DNA of 64,000 nt from a virus, in IMG/VR virus record IMGVR_UViG_3300036768_000279, positions 83,928 through 147,927 of that record. The stretch is one strand, 5' to 3'. Both the position numbers and the translations under genes were made by a program. Below are positions 1-64,000 of this stretch, one piece after another. A model generated the notes under the pieces. The model ran no database searches and was not told where the DNA came from. It saw nothing but the letters and a program-made list of their open reading frames with translations. Each line of letters opens with the position of its first letter. The stretch's first letter is position 1.

Positions 1-2
1 CC

Positions 3-179
3 CAGGTTGTTTGGCCGCGAGTAGCCAATCAAACTATGAATCATTCTGAATTCCACACGCACATATGGCCCGCCAGACCAATTCCATTGCCACGTAGTGG
101 TCGTGAGTTTATTGGTGCTACATATAATGAACATGATATCATTGATGTAGAGCAGCAGAGATTATTGTATGGTAGGTAA
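3..179 (+). CDS. 3' end of an upstream gene, possibly glycosyltransferase-related (partial)
   Basis: Open frame QVVWPRVANQTMNHSEFH...REFIGATYNEHD...LLYGR* running in from the window edge. Confidence 0.5.
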   Translation, partial: QVVWPRVANQTMNHSEFHTHIWPARPIPLPRSGREFIGATYNEHDIIDVEQQRLLYGR

Positions 180-530
180 GAGACGCTATGTTTGTGATGA
201 TCGTATGACGCTGGAGTCATGTTATTGGGCTGGCTTTATTGCATCGGATGGCCACATCAATCCTGTGCCTCATGGACTTGATCTAATTCGCCAATTGAAT
301 GCCGCATTAGACTGAATGGCGTGCATAGTTGGCTTGAAGCACTTGAAAAGAGATTCAACATTACGACCGCCAAGACTAAAACGTTACAGCCCCCAGCACT
401 AAGTGGCAATCGTTTATGGGCCTTTGTTATTGGCTTTTTGGATGGCGATGGCTAAAGGAACTCTTGGATCGTGAGTTTCCTCAACAAGATTGATGTTCCC
501 AAGCTTCAACGAAAGTGGTGTAAGGTATGA
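169..530 (+). pseudogene. Degraded LAGLIDADG homing endonuclease
   Basis: Fragments YWAGFIASDG, AFVIGFLDGDG* and [11 protein letters not shown] separated by stops and deletions; paralogous to 2620..3258; final TGA overlaps the guaB ATG. Confidence 0.8.
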
Positions 531-1594
531 TTCGTAAGGGATATTCATTTGACGACGTGTTGTTGGTGCCTCGGTATAACGACATTCCTAGCCGAAAGGA
601 CGTAGACACGTCCATCAAGTTTGGTGAACTGCATCTTAGTATTCCAGTCCTTTCGGCGAATATGGATACCATTACAGGATCCAACATGGCTCGCGAGATT
701 GCCAATCTTGGTGGTCTTGGCGTTCTTCATAGATTCTGTTCGATTGAAGACAACATCAAGATGTATTGTGAGTCTATTGATAGACACTACACCGACCCAG
801 TTGCACAATATGGCATTGTGCCCCAATCGTATGAACGTCATACCGTCGTATCGCTTGGAGTGAATGAAGGTCTTGAACGTTGCGAAGCACTGTATCAAGT
901 TGGTGCTCGCTACTTCTGTGTAGATGTGGCACACGGTCACACAAAAGCTATTGGCAAGTTTGTTAAGCTACTCAAGAAGCAATACAGCGACATCTTTGTT
1001 ATCGGCGGCAACGTTGCGACGCATGCCGCCGCTGATTATCTGGCGTCGTGTGGTGCTGATGCAATCAAAGTAGGTATCGGTCCTGGTAGCGTGTGTACCA
1101 CACGCATTAAAACTGGTTGCGGCGTGCCGCAACTCACAGCTATCATGGATTGTGCTAAAGTTGACCGCATCATCATTGCTGATGGCGGCATCAAGACGCC
1201 GGGTGATGCCGTCAAGGCGTTGGCTGCTGGTGCTCACGTTATTATGCTTGGTGGTATGTTAGCTGGATGTGACGAAACCCCCGGTGAAGTACAAGATGAC
1301 CACTATCCCTTTGCGGGCAAGCACAAGCTATTTCGAGGAATGGCCTCGAAAGAGGCTCAAGAAGACTTCATGGGTTCTATGGCAGGCTGGAAAGCCGCCG
1401 AAGGTGTACAGATCAAAGTACGAGCCAAGGGGCCAGTAAAGAACGTGATTGCGGATTTGATGGGCGGCATTCGATCAGGCATGACGTATTGTGGTTCACG
1501 CAACATTGAAGCCTTGCATCGCAATGCCGAATTCATTGAAGTCACGTCAAATTGTGTGAAGGAAAATACGCCGCACGGCGAAGGAAGACTATGA
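527..1594 (+). CDS. guaB: IMP dehydrogenase / GMP reductase family, no CBS domain
   Basis: [44 protein letters not shown] motifs. Confidence 0.9.
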
Positions 1595-1731
1595 ACAACA
1601 TTGTTGATAAATCGGCTCTAGATTTCTATAAAGACAAAAGTCGTCCTGATGGCATTTCGTCTCGTTGCAAAATTTGTGACAAACAAAAGCAGGAACAATT
1701 ACAGAGACTAGGCAGATTGTTACAGCCATGA
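1591..1731 (+). pseudogene. 46-aa Zn-finger stub of an HNH/EndoVII-type endonuclease
   Basis: [31 protein letters not shown]...; ATGA overlaps with both neighbours. Confidence 0.6.
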
Positions 1732-2630
1732 AAATTCTTGTTTCGTACCGAGCGATTCCTCAGTCGCCCGGTTGGGCGACGGGTGATTGTGTAGTGCGTG
1801 CCTTTCAGGCATTGGGGCACGATGTCACTCCGTACGGTAATTACTATCAGACGCAGAAACGTCTGGAGGATTGTAACGTACTCGCAGATGACTGGGATCT
1901 ATTCTTATTTCTTGAATGTGGCGACGGCGATCCAGTCTACACAGAGCTAGCCAACATACGAGCACGTAAACGTGCGAGTTGGTTCTTTGACGCAGCCCTG
2001 TATCCTCAGCACTGGCTAGCCATCCTTCGCCTATTTGAGTTTGATGTCAACTTCATTGCCAATAGCACAATGCTATATGACAATCTCAATACAGAGTACC
2101 TGCCATATGCAGCAGATCCAGCACTACACTATAGATCCTATAAAGAAAAAACACGCGATTTTCTACTCATCGGATCTGATAGGCCAGAAAGACGCAGACT
2201 TTACGATCTCATGAAAAGAGCTTGTCCAGATGCTAGAATAGATTTTATTCATGGTGTCTTTCGTGAAGCATACATTGATGCGTTAGCCTCTAGTCATTAT
2301 GTGATAAATGATGTTGCTGGCGGTGGGGCGGGTCTTTTACCAATGAGATGTACGGAAACCATGGCGGCAGGTAGTGTATTACTGAGTGTGCAAGACCCGG
2401 CACTGCCGACCATTGGTACTAACTTAGAGCACTATATTAATTTTCGAGACGAGAATCATCTTTTTGGCACAGAGGTTAATGGCACTAATCACTTTCATCA
2501 TATGTTTGCTTGTGGAGAAAGCTTCTCTAAGCGAATTGCATTGACTGGACAACAACATTGTCTAGAACATCATACATATCGTAATAGATGTCAAGCCATT
2601 CTTCAAAGACTTTTTCCATATGAGACGTAG
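1728..2630 (+). CDS. CgeB-like (GT-B) glycosyltransferase
   Basis: YLPYAADP, MRCTETMAAG, HTYRNRCQAIL. Confidence 0.75.
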   Translation: MKILVSYRAIPQSPGWATGDCVVRAFQALGHDVTPYGNYYQTQKRLEDCNVLADDWDLFLFLECGDGDPVYTELANIRARKRASWFFDAALYPQHWLAILRLFEFDVNFIANSTMLYDNLNTEYLPYAADPALHYRSYKEKTRDFLLIGSDRPERRRLYDLMKRACPDARIDFIHGVFREAYIDALASSHYVINDVAGGGAGLLPMRCTETMAAGSVLLSVQDPALPTIGTNLEHYINFRDENHLFGTEVNGTNHFHHMFACGESFSKRIALTGQQHCLEHHTYRNRCQAILQRLFPYET

Positions 2631-3258
2631 GCAATACTCAGTCAATGACGATTTCTTTTCTAGTCCAACCCCATTGAACTCTTATTGGGCTGGCTTTATT
2701 GCGGCGGACGGTTGCGTGCATGAAGACAAGTATTCCAAGTGGCTTGAAATTAGTATTGATTATAAGGACATAGATCATGTCGCTCGGTTTTGTGAGGATG
2801 TTGAGTACAATGGACCTATTGCTAGATACGATCATATAGTGCGTGTTGTTATTTATAGTAAACAAATAGTTAATGATCTTGAACGACACTTCAATATCAC
2901 TCAACGCAAATCTTTGACATTACGGCGTCCTCATTTGTCAGATATCAATTCTCTTGCGTATATCATAGGATATATTGATGGCGATGGTTGTATTTACATT
3001 AAAGACAATAAATATTTAGGTTTGAATGTTGTTGGTACAACAGATGTGCTTGAGTTTATGATTGAGAGATTTAAGACAATGACAACGTGGCCCACGCATT
3101 GTAGACAGTCGTCTATCCGGCCAGCTACTAATTGTAAAACTAACATCACTAAGCAATATGCTATAGTCGGTGATCATTGCAAGACAATACTGTCTAAACT
3201 CAATGCTATGGACGTACCAAAAATGAGTCGTAAGTGGCGTCATGTTTCTTCCAAATAG
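2620..3258 (+). CDS. LAGLIDADG homing endonuclease, two motifs
   Basis: YWAGFIAADGC and YIIGYIDGDGC. Confidence 0.9.
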   Translation: MRRRQYSVNDDFFSSPTPLNSYWAGFIAADGCVHEDKYSKWLEISIDYKDIDHVARFCEDVEYNGPIARYDHIVRVVIYSKQIVNDLERHFNITQRKSLTLRRPHLSDINSLAYIIGYIDGDGCIYIKDNKYLGLNVVGTTDVLEFMIERFKTMTTWPTHCRQSSIRPATNCKTNITKQYAIVGDHCKTILSKLNAMDVPKMSRKWRHVSSK

Positions 3259-3335
3259 CGATGGACAAAACGTGGTTTTGCGTGATCATACTTATGGCCG
3301 TCGTTGTGCTACCATTCTAGAAAAGCTGTTTCCAC

Positions 3336-4010
3336 ATGAAAGAGTCTGATACAATCAGTGTTTTGATCTGCTGTCACAGCGTCGATCATGAGCATGATGT
3401 GCTTCTGCAAGAAGCTCTTGAGTCTTTGACTCGACAGACATATCCGAATTTTGAGACCATTCTAGTCCTTGATCAATGCCACGAAGACACGAAATGGACC
3501 GCTGAGCCATACAAAGACATTCTGAATCTCAAGATTCACGAACGTCCTCACAAGCAAGGATTGGCAATTGCCAAGAACTTTGGACTAGCCCATTGCACTG
3601 GGCAATGGGTTGCTTATCTAGACGCTGACGATCAGTGGATGGATTGCAAGCTTGAATGGCAACGCAACTTCTTGCTAGAAAATCCAGGCGTTGATTTCTG
3701 TTTCACAGAAGTATGGGATAGTACCGGTGGCGTACTCACCCCCAACTGCTTCAAGGTGGGACAATACGAAACCCATTCGGCAATTGCTGCTGCTATGCCG
3801 CGTGAAAATGTAGTATGCCATGGATCAGCATTGATTCGCAAGCTGGCCATCGATTCACTTGGTGGATATCGAACAGACCGTTCTCTTCTGGGACGTGAAG
3901 ACTGGGATTTGTGGAAGCGTGCTATTACTAGTGGATTCACGTTTTACAAGATTCCAGAACGTCTATACATCTATTCGATGGGGACAAGCGTAACACGCGG
4001 CGAAGTATGA
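3336..4010 (+). CDS. Glycosyltransferase family 2
   Basis: ISVLIC, AKNFGL, YLDADD, EDWDLW. Confidence 0.9.
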   Translation: MKESDTISVLICCHSVDHEHDVLLQEALESLTRQTYPNFETILVLDQCHEDTKWTAEPYKDILNLKIHERPHKQGLAIAKNFGLAHCTGQWVAYLDADDQWMDCKLEWQRNFLLENPGVDFCFTEVWDSTGGVLTPNCFKVGQYETHSAIAAAMPRENVVCHGSALIRKLAIDSLGGYRTDRSLLGREDWDLWKRAITSGFTFYKIPERLYIYSMGTSVTRGEV

Positions 4011-4978
4011 AAGTTCTGTATGTTGGTTTGAAATACAATTACGGGAAGCATAACGAGGGCTTCTCGTATGAACACATGAATATCGAGTCCGGTATTCGTA
4101 ACTGCGTTGCCCGTGACATGTTTGATGCTGAATACTGGTATCCAGATTCGTATGAATATCAGCCTTCCGCAGAAGAAGTGTTCACTGAAAACAAGTTCGA
4201 CGCCATCTTCCACGTTGCTTTTAATGAATCTCTAGATCTTCCTGAGGGTGTAGCAAAGCTAGCACTCAAGCAGGATATTCCAGTTATTCAATGGGACTGT
4301 GACGCAAGTTGGCGATTCAGTAACTGGATCTTGCCACGCAAGAATCGTGTCAGTCATTTCGTGACCACTCACTCAGCGACGTTGCCGTTATATGAGCGAC
4401 ACGGCATGAAAGTGATTAAATCACAATGGGCTGGCTCTCCCAAGTATCAGCCCAATCGCAAGCTATACAAGTATGATGCGACATTCGTTGGCCAGAAGCA
4501 TGGACAGATGCCGAATGGCAAATTCTGGCGTAGCGAAATTATCGATCAGATGATGGCCGCAGGTATCAAGATTGACCTATTCGGCAATTACTGGGATGGC
4601 TATACAAACTGGCATGGTTATCTAACCGACTTCAATGAAGTGATCGACGTGTTCAATGCGTCTCGTGTCAATTTGAATCTATCTAATCCATGGCATCATG
4701 GCACTATGCCACAAATCAAGGGAAGACATTTCGAGATTCCGCAGTGTCAGGGCTTTCAAATCAGTACACCAGCAGATGATCTAGAGTCGTATTTTGTTCC
4801 AGGCAAAGAAATCATCATTGTCAATACCGTGACAGAGTTGATTGAAAAGACGCGGTACTATCTCAATAATTCTACTGAACGCGAAACGATTGCGTTCGCT
4901 GCTCGTGAACGTATGTTGAACGAGCATCAGTGGCATCATCGCTTCCAGAAGATATTCAAGGAAGTTGGTGTGCTATGA
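4007..4978 (+). CDS. CgeB-family glycosyltransferase
   Basis: YDATFVGQ, NLNLSN, IKGRHFEIP, HQWHHRF. Confidence 0.8.
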   Translation: MKVLYVGLKYNYGKHNEGFSYEHMNIESGIRNCVARDMFDAEYWYPDSYEYQPSAEEVFTENKFDAIFHVAFNESLDLPEGVAKLALKQDIPVIQWDCDASWRFSNWILPRKNRVSHFVTTHSATLPLYERHGMKVIKSQWAGSPKYQPNRKLYKYDATFVGQKHGQMPNGKFWRSEIIDQMMAAGIKIDLFGNYWDGYTNWHGYLTDFNEVIDVFNASRVNLNLSNPWHHGTMPQIKGRHFEIPQCQGFQISTPADDLESYFVPGKEIIIVNTVTELIEKTRYYLNNSTERETIAFAARERMLNEHQWHHRFQKIFKEVGVL

Positions 4979-5511
4979 TCAAGCTCAATCTAGCGTCTCA
5001 CGGCGATAACCGCGAAGGGTTTATTAATATTGATTTCGATCATCCTACAGCAGATCTCAAGGCGGACGTAACCGACCTTCCGTTTCAAGACGACTCTGTT
5101 GATGTGATTCTTGCATATCATATTTTGGAACACTTTCGTGCTGGTGAATACGAGCCACATCTTGCAAATCCATTAAATCCAAAAACAGCAATGGCGGCTC
5201 TTGGAGAGTGGCGTCGCGTTTTGAAGCCGGGCGGCAAGCTAGAAATCAAGGTGCCTGATTTTGAAAAGATTGTTTGGCTATACTATAACTATCCGCAATG
5301 GGCCAGATCAGAGTCGAGCGTTAATGCACCGTTTGCAAGCTATAGTGACTGGATTATTTCGAATGGACAGCATCAATGTCTGTTTGACAAACGGACAATG
5401 ACAAAGCTACTGACGGTCTGCGGTTTTACGAACATCACGTTCCTAGACGGGCAGCCAGTCGCGTCGATCAATCGAGCCAATCTTGAAATGTACGTGGTGT
5501 GCAGCAAATGA
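4975..5511 (+). CDS. Class I SAM-dependent methyltransferase-like
   Basis: LPFQDDSVD, HILEH, RRVLKPGG; ATG 4975 overlaps the upstream stop. Confidence 0.8.
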   Translation: MIKLNLASHGDNREGFINIDFDHPTADLKADVTDLPFQDDSVDVILAYHILEHFRAGEYEPHLANPLNPKTAMAALGEWRRVLKPGGKLEIKVPDFEKIVWLYYNYPQWARSESSVNAPFASYSDWIISNGQHQCLFDKRTMTKLLTVCGFTNITFLDGQPVASINRANLEMYVVCSK

Positions 5512-6143
5512 ATTACATGACACGTAAAGACAATCACGACTTCATGGACCCCGAGCATATCGCGAGGTTCCTGCGTAACCATCGTACCGGCACAGATAAT
5601 CTTGGTCGGCATCGTCTCGCCGAAATGATTCGCGAACACGACAATCCCACCGTACTTGATGTTGCGTGTGGTACATGCGTCAACTGGGAAGTATTGAAGG
5701 GGTTGCACGTTCAATGTCGCTATTTTGGGCTAGATCGCACACAGAAAATGCTAGATCACGCCAGAAAACTGTACCCTGGCGAAATTGAATTAAAACAGGG
5801 CTATATCCAAAGTATTCCATTTCAAGATAATTCTTTTGATGTTGTCGTTGCTCGTCACATCCTTGAGCATTTAGGCGAGGGGTATGAAGCGGCGATCAAA
5901 GAAGTCTATCGAGTTGCCTCCAAGGAAGCGATCATTGTTCTATTTGTTGATCTGGCTGACATGCCTGCGGACGTAATCAAGGAGTCTGAGCCAGATGAGA
6001 ATGGATGTACGTATTTCTGGAATACCTACGCTCACGACAAATTCATGGCATTCCTTGGAACATTGGGGTGTCGCGTAAGCGTTGAGTACGTGCCCACGCC
6101 CGGTGCCGCTGCAAATGACACAATTATTCGATTGATCAAATAA
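5508..6143 (+). CDS. Class I SAM-dependent methyltransferase
   Basis: VLDVACGT, IPFQDNSFDVV, HILEH. Confidence 0.85.
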   Translation: MNYMTRKDNHDFMDPEHIARFLRNHRTGTDNLGRHRLAEMIREHDNPTVLDVACGTCVNWEVLKGLHVQCRYFGLDRTQKMLDHARKLYPGEIELKQGYIQSIPFQDNSFDVVVARHILEHLGEGYEAAIKEVYRVASKEAIIVLFVDLADMPADVIKESEPDENGCTYFWNTYAHDKFMAFLGTLGCRVSVEYVPTPGAAANDTIIRLIK

Positions 6144-6388
6144 TGCCTAAGTTGCTAGATCTACATGGCAAACGTTTTGGTCGCTTGATGGCTACCAACC
6201 ACATCAGCAGTCACTTAGCTGGGCCCAAAAGACTCTGTTATTGTGGATGTATTCGCAGGAAACCAAGGGGATATGCGGCTAGAAATGTTGTACTCAAGAG
6301 ATACAAGAAGCATGCTAAGGGCACAATGAAGTTCACGGACTTTCGTTCTTGGGCAATGCGTATAGCTAAAGTGGTGGATACATGGTAG
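6143..6388 (+). pseudogene. Internally deleted HNH endonuclease
   Basis: DLHGKRFGRL N-terminus, CGC and YKKHA fused to a KGTM..F..W C-terminus; nuclease core missing (compare 34569..34989). Confidence 0.7.
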
Positions 6389-7227
6389 ACGTTACTTTTG
6401 GTATTCTTAACTACAACCCTGATGCAGATGGTCCAGCAACGGCGGCTTTTATTGCTGCTGTTGAATCTCTTGCTGCCAATCGTAGCAAGAATCTGACGAG
6501 CGAAGTATATCTGATTGATCAGGCTAGTCAGCCTGAGTTGACGGCGAATCTTGCCGCTAAGTTTGGGTTCCAGGCCGTGTTATTGCGGAGCAACGTGGGG
6601 ATAAGTCGTGGTATCAACCTGCTCGCCAATATGGCTCGCGGGAAGTTTGTGTCGCTCGTAACCTCCGACGTGACATTCACGCCTGGATTGGACGACACGT
6701 TGGTCTCGGCTCTTCGAGCCGATCCAACAATCTATCAGATCTGTCCAGTATCGGATAACTCGTCGCTAGATCACCAACGTGCTCCGCATGCTCGCGAAGA
6801 TGGCATCCTGTTGCAGAACATTGTGCAAGAGTTGACGATTCAGTTTTGGCCACGTACCGTCTTTGAAAAGATCGGATACTTCGACGAACGCTGGAAGGCG
6901 TGTTACGAGAACATGGACTTCGCACTCAGAGCGTTTATTGAGGGTGGCTCAGTTGTAGTTCACCAGGGTGCATGGTGTCATCATGAACACAACGGCACCA
7001 CAAAGAGTGGTGCAATTCACAAGGCTTACGACGGCTATCTGCCCATGCCAAATGGACTTACGCACGACCTGTTGGGACAGATGTGGCGTAACAAGTGGCC
7101 CAATCTTGAGAGATACATGAATCATTATGAGACGTTTACTAAAGACATGGGTCCGACGCGGGCGGCAATGTTTCATGCGTATAGCAAGAACGTGTATCTA
7201 CCGTATGTACAAGAGGTCACTTACTAA
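6382..7227 (+). CDS. Glycosyltransferase family 2
   Basis: NVGISRGIN, FEKIGYFDERW, ENMDFALR. Confidence 0.8.
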   Translation: MVDVTFGILNYNPDADGPATAAFIAAVESLAANRSKNLTSEVYLIDQASQPELTANLAAKFGFQAVLLRSNVGISRGINLLANMARGKFVSLVTSDVTFTPGLDDTLVSALRADPTIYQICPVSDNSSLDHQRAPHAREDGILLQNIVQELTIQFWPRTVFEKIGYFDERWKACYENMDFALRAFIEGGSVVVHQGAWCHHEHNGTTKSGAIHKAYDGYLPMPNGLTHDLLGQMWRNKWPNLERYMNHYETFTKDMGPTRAAMFHAYSKNVYLPYVQEVTY

Positions 7228-7228
7228 C

Positions 7229-7819
7229 ATGAAACGTTATGACATTATTCGATACCTGATTGAAAAGCGTGGATACAAGTCCTATCTTGAGATCGGGGTG
7301 CTTGGAAACGAAACGTACAATAGCCTGCCGCCTTTGGATGTGAAACACAGCGTAGACCCTAATGGTCAAGCGGTTTTCAACATGACATCGGATGAGTTCT
7401 TTGCTAACCATTGCAAGCAGAGTTACGACATAATCTTCATTGATGGTCTACACCTTGCAGAACAAGTTCAAAGAGATATCGAAAACTCATTGACACACCT
7501 AAACGACGGTGGCATAATAGTTGTGCATGACTGTTTGCCCTCTGCGGAGTACGAGCAGTTACGAGAAGGCATTAGTGGCAAACCATGGACAGGCGACGTA
7601 TGGAAGGCGTTTGCGGCCATGCGAGCTGATCGTCGTGATTTGATTATGCGTGTTGTAGATACGGACTATGGATGTGGACTGATTGAGCGTGGCGTTGACC
7701 CCTGTATGCTTGTTGAGCTTCGTCCAATCGACGGCTACACTTGGGATTTCTTTTGCAAGCATCGTAACAAGATTATGGGTGTAATCACCGTGGAGCAATT
7801 CCTTGGACATTGGCAATAG
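7229..7819 (+). CDS. Methyltransferase (Methyltransf_24-like)
   Basis: YLEIGV, DIIFIDGLH, GGIIVVHD; start moved to ATG 7229. Confidence 0.85.
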   Translation: MKRYDIIRYLIEKRGYKSYLEIGVLGNETYNSLPPLDVKHSVDPNGQAVFNMTSDEFFANHCKQSYDIIFIDGLHLAEQVQRDIENSLTHLNDGGIIVVHDCLPSAEYEQLREGISGKPWTGDVWKAFAAMRADRRDLIMRVVDTDYGCGLIERGVDPCMLVELRPIDGYTWDFFCKHRNKIMGVITVEQFLGHWQ

Positions 7820-8318
7820 ACACTGGATTGAAGCTGAGGCCGCAGTACGCATGCCCTTTACCAAGGATATGCGAGTGCTTGAAATTGGTAGCTGGATCGC
7901 TCCTGGTCAAGAAGATATTATTTGCCGAAAGACAATAGCACCACAAGTACTAGAGTATATTGGCCTTGATATGCAAACGGGACCGGGCGTTGACGTGGTT
8001 GCAGATGCCAAAGCCATTCCGTTCCCCGATAATCACTTTGATGTGATCATCAGTACAGACTGCTACGAACACGTTGATTGGCCTCGTGAAGTAACTCATG
8101 AGGCTTTTCGTGTTTTGAAGCCGGGTGGCATCTTCTATCTCACATCAGTCTTTGACTTTGAGATCCACGGTTATCCAGATGACTTCTGGCGTTTTACGCC
8201 GAACTGCATCAAGCTACTACTCGAAGACGCTGGCTTTGAAATGGTAAGCAATGGCGGCGTTGGTGGTCCTCACAATAAACGTCCTTGCATCGTGCGAGGG
8301 ATCGGACGTAAGCCATGA
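7803..8318 (+). CDS. Class I SAM-dependent methyltransferase
   Basis: VLEIGS, GPGVDVV, EHV, RVLKPGG, YPDDFWRFT. Confidence 0.85.
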   Translation: MDIGNRHWIEAEAAVRMPFTKDMRVLEIGSWIAPGQEDIICRKTIAPQVLEYIGLDMQTGPGVDVVADAKAIPFPDNHFDVIISTDCYEHVDWPREVTHEAFRVLKPGGIFYLTSVFDFEIHGYPDDFWRFTPNCIKLLLEDAGFEMVSNGGVGGPHNKRPCIVRGIGRKP

Positions 8319-9232
8319 AAGTCTTAGTTACTGGCGGCAATGGATTCGTTGGCAAGCATGTCGTTTCGGTACTGCGTGCCGAAGGTCATGAGGTCATAGC
8401 ACCTACAAGTGCTGAGATGAACCTATTCTCTCAATTCCAGTACGAATCGCCAGACACTGGCTTACTGTATTGGTTTTCCAATTGCGATGCCGTTATTCAT
8501 CTTGCTGCCATTTGTGGTGGAATCGGCATCAACAAAGACAACCCCGGCAAGTTCATGTATGAGAACTTGCAGATGGGATTGAATGTTATCGAGGCGTGTC
8601 GCCTTGCCGGGGTTAAGAAGCTTGTCAACCTCAGCACCGTCTGTTCATACCCCAAGCACACACCAGTGCCATTTCGAGAGAGTGATATCTGGAATGGCTA
8701 CCCAGAAGAGACCAATGCTCCATATGGTATCGCCAAGAAAGCTATCGTAGAGCTTGGTATTGCATATCACAAGCAATATGGTCTCAACGTAACGAACCTT
8801 GTGCCAGTCAATATGGCTGGTGAGCACGATCACTTCGACTTGTATTCGTCACACGTACTACCAGCCATGATCCGCAAGTTCGAAGAGGCTCAAGACGTTG
8901 TGGTACTATGGGGAACTGGCTCTGCCTCTCGCGAGTTCCTATATGTTGGCGACTGTGCGAGAGCTATCGCCATCGCTATCGAGAAAGACACTGATCCGCA
9001 GCCTATCAACCTTGGAACTGGACAAGAGATCACTATCAAGGAATTGGCGGAGACTGTCAAGAGAATTGGTGGCTATACCGCTACCATTGTTTGGGATAGC
9101 ACAAAGCCCGATGGACAGCCGCGTAGATGTCTAGATGTTTCGCGTGCCAAGAGTGTTCTAAATTGGGAGGCCACAACATCAATCCAAGATACTGTCGCCA
9201 AGACAATCAAGTGGTATCGCGATGCAAAGTAA
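8315..9232 (+). CDS. fcl: GDP-L-fucose synthase
   Basis: TGGNGFVG, CSYPK, YGIAK, SHVLPAMIRK, WGTGSASREFLY, KPDGQPRR. Confidence 0.95.
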   Translation: MKVLVTGGNGFVGKHVVSVLRAEGHEVIAPTSAEMNLFSQFQYESPDTGLLYWFSNCDAVIHLAAICGGIGINKDNPGKFMYENLQMGLNVIEACRLAGVKKLVNLSTVCSYPKHTPVPFRESDIWNGYPEETNAPYGIAKKAIVELGIAYHKQYGLNVTNLVPVNMAGEHDHFDLYSSHVLPAMIRKFEEAQDVVVLWGTGSASREFLYVGDCARAIAIAIEKDTDPQPINLGTGQEITIKELAETVKRIGGYTATIVWDSTKPDGQPRRCLDVSRAKSVLNWEATTSIQDTVAKTIKWYRDAK

Positions 9233-10244
9233 AACTGCAATCATCACTGGCGTGACCGGCCAAGATGGCTTCTATCTCGCCCACTACTTGCTCCAGTTGG
9301 GTTATCGCGTCGTTGGCATTCGTCGTCGTACGTCTATGCCAACAGACGGACGCCTCCGCACGCTACGTGGAAGTCCCAATTTCGTTGTAGTTGACGGAGA
9401 CATTTCTGACATTTCAAGCATTCAAGATGCCGTTCGAAAGTTTCAACCCGACGAGTTCTATCACTTGGCTGCTCAATCGCATGTTGCTATGTCTTGGAAG
9501 TATCCAATTACCACATGTGAACTGACGGGACTTGGTGTTCTGAACTGCCTTGAGGCCATTCGTCAAGAGAAGCTAGATTGTCGCTTCTATTTTGCCGGTT
9601 CAAGCGAACAGTTTGGGAATCCAATCCACAACGGCAAGACAGCGAGCTTGAATGAAGATACGCCGATGGAGCCCGAATCGCCTTACGCTGCCGCTAAGGT
9701 ATTCGGGTTCAATATTACACAGGTCTATCGTCGCTCATTTGGTATGTACACCGCTTGCGGCATCTTGTTCAATCATGAGTCTCCACTGCGTGGCGAGGAG
9801 TTCGTAACCCGCAAAATCACGAGCAATCTAGCCCGCGTGAAGTGGGGACTGCAAGAGCATGTTGAATTAGGCAATATGGACGCTTGCCGCGACTGGGGAT
9901 TCGCTGGTGATTATGTGCGTGCTATGCACGCCATGCTACAGCTTGATGAGCCAGATGACTTTGTAATCGCAACAGGCAATACGTATTCCGTACGTACATT
10001 CTTTGATGCCTGCTGCAATTTTTTCGATCTGGAACCGGAGAAGGTCTACAAGATCAATCCTGCTTTTAAACGCCCCAAGGATGTTGAGGTTTTGTTGGGC
10101 GACAGCACCAAGGCTAGAAAGAAGCTCAACTGGTATCCGCAGTGTGACTTCAATCAGCTAGTACACAAGATGTGTCGGTATGACTTCCACTTGCAATCTC
10201 CCGACCCCGCGTTTGTCCGCAAGGCAGACGAATTCCTTTTCTAG
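9222..10244 (+). CDS. gmd: GDP-mannose 4,6-dehydratase
   Basis: ITGVTGQDG, LAAQSHV, SPYAAAK, FNHESPLRG, RDWG. Confidence 0.95.
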   Translation: MQSKTAIITGVTGQDGFYLAHYLLQLGYRVVGIRRRTSMPTDGRLRTLRGSPNFVVVDGDISDISSIQDAVRKFQPDEFYHLAAQSHVAMSWKYPITTCELTGLGVLNCLEAIRQEKLDCRFYFAGSSEQFGNPIHNGKTASLNEDTPMEPESPYAAAKVFGFNITQVYRRSFGMYTACGILFNHESPLRGEEFVTRKITSNLARVKWGLQEHVELGNMDACRDWGFAGDYVRAMHAMLQLDEPDDFVIATGNTYSVRTFFDACCNFFDLEPEKVYKINPAFKRPKDVEVLLGDSTKARKKLNWYPQCDFNQLVHKMCRYDFHLQSPDPAFVRKADEFLF

Positions 10245-10252
10245 GAGTTATC

Positions 10253-10939
10253 ATGAATAAAAATGAAGATAAGCACGAGATCACTGAACGTGAGAAGCGT
10301 GCATGGAAAGATGGGGCCAAGCCTCGTAGACGTGAACGTCCCAAGCTTACAATGCCGCAGAGAATTGAGTTCTTGAAGCTAATTGCACAGCTTGCAAGCA
10401 ACTCAACGTTCGAACGGAAGCTTGGATTGGACCCAGCAGACATTGAATACTACAAGAAGCAATTCGATGTTGAGAATCAAGACGATGCACGTCGTTTGTA
10501 CAAGCGTCTTGAGATTGCTATGGTCGAGGGACGCGAAGAAGTCATCATCAACGAGACGAGCAAAGCTCGTGCTGCCGAAGAGACCGCTAATCTCAGGCTC
10601 AAAGAGCTTGAGTTGCGTCGCACTATTGAGAAGCGTGAAAAGGCCGTAGGCACACCTGACGGCAACAAGGTTCGTGCAGAAGATGCCGAACGTCAGCAAC
10701 GTTTTCAAGCTGAGCAAGAAGCTAAAACAGCAGAGGCTCTAAGCAAGAGCGAACCCTGGTCTCTGCCTCTCGCAGGTTCTGAGTCTGATAGACGCGGCAT
10801 CATTGACCGCTTCCGTAGAGATCTTGAGAATTGCGGTATGCAGTTCTGTATCAACAAGTATCACGCTTCGCCAATGCAATTGAAGGCGGAAGCGAATAGA
10901 CTCAAGCTTCGCGTGAATTGGGATCGCGTTAAGCGATAA
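10253..10939 (+). CDS. Hypothetical coiled-coil protein
   Basis: 228-aa ORF with AGGAG ribosome-binding site. Confidence 0.7.
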   Translation: MNKNEDKHEITEREKRAWKDGAKPRRRERPKLTMPQRIEFLKLIAQLASNSTFERKLGLDPADIEYYKKQFDVENQDDARRLYKRLEIAMVEGREEVIINETSKARAAEETANLRLKELELRRTIEKREKAVGTPDGNKVRAEDAERQQRFQAEQEAKTAEALSKSEPWSLPLAGSESDRRGIIDRFRRDLENCGMQFCINKYHASPMQLKAEANRLKLRVNWDRVKR

Positions 10940-11658
10940 TGAAATTGACGAAGCAAGGTTTACAGGAACTCTACGATACAATGTCGTTAGATGAAATGGC
11001 AGCCTATACGGGCATGCCAAAGTCCACTCTGTATTATCACATGAAGAAGCTGGGCGTCGTTCGCAGAAACAAGAGCGACGCTCAGCGTAAGCATATCGAT
11101 ACTGCCGGGCATCAAAGACTTGGTAGTCATCATTCGCTAGAAACGAAGGAAAAGATTTCCACGGGCACGAAGGAGTTCTGGGAGTCTGAACGTGGCCAAA
11201 ATCAGAAGGCCGTGTTACGTAAACTACGTCGTCAAGAATGGGCAAATAGCACGAGCAAGAAGCGTGCGGACGTGATTGCACGCCTCCAGGAAGCTCACCG
11301 GCCAGAACCCGGCGAGCTTTCAAATTTCGGCAAGAAGCTAGCCGACTTTCTTTCGGGCCGCGAACGTGTTTCTACCGGAATCCGGCTGACGAACGATCAC
11401 GTCTCTGACATCATACTAGAGGACAGGAAAGTGGTTGTAGAGCTTATCCTGCCTATTAGTATCTATGGCGAGCAGCAGCAACATCGACTTGAAGAGCGGT
11501 ACGAGCGTATCACACAACATTTGAATGCTGCTGGCTATCGCGTCATGATCGTTGAGGACAAGTCAAACTCAGTATCCCGGGCCCGCTGTAAGCGTGTGTA
11601 CGACCAACTTTGTCTCTTTTTTGAAGAGACGCAACCAGTGAAGACAATCGTTTCATGA
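10939..11658 (+). CDS. HTH + NUMOD3-like + PD-(D/E)XK (Vsr/DUF559-like) protein
   Basis: HHSLETKEKIS, SDIILEDRKVVVE, AGYRVMIV. Confidence 0.6.
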   Translation: MKLTKQGLQELYDTMSLDEMAAYTGMPKSTLYYHMKKLGVVRRNKSDAQRKHIDTAGHQRLGSHHSLETKEKISTGTKEFWESERGQNQKAVLRKLRRQEWANSTSKKRADVIARLQEAHRPEPGELSNFGKKLADFLSGRERVSTGIRLTNDHVSDIILEDRKVVVELILPISIYGEQQQHRLEERYERITQHLNAAGYRVMIVEDKSNSVSRARCKRVYDQLCLFFEETQPVKTIVS

Positions 11659-12371
11659 CCATTACACCCAAAACTCAGCGTTACGGAACCAACTGGGAAG
11701 AGCAATTCCAGGCATCGGAAGTAGGAGTCCGTAAGGAAGACGGCAAAGAAATGAGGGTAGTGTACCTTCGTGGCTTGCAACGCCTGGCCCAGGAAGCTGG
11801 TATTGTACGTAGTCGCTGCCAATTCAACTTCATTCCCAAGGATCAGACTGGCTCTGTTGGTATCATGCAGGCCGTCTACGAAGCTGAGTTTTCGGATGGT
11901 ACTATTTGGGTTGGTACCGCTGACTGTAACTCGGCTAATACTTCTGGCAAGTTCATGGCCTACCCAACTGCTGTTGCCGAGTCGCGTGCAGAAGCTCGCT
12001 GCTTACGCAAGGCATTGAATATCGGTATCATGTCGTCGGAAGAAGTCGGATTTGTGGATGGCGGGGCGATTGAACAGATCGCCGCATCGACCAGCAAGCA
12101 AATCGACTCGCAGGTGGTAAAGGCCATCGAAAAGCTATGTGAATCTCGCAATGCTACTACAGCCGAAGTCCTGGAAGCTATTCTTTCCAAGGAACGTAAT
12201 AGCTCAGTCTTTGAGCTTGGCGAATTGACAGTAGAAGAAGGTCAGAAGGCTATGGCTTGGCTAAATGACCGACAGCCCACGAAGGCTAAGCCGACGAAGT
12301 TGTCGGCTGCCGAAGAACGAGAGGCCCGCAAGAAGGAATTGCAGGCACAAGCAGATAAGGACAATCAATGA
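11655..12371 (+). CDS. Putative single-strand annealing (Rad52/Sak-like) protein
   Basis: GLQRLA and AVAESRAEARCLRKALNI resemble annealase cores; inference. Confidence 0.45.
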   Translation: MTITPKTQRYGTNWEEQFQASEVGVRKEDGKEMRVVYLRGLQRLAQEAGIVRSRCQFNFIPKDQTGSVGIMQAVYEAEFSDGTIWVGTADCNSANTSGKFMAYPTAVAESRAEARCLRKALNIGIMSSEEVGFVDGGAIEQIAASTSKQIDSQVVKAIEKLCESRNATTAEVLEAILSKERNSSVFELGELTVEEGQKAMAWLNDRQPTKAKPTKLSAAEEREARKKELQAQADKDNQ

Positions 12372-12706
12372 AGATTACGTATTCAAGCAAGAACGGGCGT
12401 CTAGCCATCGAAGTTTCTGGCGACTCTCAGAAGGACGTTTTCCGTCAGATTTCTTCTTTTCAAGAAGTATTCGAGGAGCAGCATTGTGGCTCATGTGGCC
12501 AAGACAATCTACGCTTTGTAGTGCGTAGCGTGGACGACAATCAGTTCTATGAACTGCATTGCAACGACTGCTATGCTCGTCTCGCCTTTGGTCAGCACAA
12601 GGGCAAGGAAGGCACTCTCTTCCCTCGTCGTAAGGGTGACGACGGCAAGGTGATCGGCAAGCGTGGTTGGACCAAGTGGAATCCTGAGACGAAGAAGGAA
12701 GAGTGA
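12368..12706 (+). CDS. Zn-ribbon hypothetical protein
   Basis: CGSC...CNDC; overlapping start/stop coupling. Confidence 0.7.
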   Translation: MKITYSSKNGRLAIEVSGDSQKDVFRQISSFQEVFEEQHCGSCGQDNLRFVVRSVDDNQFYELHCNDCYARLAFGQHKGKEGTLFPRRKGDDGKVIGKRGWTKWNPETKKEE

Positions 12707-13068
12707 TGGGGCTATCATTCGAAGAATATCAGCGGCGTGCCGCCGCTACTGCCGTCTATCCATACATCAAAACGTGGCAAGACAATCGATATAATGATTC
12801 CTCATACTTGTATCCAGCATTAGGACTATGTGGAGAAGCTGGTGAAGTGGCTGAAAAAATCAAGAAGATGGTTCGTGACAAAGGTGGCATAGCAACGCCC
12901 GAAGATAGGGTCGCCATCAAGAAAGAGCTTGGTGATGTTTTGTGGTATGTCCATGCTCTTTGCGATGAGTTTGATTTGGACATGGGCGATGTCGCTCAAG
13001 GCAATCTTGACAAGCTAGCTGCTCGTGCCGCAAAGGGCACGCTCGGTGGTAGTGGAGACAATCGATGA
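12703..13068 (+). CDS. mazG: MazG-like NTP pyrophosphohydrolase
   Basis: LGLCGEAGEVAEKIKK, ELGDVLWY, GSGDNR. Confidence 0.9.
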   Translation: MMGLSFEEYQRRAAATAVYPYIKTWQDNRYNDSSYLYPALGLCGEAGEVAEKIKKMVRDKGGIATPEDRVAIKKELGDVLWYVHALCDEFDLDMGDVAQGNLDKLAARAAKGTLGGSGDNR

Positions 13069-13355
13069 AGCGTTTTGGTGGTAGGCCCGTAGACAAGAAG
13101 ATCTTCACTTGTCCGCAATGTAAGAAGCTGCGTATGTCCCGTGTTATGGATCATAAGGTCAGCACGGAACAGAAAGAATTCAAGACGCGAGACGGATCAA
13201 CCGTCTCGCTATTTGTGGATGTTTGTGATCCTTGTATCGCACGCAACTACCGCAAGTATTTCGAGCCGACAAGATCGGATATTCGCAAGGTTCTCAAGGC
13301 CATGAATGAAGAGGCGGCTACCGTCGATGATGTCTCGCTAGAAGAGCTGCTATAG
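13065..13355 (+). CDS. Hypothetical CxxC protein
   Basis: CPQC, CDPC; in operon. Confidence 0.65.
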   Translation: MKRFGGRPVDKKIFTCPQCKKLRMSRVMDHKVSTEQKEFKTRDGSTVSLFVDVCDPCIARNYRKYFEPTRSDIRKVLKAMNEEAATVDDVSLEELL

Positions 13356-13356
13356 T

Positions 13357-14580
13357 ATGGTTCGACACGCTAATCTGTGGTTTGAATCATGCCCAACCAA
13401 GCATAAAGTCACGTCTGGGTTGATTAAGAATGTAGACACGCTCATTATCGGCGGCGGACTCGCTGGGGTGAGCTTGCTTTACTATCTTGTCAATAGTGGC
13501 ATGCTCAACACCTATCTGGTCGAAGAGACATCTGTAGGATTTCATGCATCTGGTAGAGGCATGGGACAGCTATTACTGCGAGGCAGTAAACTCTTCCATG
13601 AAATGCCAGACGGCGAAGACTATCTGCAATTCGTTGGTGACAATAATCGTCGCTTCTTGAATGGTCTGCGAGCCTTGTCGTTCGATCACGATCTTCGCGA
13701 AACCGGCGGTCTGCGGCTCGCTGTTAGCGAAGAAGAAATGTCCAAGCTCGAACTAGAGTCTCAGTTTATTTCTCGTGTACGTGGCATTGAATGTCCATTG
13801 CTTTCGAGACGCCAACTAGACTTAATGGTACCAGCGAAGCACTTCGTTGGCGGAATGTTTGTACCTAATGAGGCAACATATAATCCATATAAGGTCGTCA
13901 ACGGCTTAAGAGACGCGGTGGAGAAGAGCGGTACTCGTGTCTTCACTAACACGCAGGCAGAATCTGTAGTTGCGAATGCCGATGGTAGTTTGACTGTTTC
14001 AATTCGTCACAGAGGAACCATTCGTGCCAAACAAGTAGTGTACTGTACTGGAGCGTACACAAGTAGACTACTGCCAGAGTTTGGAGACATCATTCGTCCC
14101 TTTCGGGAGCAAATGATCGCTACCGACTACCTTGAAGCTGATGTTGTACAAGCCCTTCCAACCATGAGCATTTCATGCAACAATGGCAACGAAAGGTTCC
14201 GCCAGTATTCGTCGCGTTTTGTGATGGGAGGGATGCGTCAAGCCGTACGAGGCCAACAAGAAGGTATCGTATACGATGGCGAGATTAGCCCTGCCGTGTA
14301 TGACAAACTAAGCTCATTCTCGCACGAGTCCTTCCCTCTTTTGAAGACGGCCAAATTCAGTTACGTTTGGTCTGCCGTATTTTGTGGAACGGCAGATGAT
14401 AAACCTCTAATTGGACCAGTGCCTAATCGTCCCAATCAATACATGTTGACTGGATTTGGTTGCTATGATTCTAGCAATGCAATTCTTGGCAGTATGTTGA
14501 TTAAGGACTACATCAAACACAAGGACTCTACCGGGTCAGGCCACAAGATTTTGAATCCAGGACGCTTTTTCAATGTTTGA
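13357..14580 (+). CDS. FAD-dependent oxidoreductase (DAO/PuuB-like)
   Basis: IIGGGLAG, ASGRGMG, TADDKPLIG. Confidence 0.85.
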   Translation: MVRHANLWFESCPTKHKVTSGLIKNVDTLIIGGGLAGVSLLYYLVNSGMLNTYLVEETSVGFHASGRGMGQLLLRGSKLFHEMPDGEDYLQFVGDNNRRFLNGLRALSFDHDLRETGGLRLAVSEEEMSKLELESQFISRVRGIECPLLSRRQLDLMVPAKHFVGGMFVPNEATYNPYKVVNGLRDAVEKSGTRVFTNTQAESVVANADGSLTVSIRHRGTIRAKQVVYCTGAYTSRLLPEFGDIIRPFREQMIATDYLEADVVQALPTMSISCNNGNERFRQYSSRFVMGGMRQAVRGQQEGIVYDGEISPAVYDKLSSFSHESFPLLKTAKFSYVWSAVFCGTADDKPLIGPVPNRPNQYMLTGFGCYDSSNAILGSMLIKDYIKHKDSTGSGHKILNPGRFFNV

Positions 14581-16534
14581 TATTGCAACACCTTCGTTCA
14601 CTCTTCCCGAATCATTCGTCTCCAAGTATCGTGGCAAGCAGCCCGACTGGGGGCCTTTGGGCTATTTCACTTACAAGCGAACATATTCGCGTGCAATTGA
14701 AGGCGAGAATCGTTCAGAGGAGTATTGGGAAACATGTCGTCGCGTAGTGGAAGGTACTTTCAGCATTCAAAAAAACCACTGCAAGCGTAGTCATTTGCCT
14801 TGGAATGACGCTAAGGCTCAGCGTACTGCCAAGCGTATGTTCGAACTGATGTGGTCGTTCAAGTTCCTGCCGCCTGGTCGCGGGTTGTGGGCGATGGGCA
14901 CAAAATACGTTCAAGAGCGTGGTGGTGCTGCTCTCAACAATTGTGCGTTCGTAAGCACAAAGGATCTCGCTACCGATCCCATCAAGCCGTTCTTGTTCAT
15001 CATGGACATGAGCATGGTTGGCGTAGGCGTTGGCTTTGATACTATGGGTGCTGGCAAGCTCTTCATCAAGGATCCGATCGTCAATCAAGTGAATCCATTC
15101 GTTATTCCAGATACTCGTGAGGGTTGGGTTGAGGCGTTGCGACTTGTGCTCGAATCGTACGTAAATGGTACTCCGGCACCGTGGTTTGACTATAGTCTTA
15201 TTCGTCCAGAAGGCTCACCTATCAAGGGATTCGGCGGTACAGCTAGCGGTCCCCAACCTCTCATCGAAATGCTACAAGACATTTCGGCCATCCTGAGAAG
15301 CCGCATCAATCAAACGTTATCGTCCGAAGACATCGTTGATATTGGTAACCTCATTGGTCGCTGTGTCGTGGCTGGTAATGTTCGTCGTTCTGCCGAGATT
15401 GTGTTTGGCGAGCCTACAGATGAGAAGTTTGCTCTTTTGAAGCAAGACAAAGACAAGCTCATGCATCACCGTTGGGCATCCAACAATTCTATCTTTGCTA
15501 CGGTAGGAATGGACTATGCTTGGCATGCACGTCAAACCGCAACCAATGGCGAACCCGGTTACATGTGGCTTGATAATGCTCGTGCATACGGACGCATGAA
15601 GGATCCCGCGGATTGGGCAGACCGTGAGGCCGTTGGTGGCAATCCGTGCCTAGAACAGACGCTACATCAATACGAACTATGCACTCTTGTCGAGACATTC
15701 CCTGCGAGACACGAGAGTCTCGAAGAATACTTTGAGACATTGAAAATTGCATACTTGTATGCAAAGACAGTCACTCTGATTCCTACTCACTGGGCAGAGA
15801 CGAATGCTGTCATGGCTCGCAATCGTCGTATTGGTCTAAGTCAATCCGGCATCATCAAGGCGTTCGGGCGTCACGGGCGTCGCGAAATGTTGCGTTGGTG
15901 CGATAAAGGCTATGAATTTATCAGCGGGCTTGACGTACAGTATTCCAATTGGCTGGGCGTACCCAAGTCAATCAAGAAGACATCGGTGAAGCCGAGTGGC
16001 ACCATCAGCTTGCTAGCTGGCGAGCCGCCCGGTATCCACTATCCGCATTCTGAATACTACATTAGGCGAATCCGCGTGGGCACGACTTCGCCTTTGGTAG
16101 AGGCCGCACGCCAAGCGGGCTACAAGATCGAGCCTGCCATTGGTCAAGAAGCTAATACCGTCTGTATCGAGTTCCCAATTCGCGAGGAGTTCTTTGTTCG
16201 CTCCAAAGATGATGTGTCGATTTGGGAACAGGTAGCTAATGCGGTTGCGTACCAACGTTACTGGGCCGATAACCAAGTGTCTGTCACTGTCACTTTCAAG
16301 CCGTCTGAGAAAGAAGACATTCAACACATCCTCGAACTATATGAGGACTCATTGAAGGGGATTTCCTTTTTGCCAATCGAGGAACATGGCTACGTTCAAG
16401 CTCCATACGAAACAATCACCGAAGAACAGTATCTTGAAATGTCCAAGAACTTGAAGCCTATCGTTTTTGATGACGCCTCGGAAGGCGACGCGGTAGCTCC
16501 AAAGTTTTGTGATGGAGACTCTTGTACTATCTAG
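14573..16534 (+). CDS. nrdJ: Class II (AdoCbl-dependent) ribonucleotide reductase
   Basis: YKRTYSR, PPGRGLW, NNC, GNVRRSA, NPCLE, VKPSGT, C-terminal CDGDSC. Confidence 0.95.
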   Translation: MFDIATPSFTLPESFVSKYRGKQPDWGPLGYFTYKRTYSRAIEGENRSEEYWETCRRVVEGTFSIQKNHCKRSHLPWNDAKAQRTAKRMFELMWSFKFLPPGRGLWAMGTKYVQERGGAALNNCAFVSTKDLATDPIKPFLFIMDMSMVGVGVGFDTMGAGKLFIKDPIVNQVNPFVIPDTREGWVEALRLVLESYVNGTPAPWFDYSLIRPEGSPIKGFGGTASGPQPLIEMLQDISAILRSRINQTLSSEDIVDIGNLIGRCVVAGNVRRSAEIVFGEPTDEKFALLKQDKDKLMHHRWASNNSIFATVGMDYAWHARQTATNGEPGYMWLDNARAYGRMKDPADWADREAVGGNPCLEQTLHQYELCTLVETFPARHESLEEYFETLKIAYLYAKTVTLIPTHWAETNAVMARNRRIGLSQSGIIKAFGRHGRREMLRWCDKGYEFISGLDVQYSNWLGVPKSIKKTSVKPSGTISLLAGEPPGIHYPHSEYYIRRIRVGTTSPLVEAARQAGYKIEPAIGQEANTVCIEFPIREEFFVRSKDDVSIWEQVANAVAYQRYWADNQVSVTVTFKPSEKEDIQHILELYEDSLKGISFLPIEEHGYVQAPYETITEEQYLEMSKNLKPIVFDDASEGDAVAPKFCDGDSCTI

Positions 16535-16569
16535 TAGACATTCGGCTTCGCCGAAGTCATCATATCAAC

Positions 16570-16857
16570 ATGAAGAACACACAGAAGTATGTATTGATTT
16601 TTGCCAAGGACGAAAACGGTAACGAGATTCCTTATCGTTTCATGCTATCCATCAACAAATCAATCAAGGCGGTTGAGAAGTCGCTGCTTGAGGCCCTCAT
16701 GGGTACTGAGGGCGTGGATCGTATGGAAATTCATGGACGCTACACAGCCGAGGTTGTCATTGGTCGTGCCTTTGACGCCGAAGAAGTGTTGGCAGAATTG
16801 AGGACAAAGCTGGACTCTGTTCTCAGCGACATCATTACTCCGAAGCTTGTCCTATGA
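16570..16857 (+). CDS. Hypothetical protein
   Basis: ORF coupled to thyX by an ATGA overlap. Confidence 0.6.
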   Translation: MKNTQKYVLIFAKDENGNEIPYRFMLSINKSIKAVEKSLLEALMGTEGVDRMEIHGRYTAEVVIGRAFDAEEVLAELRTKLDSVLSDIITPKLVL

Positions 16858-17558
16858 TTGAAAAAGGCTACACCATTCCTGTCCTTGGACAGGGTTACGT
16901 CCGCTATATCGACCATCTAGGCGACGATCTTCGTATTGTCGAGACGGCACGGATCAGCTATAAGTCGCCTAGTAAGGGCGAAGAAGCTGACAAGAAGCTC
17001 TTGATGTACCTGCACAAGAATCGGCACACGAGCCCCTTCGAATCATGCAGCATTACGTTCAATATCAAGATGCCCATTTTTTGTATGAGGCAGTTTGTGC
17101 GTCACCGCACATTCCGCTTGAACGAATGGAGTGGACGCTATAGCGAATTGGCGGACGAATTCTATATGCCGCAGAAGTGGCGTATTCAGGATACCAAAAA
17201 CAAACAAGGTAGCTTGGAGCTAACTGGTGCTACCGAATCAGAAGACTTTTGGCATAGCCATAATACATCCATTGCTGAGAGTGTTTTTAAATCAGCTTAT
17301 GCTGGTTATCAAGAGCTTTTGAGTCGTGGCGTAGCCAAAGAACTAGCACGTATCGTTCTACCAGTGTCGATGTTCACTGAGATTTACGTTTCGTGTGACG
17401 TTCACAATCTGATGCACTTCCTGAACCTTCGCCAGGATCCGCATGCACAGCTTGAAATCAGAGAGGTTGCAGACGCTATGGCCTCTATTTTCAAGGAACT
17501 CTATCCGTGGTCGTACGAAGCCCATATAAAACACAAGCTTAAAATGATTGAAGCTTAG
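16854..17558 (+). CDS. thyX: FAD-dependent thymidylate synthase
   Basis: HTSPFE, RQFVRHR, NEWSGRY, ARIVLP, HAQLEIR. Confidence 0.95.
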   Translation: MIEKGYTIPVLGQGYVRYIDHLGDDLRIVETARISYKSPSKGEEADKKLLMYLHKNRHTSPFESCSITFNIKMPIFCMRQFVRHRTFRLNEWSGRYSELADEFYMPQKWRIQDTKNKQGSLELTGATESEDFWHSHNTSIAESVFKSAYAGYQELLSRGVAKELARIVLPVSMFTEIYVSCDVHNLMHFLNLRQDPHAQLEIREVADAMASIFKELYPWSYEAHIKHKLKMIEA

Positions 17559-17584
17559 TGTACTTGAATGCCAGTAGGTACCAC

Positions 17585-18007
17585 ATGGTACAAGCACAGC
17601 AGGATTTCGCACAACCAATTGGCCCCACGCCCGAAAAGGTTCTTTTCGATGCGTTGCCAATCAATGAAGATCCAGATAACTACGTTCTGACGCACGCGGC
17701 AATTGCTGTTGCGAACTCAGGATTGTATGAGTGTACATATACCGTGAATGCAGGTCTTGGATCTGGCATCGGTGGCAACCTCACTGCTTATGTTGTTCTG
17801 AACGATGGCAGTGGTGCAGAGAGCATGATCCGCGAGAGCGTGTCTTTTGAGGACGTGTCTTCATCTTCGCCCAAGGCAACTTTGAATAACACATTCCAGA
17901 TTGCTCTGCCTGCTGGTTGTGCTCTCAAAGTGTTTGCTGGATTCGTAGGAACTGGTGACGTGAATACGCTGCCATTCTGTTCGATACTGGCTCTGAAACA
18001 ATTCTGA
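17585..18007 (+). CDS. C1q/BclA-like beta-sandwich virion protein
   Basis: VLFD...SGLYECTYTV pattern; start uncertain (GTG 17558 or ATG 17585). Confidence 0.55.
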   Translation: MVQAQQDFAQPIGPTPEKVLFDALPINEDPDNYVLTHAAIAVANSGLYECTYTVNAGLGSGIGGNLTAYVVLNDGSGAESMIRESVSFEDVSSSSPKATLNNTFQIALPAGCALKVFAGFVGTGDVNTLPFCSILALKQF

Positions 18008-18028
18008 TTAGAGTCTAACGATCTTTTT

Positions 18029-18056
18029 CTAAGGGGCTGCTACGGCGGCCCCTTAG
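18029..18056 (+). terminator. Hairpin terminator
   Basis: CTAAGGGGCTGC-TACG-GCGGCCCCTTAG with a weak T tail. Confidence 0.6.
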
Positions 18057-18060
18057 TGTA
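18053..18060 (+). promoter_or_regulatory. Putative late-promoter motif TTAGTGTA
   Basis: Same motif at 17555, 19769, 20983 (variant) and 31821 (- strand), each just upstream of a gene. Confidence 0.55.
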
Positions 18061-18108
18061 TTTGTATGAGGTCAGGTATCGTTTGGTACCCTTTCAAGGG
18101 AGTCTAGT

Positions 18109-18546
18109 ATGACTTCAATCGTAGCAGCAATTGTCGGTAGCGGCACGCTACCTTATACACGCGGCATTCTGCCTGCGTCTCAGCGTGGCAATCAATCAAA
18201 TGGTGAGGGCGTGCGTACTGGCACGCAGGTGATTCTTGCCAATCCCGAGGATTTGAACTCGGTTGATGCTTTTGCCGCTTCTGGCATTACGGTAGGCACG
18301 TCGGCAGTTGAAGTTTTGGCGTTCAATAACAACCCACTTCCAAGATGTGGCAATGTTATTGTCAAAAATGGTGGATCGTCAGTCGTTCTGTTGAGTCATA
18401 AGCAAAACTTCACAGACACCGAAGGATTTCCGTTGGCAGCTAACGGTACTACTGGCGACACGGTTAGTATTCCTGTGCTCAAGAACGTTTCTATTTGGGC
18501 TCGTTGTGCGTCTGGATCAACTAACATAAAGTTGCTGATCTACTGA
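18109..18546 (+). CDS. Small virion structural protein
   Basis: Beta-rich; paralogous to 18577..19014 (A.I/VGSGT.P, NPE, ITVG/ISVG). Confidence 0.65.
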   Translation: MTSIVAAIVGSGTLPYTRGILPASQRGNQSNGEGVRTGTQVILANPEDLNSVDAFAASGITVGTSAVEVLAFNNNPLPRCGNVIVKNGGSSVVLLSHKQNFTDTEGFPLAANGTTGDTVSIPVLKNVSIWARCASGSTNIKLLIY

Positions 18547-18576
18547 GGCATTTCCCTTTAATGGAGGGAACCCCCA

Positions 18577-19014
18577 ATGCCCAGAGAATACAACGCAGTC
18601 ATAGGGAGCGGCACAACTCCCCACGTAGCACACGCTCCGCCTTACGGTATTACGCCCGGCACATATCCTGTGCCCGATCAGCGTACCAATCTTCGTCATC
18701 GACAGGGCGACGGCATTATCGTTCTCAATCCAGAGAACGCTTCTGTTTCTATTGGTTTAAGCCAACAGGCTATTTCTGTTGGCGGATCGCCAACAGCAAT
18801 TCCAAGCTCGCCGCTCGAAAATCGAAGAGCATTGGTGATCTACAACGCCGGTCCCGGCACACTCTATGTCGGTACGTCCAACGTGACGACATCCAATGGT
18901 ATGCCTATGGCGGTTGGCGAAAAGATCGCCTTCGATATCCAAGGTACTCCGAACGTCAAAGTGTACGGCGTCTCTGACTCAACGTCCGACGTTCGTATCT
19001 TAGAGTTGGCATGA
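18577..19014 (+). CDS. Small virion structural protein
   Basis: PLENRRALVIYNAG..LYVG..VTTSNG; paralog of the previous gene. Confidence 0.65.
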   Translation: MPREYNAVIGSGTTPHVAHAPPYGITPGTYPVPDQRTNLRHRQGDGIIVLNPENASVSIGLSQQAISVGGSPTAIPSSPLENRRALVIYNAGPGTLYVGTSNVTTSNGMPMAVGEKIAFDIQGTPNVKVYGVSDSTSDVRILELA

Positions 19015-19772
19015 GTATTGGCGTTGGTGGAATCGTATCGCTTGGTGGAGGGTCTGGCGGAAGCAGCGGATCTACTTCCGGCATTCAGTCTATCAACGGC
19101 CAGACAGGACCCACAGTCGCCATCACTGGCGTCAATGGAGTTGTTGTTACGGCGGGTGGCAACCTCATCACGATTGATGGTGCGGGAGCGTCTGGCACCG
19201 TTGGTCCGGCGTCTTCTCAGTCTGGTGTCATTGGAGTCAATGGTATCACCGTTGAACAAATTGGCGGCAACTTTGTCGTCAATGGTGCCGCTCTGTCTGG
19301 CCTTATCGGCACGATTACGGACGTTTCAATTAGTGCAGTTGCTTCGTACACTGCATCATTCACCCATTTAGTTAGTGGAATATTTAACCACAACTTTAAC
19401 ACCAGAGAAACAATAGTTCAACTCTACGATAACTCGTCACCGCCACGAGTCATCGTGCCAGATGAGATCATCTCGGAAAACCTCAATCAGGTTGGGGTGA
19501 TCTTTAACACGCCACAGACTGGTCGCGTAGTTATTCATGCTCCATCTGGTGTACCTACTGGCGGCGTTAAGAAGTACGCTGAGTCATTCACTAACTTGAG
19601 AAGCGTAGTCATTACACACGGATTGAACACGGACGATGTGATCGTACAGGTGAAGGACACGAGCGTTCCTCCTAAGCTTATCATACCAGACGACATCGAA
19701 ATCACCAGTGCCAACGCTGTGTCAATAGTCTTTAATTCCATTACAAGCGGAAGAGTCTTGGTCATTGGTTAG
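19011..19772 (+). CDS. Gly/Ser-rich fibre protein with two C-terminal H(N/G)(L/F)NT domains
   Basis: SINGQTG repeats; tandem HNFNT/HGLNT..VQ..D..P..I.PD.I..F..GRV domains. Confidence 0.7.
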   Translation: MSIGVGGIVSLGGGSGGSSGSTSGIQSINGQTGPTVAITGVNGVVVTAGGNLITIDGAGASGTVGPASSQSGVIGVNGITVEQIGGNFVVNGAALSGLIGTITDVSISAVASYTASFTHLVSGIFNHNFNTRETIVQLYDNSSPPRVIVPDEIISENLNQVGVIFNTPQTGRVVIHAPSGVPTGGVKKYAESFTNLRSVVITHGLNTDDVIVQVKDTSVPPKLIIPDDIEITSANAVSIVFNSITSGRVLVIG

Positions 19773-19803
19773 TGTATTATCTTTGCAAGGAGCTTGCACG
19801 TAA

Positions 19804-20982
19804 ATGGGAACAATTATAGGCGATTTCACACCGGCTGTCAGCGGAGGGTCACACCTTGGCGTGAGTAGAACCAATCTGAACAAGATTGATAACTTCTCTA
19901 CTGTCGTGCCCTTCGGTAATATCCATCAGTTGAGTGGAGTGTTCCATAACTTGTATGGTCAGTCTGGTGTCATCAGACTTGGAACGAGTGGTTTTGAATT
20001 CTCAACCGATGGCGGCAAGACTTTTGTGGGCACCGCTACCGTAGGCGGCAATAACGGCGACGTACTCTTCAATGATGGCGGATCTATTGGCGGCGATTCC
20101 TTAGGATTGACATTCAATCAGTCCATCGACGCACTAGGTGTCAGTGGCGAGCTACAACTAGGTCGCAAGACTCTTGACCGCACCGCTATTGGTCCCAGAG
20201 CTGGATCTGGCGTCTCTCGATTTGTTGCAATGAATTTGGCTGAACGCCCTATATTCGGTGGAAGTAACTCTGGCATGAACCTGCCATACTTTTTCCAGCC
20301 AGCCCTGTTCAATAAGTTCATCTTCATGGCATTGCCGTCAGTGACGACAACCATTCAAACGTATGGCAACACATTGACAAGCGTAGGTACTGTTTCGCAC
20401 CCGACCCCTAACGTTGAGTCGGGCGTTATGGTTAACATTGCGTCCGCCGCTACCGCCGCCGCTACCTGTGGTACTGGATCAAACAGCACTCTGTTCTGCC
20501 GTGGTGCGACATCTGGCGTGAACACTGGCTTCTTCTACGCAACTCGTATTACACAGCCAGACGCTAACTTTGATGCTGGTAGAATTTTCTGTGGATTGGT
20601 CGCTGGCAGCATGGCTTCTTCTGTTAGTGCTGACGATCCTGGCGTAGACTCTTGTGGTTTCTCGTTCTCCACGACACAAAACGTAGCTAAGAACTGGCTG
20701 TTCTCCACCAAGGATGGAACAACAAGAAGCACGCAAGACACCGGAATCTCGTGTTCTGGCAATAGAATCTGGGATATGTATATCTATTCGCCGCCGTTCC
20801 CAAACAACAACGTGTTGTACTGGACGCTGCATGACGTTTCATGGAATCGCATTGCTAATGGCTATGCGATCAACAATCTTCCTCGCGTTAATGTCTTGCT
20901 TCGTGCCGGTATTCAACTGAACAACATCACCGCAAGTGTTCGTAACCTCAGATTTACGCACATCTATTGCGAGTCCCTATGA
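19804..20982 (+). CDS. Fibre / receptor-binding-like protein
   Basis: Shared N-terminal module GD..P..SG..LG..PF.NIH..SGV..SGV.R..S.DGG.TF. Confidence 0.65.
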   Translation: MGTIIGDFTPAVSGGSHLGVSRTNLNKIDNFSTVVPFGNIHQLSGVFHNLYGQSGVIRLGTSGFEFSTDGGKTFVGTATVGGNNGDVLFNDGGSIGGDSLGLTFNQSIDALGVSGELQLGRKTLDRTAIGPRAGSGVSRFVAMNLAERPIFGGSNSGMNLPYFFQPALFNKFIFMALPSVTTTIQTYGNTLTSVGTVSHPTPNVESGVMVNIASAATAAATCGTGSNSTLFCRGATSGVNTGFFYATRITQPDANFDAGRIFCGLVAGSMASSVSADDPGVDSCGFSFSTTQNVAKNWLFSTKDGTTRSTQDTGISCSGNRIWDMYIYSPPFPNNNVLYWTLHDVSWNRIANGYAINNLPRVNVLLRAGIQLNNITASVRNLRFTHIYCESL

Positions 20983-21010
20983 TTAGTGTGTTTTTTGACG
21001 GGGGAATCTC

Positions 21011-21781
21011 ATGGTAAGACTTAACGGCGATCTCATTCCCGGTAGTAGTGGTCAAGCCCACTTGGGAATCAATGGTGGCGTAGGCGGCTCATTTGATATA
21101 ACCACGCTCACGCCGTTTGGTAATATCCATATGAACTCTGGCGTTTGGCATGACCCGATGTCGGGCCAGTCGGGCGTCCTTAGATATAGCCAAGCCGCTG
21201 GTGCGTTCCAAATTTCGATTGACGGGGGTAGAACGTTCACTGCACTCGTGACGAATGCTGGTACGGTCACGTCGGTTGGTCAGCTAGGTGGAGCGGACCT
21301 TACTGGTGCGGTTGACATTGCCAGCAAGGGCAGTGGATTCATTTCTGTTACGGACACGGCTGGCGTCAGTCCAATTCTTATTGGCGTTGACAGTCTTGGT
21401 CTTTCTGGGTTGTGGCGTTTCCCAACTCAGGGCTTCAATGGCTCTATCGTCAACTCATTGACCGACTTCAACGGCACAACCGCCCAAGGTGCAATCAATG
21501 TTGTTGGTGCATCTGGTGTTTATGTAGACATTATTGGTCAGACAATGACCATCACTGGTGCCGCTACACCTATTAAGAGCTTTGCAGCTTCATTCGGTGC
21601 TGCTACTTCATGGACCGTCTCTCACAACCTCAACACAACGGACGTTCAGGTGGACGTATATGATGCAAGCACTCCTCGTCTTGCTATCATTCCTGATGCT
21701 ATCGCACTCACTGACGCGAACACAGTAACGATCACATTCAATGTGGCACAGGCTGGAAGAGTAGTAATCACGGGCTTCTAA
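21011..21781 (+). CDS. Fibre protein
   Basis: Shared N-terminal module plus HNLNT C-terminal domain. Confidence 0.7.
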   Translation: MVRLNGDLIPGSSGQAHLGINGGVGGSFDITTLTPFGNIHMNSGVWHDPMSGQSGVLRYSQAAGAFQISIDGGRTFTALVTNAGTVTSVGQLGGADLTGAVDIASKGSGFISVTDTAGVSPILIGVDSLGLSGLWRFPTQGFNGSIVNSLTDFNGTTAQGAINVVGASGVYVDIIGQTMTITGAATPIKSFAASFGAATSWTVSHNLNTTDVQVDVYDASTPRLAIIPDAIALTDANTVTITFNVAQAGRVVITGF

Positions 21782-21782
21782 T

Positions 21783-22469
21783 ATGGTGAGTTTGTATGAC
21801 ATTTTGCGTGGAGACGTAATACCGCTTAGCGGAATTAATGTCTCTATTGGCAGAAACACATATGACGGGGCGGCACCAGCCGTTCCTATCAATGACTTGC
21901 ATTTGCGTAGCTTGAATTTGTACGATGCCAGCACATCTGGCACTCTAACATACAATAACACAGACAAACGCATTGATTTAATTAGAACGCCAAAAGAAAC
22001 GTACCCTATTGTAACGGCAGTTTTCTTTCAAGTTGTTGATACTGTTGGTGGACAGACCATTACAACAGATACGCCAATAATATTCGACGCAACGCCAACT
22101 TACAATACGCATCCAAACATTTTTGTTTGGAATGGCTCCGATCAACTTAGCCTTGGTGCTGGTGGCGTATATCTTGTTAGCTGGTCAGTTACTCTAAGTC
22201 CTAACTCAACAGCAAAAGCATCGTCTTTTTCTGTTCGACTGATGATTGATAATGGTAGTGGTTATACGGAAGAGCCCGGAACAATTTGTTATGCAAATGA
22301 ATCATTTGACTACAAAGTTGAAGCTACTCCAGTCACTATTTCTAAATCTTTCTTGATTACTTGTCCACCATCCCTGAGTAGCATCACATTGTATGCTACA
22401 GACAACACTACTGGACGGTCTGTTCAAAAAATCAACGGGTCTTCATTAACCGTTCAAAAGGTGTACTAA
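21783..22469 (+). CDS. Fibre / C1q-like virion protein
   Basis: Degenerate N-module (GDVIPLSG); GVYLVSWSV beta-sandwich. Confidence 0.6.
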   Translation: MVSLYDILRGDVIPLSGINVSIGRNTYDGAAPAVPINDLHLRSLNLYDASTSGTLTYNNTDKRIDLIRTPKETYPIVTAVFFQVVDTVGGQTITTDTPIIFDATPTYNTHPNIFVWNGSDQLSLGAGGVYLVSWSVTLSPNSTAKASSFSVRLMIDNGSGYTEEPGTICYANESFDYKVEATPVTISKSFLITCPPSLSSITLYATDNTTGRSVQKINGSSLTVQKVY

Positions 22470-24701
22470 ATGGCACGCGAAGTAGGCGATCTATGGCCGC
22501 AGGCTAGCGGCTCTGCTGCTCTAGGGGCAGAAATGACGAATGGTGGATTCACCGGGGCTGTGCGTCCGTTCGCTGGTGTGTTCATGAACAGTGGTGTTTG
22601 GTATAATCCAAGCACTGGTACTTCTGGTGTTATTCGTTTTCAATTGAGCCAAGAACAAAATCTCTCTCTTGGAGAAGAGGTTTTTGGATTCTCAACAGAC
22701 GGCGGAAGAACGTTCCCTCTTCAGCTTGGTGATAATGCTGTTGGACAAGGTGCCGACATCGTAGCTCCGTTTGGAGCAATGAGAATCATTGGTAGTGGCG
22801 GGATGGGAACGTTCTCGTTTGGTCCTGATGCTAGTAATCAAATGCTTGCAAATGATGGACCTTTAGTCCTTCAGGCATTTGGCGATGGCCTCGGAGGACG
22901 TGGTGGCGTCTTTGTTAACGCAAGACAGAATACCAATCTTTCACCATTCAATGGCAGTGGTCAACTAGAATTCCGCTTTGGTCCGCACCAAGCTTGGTAC
23001 GCCAAACTATCACACTCAAATACTGGTGGTCCAGACAACGATGGCTTCTGGCCAATTCCTCACTCTGGTCAAGTAGCTGCCATGATTGCTGGTGGTACTA
23101 CCAGCACGACTCTCCAGGCCGCTTATAATGGCGGTGACGAGGTATTGCTAAAGAACGCCGGTACACGATCTGACGGCGTTGTTTTGAAGCAACCAGAAAT
23201 CACACGTCCTCTATTTCCAACCGACCCTATTGGAGATCAAGGATATGGTTTGGCAGTGAGTGGCTACACAAGCACACCACTCAATCCACATAGCTATGGT
23301 ATTGCGTATCTAAACCACAACGCATTGGCATTTCAAGGCTCTGGTACCTTTGGAACCAATGGTCATTTGTGGCTAGGTATTGATCCTGCCAATTCGAATG
23401 CTGGCACTATTGCAAGTAGCGGCTCGCTTAGCATTGCTAGTCACGGTCTCTCTGTTAATTCTGATGGCAACGTATTGCACTACGTATCGAACGGCAGCTT
23501 CAAGATTTTTGTACAAAACTCATTGTTGCAATTGCAGTCGATGACATCTGACGCCATCTTGTCTGCTGGTACTGCTCTTTCGTTGAATGCTGGCACAAAT
23601 GCAACGCTTTCTGCCGCCGACGATGGCATTAGTATTATAGCATCAGACAATAACTTTGGTAGCAATGCTAACATTGCCTTGACGGCAGACACCGATATTA
23701 GTGCGTCGGCGTTTGGCGGTAGTGGACTCTTGGCATATCGTTTTGGTCCGCATCAATCTTGGTACATCAAGACTTCGCACAGCAACACTGGTGGTCCATT
23801 CAACAATGGATACTGGCCTATTGCTCACTCTGGTAATGTCGCCGAGATGATCGCTCGGTCTGCCGGAGGATCTACATCACTCCAGCAAGCATATGTAGCT
23901 GGTCGCTCTATCATTACTCGTAGTGTTGAGGGTGGACCAGTTAGAGTGTCTGGTCTAACCGCTGCCGCACTTCGTCTTGAAACTAACGAAGGTGGTTTCG
24001 CTCACCTTGAGTTGTCTGGTGTATTGAAGACGCCGACTGGATTCACTGAGCAGGGCAGCATCATTTTGATGCGTCACGGCTTGAATCTTGACAGCACTCA
24101 TATCGCCAACATTAATCACCAAGATGACATTTCGTCTATTTCTGCCGGTATTCCTACGCTCTGGCTTCACTGTGGCGGATCAGGCATTGTTCCATTCAGA
24201 ACGGCCTCTGGTGTTGCACAGTTCTTCAACGTTTCGGCTTCGACTGCCATCAATGAAATCGGCCTAGCACTGAATTTGACAGAAACCTCGCAGTCGCATA
24301 CTGATAGATTTTTCAGATCAATCACAGGTAGCGGAGTTCAGGTTTTGGTTCCTGGACTATACAGCATTAAGTATGCTGCCTCTATAGAGAAGACCGCTGG
24401 GGAGCTTGAGCAAAATGTCAAGGCTGAGGTAAGACTGTACGATCAGTGGGGTCAAACTTGGCGAATATTGGGCGGAGTTTCTTACGTTACTGTGCGAGAC
24501 TTGTCTGCTCCATTTGGAACGGCCAATGGTCAATGTGTATTTGACATCAATGCTGGCGAGGTTATCAATCTTTTCGCCTCAACAACCTCTGTTCCTGTTG
24601 CACCAAACTCTGTGCGTTTCCCACAACGCTCGGCAAACTTGGTTGTAGAATATCTTGGTCCTCAGAGATCAATCACTGGCCTCAGACAGAAGGTGTCCTA
24701 A
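22470..24701 (+). CDS. Large fibre protein with an internal duplication
   Basis: N-module; two copies of GSG...RFGPHQ.WY.K.SHSNTGGP.N.G.WPI.HSG.VA.MIA...LQ.AY; C1q-like C-terminus (PGLYSIKY). Confidence 0.75.
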   Translation: MAREVGDLWPQASGSAALGAEMTNGGFTGAVRPFAGVFMNSGVWYNPSTGTSGVIRFQLSQEQNLSLGEEVFGFSTDGGRTFPLQLGDNAVGQGADIVAPFGAMRIIGSGGMGTFSFGPDASNQMLANDGPLVLQAFGDGLGGRGGVFVNARQNTNLSPFNGSGQLEFRFGPHQAWYAKLSHSNTGGPDNDGFWPIPHSGQVAAMIAGGTTSTTLQAAYNGGDEVLLKNAGTRSDGVVLKQPEITRPLFPTDPIGDQGYGLAVSGYTSTPLNPHSYGIAYLNHNALAFQGSGTFGTNGHLWLGIDPANSNAGTIASSGSLSIASHGLSVNSDGNVLHYVSNGSFKIFVQNSLLQLQSMTSDAILSAGTALSLNAGTNATLSAADDGISIIASDNNFGSNANIALTADTDISASAFGGSGLLAYRFGPHQSWYIKTSHSNTGGPFNNGYWPIAHSGNVAEMIARSAGGSTSLQQAYVAGRSIITRSVEGGPVRVSGLTAAALRLETNEGGFAHLELSGVLKTPTGFTEQGSIILMRHGLNLDSTHIANINHQDDISSISAGIPTLWLHCGGSGIVPFRTASGVAQFFNVSASTAINEIGLALNLTETSQSHTDRFFRSITGSGVQVLVPGLYSIKYAASIEKTAGELEQNVKAEVRLYDQWGQTWRILGGVSYVTVRDLSAPFGTANGQCVFDINAGEVINLFASTTSVPVAPNSVRFPQRSANLVVEYLGPQRSITGLRQKVS

Positions 24702-24702
24702 T

Positions 24703-25029
24703 ATGCTTGCGGAATCAATCACCAGCTTCGGCGATATTGTTAGCATGCTCATTCAACAGTATGGTATTACTGGAATAGCATTTGGTGGTTTGCTATGGCT
24801 GCTTTGGAAGAACAAGAAGGACGCGGATACCCGCATTACAGAGCTTGAAAAACAAGCAGATGCGAATCAGGCACAGCAGATCGCCAACTATAAAGAAATG
24901 ATTGGCGAGTATGTCGAGCTTGTGAAAAACAAGACCGAAGTGCTTGCTAAGCTCACGACATGTCTTGAATCTATGAATAACACGCTGCTGCGGCTAGAGG
25001 ATAAAAAGCAGCAAGACAAGTCAGACTAA
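24703..25029 (+). CDS. Holin-like membrane protein
   Basis: One TM helix (QYGITGIAFGGLLWLLW) then a coiled coil; ends the structural block. Confidence 0.5.
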   Translation: MLAESITSFGDIVSMLIQQYGITGIAFGGLLWLLWKNKKDADTRITELEKQADANQAQQIANYKEMIGEYVELVKNKTEVLAKLTTCLESMNNTLLRLEDKKQQDKSD

Positions 25030-25034
25030 ACAAC

Positions 25035-25056
25035 CGGGGCCGCAAAAGCGGCCCCG
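25035..25056. terminator. Bidirectional terminator between convergent blocks
   Basis: CGGGGCCGC-AAAA-GCGGCCCCG. Confidence 0.8.
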
Positions 25057-25062
25057 AGTGTT

Positions 25063-25314
25063 TCAGATGATACGCGGCTTGGCATTTCCAGGGTCGCCAC
25101 GCTTCTCGATCCTTTCTTTGTCGGCCGCCACACTCGCCTCAGGCGTCATGACACAGGCACCGAACGGATTGCGTTCTGGTCGTCCAAAGAACGTCATGAT
25201 TTCAGTACGGAGAGCCGCACGTACTTCCTGCGGAACATCGAATTGTTCGAGGCGTTCACGCAGAATGCGATCCAGCGTCAAGCCAGTTTCGTTACTTATT
25301 TGTCCACTATTCAT
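25063..25314 (-). CDS. Hypothetical protein
   Basis: ORF overlapping the upstream stop. Confidence 0.55.
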   Translation of the reverse strand: MNSGQISNETGLTLDRILRERLEQFDVPQEVRAALRTEIMTFFGRPERNPFGACVMTPEASVAADKERIEKRGDPGNAKPRII

Positions 25315-25810
25315 TCTTCCACGTCCTTTTGAAGCGAGCAATGGCACGGGTCTTGAAAGACTGTGCCGCTTCCTTTTCTAGTTGGGTTAGCTTTGTAGCA
25401 AGCTCATTGAGCTTTGCCGGATCACCGGGAGTCAACAAGACCTCCCCGGACTTGACTTGCGACTTGATGTACTCTGCGTTCTTCTTGCGGAAGAATACCA
25501 GCGATCGAATAGCCGGTACGAGTTCGCGTCTGATGGTCTGCTGCCACTTACGACAAACATCGTCGAGGGGTTGCACATCGCCATTGAGTTCGTCAACGAT
25601 CCGCGTATCATTGTACACCAGCACATCGCCCTGAATATCTCTTTTTCGAGCCACTTCTCTCAGGGCTAGAAACAAGACTTTGTAGGTATGATGGATCTCG
25701 TTGAAGATAGGATATCCACGTTCGTCTGTAGCCGGGGAGCATTTGAAGCTAGCTTCAACGCCTTCCCCGGCTACATAGTAACCGTCCTTGGTGACAAATA
25801 CCAGGATCAT
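25307..25810 (-). CDS. Possible degenerate RNase H-fold protein
   Basis: LFLALRE...VLVYNDTRIVDELNG resembles the RNase HI core. Confidence 0.4.
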   Translation of the reverse strand: MILVFVTKDGYYVAGEGVEASFKCSPATDERGYPIFNEIHHTYKVLFLALREVARKRDIQGDVLVYNDTRIVDELNGDVQPLDDVCRKWQQTIRRELVPAIRSLVFFRKKNAEYIKSQVKSGEVLLTPGDPAKLNELATKLTQLEKEAAQSFKTRAIARFKRTWKNE

Positions 25811-26346
25811 TGTGAACTACGACAGAAGTCGGCCTTCATGCCGCTAGCTTGTGTCTTTTCTTCTGGTGTAACCGTGCCCGCAGTACGCAAGCTAGCAGCG
25901 ATGATCGTCAGGATCTCCTGGGTGCGTGGCGATAGCTCAAACACGTTGGTTTGAGGGTTTAGCCATTCAAGAGCACCGCGTGCTAACAACTCCTGCTCGG
26001 CAACGAGTAGAACAAACTCAACCTCATCGTTTGAGAAGCCAGCCTTACGTAGGGCTGGAACGATTAGTGACTTTGCTCCACCAGCAACGGGCTCGCCCTT
26101 GATGCCATCAATAGCCGCGGCAGCAATTTCAAGCTGCTCGTGATTGACTACGCCCTCTTCTAGTAGGCGGTTAGCACCGATCTTGACTCCCAACTGGATG
26201 TACAGCTTCCACTTGCTGTATTCCAATTCTGTCATCTGTTCCAACGGCTTGACGCCGTTACCATTCGTTGTGGTGCATCCGCTGCTAGCAACGATGCCAC
26301 CAGCTAGACATAGACACAACATCAATACTGCAAAAGTGTTCTTCAT
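25807..26346 (-). CDS. Lipoprotein
   Basis: Signal peptide with lipobox SSG-C. Confidence 0.7.
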   Translation of the reverse strand: MKNTFAVLMLCLCLAGGIVASSGCTTTNGNGVKPLEQMTELEYSKWKLYIQLGVKIGANRLLEEGVVNHEQLEIAAAAIDGIKGEPVAGGAKSLIVPALRKAGFSNDEVEFVLLVAEQELLARGALEWLNPQTNVFELSPRTQEILTIIAASLRTAGTVTPEEKTQASGMKADFCRSSQ

Positions 26347-26924
26347 TCGTTCTTCCTCTGTACAATTGAACTATGGCCCTCTCTAGTGTCCGGCGGTGCC
26401 TTCGCACCAAAGAAAGCAGCCTTCTCGTCTTTTGTCTTCTCGTTGATACGCTTGCGACAATCGCGGCAGGTACGATAGATGACTCGTTTCCCGTCGTGCA
26501 TTGTTGTTTGAATTGGACTCTTGTTCAAGTGCATACAAGCAGAACCATCTACTGCCATTTCTGGCAGAATGGTAGGCTGATCGTTTGTCTTTTCACGCGG
26601 TGCGATATCCACTCCCTCAGCCGCTAGAGACCTCTTCTTTTCAGCAACGAACTGTTCGTCGCTATCTAAGTCAGCAAGTTTACGTGGCACCGAGTCAGCC
26701 TTGATGACCGACTCAGAGCTACGTGTACCGCTGCCAAATCCCCATTCATTAGGCAACTTGTTGCCCGACACAAGCTGCTGTTCAAGTTTGGCCGCAGCTT
26801 CCGGGGATAGTTCGTACGTGCGACCCTGCTTCTTGCCGTTCTTCTTAATGATCAATGTGACAGTCTCAGCCGGATCGTATTCCTGCTTAGTCAAATCACA
26901 TTCTTGAACAATACGTCTTGCCAT
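26343..26924 (-). CDS. Protein with Lsr2-like N-terminus and C-terminal Zn-binding motif
   Basis: MARRIVQECDL...ETVTL...TYELSPEAAAKL; CMH...CRDC. Confidence 0.5.
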   Translation of the reverse strand: MARRIVQECDLTKQEYDPAETVTLIIKKNGKKQGRTYELSPEAAAKLEQQLVSGNKLPNEWGFGSGTRSSESVIKADSVPRKLADLDSDEQFVAEKKRSLAAEGVDIAPREKTNDQPTILPEMAVDGSACMHLNKSPIQTTMHDGKRVIYRTCRDCRKRINEKTKDEKAAFFGAKAPPDTREGHSSIVQRKNE

Positions 26925-27613
26925 TATGGTAGATCCTTGCTTCTGTATGCTTCGTATCTACGAAGCACTTCCTTGACGATTGGCGAACGCTGTACCGTAT
27001 CAATATTCTCCATCGATACGACACCAACGCCGGGCACGCCATTCAGAATGTTGATGGCCTCAATCAGAGCACTATTCTCTGGACGAATGTCGCATTGATC
27101 CATGTCGCCAGCGATGACAAGCTTTGAATGCTTACCAACACGAGTCAGCAACATTTTCATGGCATCGCCATCCAGAGGAACGTTTTGTGCCTCTTCTACG
27201 ATCACGAAACAGTTGTTGAATGAACGACCACGACACAGACTCAATACTGTGAATTCAAACTTCTCGCGGATGATATTGTTGATGTCCTGTTCGTTCTGGA
27301 ACATCAGACGCAGATTGTCTTTGAGGCCCAAGACATACGGCGTCACCTTCTCATCTACTGTGCCCGGTAGGGCACCGAGTTTCTCCCCGGTGTTTGACTG
27401 GATATAAGGACGAACGATTATGATGCGTTGAATGCCACCCCTTTTGGGTGCGTTGAACATCATGGTCAATGCATGATTGATCGCTAGAAATGTCTTTCCT
27501 GTACCGGCATAGCCGGTACAAATAGTGATGATGTTTCTCTCCAGTGAATCTTGGTACTCTTCTTGTCCCGGTGCTGGCTTAGCTGGGACAAAACGGACTT
27601 CACTTTTTTGCAT
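26924..27613 (-). CDS. phoH: PhoH-family ATPase
   Basis: GYAGTGKT, LGALPG, RGRSF, EAQN, LTRVG, GD..Q.D. Confidence 0.95.
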   Translation of the reverse strand: MQKSEVRFVPAKPAPGQEEYQDSLERNIITICTGYAGTGKTFLAINHALTMMFNAPKRGGIQRIIIVRPYIQSNTGEKLGALPGTVDEKVTPYVLGLKDNLRLMFQNEQDINNIIREKFEFTVLSLCRGRSFNNCFVIVEEAQNVPLDGDAMKMLLTRVGKHSKLVIAGDMDQCDIRPENSALIEAINILNGVPGVGVVSMENIDTVQRSPIVKEVLRRYEAYRSKDLP

Positions 27614-27616
27614 CTA

Positions 27617-28330
27617 TCAGCCTCTATTGGCCCTACGCGAAGCCCTTGCACGCTTGCTACGGGCACGACGATCCGCAATTACCTTGCGACGGTGGGGGGT
27701 AAGTTTCATGCCAAATTTGGTTTGGCGGACTTGTTTTGCGACTTCACGCTCAAGATGATGAGAGATCAGTACGCCATTCAAGTGGTCCATTTCGTGACAA
27801 ATTGCACGAGCCCAGAACCCATTGAATACTTCTCGCTTGACTTCGCCGTCAAGCTCGTGATATTGAAGCGTAACGCTCTTAGGTCTTTTGAAGACCGCAC
27901 CGAATCCTGGCAGAGAGAGACATGCTTCGCCATTCTTCTTTTGTTCTTGGCTCTGCGACACGATCACCGGATTGATGAACGCACGGTTAACGCCGTTCTC
28001 ACGAAGCAAGAAGATTCGTTTTGGGTAACCAACCTGCACGGCAGCCAGCCCAGCCGCAGAGTCACCCAACATGTCAAGCACAGCATCCATCTTGCCAATA
28101 ACTGCTGCGTCCGTATCGTTCACCGGAAGACTGCATGGTTGTGACGGTCCTTCCAGGAGCGGCCAGCGTTGCACGTCTGCGGGTGTAATGATAGGGTTTG
28201 CAACCTCGGGCTGCGTTTTTTCTGAAACCGCAGTAGCGGCTTCGACAGCAGGTTGTGGCTGCATTACCTTGCGTGGGTTGCCGTGGTTGTGTGATTCGTG
28301 TGTGCAGTCAGGTCCGCTACAATCGCTCAT
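27617..28330 (-). CDS. def: Peptide deformylase
   Basis: AGLAAVQVG, EACLSLPG, HEMDHLNG. Confidence 0.92.
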   Translation of the reverse strand: MSDCSGPDCTHESHNHGNPRKVMQPQPAVEAATAVSEKTQPEVANPIITPADVQRWPLLEGPSQPCSLPVNDTDAAVIGKMDAVLDMLGDSAAGLAAVQVGYPKRIFLLRENGVNRAFINPVIVSQSQEQKKNGEACLSLPGFGAVFKRPKSVTLQYHELDGEVKREVFNGFWARAICHEMDHLNGVLISHHLEREVAKQVRQTKFGMKLTPHRRKVIADRRARSKRARASRRANRG

Positions 28331-29094
28331 GATAGAATCTCGTATCCTTTTTCCGTTACTAGAATGCAACGTTCGGAATGGGCTACTAGAGAACCGTCCG
28401 CTGATCGCACGGTCCAGCCATCCCCATCTACTATTATGTCAGTCTCGCCAAAAGTGACTACTGGTTCCAGACAAATTACTTGTCCAGCCTGTAGCTTATA
28501 CTTCTCGTATTCGCGTTCAGCCTGCCATCGCTTGATCTGTGGAAGTTTGGGGTCGATGCAGTTAGGGATAAACGGATCGACGTGAAGCTGCTGGCCTATT
28601 TGGTGACCTCCCCACTGAGGATAGATCTTAACGCCAAGCTCGGCTGCCCTCTGTTCGGCTATTTTGGCTATTTCAAGCAAGGTTCGGCCACTCTGGAGAA
28701 TCGAGATCTCGGCTTCAAGTACACTCTCTGACGCAGCAGCCAGACGGTCTTGCAAAGGAAAAATACCAGGACCGATGACGCGAGTTCGGGCAGAGTCTAC
28801 GCACCATCCCTCAAAGCTGCATCCGACATCAACTGTCAGGATGTCGCCGGACCTTAGAACGTAATCGTTGGGAACGCCATGTACCACAACCTCATTAGGG
28901 GATAAGCATGACGCTGCTGGAAATCCTCTATAGCCCTTAAAGATCGGCACGCATTTCGAGGCGACGATGTGGGACTCAATTGCACGATCGACCTCGCGAA
29001 GAGTTACGCCGGGTTTAGCGACAGAGAAGCCAGCCTCAATCGCCTCTCGATTGATTCGTCCTGCGTGACGTGTCGCTGCAATTTGATTCATCAT
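28327..29094 (-). CDS. map: Methionine aminopeptidase type I
   Basis: FKGYRGFPA, NEVVVHG, DVG, DSART, GHQIG..LH, EP, AHSE. Confidence 0.92.
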   Translation of the reverse strand: MMNQIAATRHAGRINREAIEAGFSVAKPGVTLREVDRAIESHIVASKCVPIFKGYRGFPAASCLSPNEVVVHGVPNDYVLRSGDILTVDVGCSFEGWCVDSARTRVIGPGIFPLQDRLAAASESVLEAEISILQSGRTLLEIAKIAEQRAAELGVKIYPQWGGHQIGQQLHVDPFIPNCIDPKLPQIKRWQAEREYEKYKLQAGQVICLEPVVTFGETDIIVDGDGWTVRSADGSLVAHSERCILVTEKGYEILS

Positions 29095-29169
29095 TAGGCA
29101 GACAATCCCATCCTGATATCATCTTGTTGGGCTTGATATTGCCGCTTTTCCAGTCTGGAAAAATGCTTT

Positions 29170-29787
29170 CTAGCCAACCGAAGACGTTCGTCTGTTGCTC
29201 TCTACCCATTTCTTGATTTTCTGCCAGTGCGGCAGCGTTTCGCGATACGCTTTCTCAGGGCTTCGCAAATGATAACTGGGGTGATAGGTGACAAGCACTT
29301 TAGACTCATGCCCGTCTACAGTATAATTCAACCAACCATCTTTGTTTGATACCTTGTCAAAGAAAAACTGATTGAGGGCACCTTTGATAGGTTCGCCGCG
29401 AAACTGTTCGAGAGCGGTGCGACCCAACAATATGATGAGCTTGGGACGCAGCAATTTGATTTGCAGATCGAGTCGCCACTTGCATGCGTCCATTTCTTCT
29501 TTTCGAGGCGTTCTGTTATTGGGTGGACGACACAATACAGAATTCGTAATGTATATGTCTTGACGTGAAACGCCAACGTACGTTAGAATTGAATCAAGTT
29601 TTTGACCGGCCTTACCAATAAAAGGAACGCCAGTCAAATCTTCATCTTCGCCTGGAGCCTCGCCAACAATCAAGATAAGCGGTTCATGTGAGCCATTACC
29701 GAACACTACCTTTGTACGTGTCTTGCAAAGGTCGCAAGATCCACACACCGACATCTGTTCTCGCAAGGCATCAAGCTGAGCGTTCAT
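29170..29787 (-). CDS. Uracil-DNA glycosylase family 4
   Basis: C..C.LC, VGEAPG..ED.TG.PF.G.AG, CRPP.NR.P, TYHPS. Confidence 0.9.
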   Translation of the reverse strand: MNAQLDALREQMSVCGSCDLCKTRTKVVFGNGSHEPLILIVGEAPGEDEDLTGVPFIGKAGQKLDSILTYVGVSRQDIYITNSVLCRPPNNRTPRKEEMDACKWRLDLQIKLLRPKLIILLGRTALEQFRGEPIKGALNQFFFDKVSNKDGWLNYTVDGHESKVLVTYHPSYHLRSPEKAYRETLPHWQKIKKWVESNRRTSSVG

Positions 29788-30722
29788 ACATTATGTCCAG
29801 TGAACAATTCGTTCGTCCAATTGCCCTTAGACTTGCTCCGCAAAGCGTCTCCACCGAAGTGCAACAGATTCATCATAGCGTCCGCTGATGCAGCGATACG
29901 GCCCTCAATTGTCTTGATGTCTTCAATTTCATTGCAAGAGTTTTCGAGTGCCTGCTTCTTTGCTTCCGGCACTTTCATATCAAGATCGCTTTCAACGTGA
30001 ATCATTAGATGGTCTACGTAGCGGGCACTGGCTCGATTAACGCCCGTCATGTAGAATGCGTCCTTTGGACGCAGATATCCACTAGCGAATGAGGTTGAAG
30101 TATGCCATCCGATGTTGCGGAATATGCATGCAGCCAATACGAGCGACGCATTGAGAGGCATCTCTGACTCTTTGGCTTGAGCGGTCATAACCTTAGCTAA
30201 TCGCAGCGAACCCGCGACATGAACTAGTAATCCGCCTCTATATGCCAGAGGTCCACTGAGTCCGTAAGGACTTGTCTTTAGGGCGTTCAACAGATCGAGA
30301 CGATGAATGGCGTTTCCGACAACGTTTCGATAGTGTTCATCGTCCATCATTTCAAAGGCTTCCTCGACTGTTGCAGCACATGCAGCTAGTGCCGCATCAC
30401 TCATTCCCTTGACGTAATCATGTACGTTGAGGGGCGTAGGAACCGCTGTGATGTTACTGGCGTCTACCGAGAACTCTACCTCGCCCTTATACAGCTTGAG
30501 TTCCAGGGCCATACGATAGTATTGGCCTTCAACAAGAGTGCTGTCATAGTTCCAAACAACACCTTCGATTTCGCCAGTAATGTCGCGAAGCGTTACTCTA
30601 GCAAATCGATTGCCAGTAGCAGTGACCATTGCTTCATTCTGAGTCACCTTCTGCACCAAGAAGATTTGGCGATATCTACCAACTTTCAAATCCTTGATGG
30701 GAACGTACGTCTCAGTATTCAT
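29784..30722 (-). CDS. YhaM-like OB + HD protein with degenerate HD motif
   Basis: LRDITGEIEGVVW (OB fold), GGLLVH, IFRNIG in place of LHDIG. Confidence 0.7.
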   Translation of the reverse strand: MNTETYVPIKDLKVGRYRQIFLVQKVTQNEAMVTATGNRFARVTLRDITGEIEGVVWNYDSTLVEGQYYRMALELKLYKGEVEFSVDASNITAVPTPLNVHDYVKGMSDAALAACAATVEEAFEMMDDEHYRNVVGNAIHRLDLLNALKTSPYGLSGPLAYRGGLLVHVAGSLRLAKVMTAQAKESEMPLNASLVLAACIFRNIGWHTSTSFASGYLRPKDAFYMTGVNRASARYVDHLMIHVESDLDMKVPEAKKQALENSCNEIEDIKTIEGRIAASADAMMNLLHFGGDALRSKSKGNWTNELFTGHNV

Positions 30723-30924
30723 ATCGCGTCCGCTTACCGCCCTTTGTGCGGTCGTCTTCCGCCTTACAGGTTGGACACTTGGCGACCTTTCGGGTGATGA
30801 TGTAAACTTCATCTGGCTGTTCTTTTTCGTTGCCTGGATTGAGTGTTACCTTGAGTTTGTCACCGTAATAACAGCCTCGGCAATTGCTACACTCAATCAG
30901 CGTGATGGTCTTGGGCGTTTTCAT
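30712..30924 (-). CDS. Small Zn-ribbon protein
   Basis: CSNC...CPTC. Confidence 0.6.
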   Translation of the reverse strand: MKTPKTITLIECSNCRGCYYGDKLKVTLNPGNEKEQPDEVYIITRKVAKCPTCKAEDDRTKGGKRTRYEY

Positions 30925-31435
30925 GTTGCAATCGTTTCTCTAGAAGCTTGATGAGTCTTTTGACGTGCATCGCCACACCTTGGTGAGACATGCCACTGTT
31001 CTTGGCAATCTTACGGAATGATTTACCATTGACATAATGCTCGACCAAAAAGTTGGCGTGCGGTTCTTCGGCTACAGCACCAAAGATAGATCCTAGAAGT
31101 TCACTATCTTCTAGCGTCTTGTCTGTGTATCCGGTTTCGACTGCTTCCATGTCAGCATCAACACGAGCAGACGCAAGACGTGTCTTTTGAAGAATGTAAC
31201 GTAGGATACGACCACGAATGTAGTGATAGGCGTAAGTCGTGAACTTGGCCTTTGTTGAATCGTAGTTCCTAGCAGCACTTAGGAGACCTACCCAAGCTTC
31301 TTGCTCCAGATCCTCTGCCGTAATGAGCGGATCATTCTTGGTAAACGACAAGAACGGACGCAGAATACTGCTAATCAATGCATCCCATTCACTTTGCGGC
31401 AAAGAGTCTAGCGGACTATCGTTCATATGCGTCAA
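30893..31435 (-). CDS. Phage sigma-70-family sigma factor
   Basis: Region 2 EDLEQEAWVGLLSAARNYD..KFTTYAY; region 4 SFRKIAK..GMSHQGV. Confidence 0.85.
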   Translation of the reverse strand: MTHMNDSPLDSLPQSEWDALISSILRPFLSFTKNDPLITAEDLEQEAWVGLLSAARNYDSTKAKFTTYAYHYIRGRILRYILQKTRLASARVDADMEAVETGYTDKTLEDSELLGSIFGAVAEEPHANFLVEHYVNGKSFRKIAKNSGMSHQGVAMHVKRLIKLLEKRLQHENAQDHHAD

Positions 31436-31793
31436 TTTGTGCGACCAACATTGTGATGTACGTGCTCTTCTCGTCGTCGGTGAGAGCCGTCCAATGAGAG
31501 ATTACATCTGTGTTGCCGCCGTTTGGTACTTCTTCGTTACCCACTACTTGACGGTGGCGATATAACACTCGCCCCTCGGTGTCTTGTACTACGAATGTTA
31601 GTACATGGAGGTCTTCATCGTCCAGCAGATGCCAGAAAAACTTGAGCAGTTGATCGAACCGCACCACGGCCTTCTTCGGTTTGCCGCCCCGCTCGATCAG
31701 CACAAAAACAACCTTGTCGTTTTTCTGCCAACCATCTGATTGCAATTCCGCATGAAGTTGTTTTACTCGATCCCAATTGAGTTTGATCGCCAT
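31416..31793 (-). CDS. Hypothetical protein
   Basis: ORF preceded by TTAGTGTA and a GGGGG RBS-like run. Confidence 0.6.
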   Translation of the reverse strand: MAIKLNWDRVKQLHAELQSDGWQKNDKVVFVLIERGGKPKKAVVRFDQLLKFFWHLLDDEDLHVLTFVVQDTEGRVLYRHRQVVGNEEVPNGGNTDVISHWTALTDDEKSTYITMLVAQIDAYER

Positions 31794-31829
31794 GAGACAA
31801 GTACCCCCTTCAAAGGGGATTACACTAAT

Positions 31830-33086
31830 TTAGGCGACCTTTCCGTCTTCGATATAGACTCCCATGCGGTCATCGCTATTGCGACTTGCATACTCAATCC
31901 ATACCTGGAAGTCCTTGTCAGACGCCATTTCACGTACGATAGCCATGCTTTCGTCGTCCAACAATGACCCGTCAGAAATTCTGATGACGCGGAGCGTTGG
32001 GTTGGCTGCCATAGCGATAGCTAGAGAAATCTTCAAGCGTCTAGCGGCAGATGCCTGACAGAACGGAACGTCGGTGCCATCTTCGTTGATGATGCGAACG
32101 CCCTCTGCCGTGACCGTGAAGCCCTTGACGGGCAACGGTGCCGATTCTAGAGCCTCGGCCTTTTCAATGTCAATGAGTTCCATCTTTGCATTCAAAGACG
32201 TAATCTCGGCCTCCACTTTGTCCAGTGCCGTACGTAGCTTGCGATACTCAAGCACTTCACGAGCACGCTTGTTATTGACTTCGATATCTTTGAGCTGGCT
32301 CTGCAAGAACGCTACGTCGATTGGCTCAATCTTGTTAAGTTCAGCGGTGTTAGACTCAATGATTGTCTTTGCATCAGCTACAACTTTTTGAAGACGAACA
32401 ATCTCCGCCTCGGCGGATGCAATACTTGTCGTTAGCCGAATGTTTTCTGACTGCAAATCCTTGATACGTTGATTGACAATCATCGCTTCGGAAATTGCTG
32501 TCGTCAATTCCAGGCTCGATAGCTCCTCGGATGGTTCCGCATCGGTCGGCGGTTTCAAATTGGCGAGCAAGCTCGCCAGTCTCTTCTTCTCACGATTGGC
32601 ATCGGTGCGGGCATCATAAGCCGCTTGCTTACGAGCATCAAAATCAGCTAGATTCAGTTTGCCATCCGTGATCTTGAAAAGGAGATCCGACAGCATCGTA
32701 CGCTGCTCTTGCTCGCTCTTACGAGAGAACTCCCAAGGATCGAAAGACAAGTCTCCGATCATGCCGTCGAGTAGCTTCTGCGGTCCGGTTACCTTATTGC
32801 CGTCTGATGTACGAACCTCAAGAGTGCTGCCATTCTCCGTGAAGCGTCGAGTGACAATGTATTCGCCCAGGTCCAGTGTAATGAAGCCATTCTTCTCTCC
32901 ATTGCGGAGAGGCTGTGGCATGGACTTGGAGGCCGCACGATATTGCAGTGCCGACCAGATAGCGTCGATGACAGATGTCTTGCCATTCTCATTCTTACCA
33001 CTGATGACTACCACATCATCGGTGGGAGAGATTTGGACGGCCTTGAGACGCTTGAAATTCTCTGCTTGTAGTTGGATGATTTTCAT
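31830..33086 (-). CDS. SMC/Rad50-like ATPase
   Basis: ENFKRLK, GKNENGKTS, coiled coil, IRISDGSLLD. Confidence 0.85.
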   Translation of the reverse strand: MKIIQLQAENFKRLKAVQISPTDDVVVISGKNENGKTSVIDAIWSALQYRAASKSMPQPLRNGEKNGFITLDLGEYIVTRRFTENGSTLEVRTSDGNKVTGPQKLLDGMIGDLSFDPWEFSRKSEQEQRTMLSDLLFKITDGKLNLADFDARKQAAYDARTDANREKKRLASLLANLKPPTDAEPSEELSSLELTTAISEAMIVNQRIKDLQSENIRLTTSIASAEAEIVRLQKVVADAKTIIESNTAELNKIEPIDVAFLQSQLKDIEVNNKRAREVLEYRKLRTALDKVEAEITSLNAKMELIDIEKAEALESAPLPVKGFTVTAEGVRIINEDGTDVPFCQASAARRLKISLAIAMAANPTLRVIRISDGSLLDDESMAIVREMASDKDFQVWIEYASRNSDDRMGVYIEDGKVA

Positions 33087-33240
33087 GGTGTGCCACCGTC
33101 GTATGACTCGTGAAAATGAATTCGTTCTGCCTCGTCAATTGGTCGTGGAGTATACATACGCTCTCGATACTCCTCATCCCTTTATGATCCACTGTTTTAG
33201 GAGGTTGTGGAAGGCATCCATGTTAACTGTGGACCAAAAT

Positions 33241-33822
33241 CTATCTTGCAAATTCAAATGTCACTTGATCCGTTACTACAGGCAATCCACCACTTCCTAT
33301 CATAGCATTCCACAACAATTTATCATGATTGTCTTGCGGCATCCATCCTGCTGTGCATTTGAATAGCTCACGAGTGTGAGCCATGCCTACTGTCAGTATG
33401 TCAGTTGTGTTAGGCTGTCCGATCTTGCGGACGGTATCTTTCGAGCGAGAAGACTTGTGTCTCCATGAGAAGGGCTGACCAGAGGTACGCACCATTGTAG
33501 CTTGCGGATGCTCAGAAAGCAAGCTTGAAATCGTTGAAAGGTGGTTGGGGAGCCACACATCGTCGTCATCGATGTACGCGATCCATGGATTTGCACCCAT
33601 GGCAATACCTCTATTGCGAGCCCATGCTCCAAAGTCTTCGTGGCACGGACCATTGGCACCGACAACAGTGACTCGCGGATCTTCCACTAGATACTCTAGA
33701 CCGCCAATACCATCACACATCACCCACAACTGCCAATCGGCGTAGTCTTGGTGTAGAACTGACTCAATCGCATGTAGCAGGCTGAGACGCCCTACGGACG
33801 GCAGGATGATGTCGAATTTCAT
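33241..33822 (-). CDS. Glycosyltransferase family 2
   Basis: [19 protein letters not shown]; start at MKFDIILP. Confidence 0.85.
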
Positions 33823-34087
33823 GACCAGAAATGTACGTATTATCTTGTGTAAATTCGTGACCTCGTTTACAGTGCGTTTTCTTTGTGGCAGAAGCGGCTT
33901 GTGTATTGCCACGCATCAGATTAGTGCGATATGTTACTGGCTCTAAGTGCGTCGGATTAACACACGCCCTATTTCTACAGACGTGATCAAGCTGAGTGCG
34001 TTTGGGATTTTCCCAACAAGTTGTGTGTAAGCATACCTATGAGCACGCCATCGTTTATAGTTACATTTAATTGACACGGTACTTCAT
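33819..34087 (-). pseudogene. Frameshifted HNH endonuclease remnant
   Basis: RAHRYAY in one frame and [21 protein letters not shown] in another. Confidence 0.8.
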
Positions 34088-34572
34088 CTGAGAGGTCGCC
34101 AAATGAATTTCGAGACAGGTATCTTATATGACATCTTAGAGCCAAAACCTTGCCACGGAATTACTTTGCAAGTATCTATGATATCTTGTAACGCCGCCGT
34201 TTTAAGCATTGTGTATTGCGGAATCTTTTCATTAGATCCATTGATCATTAGGATGGTTGCACCATCCCGTACATACGACTTCACTTGAGAGACTTTCAGG
34301 TGAAAGAACTTATCCAAAAGAGGCTTGGAGAACTTGACTTCAATCTTACCATATCCCTCAACATTGAAGTCGGGATCCATTGACACTTCTTTGTCTGTCA
34401 ATAGTTCGCCAGTTTGGCCACAGCCGGTATCAGTGTATGCCGGTCTCTTGCCGCTAATGCGTTCAATGAGATCAAGCCACAAAATGAATAGGGCTCGCTC
34501 CTCTTGAGTGCGAGACTTGATGTCTTTTTTGAACTGATCTTCTGAGCGATTGTCGTAACGATAGCTGCTCAT
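34084..34572 (-). CDS. PD-(D/E)XK nuclease-like protein
   Basis: DPDF...IEVK. Confidence 0.5.
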   Translation of the reverse strand: MSSYRYDNRSEDQFKKDIKSRTQEERALFILWLDLIERISGKRPAYTDTGCGQTGELLTDKEVSMDPDFNVEGYGKIEVKFSKPLLDKFFHLKVSQVKSYVRDGATILMINGSNEKIPQYTMLKTAALQDIIDTCKVIPWQGFGSKMSYKIPVSKFIWRPLR

Positions 34573-34989
34573 TGCACAATACTCCGTAACCAGTTCTTGC
34601 ACTCTCTTGCAGTGCCAGTGCCTTTGGCTCTATTACAGAACTTGCAATACGGTACGCAATTCTTTATTGTATAACCAATATCATTGTTCAGTCTGTCGAT
34701 TCCATTTATCACACTCGGCCGCAGTCAATCGCCAACTAAGTCCACGCTTTTTGGCTTGAAGCTTGTACTGTTGCCATATTCTGTTACGGCAAGATTGACC
34801 GACGCCAAGTTTTCTAGTACAGCCACAACTTGTCGTTCTTCCCTGCGTCAAATGTCCAGTTTGGATCCATGATTCTCTATCACAGTCACAGACACATTGG
34901 CGAAGTATCTGACCGTTGCGACGTTTCACTTTGCCGGTGACGATCAATTTGCCAAAACGTTTATGACTTAGGTCGAGAAAAGAACTCAT
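34569..34989 (-). pseudogene. HNH endonuclease with deletion and frameshift
   Basis: DLSHKRFGKL, CVCDC, SCGC, then NGIDRLNNDIGYT..NCVP.CKFCNRAK in another frame. Confidence 0.8.
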
Positions 34990-35585
34990 TGAGTTAGACG
35001 CTTTATTACGTCTTCCTCAGAAAGCACCTTGCGGAATTTATGCAACACGCGGAAGCAAGCGATCGAATCAAACAGAGCGGTGTGGAACTTGTTCTTGCCA
35101 ACATCTGCCATGTCGATATTGAATGCCTTGACCGCCTGCGTCAAGGACGCCCCAGACTTCACGTTGTCATTGCCAGTAAACAAACGCACAACCGGCAAGG
35201 AGTCAATAAAGCGATACGTGAAGTTGGCCTCAAATTGCTGCGGCTCAATGCCGTAGATCTGATACGCCATCATGCGTACGTCATGTTGAGTGTTGTGGCC
35301 ACCCATAATCTGGGCACCATGATCATGCCACAAGTCCATGAACTTGTCCCGAATTTCTTCGGTAGTAATACCCTCAGAGAACGCCTGAGAGGGCGTGATT
35401 CCATGGATCTCTATAGCCTGGGGCGTAAACTTGTAATCATTGATCGATGGCAGTTTGTGCAGAGCTTCAAACTGAGAAATGATCTCGCCAGTTTCAAGAT
35501 CGCCAACAAGGGCACCTATGGAAAATACCGAGTGGACCTTAGGATCAAGGCCACCCGTCTCTGTATCCATAATCATAATTCGCAT
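34986..35585 (-). CDS. DEDDh 3'-5' exonuclease (DnaQ-like)
   Basis: DTETGG, GHN..HD, HTALFD. Confidence 0.9.
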   Translation of the reverse strand: MRIMIMDTETGGLDPKVHSVFSIGALVGDLETGEIISQFEALHKLPSINDYKFTPQAIEIHGITPSQAFSEGITTEEIRDKFMDLWHDHGAQIMGGHNTQHDVRMMAYQIYGIEPQQFEANFTYRFIDSLPVVRLFTGNDNVKSGASLTQAVKAFNIDMADVGKNKFHTALFDSIACFRVLHKFRKVLSEEDVIKRLTQ

Positions 35586-35833
35586 TATTTGTTTTTCTTT
35601 CTATAATAGAGGTCTAAGCATTTTTGATTATGGCAAACAACATGATCTAGCTGTAGACCACATTCAATAGCACCGTACATGAATTTGTAAATCCATCTAT
35701 GTGCCTGTACCCACTTGCCATTCGAATGATATCTACCATAGCCATCACGTTTGCCAGCAAGCCAACTCCAGCACCCTCCATTAGGTTCAATACGAACCTT
35801 ACTCATGAAGCGTGCTGGAATTTCTTTATTCAT
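35585..35833 (-). pseudogene. Truncated HNH endonuclease
   Basis: RFMSKV..GCW.W..GYG..AHR..LDH..CHN..C, then the second half of the motif is lost. Confidence 0.75.
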
Positions 35834-36267
35834 GCTACAGCTTGGCTATTGACCGCCTTCACGGCCTCGTCGAACATGCCGACGATCTTCTTCCACTGGT
35901 CGTCACGAGACATAGGCGTACGAACAACTACGTTACCAAGCTTGCCAACATTTGCAAACGTGGCGTCGCTACAAGTATGGTCTGGCTTAAATGCCTTGCG
36001 GAATTCGCGGACGATTGCACGAGCATCAGCCTTTTCGGGCAAGTGCTCTACAATACCAACGAACTTGACATTTCCATTGCCTTCAATCGTGCTCACAATA
36101 CGCTGAGCGAGAATGTGACGGGCCAGCTTGCGGTTGAAGCTATCGCCATCACGAACGAAGCCAACTGCCATGTATGCAACGCCAGCAATCACGGCAATGC
36201 CAACACTGATACCGTCATTGGGACGGTGAGAAAAGGCCATCGAGTCGATGAGATCACAAACCTTCAT
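35830..36267 (-). CDS. Hypothetical protein
   Basis: ORF in operon; DSFNRKLAR motif. Confidence 0.65.
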   Translation of the reverse strand: MKVCDLIDSMAFSHRPNDGISVGIAVIAGVAYMAVGFVRDGDSFNRKLARHILAQRIVSTIEGNGNVKFVGIVEHLPEKADARAIVREFRKAFKPDHTCSDATFANVGKLGNVVVRTPMSRDDQWKKIVGMFDEAVKAVNSQAVA

Positions 36268-36448
36268 TTGGTGTTTGTCCTTGTGCGTTTTGCACAGGTG
36301 GTTGCACTTGGCTAAGCATAGACAGTGCTAGGAAAAGGTTAATGGTAACTCCGATTGGAGCACCGACATTAGTTGTACGGAGAGCGGCCATCAAAATACG
36401 AGCCTCGTCCCCGGACAATGCGATATTGGGTTGTGCTTGGTCAGCCAT
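36254..36448 (-). CDS. Hypothetical protein
   Basis: Small ORF overlapping both neighbours. Confidence 0.55.
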   Translation of the reverse strand: MADQAQPNIALSGDEARILMAALRTTNVGAPIGVTINLFLALSMLSQVQPPVQNAQGQTPNEGL

Positions 36449-37208
36449 TGATCAGTCCTCGTGCTTTCAAAACGCCACGTACGTAGTTTTCAAGATCCTC
36501 AAACGAGCCGTTATTCTGATACGTGTTCTCGAAAGTAAACCCGTCCAAAGCAACCTCGCTGGGGTGATTATCCACAAACCCAGTAGACCTCTCAAGTCTA
36601 ATGATGACGCCGCCAGCGTCTTCTGTCACGCTCTTTTCATTGGGAAACCGACAATCTGTCAAGATTACTACGTCGGCATCACCCCAATTACGATTGAATG
36701 GAGCTTTAGCCCATACCTGATCGTACATAGCTCGGAAGATGTCCGTCCCCACAATTTGCAGCACTTCGCGATTAGTCATTGGGCCGCTACGAGGCAATGA
36801 CTGTGAGCGTGTCTCTGGCACGTCGCTAAATGAATCATACCCCTGATTGTAGATAGCAAACTCATTGCTGTATTTCAAGCGGACTTCAAGTGGGAGGCCA
36901 TCCCACATGATATGAGAAAGCGAGTTCTTTTGTGCGTCTGTACCATACACGCCCTCTGGCTTCAAGCCAAGGATCTCGACACACATACGCTTGAGTGGTT
37001 CTGCAAAAGCGGTTAGCACCGTTTTCTTGCCATACTCTGCCATGATCTTTACGATCATGTTAGCTGCTGTATCTTTGCCAACCTGCTTCTTGCCAGATAG
37101 TGCAATGAATGCCGGACGAGTATGGGGGGTGTTTTTAGACATATCTTTCAAGTCCATGCACAACGACACCGCTGGCTCGCCATAGTCTACTTCATCAAAC
37201 CAGTTCAT
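36441..37208 (-). CDS. Deoxynucleoside monophosphate kinase
   Basis: SGKKQVGKDT, FAEPLK, REVLQIVGTD, DCRFPNE, HPSE. Confidence 0.88.
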   Translation of the reverse strand: MNWFDEVDYGEPAVSLCMDLKDMSKNTPHTRPAFIALSGKKQVGKDTAANMIVKIMAEYGKKTVLTAFAEPLKRMCVEILGLKPEGVYGTDAQKNSLSHIMWDGLPLEVRLKYSNEFAIYNQGYDSFSDVPETRSQSLPRSGPMTNREVLQIVGTDIFRAMYDQVWAKAPFNRNWGDADVVILTDCRFPNEKSVTEDAGGVIIRLERSTGFVDNHPSEVALDGFTFENTYQNNGSFEDLENYVRGVLKARGLING

Positions 37209-37252
37209 GTAACAACATTCTTGTGAAAATTCTAGGAGTCTGTGTCAAACTC

Positions 37253-37654
37253 CTAAGGTGTACGCAACAGCTTGGCCGGTGTATGAGCACTTGGCGTGAT
37301 TAGTTGCAAATCGGCAGAAAAGCACGGTTGTCCAAACACTTGGGCCATTTGGTATTCAATCGTGGCCCCCTTTGATTCTTGCCAATCGGGCAGAAACACT
37401 ACCGCGTCACAGATTGCTTGCTGTCTAATTGCATGTCTCATGCAAATAGCCCAGCCTTCTTTGAACTCCTGCGGATCGTCGAGTCTCAGGTATGCTGGCC
37501 ACGATGTACGACGTGGATTTTCTACATCAAATCCCATCGCATGGAGGCGATCTTCCATTTCGGCAAACGCCTCCTTGTTGCCATTCGGCTTGCCTGAGAT
37601 ACCTCCACTGATATACACGCGGAGACGCTTCTTGATGTCATTTAGACTAGTCAA
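37253..37654 (-). CDS. DUF4406 (nucleoside deoxyribosyltransferase-like)
   Basis: VYISG, ENP, CDAVVFLPDWQESKGATIE. Confidence 0.85.
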   Translation of the reverse strand: MTSLNDIKKRLRVYISGGISGKPNGNKEAFAEMEDRLHAMGFDVENPRRTSWPAYLRLDDPQEFKEGWAICMRHAIRQQAICDAVVFLPDWQESKGATIEYQMAQVFGQPCFSADLQLITPSAHTPAKLLRTP

Positions 37655-38417
37655 TGTATTTCACCTTTTCTTGCAAAATAGATGGGTTGTTGGCAACTGC
37701 CACGAGCACGTCATTGATAGTTCCATCACAAATTGAATAGCCCTGTTTGGCGTACTTCAACATGCGACGCACTGTCGAAAGTGCGTGGTGTACGTTGTTG
37801 ACACGCAATTGCTTTCGACCAATGTCATACAGAGTGTATTGCCCCACCATAAGCGTATTGCCATCGGTGAGGAATTGACAATTGGTGTAATCAAACCACT
37901 CAAGAACCTCTTCCGGGCTACCGAAATAGAACTTGATTAGTTGTAGCTTGAATGGCTTTGATTGAGGAGCATCAACGGTTGGCGTGAGCGTGACTTCAAG
38001 CGTCACATTCAATTCATTCTCACTAATCACCTTGGTAGTTCTCCATGGTGTATTGAGAGTGTCTTTGAATGATTGAAGTTGTGCTTCGCTGGCAAAGAAT
38101 AGATCGAAATCGCTTTCGTCGTTGTTGCCATCGAAGAGACGACGAATCGAGCCACCAGCGAGCCACGGTCCAACAACAAAATTCAATGGCTGAATTCCAT
38201 TGACCACTTCCATGAAGCGGGCTGGATATCCGGTGGTTGGATTGTAGTGCTGACGAGCTACAAACTCAGTCAGTTTGAGGCAATACTGTTTGCCCGCCAA
38301 TCTCGTCTGCAATTCTGAATTCGAATCCATAAGCTCTCTCCAGTTCTTTACCTCATTATCGTTTGTCGTGTAGCCAATACGCAAGGGCTTGTTATCAGGA
38401 TTCTTGCGTTCACTCAT
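37647..38417 (-). CDS. Pol-beta-fold nucleotidyltransferase
   Basis: LAGGSIR, DFDLFF, FDYTNCQ, R..KY...GY. Confidence 0.7.
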   Translation of the reverse strand: MSERKNPDNKPLRIGYTTNDNEVKNWRELMDSNSELQTRLAGKQYCLKLTEFVARQHYNPTTGYPARFMEVVNGIQPLNFVVGPWLAGGSIRRLFDGNNDESDFDLFFASEAQLQSFKDTLNTPWRTTKVISENELNVTLEVTLTPTVDAPQSKPFKLQLIKFYFGSPEEVLEWFDYTNCQFLTDGNTLMVGQYTLYDIGRKQLRVNNVHHALSTVRRMLKYAKQGYSICDGTINDVLVAVANNPSILQEKVKYID

Positions 38418-39487
38418 TCGCTTGCCAAAACCTTTCCCTTTTCGTCTTTGACCTTTTCAAGGACGATTTTCCAGATCTTGTCATTTATGCTCTTCTTGTC
38501 CAAAAGACCGAATACGATACCAGTGAGTTCGTTTGGCGTATTAGCCTGAATCCACAACGCCTGCGTCTTGCGGTCCCCCTCGGGGATGCGAGCGGCGATA
38601 CTCTCGGCTTGGATACGAAGCTTATCATGCATTCCCTGTACGTAGGCACGAATGTCATCAAAATCCTGCTGAATTCCTTGCGGCAATTCCTTGACGGTGA
38701 CGCCGTATTCATTGCCACGAATTAGCTCAATGATACCCTTGGGGCTCATGTGATTGAGCAGTCTGTGGACACGGAGATACGCAGGCGACTTCACCTTGAC
38801 TCGCTTACCGCTCGCAAAACGGGCGACGTAGCCCTCTTCGTTCGACGCAAACGGAATTTCGCCGCGTAGGTCGATGTTGTAACGACGAGGACGACGGAAT
38901 CCGCACTTATCCGCGATCTGATCGACACGACGAGGATGCCATTCTTCGCCATTATGCTCGAAGATTGCGAGCAGACACAAGAAGGTCTCGCCTTTATAAT
39001 CTACGACGATACGGTTTTCGGGATAGATAATCTCGAAGATCGGCGTGCAACCCTGAGGCAAGTGCTCCAGAGTGTACTGCGAATTGAGGATGGCGGTACC
39101 CGCTACGGCTTGATCCGACTCCATGCTACCCGGCGTGGCCAAACGCCAACGACCATCTAGCATGTAGCCAATGCCACACGAGCCATCGAGCTTTTCGTAG
39201 ATCTCGACTTCCTCATGCCACGGCAGATTCTCCACCATGCTTTCCGAGACTTCTCCCAGGTTGAAAAACTTAGGAAAAGGTCGTGCAACGACCGTGCCAT
39301 CGTCTCGGAAAATGATACCACGAGCCTGACGGTTCACGTCGTTCCAGAGACCCTGGATGTGAGTGTCCTGGGTGTACTTGAAAATCGTCAGGTCGCCCAT
39401 CCGCGACGCGGATACGCGACCTTCCTCAACTTCCTTGAGGAGCTTTTCGTAGAGGATGTAGTCTTTCATTTCCAGTATCCGTCTCAT
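38414..39487 (-). CDS. T4 Rnl1-type RNA ligase
   Basis: ARGIIF, RPFPKFFN, EKLDGS, FEIIYPENRIVVDY, EGYV, RVKVK. Confidence 0.9.
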   Translation of the reverse strand: MRRILEMKDYILYEKLLKEVEEGRVSASRMGDLTIFKYTQDTHIQGLWNDVNRQARGIIFRDDGTVVARPFPKFFNLGEVSESMVENLPWHEEVEIYEKLDGSCGIGYMLDGRWRLATPGSMESDQAVAGTAILNSQYTLEHLPQGCTPIFEIIYPENRIVVDYKGETFLCLLAIFEHNGEEWHPRRVDQIADKCGFRRPRRYNIDLRGEIPFASNEEGYVARFASGKRVKVKSPAYLRVHRLLNHMSPKGIIELIRGNEYGVTVKELPQGIQQDFDDIRAYVQGMHDKLRIQAESIAARIPEGDRKTQALWIQANTPNELTGIVFGLLDKKSINDKIWKIVLEKVKDEKGKVLASE

Positions 39488-40719
39488 GCGAGAGCCCTGG
39501 CTCTAGCCTGTTCCATCTTGGCTCTGATCTTCTCGCCATCGCGAAGCGACGCGAATTGGTCACCACGAACAGTACGGAACTTATCTGCCGCGTCAAGCAC
39601 GGCTTGACGCTGCGGGTACGGCTTGTCATGGAACAGCGGGCCACGTCCTTGAGCATCCGCCTGAGCGGCCAACGTCACTCGTTCGATGAGCGTATTTCCG
39701 TGAGCGGCTCCGAGTCTATCGAGGAGCCGCACCTTCGTCATCGGCTTCAATTCATTGAAACGGTGAACGTTCAAGTGCTCGCGAGACGCGGCAACGCCAA
39801 CGTCACGCATAGCATTCGGAACCTTCAAACGCTCACAGAATTGATGCACAAGAGGCACGCCAAGTGCTTCGTGATTGTAGTGGTGCGGAAGATTGTCGTC
39901 ATCCGTCACGGCCTTGCCTAGATCATGTACGAGTGCCGCAAACATCGTAGCGTCATCCGCTCCGAGTTCGCGTGCTCGGTCCACAACCAGAAGCGTATGA
40001 ACGAACGCATCGCCTTCCGGGTGGTGCTGCTCGGACTGAACGCGACCTTGCAGTGCCGCAAGCTCTGGAAACACCACATCTAGACAATTGAACACGTCCA
40101 GTGATTCGAAGAACTTGCTTGGCCGTTGCGAACGCAACGCCTTCATGAGTTCCGTGAATACCCTCTCTTGCGAAAGAGAGTTAAGCTCGCCACGCAAGAA
40201 TTGGCACATATGAACAAGCTCCCACGTAGGCTCGAAGCCGCATTGTGCGGCGAACCTTGCGGCACGCAACACACGCAGCGGGTCCTCTAGAAAGTGTTCG
40301 CTCACAGGAGCCAAACACTTTTCAGAAATCGCCTTGCGGCCACCAAACGGATCGATGATTTCGTCCGTGAATGGATTCATGGCCATCGCATTGATCGTCA
40401 AATCACGACGGAACAAATCTTCATGCAGCGAAACGCCATCCGTTTCACACTCGAATCCCGTGTGTCCAGCACCGATCTTGCGTTCTTTGCGAGCAAGTGC
40501 AATTTCGATACCGTCAACGATCAAAATAGGAAACGACTTACCAACGGGCTGTTCACCTTCCGGCAGGGCAGCCAAAAGCTGTTGCATCGTCATGCCAACT
40601 ACGCACAGGTCCACATCCTTGGCCTGTCTGCCCATGACTAGATCGCGTACGGCTCCGCCAACCACAAACGGCTGGCCGCCAGCCGCCTGGATGCGGCGAC
40701 ATAGATCAAGATGCTTCAT
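39484..40719 (-). CDS. cca: CCA-adding tRNA nucleotidyltransferase with HD domain
   Basis: VGGAVRD, DVD, RRDLTINAMA, EDPLRVLR, HDLGK. Confidence 0.95.
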   Translation of the reverse strand: MKHLDLCRRIQAAGGQPFVVGGAVRDLVMGRQAKDVDLCVVGMTMQQLLAALPEGEQPVGKSFPILIVDGIEIALARKERKIGAGHTGFECETDGVSLHEDLFRRDLTINAMAMNPFTDEIIDPFGGRKAISEKCLAPVSEHFLEDPLRVLRAARFAAQCGFEPTWELVHMCQFLRGELNSLSQERVFTELMKALRSQRPSKFFESLDVFNCLDVVFPELAALQGRVQSEQHHPEGDAFVHTLLVVDRARELGADDATMFAALVHDLGKAVTDDDNLPHHYNHEALGVPLVHQFCERLKVPNAMRDVGVAASREHLNVHRFNELKPMTKVRLLDRLGAAHGNTLIERVTLAAQADAQGRGPLFHDKPYPQRQAVLDAADKFRTVRGDQFASLRDGEKIRAKMEQARARALA

Positions 40720-40724
40720 GCCCT

Positions 40725-40753
40725 ATTCTAGCTTACGCGGTAGGTGTAGTCAA
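40725..40753 (-). promoter_or_regulatory. sigma70 promoter for a leaderless cca transcript
   Basis: TTGACT-17-TAGAAT with ATG 5 nt downstream. Confidence 0.75.
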
Positions 40754-41011
40754 CTTCTTTCTAATATCCATCAACGCCTTACCAAGGAAATTACTTCCTT
40801 TGCCGTTACAGACACCCCAGAACGTATCATTCCAAGTATTGCCTTCAATCAATTCGGCGTCGCCAGTAGCTATCAATTGGTCTCGAAGCCACGGCTCTTT
40901 GAATTTGGCGGCAAGAATGTCGGCCGAAATGCATTCTCTGACGACGGGTATGTCCTCGTATTCGACCTCGCAGGGCCAAAAGTTACTCAGGAAGCGGAAT
41001 TCGCCTGACAT
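40733..41011 (-). pseudogene. NADAR-family gene with internal deletions
   Basis: FLSNF; TYPSSENAF out of frame; central helices missing; LIEGNTWNDTFWG, N.LGK.LM. Confidence 0.8.
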
Positions 41012-41285
41012 TCTTTTCAAAGCGATTGCACTCCGTCACCTTATTGAACACGAGCGGCGAGAACTTGGCATTCCAAAAGCACGCAGAACGAATCTTGTTC
41101 ATCTCTACAGAGATCTGATTCATGCCAGGCTCTTCGCCCTGTCCTTCAAACGGATTTCCAGGCACTATGCCGGGCTGCATGAAGGTTTGCGTGTCACTAT
41201 CGTGAAGAACCATACCGTGCTTGCAATTCCAGCACAGGCTATCTTGAGGCCGCAAGATCTCTTCGTCTTCATCCGACATATTCAT
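40983..41285 (-). CDS. Hypothetical Cys-containing protein
   Basis: CWNC..CFW..C; upstream TTGACA-17-TATTAT. Confidence 0.6.
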   Translation of the reverse strand: MNMSDEDEEILRPQDSLCWNCKHGMVLHDSDTQTFMQPGIVPGNPFEGQGEEPGMNQISVEMNKIRSACFWNAKFSPLVFNKVTECNRFEKNVRRIPLPE

Positions 41286-41338
41286 TGCCTCCATAATAGG
41301 ACGAGGACTGGCTTGTGTCAAGCCCGTCCTCGTAAAAC

Positions 41339-41357
41339 TTGAGCCGTCTCGGCTCAG
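41339..41357 (-). terminator. Terminator after ssb
   Basis: GAGCCG-AGA-CGGCTC followed by a T run. Confidence 0.6.
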
Positions 41358-41743
41358 AAGAGCTTGCCTTCGCCGGTTGCCGCTTCGGTAGCAGGAGCCT
41401 CAGCCCCCTCCTTCTGTCTGCCGCCACCACCAACAAAGCTGAATCCGCCGAAATTGTCGAGCGTTACCTCGATCTTGGAACGCTTCTGTCCGCTTTCCTT
41501 GTCTTCCCAGCGGTTCTGGCGAAGAGATCCCTTGACGATGATCTGCTTGCCTTTCTTGAAGAATTCCTTGATGGTTTCGACCTGTTTGCCGAAAGCCACA
41601 CAATCAACAAATGCGGTTTCCTTGTTTTCACCGAAGCCGTTATTCACGGCCACAGTAAATCGAGCCACATGCTGGTCCTTGCCGACGATCTCGGGATCAG
41701 CCGTCAAGTTTCCCTGCAAAACAACAACGTTCAAATTGCTCAT
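41354..41743 (-). CDS. ssb: Single-stranded DNA-binding protein
   Basis: NVVVLQGNLTADPE, FVDCVAFGK, GSLRQNRW. Confidence 0.95.
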   Translation of the reverse strand: MSNLNVVVLQGNLTADPEIVGKDQHVARFTVAVNNGFGENKETAFVDCVAFGKQVETIKEFFKKGKQIIVKGSLRQNRWEDKESGQKRSKIEVTLDNFGGFSFVGGGGRQKEGAEAPATEAATGEGKLF

Positions 41744-41750
41744 GTCTACC

Positions 41751-42122
41751 TCAGTTACCTGTAGTCTGTGCCGCCTTCTTTGAGGCGATTACTTCTTGCA
41801 AAGCCTGCTCACGAGTAAGCAGACCGTTCGCATGTCGCTGACATTGTTCTCGACTCATACGGAATCGACGAGCAACACCAGTAGCGGCCTTCACTCTTTC
41901 AGAGAAATTGTCCGTCGTCAGTCCATCTTCTAAATAGACAGAATCGGGGATTTCAGGCTTACGAGGCTTTAGCTTGGCGACTCCGCCGCTAGCCAAAAAC
42001 TCCTCGAATGCTTGTTCTCTGGTCAAAGTTCCAGCCTTGACTCGTGCCTTTTGTTCGTTACTGACTCTAAAGCGAAATCCGGTACGAGCATGAAAATTCT
42101 CAAGTGTTAGATCATCGGTCAT
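41751..42122 (-). CDS. Two-repeat small protein (RFR..EQ..G.LTREQA)
   Basis: Start at MTDDL with GGAGG RBS and a TAGACA-17-CATAAT promoter. Confidence 0.7.
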   Translation of the reverse strand: MTDDLTLENFHARTGFRFRVSNEQKARVKAGTLTREQAFEEFLASGGVAKLKPRKPEIPDSVYLEDGLTTDNFSERVKAATGVARRFRMSREQCQRHANGLLTREQALQEVIASKKAAQTTGN

Positions 42123-42363
42123 GTAAGTGCCTCCGTTACGTCTATTATGTCTTGTTCGGCGTCTAGTGTCTACCGCTTTTTCAGGATTCGTGTTAGTGAC
42201 TATTGTAGGTCGTTCGCAATGTCTTGTGTCGTGTGCTGCTTGAATGGATTTGTTGGCACGTCTTCGATGGAGCGACCTTGTGTTTGTGCTAGATAGCCCA
42301 TTCTGAACGGCAATGATTTGTTCTTGGGAAAATGTGCAATTCTCCACTTTAGCTCATTCGTAT

Positions 42364-43203
42364 TCATAGATCGGCTTTTTCACGGAAGACAATACCAACT
42401 GGGAAACGCGGTAGTCCGTCGTCCGTGCGATCGAAGAAGCGTACCGTGAGTTTCTTGCCAATGTATTTCCTGCGATTGGCGTACATTTCGCGGCGTTCTT
42501 CTATTGTGGCCTTCATGGTGCATTCAAATGTCTGATCGCCGCACTTGCACTTCCAAATAACGCCGCCCTCCATCTTGCCTTTGCCGTCACGGGCATCGAT
42601 AACGACGAATTCGTCGTCTTGGAATTCCTTGACCTTGAGAAGCTCGGAAGAACGATAGCCCCAGAGGTACCGTCCGTGACCAAGACGCAGCATGGCACCT
42701 TCGTAGCCCTCTTGCATGAATTCGCCGTAGAGCACCATGTTCTTTGGAAGCCATGATTCCAACTGCTTTTGGACTGTAGGCATGGAATAGGGCTTACCGG
42801 CCCGCGAGGTCAACGCCACCTTATTTCCATCCCATTCAGCCAAACAGCGAACGCCATCAAGCTTAGGTTGTACCCAGGCTGGGTAAACAACGCTCTTACG
42901 CTTATCCTCGTACTTATGAGCTAACATCGGCAGCCGCAGTTCCTCTTGAGCGGCTTCCGGCGTCTCACTGTACTTTCTCTCGATCTTGAAACGCCAGAGC
43001 GATTCGGCTTCGGCCTTGGCTTGTACCTCGGGAGTGGTCTCGTGCGAGCGTCCTATGTTCTTGGAGACCGCCTTTTTCGAGGACGTTTGAAGCTTGCCGC
43101 CTACTTGACCGTATGCAGTGTAGATCGTGTCGCCTTGGCTCCAAACTCGCCATTGGCGAAGGTCACCATTTTTCGCCTTATGGTATAAGATGGGCAACTT
43201 CAT
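42364..43203 (-). pseudogene. ATP-dependent DNA ligase with in-frame internal deletion
   Basis: QPKLDGVR, then VLYGEFMQEGYEGAMLR: motifs III/IIIa absent; LLKVKEF and OB domain present. Confidence 0.75.
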
Positions 43204-43330
43204 GAGACGTGTTTCCAGCTTTTGTGTCGAACGACCTTATGAATGATGTTGTAACTTAAGTTTGGTCGCCAGTATAAGCTCTACCCTTACTAGAATCACC
43301 CTTCTTAACCTTGGACCAAACTCTTTCCAT
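43200..43330 (-). pseudogene. HNH endonuclease stub
   Basis: MERVWSKVKKGD start and SWKHVS* end only. Confidence 0.6.
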
Positions 43331-43452
43331 CAATGATGCTCAGTCCCGCCCTTGCGAGTCAAGTAATCTGGGCTGATGATCTTGAAGATGCGACGCTTCG
43401 GATGCGGACGAACCTCGTCAATCGTCACTACACGCACAAGTAGATCGCTCAT
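43330..43452 (-). pseudogene. 40-aa stub of a DRB0094/Rnl5-family RNA ligase
   Basis: MSDLLVRVVTIDEVRPHP fused to RRIFKIISPDYLTRKGGTEHH*, resembling the two termini of this family. Confidence 0.7.
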
Positions 43453-43456
43453 GTTT

Positions 43457-44935
43457 TCAGCCCATGACGCGGGCACGGATTTCTGCCAGGGTATTTGTGT
43501 TTAGTTCCTTGCCGTCCACAAACACTTCGCGGAAGGCACAATTGTTCACTTCGTCCCAAGTGGCCTGATCCTTCATGCGGATCGTACCATCGGGATTATT
43601 GAAGGCCGCAATCAGGCCCTTCGCCGACTTCTTCGAAAAAGCTCCCTTGCTCGTCTTGGGATCCTTGAAGATGGCTCGTTCCTCGCCATTGACGACACCG
43701 TAGGTGGCCTTCATGGCAAAGCCAAAGGTGTCACGAGTATTGTACTGATACGTGTAGCTTCCGATACCAGCAACCCAATTCGTAGAAGCGAAACACTTTT
43801 CCATGAGTCGCTGGTTGATTCGCTTCGCGAGGTCTCGCGTGATTGAGTCACCGTAGATGAGGCCGACGTGCGAATCCAGTTCCTTGAATCCTGCGGCGTT
43901 CGTAGTGCCACCAAACAAGTCCCACAAGACTTCGATTGCACCCTTGTACTCGGGCGAGCCTTCGGGGGCGTCGGGATCGCCACAAATGATTTCCAAAGGC
44001 GTCTTCGGGCTTGAATCAGGACGAATGACCAGCTTGCCATTTCTTGCCAGAATTTCCTCCCGCAATTGCGGGAGAATGTTCGTCAGTACACCCCAGAAGT
44101 CCCAAGTGTCACTGACTACACTGAGAATACCCGCAGGGTATAGCTTGAAGAGGCGACGGAACGTATCGATTTCACCTTCCTGCGTACCCATGCACATAAC
44201 CGAGTGCTCAGTTGCAGGAACGCTTACGCCGACGAGTTCCTTGTCCGAGTCGGCGTAGTAATACTGTTCCAAGAATTCAATTGCTGGTACCGTATCGGTC
44301 CCCGCAAAGGACAGTAGGTGACCAGCACCACTCAGACACGCACTTTCGAGGCTACTCATGCCACGGAACGAGAAGTCGTGACCCTGGAATTGCGTGAAGC
44401 CACCGACCATATGCGGTGCGGACACCTTTGCGGCGGCGTCAAATTCGCGGCGGTATTCGCGAGCGATAGTGGCCGACGTGCAAGCTTGCCAAAGCGTGCA
44501 AGACAGAATGGTTTCGAGGTAATTCGGAAGCCAGAAGCCGCTTGGGTGCGTGCTGTGAATCACGAACGGGGGGCAGCCGACCGGGACTCGCGTACCCTCG
44601 GGCAAGGCGAGAATACGGATCGGCAGATAGCCGAGATTCCAAAGCTCGCGGATATGGTCCATCGGCACGGCGTCCTTGCCGATAGCGTTGTCCACGCGAC
44701 GCTTGTACTTCGCGACCACTTCTTCGACGGGTCGCGAAAAGAAGTTCTCGTTCCACTGGCGGACGAGGTATTCCTTGATGAAATACTGGAGGCCGAAGAA
44801 CACCACGCTGTCAACGCCTTCCAGGCGTGACGAGCGTGGAGTGAAATTGGAGAACACGAGCGACGTGCCCTCGGGATATTGGCGACGGTGATCGGACTTG
44901 TACCAGTCGATGAGCGAAAGCGGACTAATATTCAT
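43457..44935 (-). CDS. NAMPT-like enzyme (NARP1 Namat candidate)
   Basis: D.YK..H..QYP, HDFSFRG, VPATEHSV, VSDTWD, IRPDS, IYGDSI, TRDT.GFAMK, KKSAKG. Confidence 0.92.
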   Translation of the reverse strand: MNISPLSLIDWYKSDHRRQYPEGTSLVFSNFTPRSSRLEGVDSVVFFGLQYFIKEYLVRQWNENFFSRPVEEVVAKYKRRVDNAIGKDAVPMDHIRELWNLGYLPIRILALPEGTRVPVGCPPFVIHSTHPSGFWLPNYLETILSCTLWQACTSATIAREYRREFDAAAKVSAPHMVGGFTQFQGHDFSFRGMSSLESACLSGAGHLLSFAGTDTVPAIEFLEQYYYADSDKELVGVSVPATEHSVMCMGTQEGEIDTFRRLFKLYPAGILSVVSDTWDFWGVLTNILPQLREEILARNGKLVIRPDSSPKTPLEIICGDPDAPEGSPEYKGAIEVLWDLFGGTTNAAGFKELDSHVGLIYGDSITRDLAKRINQRLMEKCFASTNWVAGIGSYTYQYNTRDTFGFAMKATYGVVNGEERAIFKDPKTSKGAFSKKSAKGLIAAFNNPDGTIRMKDQATWDEVNNCAFREVFVDGKELNTNTLAEIRARVMG

Positions 44936-45702
44936 GAAAGTTTGAATTGCTTGACGAGCGGATTGGTAAACGTGGCAAAACTGTCTGTGCAGTACACCCG
45001 TTCAATGTGACCGGCGAAAGGCTCAAAGCCCTTCGAAAAGATTGCGTGTGTGACGACCAAGTATACCTTCGCCTGCGGCGAATGCAAGTGAATTTCCTTT
45101 GCGATGGCAATAAAAGTGCCTCCACCATCGCAAAGATCGTCCACAATGACGAAGTTTTGATAGTTGAGCATTTGCTCAAGATGCTGCAATTCTACGCCAG
45201 CGACAGCACCATTGGTGTCACGCTTCTTGCTTCCTTGAATCAATGGACTCAGCTTATACTTCTCAATCCATTTAGCGGCCCCAGCGTCGGGCGAAACATA
45301 ACAGACCTTGGCTTCGCCAATATCCTCTTGAGCCATGCGAATTAGATTCGGAGTTACGTCCCAATCAAAACCATGGTCTAAATGGTCGAGCGTCGCGACC
45401 GAGTGAGGCTTGAGAACGTAAACACGTTCAAATCCTAGACCATTGATGAAATTGCAGACGATTGCAAGATCAAGTGCTTCGCCCGGAGAAAAGCGACGAT
45501 CACAACGACCGGCCAGCAGATACTTGATCGCCAGCGTTGTAAGTTCTGGATGGATTCGCTTTATTTGAGCGATCAAGAAAAGGTCGTCGAAGGTGCGAAT
45601 GCTTGCCGAAAGCTCTGTGTCGCCCTTCAAATCCTTGTCAGACTTGATGTGCTTGTGGCCATCGGGATAGTTCGAAACCTTGAACTCGGACAAATCAACC
45701 AT
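44932..45702 (-). CDS. Ribose-phosphate pyrophosphokinase-like (NARP1 Adps candidate)
   Basis: YPDG, R.DR, PHS, SPDAGA, IVDDLCDGGGTF, VTHAIFSKG. Confidence 0.9.
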   Translation of the reverse strand: MVDLSEFKVSNYPDGHKHIKSDKDLKGDTELSASIRTFDDLFLIAQIKRIHPELTTLAIKYLLAGRCDRRFSPGEALDLAIVCNFINGLGFERVYVLKPHSVATLDHLDHGFDWDVTPNLIRMAQEDIGEAKVCYVSPDAGAAKWIEKYKLSPLIQGSKKRDTNGAVAGVELQHLEQMLNYQNFVIVDDLCDGGGTFIAIAKEIHLHSPQAKVYLVVTHAIFSKGFEPFAGHIERVYCTDSFATFTNPLVKQFKLS

Positions 45703-45721
45703 TTGCTTCGCTCAGTTGTTT

Positions 45722-45807
45722 TGGTACGGAAGATGGGACTTGCACCCACACGCCCTTTCGGGCATTAGCTTCTAAGGCTAACGCGGCTTCTATTACGCCA
45801 CTCCCGC
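45722..45807 (-). tRNA. tRNA-Leu(TAG)
   Basis: Cloverleaf; TTAGC-CTTAGAA-GCTAA; long variable arm; CCA. Confidence 0.9.
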
Positions 45808-45842
45808 ATGTTAGGGTACTGAATAAGCAGGGGCAACACTCT

Positions 45843-45871
45843 ATCATACCATGAAGCAACTAACTTGTCAA
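45843..45871 (-). promoter_or_regulatory. sigma70 promoter
   Basis: TTGACA-17-TATGAT upstream of tRNA-Leu and the Prs/NAMPT pair. Confidence 0.8.
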
Positions 45872-45969
45872 CTGTGTTCCAAGAATTTTGACGCTGTAAG
45901 CATTAAGGCATTTCTACCTCAATTGTCACGCCCAGACAAGCACACATTGTAGCAAGAACAGAATATAGT

Positions 45970-46047
45970 TGGTGGCCACGGTCGGATTCGAACCGACACT
46001 GCACGGGATTTGAAGCCGTTGCCTCCTGCCAATTGGGCTACGTGGCC
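45970..46047 (-). tRNA. tRNA-Leu(CAA), short variable arm, C31:C39 mismatch
   Basis: ACGGC-TTCAAAT-CCCGT; body similar to Leu(TAA) at 48937. Confidence 0.75.
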
Positions 46048-46253
46048 ATTGATTATCGAGCCGCAGGCTCGTGCTGACAGACGATTGCTTCCGGAAAATC
46101 GTGGGCGATGATGGCCGAGTAGATGGTCCATTCGCCACCATCAAGGCCGCAGCCCATCTTGAAAGTGAAGAAGAAACGATCGGCGTACTTGGCGAAGACA
46201 TAGCTTGGAGTCTTATCCATCGAGAGCTTGATGCGTTCGAAAGTCGCGTAAAT

Positions 46254-46328
46254 TGGTAGGCCCGGATCGACTTGCACGATCCCTTATCGGTTAAAAGCCG
46301 ATTACAACGCTGTCTTTGTTTCGAGCCC
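46254..46328 (-). tRNA. tRNA-Lys(TTT), atypical D arm
   Basis: ATCGG-CTTTTAA-CCGAT; CCA. Confidence 0.75.
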
Positions 46329-46329
46329 A

Positions 46330-46406
46330 TGGTACTCCGTAGAGGATTTGCACCCCTGTCAATCGCCTTAGAAGTGCGATGCCTAAGTCTACTCGGCCAA
46401 CGGAGT
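46330..46406 (-). tRNA. tRNA-Arg(TCT), A31:G39 mismatch
   Basis: TCGCA-CTTCTAA-GGCGA; CCA. Confidence 0.8.
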
Positions 46407-46412
46407 ATGATT

Positions 46413-46488
46413 TGGTCCATCCTGTGAGACTCGAACTCACGTCTTGCTGGTTAAGAGCCAGATATAATAGCCACTATACGAAGGATGG
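46413..46488 (-). tRNA. tRNA-Lys(CTT)
   Basis: CTGG-CTCTTAA-CCAG; GTTCGAGTC T loop; CCA. Confidence 0.85.
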
Positions 46489-46489
46489 T

Positions 46490-46565
46490 TGGTCAAGGCG
46501 GTGAGACTCGAACTCACGATCTGCTGGTTCCAAACCAGCCGGAATAGCCACTATCCTACGCCCTG
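46490..46565 (-). tRNA. tRNA-Pro(TGG)
   Basis: GCTGG-TTTGGAA-CCAGC; C1-G72; A73. Confidence 0.9.
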
Positions 46566-46578
46566 TTATTGTAGCTGT

Positions 46579-46664
46579 TGGCGGAAGGTAGACGAATCGA
46601 ACGCCGGGCCTTTCAACCCCCCTGGATTTCAAGTCCAGTTGCCAACCATTTAGCGGTACCTTCC
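46579..46664 (-). tRNA. tRNA-Ser(TGA)
   Basis: CTGGA-CTTGAAA-TCCAG; long variable arm; G73. Confidence 0.9.
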
Positions 46665-46849
46665 TGACGCTTACTCTTTGCAGGCTTCGCCTGCGGCTTC
46701 TCCACGACTACCACGCCCTTGCGGCGTTCTAGCCAGCGAATGATGTCGTCCCCAACGTAAGTACCCTGCTTACGCAGGCCCTTGAAATGGGAAAGAGCAT
46801 CCGCGACGCTCAACTTGCCGGACTTGACGTTCTCTCGGGTTTTATTCAT
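46613..46849 (-). CDS. Small basic hypothetical protein overlapping tRNA-Ser
   Basis: ATGA-coupled to the upstream ORF. Confidence 0.5.
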   Translation of the reverse strand: MNKTRENVKSGKLSVADALSHFKGLRKQGTYVGDDIIRWLERRKGVVVVEKPQAKPAKSKRQEGTAKWLATGLEIQGG

Positions 46850-47202
46850 TTGATGTCCTTCGTAAACTGACGGGTTGTGAGTACCTTGCCAATGCCATTT
46901 GACAAAATGTCGGTGAAGAGCTTGGCTTGACCATGTTCATCATATACCTTAGATGCAAGGTGGTCAACCCATTTATAGAAATGTTCGTCTTGTTCGACCT
47001 CGATTACTCGGTCCGTGACGAACTCGAAATAGTCAGGATCGACTCCCTTCGACGCACGAATATGAATCGTGATGTCGCCCTTCTTGTTCTTTTTCGAGGG
47101 TGTTTCCGTAGGAGATACAGTAGACCTTGCACGCTCGGCCATAGCCTGCTCTGGAGAGAGGCCACGAGCTATCTCGTCCTTAGTGCGTCGAAATCGTGCC
47201 AT
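46846..47202 (-). CDS. Hypothetical protein with RFR..K.E..RGL..EQA N-terminus
   Basis: Start at MARFRR; motif shared with 41751..42122. Confidence 0.65.
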   Translation of the reverse strand: MARFRRTKDEIARGLSPEQAMAERARSTVSPTETPSKKNKKGDITIHIRASKGVDPDYFEFVTDRVIEVEQDEHFYKWVDHLASKVYDEHGQAKLFTDILSNGIGKVLTTRQFTKDIK

Positions 47203-47331
47203 TAGTATCGGCCCAGATACTCGATCAGTGCCCTTCCAAGCAGGAAGACGCCATAGCAACACGCTATGCACCAGATGATATTTAGGACGATAGCCGTCCA
47301 AAAGAAGGTGTTGATTCTTTTCTGAGCACGG

Positions 47332-47581
47332 TCAAAGGGATCGTAGGTCATGTTTCAATGATAGCACGCTCAGTATGCTTGTCAAGCGAAAGTGGCGGAA
47401 AATGATCGTGTTCATGTAACAACGCAGTGCGTCGCCATGTCCACGCCACATAACAGCGGCGGGGTGATTTCGCCAACCCTTAACGGGGCCAGTCAAGCCC
47501 TTACGAGACCTTTCGTTGATCACCCTAGTCTAGGGCTTCTGCCGAAGCCCTAAAGTCTGGAAAGGGAAGAAAGGTCTGCAT
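47332..47581 (-). pseudogene. Pyrimidine-dimer glycosylase-like (MSMEG_6728 family) remnant
   Basis: MQTFLPFPDFRASAEALD* then GWRNHPAAVMWRGH..AL..Y in another frame. Confidence 0.8.
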
Positions 47582-47817
47582 TACAGCTTTTGAAAGAGAT
47601 CCAAGAAGGCAATGAACAGCCACAGAATACCCGCCACGACCAAGCACGCCACAAGAATCGCCAGAATAACTGCGGCAGGAATCCACAGTGGCGAAAGCAC
47701 CCACCACCAGGACCAGTCGATTTGATTGGTGAGCTTGAGACCAATGAAAAGAATGGCGAGCATGCCAGCGAAGCCGATGCCGCCCGAACGAACCTGAACG
47801 TTGTTGTTGTCAGACAT
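47581..47817 (-). CDS. Small membrane protein
   Basis: GGIGF...LKL..IDWSWWWVLSPLWI, a pattern common in phages. Confidence 0.75.
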   Translation of the reverse strand: MSDNNNVQVRSGGIGFAGMLAILFIGLKLTNQIDWSWWWVLSPLWIPAAVILAILVACLVVAGILWLFIAFLDLFQKL

Positions 47818-47923
47818 TGCACTTATCTGATTTTCAGAAGAATAATACTAAACGCGATGGCGGGCAAGGCACTTGATGGCACCCCGGTCTTCTGCTCGAC
47901 AGGCAGATATTCTAGCCGCTGAA

Positions 47924-48298
47924 CTATACGCCTTCATTTAGAGTATATTCCCAGCTTCCATCGGGAGCAAGCACTTTCAAGGTTCTTACTGCGGTCGTCA
48001 TGATCTTGCCGTCCTGCGGATGGTAAAGTTCCATATGCATGTCGATGCCAAGCCACTTAGCCTTGAGAATTGAGCCTCCCCACGTCGAGCCGCTAATGCC
48101 ACCATCTACTGTCGGCTCAGGGAAGTAGTGACCTCCGTGGATCTCGAAACGGTTGTTGTCCAGTACCTTGATCTTATACAAGGTATTCTTTGTCTGAGCT
48201 TCGACACGAGTGCCTGGAGTGAGCTTGTCAAGCTCGATGCCACCACTCTTTTTCGAGTCCTCAATGTTCTTGAGGATAGAAGGATGAAGATTGTTCAT
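47924..48298 (-). CDS. Hypothetical protein
   Basis: 124-aa ORF; GSTWGGS motif. Confidence 0.7.
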   Translation of the reverse strand: MNNLHPSILKNIEDSKKSGGIELDKLTPGTRVEAQTKNTLYKIKVLDNNRFEIHGGHYFPEPTVDGGISGSTWGGSILKAKWLGIDMHMELYHPQDGKIMTTAVRTLKVLAPDGSWEYTLNEGV

Positions 48299-48302
48299 AG
48301 TT

Positions 48303-48372
48303 TGGCAGGCCGACTAGGACGCAAACCTAAGTCAATTGTTTTGGAGACAACTATGTTTTACACCATCGACCT
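48303..48372 (-). tRNA. tRNA-Trp(CCA), shortened D arm
   Basis: GTTGT-CTCCAAA-ACAAT; G73; CCA. Confidence 0.7.
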
Positions 48373-48681
48373 CTGCATTACTTCCAAAGCTTGAAAGTCT
48401 TGAAGATGGACGGCCATGCCTCGCGTGTGGCGAAAGCCATCGCAGTGACGGTACCATCCAAATTGCTTTCAGTGATCGTGACGTACTCGCCAGCTTGTTC
48501 TTTGGCCGCTTCCAACTCTTCCGGCATGACCTTACACATAACTTTTTGAAGAACGTGAGTCACAAGTGCATGTTGGAAGTGTCGCGAAACTTCAAATAGC
48601 ACGCGAGCGAAGCGTGAGCCGCACTATTTATGGCGTGCCACTTGGGCACATCTTCATGTCGTACATCCCTTGTTTTCAAGC

Positions 48682-48709
48682 CCGTTCGCTATTCGCGAAT
48701 AGCGAACGG
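48682..48709. repeat. Perfect 28-bp palindrome
   Basis: CCGTTCGCTATTCGCGAATAGCGAACGG. Confidence 0.9.
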
Positions 48710-48782
48710 TAGGTCTGGCAAGATTCGAACTTGCGTCCACTCTTTCGTAGAGAGTGATACTTGTTCACTAGAAGACAGACCC
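48710..48782 (-). tRNA. tRNA-Arg(ACG), no encoded CCA
   Basis: ACTCT-CTACGAA-AGAGT. Confidence 0.8.
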
Positions 48783-48793
48783 ACGTTTTGTGG

Positions 48794-48868
48794 TGGTGTG
48801 ACTATTCGGATCTGCCCCGAATCTTATTGCGTCACAAGCAATCGTGCGTCTACTACACCATAGTCACC
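48794..48868 (-). tRNA. tRNA-His(GTG) with G-1/A73 and atypical T loop
   Basis: ATTGC-TTGTGAC-GCAAT. Confidence 0.8.
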
Positions 48869-48936
48869 GTGCTGCTGGCCATAAGCCACCTTTCAAGCGA
48901 AGTATACTTTGTTGGTTTCAGAAGTAAAGCAGAAAT

Positions 48937-49014
48937 TGGTAGCCTCAGTCAGATTCGAACTGACACTGTTTTCGTTTTAAGCGAAACGTCTCCTGCCTGT
49001 TGGACTATGAGGCC
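48937..49014 (-). tRNA. tRNA-Leu(TAA), short variable arm
   Basis: TTTCG-CTTAAAA-CGAAA. Confidence 0.88.
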
Positions 49015-49018
49015 ATCT

Positions 49019-49094
49019 TGGTCCGCCAACAAGGAATTGAACCCTGCTCTCTGAGAGATAAGCTCAGTTCTATCAACCAGATTGATATTGGCGG
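49019..49094 (-). tRNA. Non-canonical tRNA with TAT anticodon (nominal Ile)
   Basis: CTGAG-CTTATCT-CTCAG; C1-G72; normal T arm; CCA. Confidence 0.6.
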
Positions 49095-49099
49095 TGTAT

Positions 49100-49173
49100 T
49101 GGCTCAGAGCCAGGGAATTGAACCCCAATATTCGTGTTAACAGCACGACATTCTACCATTGAATTAGCTCTGA
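49100..49173 (-). tRNA. tRNA-Asn(GTT)
   Basis: TCGTG-CTGTTAA-CACGA; U1-A72; G73. Confidence 0.9.
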
Positions 49174-49180
49174 ATATATT

Positions 49181-49254
49181 TGGTACCCGATGAGGGACTC
49201 GAACCCCCGTCTTCTGGATGTAAACCAGATGTGCTGCCATTGTACCAATCGGGT
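49181..49254 (-). tRNA. tRNA-Val(TAC)
   Basis: TCTGG-TTTACAT-CCAGA. Confidence 0.9.
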
Positions 49255-49420
49255 ATGTTAGTGCAAAAAACTTGGTTCTCCGGCGTCCATATCATTTTGG
49301 ACGCTGCTTCCACTCTGCCGCCAAATGGCAACAAATCGTATAGCAAGGATTGATTTCCTTTAGGGTGGCGTCGTTTGCTTTGTGTTCTTGTGTGGTTTGA
49401 TGCCACACCCACATTTTGTT

Positions 49421-49513
49421 TGGAGCCGGAGGTGGGATTCGAACCCACGATTGAGGTTGAGAGCCTCGCCAGATTACAAATCTGGTCCGTTAGACCGCTC
49501 CGGGCACCCCGGC
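49421..49513 (-). tRNA. tRNA-Thr(TGT) with a long variable arm
   Basis: CCAGA-TTTGTAA-TCTGG; V arm GAGG-CTCTCAA-CCTC; C2-G71; U73. Confidence 0.8.
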
Positions 49514-49616
49514 ATTTAGCATGATTCTCAAGGAGACACTCGAAAATCTTGTTTACACTACAGAATCGCCGTCTAATCGTGCGGTGCTTGTCGCGAACTG
49601 CTCTCTGCACGATGTT

Positions 49617-49691
49617 TGATGTCTCCCCTCGGATTCGATCCGAGATTCTCCGGGCTTCAACCGGACGTAATTACATTTATACGAAAGAGAC
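49617..49691 (-). tRNA. Atypical tRNA-Phe(GAA)
   Basis: TCCGG-TTGAAGC-CCGGA; T loop ATCGAAT; D loop lacks GG; ends TCA. Confidence 0.65.
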
Positions 49692-49721
49692 ATTCGCTTC
49701 GCTCATGGAGCGAAGCGTATA

Positions 49722-49960
49722 CTAGAAGTGTCCCCAATGCCTTGCACACAATGCTAGGGGCCGACTTACCAGCTTAGCTCGATTCGTGTGTGTTCACGTT
49801 TCGATGCATCTTCGCTGGGATTACGTTTGGCACTTCAAAGCCAAGATGGTAGCTACTTCCATCCTGTACTCCCGTTTGAAGGGGAGGTTCTAAAGGCATG
49901 CACGCATTGAACAAGTACAATCATTTCCCCGAGTTATGTCGGGCTCAGGATGCATGCCTG
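49722..49960 (-). ncRNA. Unassigned structured RNA(s) in the tRNA cluster
   Basis: No credible ORF; nested stems AGGCATGCA/TGCATGCCT, CTCCC/GGGAG, GATGG/CCATC, CCAGC/GCTGG. Confidence 0.45.
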
Positions 49961-49997
49961 TTTATTCAAAAACTTGGTGGAATATTAGTGTATTGAA

Positions 49998-50072
49998 TGG
50001 TGGACCCGAAGCGAATCGAACGCTCCCACGGACCTTGCAAAGGTCTGTCGCCGCCTTGGTACATGCAGGCCC
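49998..50072 (-). tRNA. tRNA-Ala(TGC)
   Basis: G3:U70; GACC-TTTGCAA-GGTC. Confidence 0.88.
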
Positions 50073-50086
50073 ATTTGGGGTTTATT

Positions 50087-50163
50087 TGGAGTCCTACCTC
50101 GGATTCGAACCGAGACTGCAAGTTTGGAGGACTTGCGTGCTGGCCGTTCAACACTAGTAGGAC
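50087..50163 (-). tRNA. tRNA-Gly(TCC) with C33
   Basis: CAAGT-CCTCCAA-ACTTG; U73. Confidence 0.8.
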
Positions 50164-50318
50164 GAAATCCCCAGTTCGCAGCTTTAACCCGCTGGGGCGG
50201 GTGGCTTTTGTCTATCCGAGTTGTCAAAGAAAGTCCAGCTTTCACCAGACTTGTACTAGATGGAGTCGCGTTGCACGACCCCCGCGATTGTCACCCGATA
50301 TGTCAAGTGTTACACCCT

Positions 50319-50347
50319 ATTATACACTCAATGTCCTGAGCCGTCAA
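50319..50347 (-). promoter_or_regulatory. sigma70 promoter of the tRNA operon
   Basis: TTGACG-17-TATAAT; structured leader with BoxA-like TTCTTTGACAAC near 50220. Confidence 0.8.
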
Positions 50348-50463
50348 CCGGAATTCAAAGATTTCGCAGCAGGAGTCTTGGCGGCCTTGACGGCTTTGAA
50401 GACTTGAGCAAACAGTGAGCCTGGGGTCATACCCAGGCCCAGGAGGTCGTCTTTGCTTAGCAT
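50344..50463 (-). pseudogene. N-terminal stub resembling the RtcB/CCA-type helical extension
   Basis: MLSKDDLLGLGMTPGSLF, ending after 39 aa; own promoter TTGACA-16-TACACT. Confidence 0.4.
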
Positions 50464-50495
50464 GGTGCCGAAGTGTATCACACTTCTGGCACCTG

Positions 50496-50860
50496 TCAAC
50501 CGACGAAGTAGAGAACTTTCGTGCCCGGAATAAGTTTCCGGTTCACCGACGTGCTCTTGATGTAGATCTCGTAATTCGCGAGATTGCCCGGCTTGATCTT
50601 GAAGGATTGATTTACAATTAGCTGGCGAGCTTGAATACCGCCGTAGAGTGCATTGGTATTCTTGTCGAGAATCACGAAGTCCTGATTGGCCTGAACTTCG
50701 ATTTCCGTACATAATCATCGAAGGTGCGGAAGGTGAACACATCTTCGTAGCGTCCAAGCGGACGCACTTCGTCAGCAAACGACAAGATTGTGAGAGAAGT
50801 CGGCTGGCCAAGCTTGGCAGCATTCCTCTTGATTTCGGCAACCTGCTCATTCACGATCAC
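50496..50860 (-). pseudogene. Phage VWA-domain protein remnant
   Basis: N-terminal fragment, then frameshifted C-terminus EVQAN..DK..LYGG..AR..KPG..IYIKSTSVNRKLIPGTKVLY*. Confidence 0.65.
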
Positions 50861-50872
50861 AGTCCCAGGTCT

Positions 50873-51886
50873 TCACTTGCGAGGACGCTTGCAGTTCCAC
50901 TTGTGAGCCTTGCCTCCCTTGGCACCGCAGTAGGTGCAGGCCGGACGCTTCGGAGTCTTGACCTCGACGTTGACGGATGTATTGAACGTTCCAATGGTGG
51001 TGGTCACGGACTCGTCTTCGTCGAAGGCAACGTCTTCGTTGGCGTCTTCGTACTTTTCCGGCTGGACGCCCGGCTGGACGTAGAGAGGTTGCTGGAGCAC
51101 GGCTTCGCAGACTTCCACGACTTCGTAACGGCAGACGCGAAGCTTCTCGCAGGAGTGATCGCGGGGCACCGACACGGCATCGCGGGGGTTGACCTTGACG
51201 AGCACGAGCTTGCCATCGGAGCTAGCGAATTCGCTAGCGTACTTGTGCGTGCCAACGTGGTAGCCAGTGGAGCACGCAACGTTCATGTCGGGATCCACGT
51301 TCTCACGCGGCATTTCGTTGACAGAACCGATGCTGTTGTCCACCGTCTTCGTGTGACGATCCTTGAAGTCGCCCGTCAGGCCCTTGTAGGCCATGAAGCA
51401 GCCGTCGTGCGTGATCGGGAAGTTGCCATGTATGAGGAAATCATACAGTTCATTCCGCGACCGTTCGCTGGGGTTCTCCATGAGATTGGAGAGGAAGCGA
51501 GCCAGCGGCTTGTACGGAAGCTGGTTCTTCACAAAATCGCTGATCTTATCAACTACCACGCCATGCACTTGCTCGCCACGGTAGAAGACTTCGCCGTATT
51601 CGTTCACGGTCACGCCTGCGACCGCCTTCTGGATCGTGGCAGCCACGTCAAGCAACGGATCGAGACGGTTGAATTCGCGGTTCGTGAGACACGCCACGAT
51701 TGCATCGTAGTTACTATGCGTCTTGCCGATGGAGTACGTCTTGCCATGCCAGGCGAGCGTGATGTTTCCATCGTCCGTCATGATGTACTGCGGAACGGGT
51801 TTGGAAGTCGGGGCTTCCCGGGCCAGCGTCGGCAACTGTTCTTCCACAGTCCGACTCTTACGCTTGAAGAAATCAAAGACACCCAT
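50873..51886 (-). CDS. rIIB: rIIB-like protein
   Basis: ITHDGCFMAYK, MPRENVD, CSTGYHVG, VKVNPRDAVSVP.D..KLRVCRYEVV. Confidence 0.88.
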   Translation of the reverse strand: MGVFDFFKRKSRTVEEQLPTLAREAPTSKPVPQYIMTDDGNITLAWHGKTYSIGKTHSNYDAIVACLTNREFNRLDPLLDVAATIQKAVAGVTVNEYGEVFYRGEQVHGVVVDKISDFVKNQLPYKPLARFLSNLMENPSERSRNELYDFLIHGNFPITHDGCFMAYKGLTGDFKDRHTKTVDNSIGSVNEMPRENVDPDMNVACSTGYHVGTHKYASEFASSDGKLVLVKVNPRDAVSVPRDHSCEKLRVCRYEVVEVCEAVLQQPLYVQPGVQPEKYEDANEDVAFDEDESVTTTIGTFNTSVNVEVKTPKRPACTYCGAKGGKAHKWNCKRPRK

Positions 51887-53831
51887 TGTGTTTTTCCTTG
51901 TGTGACTGGTTCTTGAGGGTGATGTACTCAACCACGTCTTCCCTCTTGACGTGTTGAAGATTGACGTAGGACAGGAGAGGGTAGACTTCCTTGAATCTCG
52001 TGTGATAGTTAGGTGACTTCGGTACGCTGATCCCGTACAGAGAGATCATGCAACGCAGAACGTCATCAAGCTCGGTTGCCTTAGAAAGTTTCACAAGATC
52101 GTCACAGGCGGGCGACAGGCCCTCGATCCATGCCAGGAACTCGTTAGGGGTGGAGTAGTGATCGAATTTGTGTTCCATTCGTGCCAATTGGTACGTGTCG
52201 AGCTTGTCAACCGCCTCTTGCGTGAATTGACGTGCCTCTTCGTCCAGATCCGGCAGATTAAGCTCGTTACGGATACGATCGTAATACGCCTGTGCGATAC
52301 CATAGACCTTCTTGTATCCCAGCTTTTCGGCAATCGAAAGGGCGTGAGAGCCGTTGTACTCCTGGCCGTTGATGATGGCCGAGTTACCCTTGCGGGGTAC
52401 CGCCACGGCATCGTTCACGTCGATATCGGTATCGACGATCGATTCCCAGGAGTCGGAGCGACGGCTACCGCCGATGCGGACGGCTTTGATGTAAGAACGC
52501 GGGCCAGTGTAGCCAACGCGAGCGGTCTTCGGGGCCTCGGGCAAGGTCGAAAGCGTCGCACTGACGCTGCCAAACGTCGCTTCGAACTTCGCACGATCTT
52601 GAATCGTAGCGAGATAGAAGACACCCCTTTGTTGACGCAGGAAGTGACGGAGCCTGTTCTTATCACCCTGCTTGAGATCGCCCGTGACATCGTTTTCGAC
52701 AATCACGTAGTTCGTTTCAGCAGCCGGATTCAATTCCGTTTGGAAGCGGTCACGACCGACATATAGTTTATCGCTACGAAGCTCCACTCGCTTGAGCGAG
52801 TATTCCTTCGGCACTTCGATCGGAATGATCTGCGACGTGTACTGAAACTGGATAACGCTACGGTAGTGACGTAGGGCCTTGATCTTTTCGATCAAGCAAA
52901 TGTGCTGGCCGAGTTCGTCTTCCACTGCCTTGTTGACTTCGGCCAATGCCGCATCGATGCGAGCCTGGATATTCTTCTTCGTATCTTCGCTGTAGTGGAG
53001 TTCTTCGCGGCTCGCGGCCACTTCCACTTCACCGATATCGACAAATAGAACTAGGGCGGCGTTGTCACCCAGCTTGTGCTGGAAGTGCTGCGACGAGACG
53101 GGGTAGCAGATGTTACCCATGACCACGTTGATGCGACCCGGCAGAGCAGCATTGGTCATGCCACAGTCGTACAAAGCATAGCCGTCGCCCTTGAAACGGG
53201 GTTCGACGGTTGGGAAATCGACCTTGGCACCGACGATCCTCGGACGCACGGGGAAGAAGCGGTAGACACGTTGGGCAGCCGCATGGAATGCGTAAGCGTC
53301 TTCCGCCTTGACGTTGATGCAGACTTCGACCCCATTAGGCTCATGGGAATTCTGGGCAGACAACAGGGCAATACTCGGTTCGCCCTTCTCGTTCTTGAAA
53401 GCGGAATAGGTGTACGCCACGCCGTTCCAGTATGAGGTAACCGTAAACTGATCGGTGTACGAGAAGGGAGACTTGCTACCCAGGCCAAGAGCACCGACAA
53501 AATCGTTGGAATCGGTACGAGTGCTGGCGAAATAGGTCGTGTAGATGTTTTCGACCTGATCGGGCGAAAGGCCCGTGCCGAAGTCACGAATAAGGAAGTG
53601 CGGAGCAAGGCTGTTCGGCAGACGGACCTCAAAGGGACGATCCTGCATACCGGCTTCCACCTGAGCATCCCACGCATTCGTGGAAAGCTCACGCACGATG
53701 GCCAAACAGGTGTTCGTGTAGAGCTTGCTCGACAGAATGTCGAACGCTTTGGCGTTGGCCGCGATCTTGAACTTCGCTTCCGGGAACGACCCGGAACGGG
53801 TGACGTTGCGATCTTGGGTGTTGAGTTGCAT
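51873..53831 (-). CDS. rIIA: rIIA-like protein with GHKL ATPase N-terminus
   Basis: KAFDILSSKLY, RELSTNAWDA, RDFGTGL, GALGLGSKSPFSYTD; adjacent to rIIB. Confidence 0.88.
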   Translation of the reverse strand: MQLNTQDRNVTRSGSFPEAKFKIAANAKAFDILSSKLYTNTCLAIVRELSTNAWDAQVEAGMQDRPFEVRLPNSLAPHFLIRDFGTGLSPDQVENIYTTYFASTRTDSNDFVGALGLGSKSPFSYTDQFTVTSYWNGVAYTYSAFKNEKGEPSIALLSAQNSHEPNGVEVCINVKAEDAYAFHAAAQRVYRFFPVRPRIVGAKVDFPTVEPRFKGDGYALYDCGMTNAALPGRINVVMGNICYPVSSQHFQHKLGDNAALVLFVDIGEVEVAASREELHYSEDTKKNIQARIDAALAEVNKAVEDELGQHICLIEKIKALRHYRSVIQFQYTSQIIPIEVPKEYSLKRVELRSDKLYVGRDRFQTELNPAAETNYVIVENDVTGDLKQGDKNRLRHFLRQQRGVFYLATIQDRAKFEATFGSVSATLSTLPEAPKTARVGYTGPRSYIKAVRIGGSRRSDSWESIVDTDIDVNDAVAVPRKGNSAIINGQEYNGSHALSIAEKLGYKKVYGIAQAYYDRIRNELNLPDLDEEARQFTQEAVDKLDTYQLARMEHKFDHYSTPNEFLAWIEGLSPACDDLVKLSKATELDDVLRCMISLYGISVPKSPNYHTRFKEVYPLLSYVNLQHVKREDVVEYITLKNQSHKEKHNGCL

Positions 53832-53945
53832 ATGGTTTCCGTTGTGTGCCTCTATTATACCCGCCTTAGAGGGCTTCTTCGGGACCTTGGTACGGATGAT
53901 GTCAACCGCAATGAGCTGCGGCAAGGTCTTGGTCAGTGGGATAAT

Positions 53946-54656
53946 TCATGAGTCAGTGAATGCCTTTTCGCCCGTCCATATCACGTACTGGAAATACTCA
54001 ATGATCGGGCAGCAGAACCATTCCGTGCCATCGACCGTGCCGGTATCAGGCGTGTGGTGGTGTCCAAAGAACCAGAACTTCGGAAGATACTTTTGCTTTA
54101 GCACTTCGAGAAGGTTCTTGTCGCCATCGCCAAACGGCTTTCCGCCGTATCGCTTATCGCTGTAGGGAACCGACGCCGGGTGCTCGTGACTGAAAATGGC
54201 ATCGATCTGTCCATCGACACTTTCTAGCGTACGAACGACTTGTCCGTACGTAATCGATTCCTGCGGCCACCACGAGATATGCTCGATTCGCATTGGCTTA
54301 TCGATCGAGGATGCCCCGCCAAAGAACATGGCACGGTAGCCATCCACTTCAATCACGGAGCCACGCGGCATGTACTTCCAGCCGGGTTGCCAAGCACCCT
54401 CGTCTAAGTCTAGCTTGTCGAAATTTTCGTGATTGCCGTCCAGCCAAAGCCTTTCGGCATTCTTGTAGACTTCCATTGCTTCGTTGTCGAGGAAGCTCTT
54501 GCTCGCCTTGAACGGCTTGTTGTCTCCCCAGCCGTAGCCGAAGTCTCCCATCTGGACAATATGCGTAATGTCCGGGTGCTTGCGGATCGCCCTTGCGATC
54601 GTGATATTCATGGCTGTCCAATCGCCATGAACGTCACCCAGGATGAGGAACTTCAT
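53946..54656 (-). CDS. Calcineurin-like metallophosphoesterase
   Basis: GDVHG, GDFG, DGNHE, GGASSID, FGHHH. Confidence 0.9.
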   Translation of the reverse strand: MKFLILGDVHGDWTAMNITIARAIRKHPDITHIVQMGDFGYGWGDNKPFKASKSFLDNEAMEVYKNAERLWLDGNHENFDKLDLDEGAWQPGWKYMPRGSVIEVDGYRAMFFGGASSIDKPMRIEHISWWPQESITYGQVVRTLESVDGQIDAIFSHEHPASVPYSDKRYGGKPFGDGDKNLLEVLKQKYLPKFWFFGHHHTPDTGTVDGTEWFCCPIIEYFQYVIWTGEKAFTDS

Positions 54657-54728
54657 GATTCGGTAATGAAGGTGGGATCGTACGATGAAAATCTTTATGC
54701 CCCAAGCATACCCTCTAACCGCCCGAAG

Positions 54729-55013
54729 TCAAGGTTTGATTCGCTTTTTGAGCCACTCCGAGTAGTCCTTACTGCCAACGAAGTGCGGTAGCTTAGTTTC
54801 CTTCTCGTATTCTCGAATGAGCAACTTGGCCATCGCTTGAATGAAAGCGGGGTATGAGCCGTTCTTGACAGACTCTTGAAAGCGTTCGACAAGTGCGTGA
54901 TCGTCTTGTTCTGGATTGGGAACAATCCCAATCGTGCCGCACAGTCTGCACTTGACACGCAACTCACTGGCGATGATCTTGGTCCTCATGACCCTGTATT
55001 GATGCTTGCACAT
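54729..55013 (-). CDS. Hypothetical Zn-binding protein
   Basis: MCKH...CRLC; TAATG coupling. Confidence 0.55.
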   Translation of the reverse strand: MCKHQYRVMRTKIIASELRVKCRLCGTIGIVPNPEQDDHALVERFQESVKNGSYPAFIQAMAKLLIREYEKETKLPHFVGSKDYSEWLKKRIKP

Positions 55014-56104
55014 TAGCTCAGCTTCTCCACATCGGTCTCCTCGCGGCACGCCTTGAGGTTGGACTGGAACTCGCCCGTGAGCAGCTTGTCGCGGCCCGTG
55101 AGGCACACGGCGATGACTCGCCGAGGGTCCGTGTTATTCTCTTCCTTCATGCAGTAGTCGATGGCGGGTTGAATCCACTCGGGATTACCCTGCACGCCTT
55201 TGATTTCGCGAAGGAGAATACGTCGCAGGATCTCGGCAGTAGGACGGGGGCAATAGATCTTGTGAGCGAAACGCGAGGCCATCGCCCCCTCGTGACGCGA
55301 CTTGAAAAGCTCAATGTCATTGACGGTGGCTGCACAGACGAACGGCACCTTGCGGTGCGAGACGCCGCGAGCCGTGACCTTGCGAATCTCTGCTCGACCG
55401 TCCAGGGCACCGAGGAGCCACATGAACGCGGCATCGGGAACCTTCTCGATCTCTTCAATGATCAGCAGCGGCGGCACGATCGCAGACTCCATGAGCGTGG
55501 CAATCGCACCAGCGGCCGTGGTTTGCGTACCATCGAATTCGATGACCCCCTCTTCGCCAACCATGTTCTTGACGCCACGAAGGATTTCGCTCTTGCCGCA
55601 GCCCGGCTTGCCATAGAGCACAGAGTGGAATCGCTTGGTGTAATTCGTGTCCTTGGCGACCTGGAGAGCGGACAACAGCACGTCGATTTGGGCGTCGAGA
55701 CCGTACAGATGGTCAAAGTGCGTGCCTCGATCGATGGTGACTTCGGCAATCACGTCCGTATCGCCATTGATAGCGACGAGATTAGGCCCGGTCGGCGTAT
55801 AGCCACCAGCCAGGCACCAGTTCCCTTTCGAGGGAGCGGCCTTGAAGATGGCATCCTTGACGTTGTTGAATTGGACATCGGCATTGCCTCGTCCAATGTG
55901 CTCGAAAACAAGATCGAGCTTATAGTACCAGTCCCCGTTCACGAGCGTGGGCTCGATAGTTTCGGGCACTTGCGTTGCCAGCTTGAATTGCTTGCCACGC
56001 GAGCTGGCGAGAGCACGATTCAGGATATCGTCGATCTGACGACGGATGATCGCGGCATTGGAGCGTCGCTGTGCGACACGTTCGAGCGTGACGGTGTAAT
56101 TCAT
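55013..56104 (-). CDS. AAA+ ATPase
   Basis: GKPGCGKS, LIIEEIEK, ATVN, SRF; promoter TTGACA-17-TAGAAT at 56111..56139. Confidence 0.85.
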   Translation of the reverse strand: MNYTVTLERVAQRRSNAAIIRRQIDDILNRALASSRGKQFKLATQVPETIEPTLVNGDWYYKLDLVFEHIGRGNADVQFNNVKDAIFKAAPSKGNWCLAGGYTPTGPNLVAINGDTDVIAEVTIDRGTHFDHLYGLDAQIDVLLSALQVAKDTNYTKRFHSVLYGKPGCGKSEILRGVKNMVGEEGVIEFDGTQTTAAGAIATLMESAIVPPLLIIEEIEKVPDAAFMWLLGALDGRAEIRKVTARGVSHRKVPFVCAATVNDIELFKSRHEGAMASRFAHKIYCPRPTAEILRRILLREIKGVQGNPEWIQPAIDYCMKEENNTDPRRVIAVCLTGRDKLLTGEFQSNLKACREETDVEKLS

Positions 56105-56204
56105 GCCACTATTCTAGTGGCCAAACAGCTATTTGTCAAGCAACTTCCCAAAAACAACGAGGGCCGGACCTGTCCCGACCCTCGGCTTACACAACCCTTA
56201 CCTA

Positions 56205-57716
56205 TCAGGACTTCGTAATATCCATGATACGCTCAGCGAACTGCAACATCTTGTCGCTCCATCCGCCGAGCAGGTATGTGCGATCATAGAACTCAGGCAC
56301 CAGGGCATCCTCGTATCCAGCTAGATTCACGAAGAAGATTTGCACATTCGGATTGATTTTCTTGCGGTATTGATTCACGAGTGCGGGCACGCCGCCATTA
56401 TATCCGCACTGCATATCCGAGTACACGAAGATCGCATCGTACTTATTCTTGCTGGCGATCAGCTTCTTGAAAGCACTAATGATATCCGTGCCACCGCCCA
56501 TCTTGTAGCCCTTTGCGACAAGACGATCCATCTCGGTAAAGATAGAAGTCTTCTTGCGAGTCTTCACGAATGCATTCGTCGTAGCGAAAAGCAGCGTGTC
56601 GCCACCCTGCGAGAACGTACGATTCGTGATTACCGACATGAGCATTGCGATTTCCTGTGCGGACATTTCGCTATTCGCACTCACACGAGCCGAGTCCATC
56701 GAACCCGACACGTCACAGATCGTCAGACAACGACCCTCAAAACGCGGCATCGTGTAGCGAAGCGAGCTTTCCAAGCACGCTTCGAGTGCGTCGGCCACCT
56801 TGCCACTCTGCACGCCAATCGCCTTGTAGGCAGAGTAGTAGCGGAATGGCATCTGTTTGCCACCTTCGACACCACGCTTGAGCTTTTCGAGCAGGGTGTC
56901 CGTCAACTCGCCATTCGTGTGCAGATTGCGTAGGTTACGCAGCAACGCCATGTGTCCCATAACCTCTGCCGCCTTCTTCCACGAGCCACCGCTCGAACGG
57001 ATCGACTCCCACGTCTCCAGGCCCTCGCTGCCAAGTGACAGCTTGTTTGCCTTGAGCTTGTCGATAGCCTCGCTATTGGCGTGAGTCAAATTCACGGCGT
57101 CGTAGACGTTGACCTGACGGCCAGCCATCTTGTACTTCGCAAGCTCGTACTCACTCGCTTGCGAAAGGCGAGAAGCCCACGCACGCTTCAAACGAGAAGG
57201 AATACGCTTGAGGTTGCCACGCATCGACTCGAAATAAGCCATCTGATTCATGACATCATCTAGACGAGTCATGATTTGCGGAGCGTACTTCGCAAGCAGG
57301 CCAGTGTTCGCAATCTTAGGATGCAAAGCGGCCCGAACCATAATGACCTGAGGTGTAGCACGGAAGTGCCACTCGTTACGCAGTTCCACAGCGAATTGGA
57401 GCGTACGCTCGATATCCACCGCAAGACAGGCGTCGATCGCCTCTTCCATGATCTCGCGAGTGTTCTTGCCGGTGTCAACCGGCAAGAGAGCGTCACCATA
57501 CACGCCCGAAATAGGCAACGTCGGGTAATAGCCTCGATGAGGCGAAGTCTTCGGAGCAGACTCGCCATCGACATAGAACGCCGGTTCGCCGAAGAAACAC
57601 GACGTTGCCGAGATCCGTAGACGAGTGAACGGATCATTGATGGCATAAGAATTCCCATCTTCGTGGTTCTTGTGCGTCTTTGCAGGCTTCGATGCAGACT
57701 TCTTGTTTAGTGCCAT
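56205..57716 (-). CDS. rsr: Ro60 / TROVE + VWA RNA-binding protein
   Basis: FFGEP, EYELAKY, TWE, MALLRNLRN, PFRYYSAY, DVSGSM, SDMQ; start at MALNKK. Confidence 0.92.
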   Translation of the reverse strand: MALNKKSASKPAKTHKNHEDGNSYAINDPFTRLRISATSCFFGEPAFYVDGESAPKTSPHRGYYPTLPISGVYGDALLPVDTGKNTREIMEEAIDACLAVDIERTLQFAVELRNEWHFRATPQVIMVRAALHPKIANTGLLAKYAPQIMTRLDDVMNQMAYFESMRGNLKRIPSRLKRAWASRLSQASEYELAKYKMAGRQVNVYDAVNLTHANSEAIDKLKANKLSLGSEGLETWESIRSSGGSWKKAAEVMGHMALLRNLRNLHTNGELTDTLLEKLKRGVEGGKQMPFRYYSAYKAIGVQSGKVADALEACLESSLRYTMPRFEGRCLTICDVSGSMDSARVSANSEMSAQEIAMLMSVITNRTFSQGGDTLLFATTNAFVKTRKKTSIFTEMDRLVAKGYKMGGGTDIISAFKKLIASKNKYDAIFVYSDMQCGYNGGVPALVNQYRKKINPNVQIFFVNLAGYEDALVPEFYDRTYLLGGWSDKMLQFAERIMDITKS

Positions 57717-57742
57717 TGTCGTATTGCCTTGTGAAAAAGAAA

Positions 57743-57810
57743 AGCCCGAGAATAGTATTGAACAGCGTTTTTCAATATTGGTGAGGTAACCGTTCGATAC
57801 GCTTCGGGCT
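57743..57810 (-). ncRNA. Y-RNA-like RNA 1 (minimal)
   Basis: AGCCCGA-AGCG...GTTACCTC...TATTC-TCGGGCT; directly upstream of rsr. Confidence 0.7.
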
Positions 57811-57817
57811 GTTTTGT

Positions 57818-57949
57818 GACCTGAGAATAGATTAGACAGATATTTTTGCTGCTCTACCACTAAGCTACGGCTAGCTTACGCTCGCCGGGAGGATTCGAAC
57901 CTCCGCCCCGCTCCTTAACAGGGAAGTAACTGTCTGGACCGCATCAGGC
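57818..57949 (-). ncRNA. yrlA: YrlA-type Y RNA with permuted tRNA module
   Basis: CCTGA-TGCG..GTTACTTC, T arm GGAGG-TTCGAAT-CCTCC, loop-closed acceptor-like stem, D arm GCTTAGTGGTAGAGC, ..TATTC-TCAGG. Confidence 0.85.
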
Positions 57950-57968
57950 CGTTCGTTTATGTTTTGAG

Positions 57969-58052
57969 TGACTGAGAATTGTGGACTCGGATATGTGGTT
58001 CCCCACGTTTCACATCCCTTGTGAAGTAGCCGAGTTATCCCCGCGTCAGTCA
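57969..58052 (-). ncRNA. Y-RNA-like RNA 3
   Basis: TGACTGA-CGCG...GCTACTTC...AATTC-TCAGTCA; extended -10 TGGCATAAT immediately upstream. Confidence 0.7.
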
Positions 58053-58058
58053 GTACCA

Positions 58059-58289
58059 TTATGCCACATTGTCAGGAGCTTGGCAGCCATTTTCTTGGAT
58101 CTTCCTGTAAGTGCCTGGGAGACTGTAACTTAGGACGATACGACCCAAAATGTAGGCAGTGGTCAGTGCCGCAATATGGTATCCAAAGAGCACGAAAATG
58201 AAGAAAGCAATGGGCAGCAGTACGCCAACCATTGCAAGCACGACTAGCCCCGTCGCTAGACTAAGAAGATGGTAGTGCCACGCTTTCAT
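58059..58289 (-). CDS. Small membrane protein
   Basis: Two hydrophobic segments. Confidence 0.55.
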   Translation of the reverse strand: MKAWHYHLLSLATGLVVLAMVGVLLPIAFFIFVLFGYHIAALTTAYILGRIVLSYSLPGTYRKIQENGCQAPDNVA

Positions 58290-58557
58290 CGCTTGCCTAT
58301 CCAGCGGTGTATAGATCGCCAGCCTCGTATAGGCGTCCCGTATACTTCTTGGCGACTAGTCGTTTCGCCTCTTCTTGTACAAGTTCAAATTCGTGCTGGT
58401 TCATACAGAACTACTTTTGCGTTCCGTGGCTTGAAAACAAAACGCTTTCGTGTCTCAAGACAATAGACCATAGCGTCGGGTCCGCCGTACAGCTTCAAAA
58501 AGGTCTTGCCGTTGTACATAAACCACGTTGCGTTTTTGACTGCCCAGAAGTACACGA

Positions 58558-58815
58558 TCATGCCGGATAGAACACGATGTCGTTCTTTTCAGGATCCCAT
58601 GCCGCCTTGATGAGCCCCTCGTCAACGAGACTACTCAGGACGTTGTTACAAATCACTTGAGCAACTTCATTTTGAAGCTCCTCTTCTGTGAATACCTCAT
58701 TCTTCATGCGTGTGATGGCTAACATAATCACGTACTCAGAAACACCGTCTTCATCCTCTTCCCTAGAGCATTCTTCGAGAGGCTTGCAATAGTCTGACTT
58801 GCGAAACTTTTTCAT
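58558..58815 (-). CDS. Acidic hypothetical protein
   Basis: LSSLVDEGLI..WD, winged-helix-like tail. Confidence 0.6.
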   Translation of the reverse strand: MKKFRKSDYCKPLEECSREEDEDGVSEYVIMLAITRMKNEVFTEEELQNEVAQVICNNVLSSLVDEGLIKAAWDPEKNDIVFYPA

Positions 58816-59179
58816 GCCTAACTATACCTTCGGTTTAGTTTCTTGTCAAGGTCGAAACACTCTTTGTTCGACTGCTTATTTCTGCGACCGATGCCGATGG
58901 TCATAAACGCCAATCGGCAAATCATGTCGGGCTTTAGCCACAAATGAAAGCCGTCGTACGAGTGGGTGGCGAAGTGAAACCACCACCGACGAGTGTATGC
59001 GTTAGCGTCTATCATGTCATTTTCCAGTTGCAAAAACGTCAGCAAAGAAAATGCACTCAGTTTTTTGACAGGTTCGTTATCAGGCTAAGAGTGCAGTGAC
59101 GTAAGCGATAGAGACTAGTACGCCGTTCTTAGTGACTCTAGCCATTCCAAGCACTACCAGGCCGACATATTTAAGGTTA

Positions 59180-59479
59180 TTAGTCTTCATGGCCCTCGTC
59201 ATCGACGGACTCTTTTTCAAGCGAGTGCAGGTAGTCCAAAGCACGATATACTTGGGCTGCGGCATCGGCGTCGAGCCCGTGAGCCATGAGGTCGAGGTCG
59301 GGGGTGTCGGCTGCGGTCTTGAAGAAATTGCGGGCGATTTCAATTGCCCATTGCTCCGGAACGTGGTTCTTGATCCAGCCGCTTAGGAGAGCGATGGCAT
59401 AGGCGTCGTCCTCAGACTCGGCATGGATGGTGCGGAAGCCGTTGTCGCAGGCAATGGTGTAGGGATGTAGGATCTTCAT
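59180..59479 (-). CDS. Acidic hypothetical early protein (leaderless)
   Basis: TTGACA-16-TATACT, 6 nt before the ATG. Confidence 0.7.
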   Translation of the reverse strand: MKILHPYTIACDNGFRTIHAESEDDAYAIALLSGWIKNHVPEQWAIEIARNFFKTAADTPDLDLMAHGLDADAAAQVYRALDYLHSLEKESVDDEGHED

Positions 59480-60017
59480 GGTTAGAGTATACCTCTATTT
59501 CAAGCCTTGTCAAGCTCTTTCAGTGCAACAAGCAAGGCTTGATTATTGCGAATTGTGCGTTCTAACGCAGAACGCATGCGGGCGATTTCTTCTTTGTACC
59601 AAACGTTTGCCACTAATCCTCCAGATCTTCTCCATAGAGGGTAATCAGCTCAGCCTTCTTAGGCAGCACGACTTTAGTCACAACCGCAGCACCGGCAACA
59701 ATAGCGGCTACTCCAATGCATACGACGCACATATGTTTATCTCTTTTCAAGCACTTCAATCACCCACTTCAACATGGATACCTGACCTTCAAGTCGGGCG
59801 ACTCTCATGCTAGGTGGCGAGCTATAGTCTGAGCTTTGAGCATAAGCCAGTTCTTGGGCCGCTCGCTCGCGATCCGTTTCTTCGAGTTTGTTCTTGAAGA
59901 TAGACACTAACGTGTCATTTTTGCGGTAAGATTGTGCAGTTTTACTGCATGCACAAGTATCACAAATCGGGCATGCTCTGTGACAAACACTGCAAATAAA
60001 ACATCCGTGAGTAGCCA

Positions 60018-60260
60018 TTAGCCATTATCTCTTTCAAGCTCTTTTCGAAGAACCTCCGTACACTTCTCACAAACCTTGCCAGAGACTTCATTGAGGCGAC
60101 CGAGGTCGATGCCCATGAGTTTGGTGCCGCAAATAGCGATTGTGCCTTCTTTGGCGGGGCGATCCTCGTTACGGATAATGTGAGCGATAGGAGGCCAGGA
60201 CGGCGGTACTTCGTCCGTCATGGGCTTTGTCACGGGCTCTGTGATGGTTTCTTTGGTCAT
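60018..60260 (-). CDS. DUF3039-like Zn-binding protein
   Basis: H...AICG...VCEKC; AGGA RBS. Confidence 0.55.
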   Translation of the reverse strand: MTKETITEPVTKPMTDEVPPSWPPIAHIIRNEDRPAKEGTIAICGTKLMGIDLGRLNEVSGKVCEKCTEVLRKELERDNG

Positions 60261-60623
60261 TAGCTCTTATCCTTTTCAAGCTGCTTCAAAATACTCCCCA
60301 GAGGAACCACGCCATGAAGAGTGGCATTTGTTGCGGCCGTAGAGCGTAAGTACGAAATCCTGGGCTGCCACACTTAGGCATATCTTAGTATCTTCATGCG
60401 TTCTTGTCATAGCTTTTGTTTCCACTACTCACACAGCCACGCTAGCAAAGTGATATCACTCCGCTATCATCATTAGTCTCTACCGCCCAACCCACTCACG
60501 GATCAACGCACTCTGGGGATAGGGGCTTGTTGCTTGAAATGGTTCGCCGCCGCAGATCTCGCATATACGAAACCTGAATGATAGCCGCTACCACGAGCAG
60601 CACGATCGCCGCAAGTACCCAGT

Positions 60624-60773
60624 TCATTCGGATTCTTCCTCTTCGTCAGCAGCAGTGACCCAGCCCGACTCCCACGAGTCGTATTCGTCGCTGCCTTCGT
60701 TGTACGGATTGTCACTAAGTTCGAAGCCTTCTCGGAAGGCCACGTATCCTTCTTGAAATGCTGTATCGTCCAT
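60624..60773 (-). CDS. 49-aa acidic Rmf/CrpP-fold-like protein (not in the ORF track)
   Basis: MDDTAFQEGYVAFREGFELSDNPYNEGSDEYDSWESGWVTAADEEEESE; promoter TTGACT-16-TATCAT at 60781..60808. Confidence 0.7.
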   Translation of the reverse strand: MDDTAFQEGYVAFREGFELSDNPYNEGSDEYDSWESGWVTAADEEEESE

Positions 60774-60834
60774 GCTCTGAATGATACACCTTTTCGAGAG
60801 GAAGTCAAGTGCCGCTTGAAAAAGAAGAAAGTGG

Positions 60835-60863
60835 TTGACCTCTGACAGGATTTGGTGTACTAT
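60835..60863 (+). promoter_or_regulatory. sigma70 promoter
   Basis: TTGACC-17-TACTAT. Confidence 0.75.
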
Positions 60864-60869
60864 CCACTT

Positions 60870-61032
60870 GCCTCTAACGGGGCGGATCTTTGAATCGGCA
60901 GGAGTCTAGCTAAGGCTCGTAAGATAGGTGTCCGCAAGCCCCAGTTCGGCAGCTTGGCACAATCTAGCAAATTGTGGTGTTTTTGAGGCGTATGCCAGAA
61001 CACCTGTTGACCTATCCTGCTTTTCGAGGTTT
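60870..61032 (+). ncRNA. Putative structured RNA
   Basis: GCAGGA/TCCTGC, ATAGG/CCTAT, CACAAT/ATTGTG, GGTGTT/AACACC; no ORF. Confidence 0.45.
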
Positions 61033-61035
61033 TGC

Positions 61036-61063
61036 TTGACATTGGGTGGAAACGTGATATGAT
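61036..61063 (+). promoter_or_regulatory. sigma70 promoter for tRNA-Met
   Basis: TTGACA-16-TATGAT. Confidence 0.8.
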
Positions 61064-61146
61064 GTAGTTGCCAGACTGATGACTCGAAAGAGTCACCACC
61101 CTACTATGCGTTAGCCGATAGCGACAAATCGGTGACAATCCAGGAC

Positions 61147-61223
61147 TGCGGAGTAGAGCAGTTTGGTAGCTCGTCACCCCCATAAGGTGAAGGCCGTCGG
61201 TTCAAATCCGACCTCCGCTACCA
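61147..61223 (+). tRNA. Initiator-like tRNA-Met(CAT), atypical
   Basis: U1:U72 mismatch, A11-U24, TCACC-CCCATAA-GGTGA, CCA. Confidence 0.85.
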
Positions 61224-61241
61224 TCAATGCCTCGCTTAGTA

Positions 61242-61355
61242 TATGCGTTGCATCAAGTGTGCTTTGGAAAACCAGATCTTTGTTTTGCGTTTTCGTAATC
61301 AAGAGACGGGAGCACGACATTCAACGTGTCGTGACTGTTTCAAGCTATACCGTTG
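61242..61355 (+). pseudogene. Zn-finger stub of an endonuclease
   Basis: MRCIKCALEN...RHSTCRDCFKLYR*. Confidence 0.5.
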
Positions 61356-61371
61356 AACTGGCATAGCAAGA

Positions 61372-61489
61372 ATTGGGCAAGGTGTAAAGAAGCGGACAAA
61401 GCCTGATCGCCGTCAATATCGATCAGCCACAAAACCGCAGCCAGTGACGGCTGGAAACGGCTCAATAAAACACTAGAGTCGTGCCCAAT
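61372..61489 (+). ncRNA. Putative multi-stem RNA
   Basis: ATTGGGCA/TGCCCAAT closing GTGT/ACAC, GCGG/CCGC, CTGATCG/CGATCAG; followed by a terminator. Confidence 0.45.
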
Positions 61490-61490
61490 C

Positions 61491-61533
61491 GAGGCACCGG
61501 GGGGGTTGATCCTTCGGTGTCTCTTTTCTTTTT
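61491..61533 (+). terminator. Rho-independent terminator
   Basis: GAGGCACCGGGGG...CCTTCGGTGTCTC followed by TTTTCTTTTT. Confidence 0.8.
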
Positions 61534-61599
61534 CAAGCACCGGGGGTCTTACAACAGTCGTTTTCAAACACCCATCAAACAAGTATGGGGGTGGTTTTG

Positions 61600-61719
61600 A
61601 AAAGTCTAGCGACCTGTAGTTTCCCCTTACTATGGTTTCCTAAAATTCTAGCGACACGGGATTTCCCCTTACTATAGCCGCCGCCCCAAAATGCTAGCGG
61701 CCTCAGGAATCCCCTTACT
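61600..61719. repeat. Three direct repeats AAAA-NN-CTAGCG-N14-CTTACT (fourth copy at 62050..62081)
   Basis: Copies at 61600, 61642 and 61688 with invariant 14-nt spacing. Confidence 0.85.
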
Positions 61720-61816
61720 TACCCCCCCCCCGAGAACACAGAGCAAACTGGGGCCGGGCGTGCTACACTCCGCGTCTCCTTCGGGAGGAGCATCTCGTTC
61801 GCAATGCGTACACCAG

Positions 61817-61845
61817 AGTGTACTACGTTTTCAAGCCCTTGTCAA
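61817..61845 (-). promoter_or_regulatory. sigma70 promoter (ncRNA unit A)
   Basis: TTGACA-17-TACACT. Confidence 0.8.
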
Positions 61846-62179
61846 GTGGCGTTCTTGAAAAGAAAGGCCGATTCCAAATTATGTGGCGGCCCGATTCGTG
61901 ACCGGGCATCTCGGAAATGGAGAAATCAGCACGGCTCTGGACATACCGGGATATCGGCAAAGCGGCTTGAAAAACCCATTTGATTTCGCTTTTCAAACGA
62001 GCACAAAAATCTCAGGTGCTTGGTTCAATACCTTACTTAGCGTTTTCTGAAAGTGCCAGCGGCCTCAGCAACTCGCTTACTTGTGCTTTTCAAGTGTAGG
62101 AAGACTGGGAACCGGGCGTACTCAACCTCTTCCCCTTAGAGGGAGCACCACCCGGTTGCCGACGCAGTGCATTCACACT

Positions 62180-62207
62180 AGCGTATCATGTTCTTGAAAG
62201 TTGTCAA
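62180..62207 (-). promoter_or_regulatory. sigma70 promoter (ncRNA unit B)
   Basis: TTGACA-16-TACGCT. Confidence 0.7.
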
Positions 62208-62390
62208 ACAAGAACTGGACGATCCTACTCAGAACTCACTTATCGGCAACGGGAAACCATTGCTGGTCTACTTGGACTTTTGCTCGAAAGAGTTACGTTC
62301 CGTAACCGCTAAACAGCGTCGGCGGTGATCGTCCGAACCGGACTTGCCTTATGAATCTTGTTCCTTTGGCGACTCCAGTTCTTGTTTGAC
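62203..62390 (-). ncRNA. Putative 188-nt RNA closed by a perfect 17-bp helix (unit C)
   Basis: GTCAAACAAGAACTGGA / TCCAGTTCTTGTTTGAC; 5' end coincides with the expected TSS. Confidence 0.65.
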
Positions 62391-62395
62391 GCCAG

Positions 62396-62424
62396 AGGAT
62401 ACTATGTTTTCAAGCCTCTGTCAA
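62396..62424 (-). promoter_or_regulatory. sigma70 promoter (unit C)
   Basis: TTGACA-17-TATCCT. Confidence 0.75.
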
Positions 62425-62439
62425 GAAGAATCTTGAAAA

Positions 62440-62735
62440 TGTGCGGACCCCTCCCCGCGTCAAGCCTGTGCCGCATAGCCCTTCGGCATAGCGTTGAGGC
62501 TTTCCAACAATAACAGCTTGTTGCGGTTCCGCAACAGAGAGGTAGTCTTTGCCGTCTCTCCGGCTGTCAAGAGGGATTCCAGGTTCTTCTGCACTTCCTG
62601 GATCCCGGAACCAACCCATCGTGCAGGGTCGGTTTCTTTCCAGATTCCCTCGCGGTTCACTGGCGATAGTCAAGGACTGTTAGGAGCACAAAACGCCCCG
62701 GATTGCTCCGGGGGAGACCGGCTCGCCTTGACAGC
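62440..62735 (-). ncRNA. Putative ~300-nt structured RNA (unit D)
   Basis: Many nested stems and a possible kissing loop; promoter TTGACT-16-TACTAT at 62739..62766. Confidence 0.6.
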
Positions 62736-62875
62736 TACATAGTACACGGTGGACGCTTAGAGTCAAGCGATACGCTCGAAAAAAAAATCCACCGTTTCGT
62801 TTGCCATTCCCCAGAAACGGCGTATTCTATGGTGTCTCGCCAATCGGGGCGAACATACAACCAACAGGAAACGAC

Positions 62876-63781
62876 ATGACTACGACCCTCCAGAAGTTCC
62901 TTGAGGACAATGGTATGCACTACGATGTCATCAAGGAACAGGCGACCCGCACGAACAGCAAGGGTGAGATCGTGCCGATCGCAGGCCAATTCCACCTCAT
63001 TCGCTCGATCGATGAGGAAGTCATCAGCCCGTCCACCGTGTCCGAACGCTACTCGGTCACGAACCCCACGAAGATGTGCGACCCGCTCGCTCCGCTCGTG
63101 GCCGAAGGCTGGATCACCCCGGATAAGGGCTACCTGTTCAAGCGTGGGAGCTATGAGGTCGTTTCATTCGAAATGAACGCCTCGGAACTCGAAGACGGCG
63201 GCAAGATCGCGGGCGAAGAGTGGAAGCACTGGGTCAGTCTCCACAACCACCAGGGCGGTGGCGGGGGCCTCAAGGGCTCGATCACCAGCTTCCGCGTGGT
63301 CTGTGCCAACACGGCGGCGGCGGCGGCTCGCGAATCGTCCTTCACGATCCGTCACACGGGCGACATCGACGCCAATTACAAGTGGGCGATCGACCGCTGG
63401 CAGAAGCTCAAGGACAGCATCAAGAAGCTGTCGGAACGTATGACGGTCTTCGCGAATCTCAAGCTCTCGGCGAGCGAAGCAGAAGAGGCTCTTTACAAGC
63501 TCTACGATGTCGAGGGTCTGGCGGCGACTGAAATCAGCACCCGCACGGCGAACGAACTCGAATTCGCGATGACGGAATTCGCGAACCCCCGCCGGGGCAC
63601 GTTCGGCAAGACCGGCCTGGATCTCTTCAATGCGATCACGGCCACGAACTCGCACTATACCCCGAAGAATTCGAAGGAGTCGAGCGAGAAGCGTCTCGCG
63701 AGCATCTACGACGCCAACGGCACGCGGTTCAAGCTGGAAAGCGACGCCGTGAGCCTGCTGGAAGAGATGGCGGGCCTCTGA
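62876..63781 (+). CDS. DUF932/DUF945-family early protein
   Basis: RVVCANT, FTIRHTG, DLFNAIT; AGGA RBS; promoter TTGCCA-16-TATTCT at 62801..62828. Confidence 0.8.
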   Translation: MTTTLQKFLEDNGMHYDVIKEQATRTNSKGEIVPIAGQFHLIRSIDEEVISPSTVSERYSVTNPTKMCDPLAPLVAEGWITPDKGYLFKRGSYEVVSFEMNASELEDGGKIAGEEWKHWVSLHNHQGGGGGLKGSITSFRVVCANTAAAAARESSFTIRHTGDIDANYKWAIDRWQKLKDSIKKLSERMTVFANLKLSASEAEEALYKLYDVEGLAATEISTRTANELEFAMTEFANPRRGTFGKTGLDLFNAITATNSHYTPKNSKESSEKRLASIYDANGTRFKLESDAVSLLEEMAGL

Positions 63782-63785
63782 TTGT

Positions 63786-63818
63786 GACGAGGGCCGGTTG
63801 ACTAACCGGCCCTCGCAC
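63786..63818 (+). terminator. Hairpin overlapping the next promoter
   Basis: CGAGGGCCGGTT-GACT-AACCGGCCCTCG; overlaps TTGACT-17-TACGCT (63798..63826). Confidence 0.65.
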
Positions 63819-63833
63819 AGTACGCTCTCTCAG

Positions 63834-63989
63834 ATGCATCGCTGGCATCGAGACTACAATCGGTCGGCTCGACCGCCGCCCGATATCGTGAAGGACGCAA
63901 AAGTCCTTCTGAGTGAGTGGATATGGCTGCTGCTGTTTGCGATCGTGCTGGGTACGCTTAGCAGATTCTTCCACTGGACGGACGACTGA
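63834..63989 (+). CDS. Small membrane protein (leaderless)
   Basis: ATG 7 nt after the -10; one TM segment. Confidence 0.5.
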   Translation: MHRWHRDYNRSARPPPDIVKDAKVLLSEWIWLLLFAIVLGTLSRFFHWTDD

Positions 63990-64000
63990 TAGGGGGGGGG

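Follow-up and report, generated by a model that had tools for sequence, protein, structure and literature searches.

The stretch of DNA analysed here (referred to as the window; 64,000 nucleotides) comprises the final 64 kb of a 147,927-bp virus record in IMG/VR. The record's 127-bp terminal repeat is an assembly overlap, so that the genome map is circular. Two sequencing runs are listed as containing the element described below, both of DNA from microbial-mat metagenomes and probably the source samples; no RNA run is among them. Genes to the left of about 62.8 kb point leftward and those to its right point rightward, and the region between 60.8 and 62.8 kb is the switch point both for gene orientation and for the cumulative GC skew. 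The ORF list holds no credible ORF for this region, while its minus strand carries a chain of sigma70-type promoters, with nine promoter-like sites in a promoter scan where 1.7 would be expected. The opposite (plus) strand has a tRNA-Met gene; ahead of it lies a terminator-like site on the minus strand (61453-61438), and the minus-strand transcription unit apparently terminates before any gene. To the right, the first leftward promoter stands back to back with a plus-strand DUF932 gene (62876-63781), and a gene for a TROVE/Ro60 protein with a vWA domain is found together with a YrlA-like RNA about 4.7 kb to the left of the region. The element studied here is housed in an early operon that is ORF-free, has four promoters, and consists of exchangeable RNA cassettes.

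Promoters and RNA units of the early region

The first leftward promoter (Table 1) lies directly upstream of the RNA considered here. The block around it, 62761-62879, is 76-79% identical in the two relatives L034 and L035, and its context is common to all relatives that we read. A terminator scan found no strong intrinsic terminators between the units of the array, so read-through from one unit into the next is to be expected. The motif TTGAC occurs in five copies within ~370 bp, and operator-like inverted octamers surround the promoters: the pair TTTTCAAG / CTTGAAAA flanks the -35 of several array promoters (62396-62439 and 61817-61862; in L034, 3362-3410 on the minus strand) and is found in the corresponding promoter of L034/L035, while the promoter in the window retains only a diverged upstream half (TTTTCGAG). 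Judged by its sequence, the pair looks like an operator-type site for a dimeric regulator.

The flanking DNA of relatives was fetched via homologues of the DUF932 protein at 83-42% identity. All relatives share with the window, by blastn, the part between 60.8 and 61.56 kb, the tRNA, and RNAs of the type of units A and B. These two units (61600-61720 and 62050-62160, minus strand) are the conserved part of the array, with homologues in all relatives (L013:5520-5640, L017:920-1000), and carry 42-46-nt repeats of the type AGUAAGGG...GCUAGA-UUUU; we presume a resemblance to the repeated RNAs of type III antitoxins, which has no support from Rfam. Two noncoding blocks, 60885-61100 and 61383-61560, are 70-79% conserved in every relative, more than the neighbouring genes; the second holds convergent terminator-like hairpins (61491-61523 on the plus strand, 61453-61438 on the minus strand). 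Unit C (62203-62390, minus strand) has as its clamp a perfect 17-bp helix whose arms are 154 nt apart (z = -4.1) and has no DNA homologue among the relatives fetched, L034/L035 included. An HNH endonuclease gene has inserted into the cassette array of one relative (L014:4947-5465, plus strand), which would fit a locus that serves as a hot spot of insertion and exchange.

A structured RNA without a conserved reading frame

The minus strand of 62440-62735 had been described before as one ~300-nt RNA, unit D, clamped by a 9-bp helix and containing a candidate kissing-loop pseudoknot. A direct check of the sequence found all of the listed pairings on that strand and in place: the 9-bp arms (62735-62727 with 62571-62563), the GAGGGA/UCCCUC helix within them, hairpin 1 (62634-62609, loop of 8 nt), hairpin 2 (62601-62579, loop of 13 nt), the complementary loop segments UGCAC and GUGCA (6 bp if the last C of the stem is counted), and, further 3', another hairpin and the UGCCG/CGGCA pairing. 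Transcription usually starts 6-8 nt past the -10 element, and we therefore put the start near 62732, in which case the RNA may lack the first three bases of the 9-bp arm. The 5' arm of this helix also has a rival 7-bp partner at 62675-62669; the energies of the proximal and distal pairings are nearly equal, and the proximal one is chosen in the minimum free energy (MFE) structure of a slightly longer construct.

Table 1. Features at the start of the minus-strand early unit, in window coordinates.
Feature	Position	Strand	Basis or remark
First sigma70-type promoter	62739..62766	-	TTGACT (-35), 16-nt spacer, TACTAT (-10); promoter scan
E*, diverged copy of the E-type cassette	62665..62735	-	Alignment A5 with the E cassettes of L034, L018 and L019
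Terminator-like hairpin in E* (7 bp, GCAA loop), then U-run	62686..62713 (hairpin 62713-62696)	-	Terminator scan
Relic promoter	62650..62673	-	-35 TTGACT kept (62673-62668), no usable -10; A5 aligns it with the live promoter after the E cassette of L034
87-aa ORF (TTG start), not considered a gene	62410..62673	-	ORF list
Core of D proper, three-way junction	62571..62651	-	Single-sequence fold; homologous to L034/L035
P1	62651-62646 / 62576-62571	-	Fold of the D core
S1, 5' strand (UGCAC, loop of hairpin 1)	62621..62625	-	Aligns with CGCAC of L034/L035
S2 (hairpin 2)	62601-62597 / 62583-62579	-	Fold of the D core
S1, 3' strand (GUGCA, 13-nt loop of hairpin 2)	62590..62594	-	Aligns with GUGCG of L034/L035
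Distal 3' arm of the 9-bp closing helix	62563..62571	-	Within a 28-nt stretch missing from L034/L035; without comparative support
3' domain of D	62440..62562	-	74% identical to L034; helix variation all by G-U wobble in the minus-strand sense
Parts of the 3' domain	hairpin 62536-62519; conserved block 62489-62477; invariant 14-nt element 62464-62451; final hairpin 62458-62443	-	

The stretch folds more stably than expected by chance. Against dinucleotide shuffles the MFE has z = -3.5 for 62430-62740 (311 nt) and z = -4.0 for 62563-62735 (173 nt, the same on both strands), compared to a background of 109 coding windows of the same size with a mean z of -0.68 (sd 1.2, minimum -3.3). The modules into which we divide it below (E*, D core and D proper; Table 1) are each by themselves significantly structured beyond this coding background: E*, folded alone as 62732-62665, has z = -3.8; the D core alone (62651-62571) has -34.3 kcal/mol and z = -3.7, with 0 of 300 shuffles as stable; and D proper alone has z = -3.8. 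A 5-nt Watson-Crick match between two hairpin loops, as seen here, occurs in 1.5% of shuffles and in 2.3% of natural 173-nt windows; taken on its own the match is suggestive, and after scanning 64 kb no longer so.

The stretch overlaps an open frame of 87 codons, and a protein encoded there is an explanation to which we give practically no credence. The frame starts with TTG without a ribosome-binding site, and its product has no homologue among 5.8 billion predicted proteins, nor by tblastn in JGI metagenomes, IMG/VR and GTDB genomes. The homologous RNA regions of L034 and L035 hold unrelated short ORFs and do not keep the frame, so that conservation at the protein level, which would have spoken against an RNA, is not seen. 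The view of a noncoding, promoter-driven and structured RNA is thus supported by the promoter, the lack of a conserved ORF and folding z-scores of -3.5 to -4.0.

Two cassettes behind one promoter

On the evidence of the alignments, the stretch is best described as two small noncoding RNA cassettes fused behind one early promoter, and not as the single module proposed in the preliminary description. The 5' arm of the supposed 9-bp clamp (62735-62727) belongs to a separate cassette, E*, whose closing helix as supported by homology is the 7-bp pairing of 62732-62726 with 62675-62669. Cassettes of this E type, encoding a ~70-nt RNA, occur in L018, L019, L021, L034 and L035 (copies at L018:3075-3166, L019:1735-1826, L034:2969-3060 and L035:3076-3167, all on the minus strand), and their RNAalifold consensus contains six compensatory pairs, closing helix included. 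In this helix the 5' end of the RNA pairs with the -35 region of the next promoter. No Rfam family matches the E-type cassette at E<=1. A loop segment of the E-type RNA may pair downstream as a pseudoknot (GCCACA/UGUGGC in L018, GAUCC/GGAUC in L034).

In the window, the internal loop of the cassette has shrunk to a tetraloop, and the hairpin is followed by a U-run that is missing from the corresponding part of the other E cassettes and accounts for the terminator-like call; this hairpin might serve as an attenuator ahead of D proper. The live promoter that follows the E cassette in L034 aligns with a relic in the window, where the promoter scan makes no call. Three further leads were rejected, none being conserved or well formed: a boxA-like string at 62688-62678, loops resembling SD sequences, and -10 partners of the internal TTGAC copies.

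Homologues of D proper

Homologues of the second cassette, D proper, were found in only two IMG/VR phages (L034/L037 and L035/L036) among about a dozen relatives. Their RNA has the same position as in the window, directly after the first promoter beside DUF932. The two are 95% identical to each other in the D RNA; identity to the window is 68% over the whole RNA and 74% in the 3' domain, and the blastn match of L034/L035 covers 62443-62545 at 74%. The neighbouring DUF932 gene is only 60% identical to that of the window at the nucleotide level (42-43% as protein), meaning that D proper is better conserved in nucleotides than the gene adjacent to it. In about ten distinct relatives, with DUF932 proteins 46-83% identical, nothing matches units C and D, while the promoter and the A/B units are kept; the place behind the conserved first promoter is taken in these phages by different short structured segments and, in a single case, by a small ORF.

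A covariance model (R1) built from the three D sequences scores 160 bits for the window, 219 for L037 and 150 for L036; all three are training sequences, and the scores thus speak for consistency and not for independent detection. The model finds no further copy of D in 22 other loci. Pattern and pseudo-protein scans of IMG/VR, JGI metagenomes and GTDB genomes gave real D matches only in L034/L035; 12 GTDB matches to a 20-nt pattern were rejected because their number is that expected by chance and the covariance model matches the pattern alone, and two of them, read directly, are coding sequence. By DNA similarity, GenBank phages gave tRNA matches only and plasmids none, and the relative G001 has no DNA match to D. 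The phage's own genome contains no paralogue of D, and complementarity to it is limited to chance 11-13-mers. A search for close relatives with the DUF932 protein of the window returned none, and one with that of L034 returned only L034/L035. Rfam has no match to D, either for the whole window at the gathering threshold or for 60-64 kb at E<=10 (4227 families); the latter search yielded only the tRNA and one chance match at E=3.3.

The pseudoknot core

In L034/L035, the 5' start as judged by promoter spacing falls right at the 6-bp closing helix. Then follow an A-rich stretch, the segment CGCAC, and a hairpin (CCUAGG/CUUAGG) whose loop consists of GUGCG and an A-rich run; further 3' come a hairpin homologous to 62536-62519, a middle module that L035 has lost, and the invariant 14-nt element with its terminal 5-bp hairpin. 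From 62651 on, the window has the same order of elements. In L034/L035 the two short segments form an ordinary nested intramolecular helix, S1, with pairing probabilities of 0.86-0.99, while in the window their counterparts lie in the two hairpin loops: the 5' strand is unpaired with a probability of 0.98-1.0 in the nested ensemble, and the 3' strand is mostly unpaired, with values mostly above 0.9. The S1 duplex is worth about -9 to -10 kcal/mol.

Between UGCAC/GUGCA in the window and CGCAC/GUGCG in L034/L035 there is one compensatory change, U-A versus C-G, the only double change in this helix, and RNAalifold predicts S1 unprompted from the alignment alone (CG:2 UA:1). S2 is CCAGG/CCUGG in the window versus CCUAGG/CUUAGG in L034/L035, with one base pair inserted on both strands and one wobble; the helix in the window is one pair shorter and has G-C where L034/L035 have G-U. 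The conservation of S2 was read by eye, as MAFFT did not place its strands in common columns. Since the S1 segments are conserved in the homologues, with a compensatory change between them, the loop-loop pairing put forward in the preliminary description is probably real, although with three sequences the shuffle control of covariation (163/500) is not significant. Four of the five S1 positions are invariant, and the retained complementarity could therefore reflect conserved primary sequence. The proposed tertiary pairing is thus plausible and now has its first comparative support, while the boundaries of the unit and its closing helix had been misjudged.

The complementary loops themselves are present in this phage, but kissing loops do not appear to be the conserved form. 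Hairpin 1, a near-perfect helix of 9 bp, owes its 3' arm to a 16-nt insertion behind the first S1 segment and is absent from the homologues; the form common to all three copies would therefore be an H-type pseudoknot composed of S1, S2 and an A-rich loop, with a kissing-loop version seen in this phage alone. The loop in question (62589-62584 in the window) directly follows the 3' strand of S1 and is purine- and A-rich in 3/3 copies. The junction hairpins of the window are unequal in length, which may hinder contact between their loops. D-type RNAs are a small phage-restricted family with three known copies in two lineages, a count that omits the contigs of DUF932 homologues P0005, P0009, P0011 and P0013-P0035, including the clade nearest to L034. 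The members have in common the S1+S2 pseudoknot core, a hairpin, the invariant 14-nt element with its terminal hairpin, and the position beside DUF932.

Every one-sided change in the consensus helices (6/6) is, in the minus-strand sense, a G-U wobble, and this favours selection acting on RNA over selection acting on DNA. This bears on the view that the 2-kb ORF-free region is a control region or replication origin, with its inverted repeats and TTGAC copies serving as protein-binding sites or being relic promoters. Equal folding z-scores on both strands, the crowding of TTGAC copies and inverted octamers, and the location at the switch point of gene orientation and GC skew would all fit such a DNA element. 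On the other strand, or as DNA, the one-sided changes would however be A-C mismatches; S1 has a compensatory change, and promoters point into the element. We thus consider a purely DNA-level function quite unlikely.

Decay of D, with its structure inherited rather than selected, is in our view improbable to a similar degree. The relic -35 without a -10 at 62673-62650, the U-run gained in E* ahead of it, the fact that most relatives dispense with D, and the loss of the middle of the 3' domain in L035 point in this direction, and with no live promoter and a terminator-like hairpin upstream, D could indeed be poorly expressed or decaying in this phage. A decaying element would however not be expected to fold as D proper does (z = -3.8), to keep S1 and S2 with compensating differences, to gain a near-perfect 9-bp hairpin, or to exceed the adjacent gene in nucleotide conservation.

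Proposed role of the composite RNA

We tentatively prefer a composite early RNA, in which D proper is made by read-through, folds compactly around its pseudoknot core and acts in trans as an accessory RNA; we regard this as quite possible, if short of probable. The stretch would be the first ~300 nt of the ORF-free, multi-promoter early unit of this 148-kb uncultivated phage. The first cassette (62735-62665) would have its 5' end clamped to 62675-62669 and would have acquired the terminator-like hairpin here. The second, D proper (62651-62440, ~210 nt), would have lost its own promoter and be transcribed by read-through from 62732. Its core would consist of S1, S2 and an A-rich third loop, after which the 3' domain would run to the invariant 14-nt element and the final hairpin; in this phage, the extra hairpin would offer the 5' strand of S1 in its loop and so create kissing loops inside a three-way junction. 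D would thereby adopt a compact tertiary structure and work as a free or processed RNA, in trans and early, most likely as a protein-binding or decoy RNA against a host factor. We favour a role in trans because the slot varies between close relatives behind a conserved promoter, D is rare, and the unit seems to end before any gene; the decoy function is something that we infer from this context.

A cis-acting part of a long early transcript is the alternative that we take to be possible yet rather unlikely: the hairpins and clamps would then be processing sites (RNase III or other), attenuators, or insulators between tandem early promoters, and the RNA would have no role as a free molecule. 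A precedent exists in phage T7, whose tandem early promoters with RNase III sites after them are a classical arrangement. Read-through is expected in the array, which lacks strong intrinsic terminators between its units; a terminator-like hairpin stands 20-50 nt past the start; and the clamps of the E-type cassettes and of unit C take their 3' arm from the -35 of the next promoter, so that they exist in read-through RNA only. Against this, the unit ends at a terminator-like site before any ORF, leaving no mRNA to process or regulate; most relatives lack D while keeping the promoters and the downstream units, and the array does not therefore need it; and a conserved pseudoknot core exceeds what a processing site requires.

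D is a small new family within the structured RNAs of phages and no member of a curated family, and what is more unusual about the locus is its array of exchangeable, promoter-driven RNA cassettes, of which D is one. To our knowledge, functions have been assigned to few of the structured RNAs of phages, most of which came to light family by family. In the present case, phages of ~150 kb, uncultivated and from soil, groundwater and mats, devote a promoter-rich, ORF-free early operon to variable small structured RNAs. Should host factors be the targets of these RNAs, the locus would be the RNA counterpart of the variable early islands of anti-defence genes, and a compact source of new RNA folds. 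We speculate further, and regard it as unlikely in this full form, that the 2 kb constitute an 'RNA cassette array' in which clamped RNAs behind near-consensus host promoters are swapped like anti-defence genes, with D as a pseudoknotted decoy of a host RNA-binding defence or takeover target, and with the clamps at the -35 elements doubling as processing sites and recombination joints.

Comparison with known RNAs

The topology of D, in the order S1, 5' strand of S2, 3' strand of S1, A-rich loop and 3' strand of S2, is found in all three copies and is that of H-type pseudoknots with an A-rich third loop, such as the frameshift signals of luteoviruses, telomerase RNA, and the SAM-II and preQ1-II aptamers, which likewise have stems of 5-6 bp. 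D differs from these in having neither a frame to shift nor a regulated gene, in an inter-stem loop of 2-5 nt instead of 0-1, in presenting a strand within a hairpin loop (in this phage), and in matching no curated family.

Pseudoknots are common in small ribozymes and aptamers, and the three-way junction of the window, in which P1 closes two side-by-side hairpins with complementary loops, resembles the architecture of the purine riboswitch. A self-cleaving ribozyme or ligand-binding aptamer built on this junction is nonetheless very unlikely. The arms of D are unequal and hairpin 1 is not conserved, being missing in the homologues; D has no expression platform or downstream gene, and none of the 4227 Rfam families matches at E<=10. 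Specifically, no aptamer model of the known riboswitch classes in Rfam matches, and no ORF lies downstream before 61453-61438; the small self-cleaving ribozymes (hammerhead, twister, pistol, hatchet, HDV-like) have no match in the region of the window at E<=10 or in L034/L035 at E<=1.

The phi29 pRNA is a phage RNA of similar size that is also transcribed from an early promoter close to a genome landmark and has short complementary loops. These pair between molecules and so build the ring that sits on the packaging motor in phages of ~20 kb, whereas the homologues of D pair the same segments intramolecularly, in an ordinary helix, and the genome of 147,927 bp is not phi29-like. Ornate RNAs associated with phages are also reported to form homo-oligomers (PMC12286853). 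The large GOLLD and ROOL RNAs (over 500 nt) have no model match here, D proper being about 210 nt. Although D has two complementary loops, is encoded by a phage and is transcribed early, we consider an RNA that multimerises through intermolecular loop-loop pairing, in the manner of pRNA or of ROOL/GOLLD, highly improbable. The comparisons with ribozymes, aptamers and pRNA drawn in the preliminary description are thus not upheld, given the intramolecular pairing in homologues, the missing regulated gene, and the Rfam result.

A further Y-RNA-like ligand of the phage's own Ro60 (TROVE) protein, encoded 4.7 kb away, is likewise highly improbable, even though the same phage encodes TROVE+vWA with a YrlA-like RNA. 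Y RNAs are modular and carry a GNCGAA(N)G-type motif near the 5' end (PMC4201824); modularity and clamped ends are shared by D. In addition, an 11-nt string of its invariant 3' element, UGACGCGGGGA (62462-62452, minus strand), is identical to part of the 5' frame of a Y-like RNA (58048-58038, minus strand), an identity with a chance expectation of about 0.02. In the window (57830-58060, minus strand) and in relatives (L012:18100-18450, plus strand; L015:640-970, minus strand), the TROVE gene is immediately preceded by two or three Y-RNA-like genes; their shared frame is a stem, GA-NGCGG, a stem, GUUACUUC ... AUUCUC, and a stem, and one of them includes a tRNA-like module in permuted form. The YrlA-like RNA at 57830-57936 scores 30.4 bits (E = 8e-4), below the Rfam gathering score of 69. 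D by contrast has no tRNA-like module; the GNCGAA-type motif is absent from it, and the GA-NGCGG ... GUUACUUC ... AUUCUC frame of this group's Y RNAs is absent from its 5' end and core. At E<=10 the YrlA model (RF02553) has no match between 60000 and 64000. D and the TROVE gene share a strand but are 4.7-4.9 kb apart, outside the ~4 kb within which YrlA RNAs co-occur with Ro60/TROVE genes, and D is present in a phage (G002, 96% complete) that has no TROVE gene.

For the locus as a whole, the closest parallels are early regions of well-studied phages: tandem early promoters with RNase III hairpins are known from T7 (A1-A3 and R0.3), and regulatory RNAs embedded in leaders from P4 (CI) and P1 (c4). 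As in these, serial strong host-type promoters of the array are followed by structured untranslated RNA. Unlike them, the array is a unit without any ORF that appears to end before genes are reached, and its segments are cassettes that differ between close relatives.
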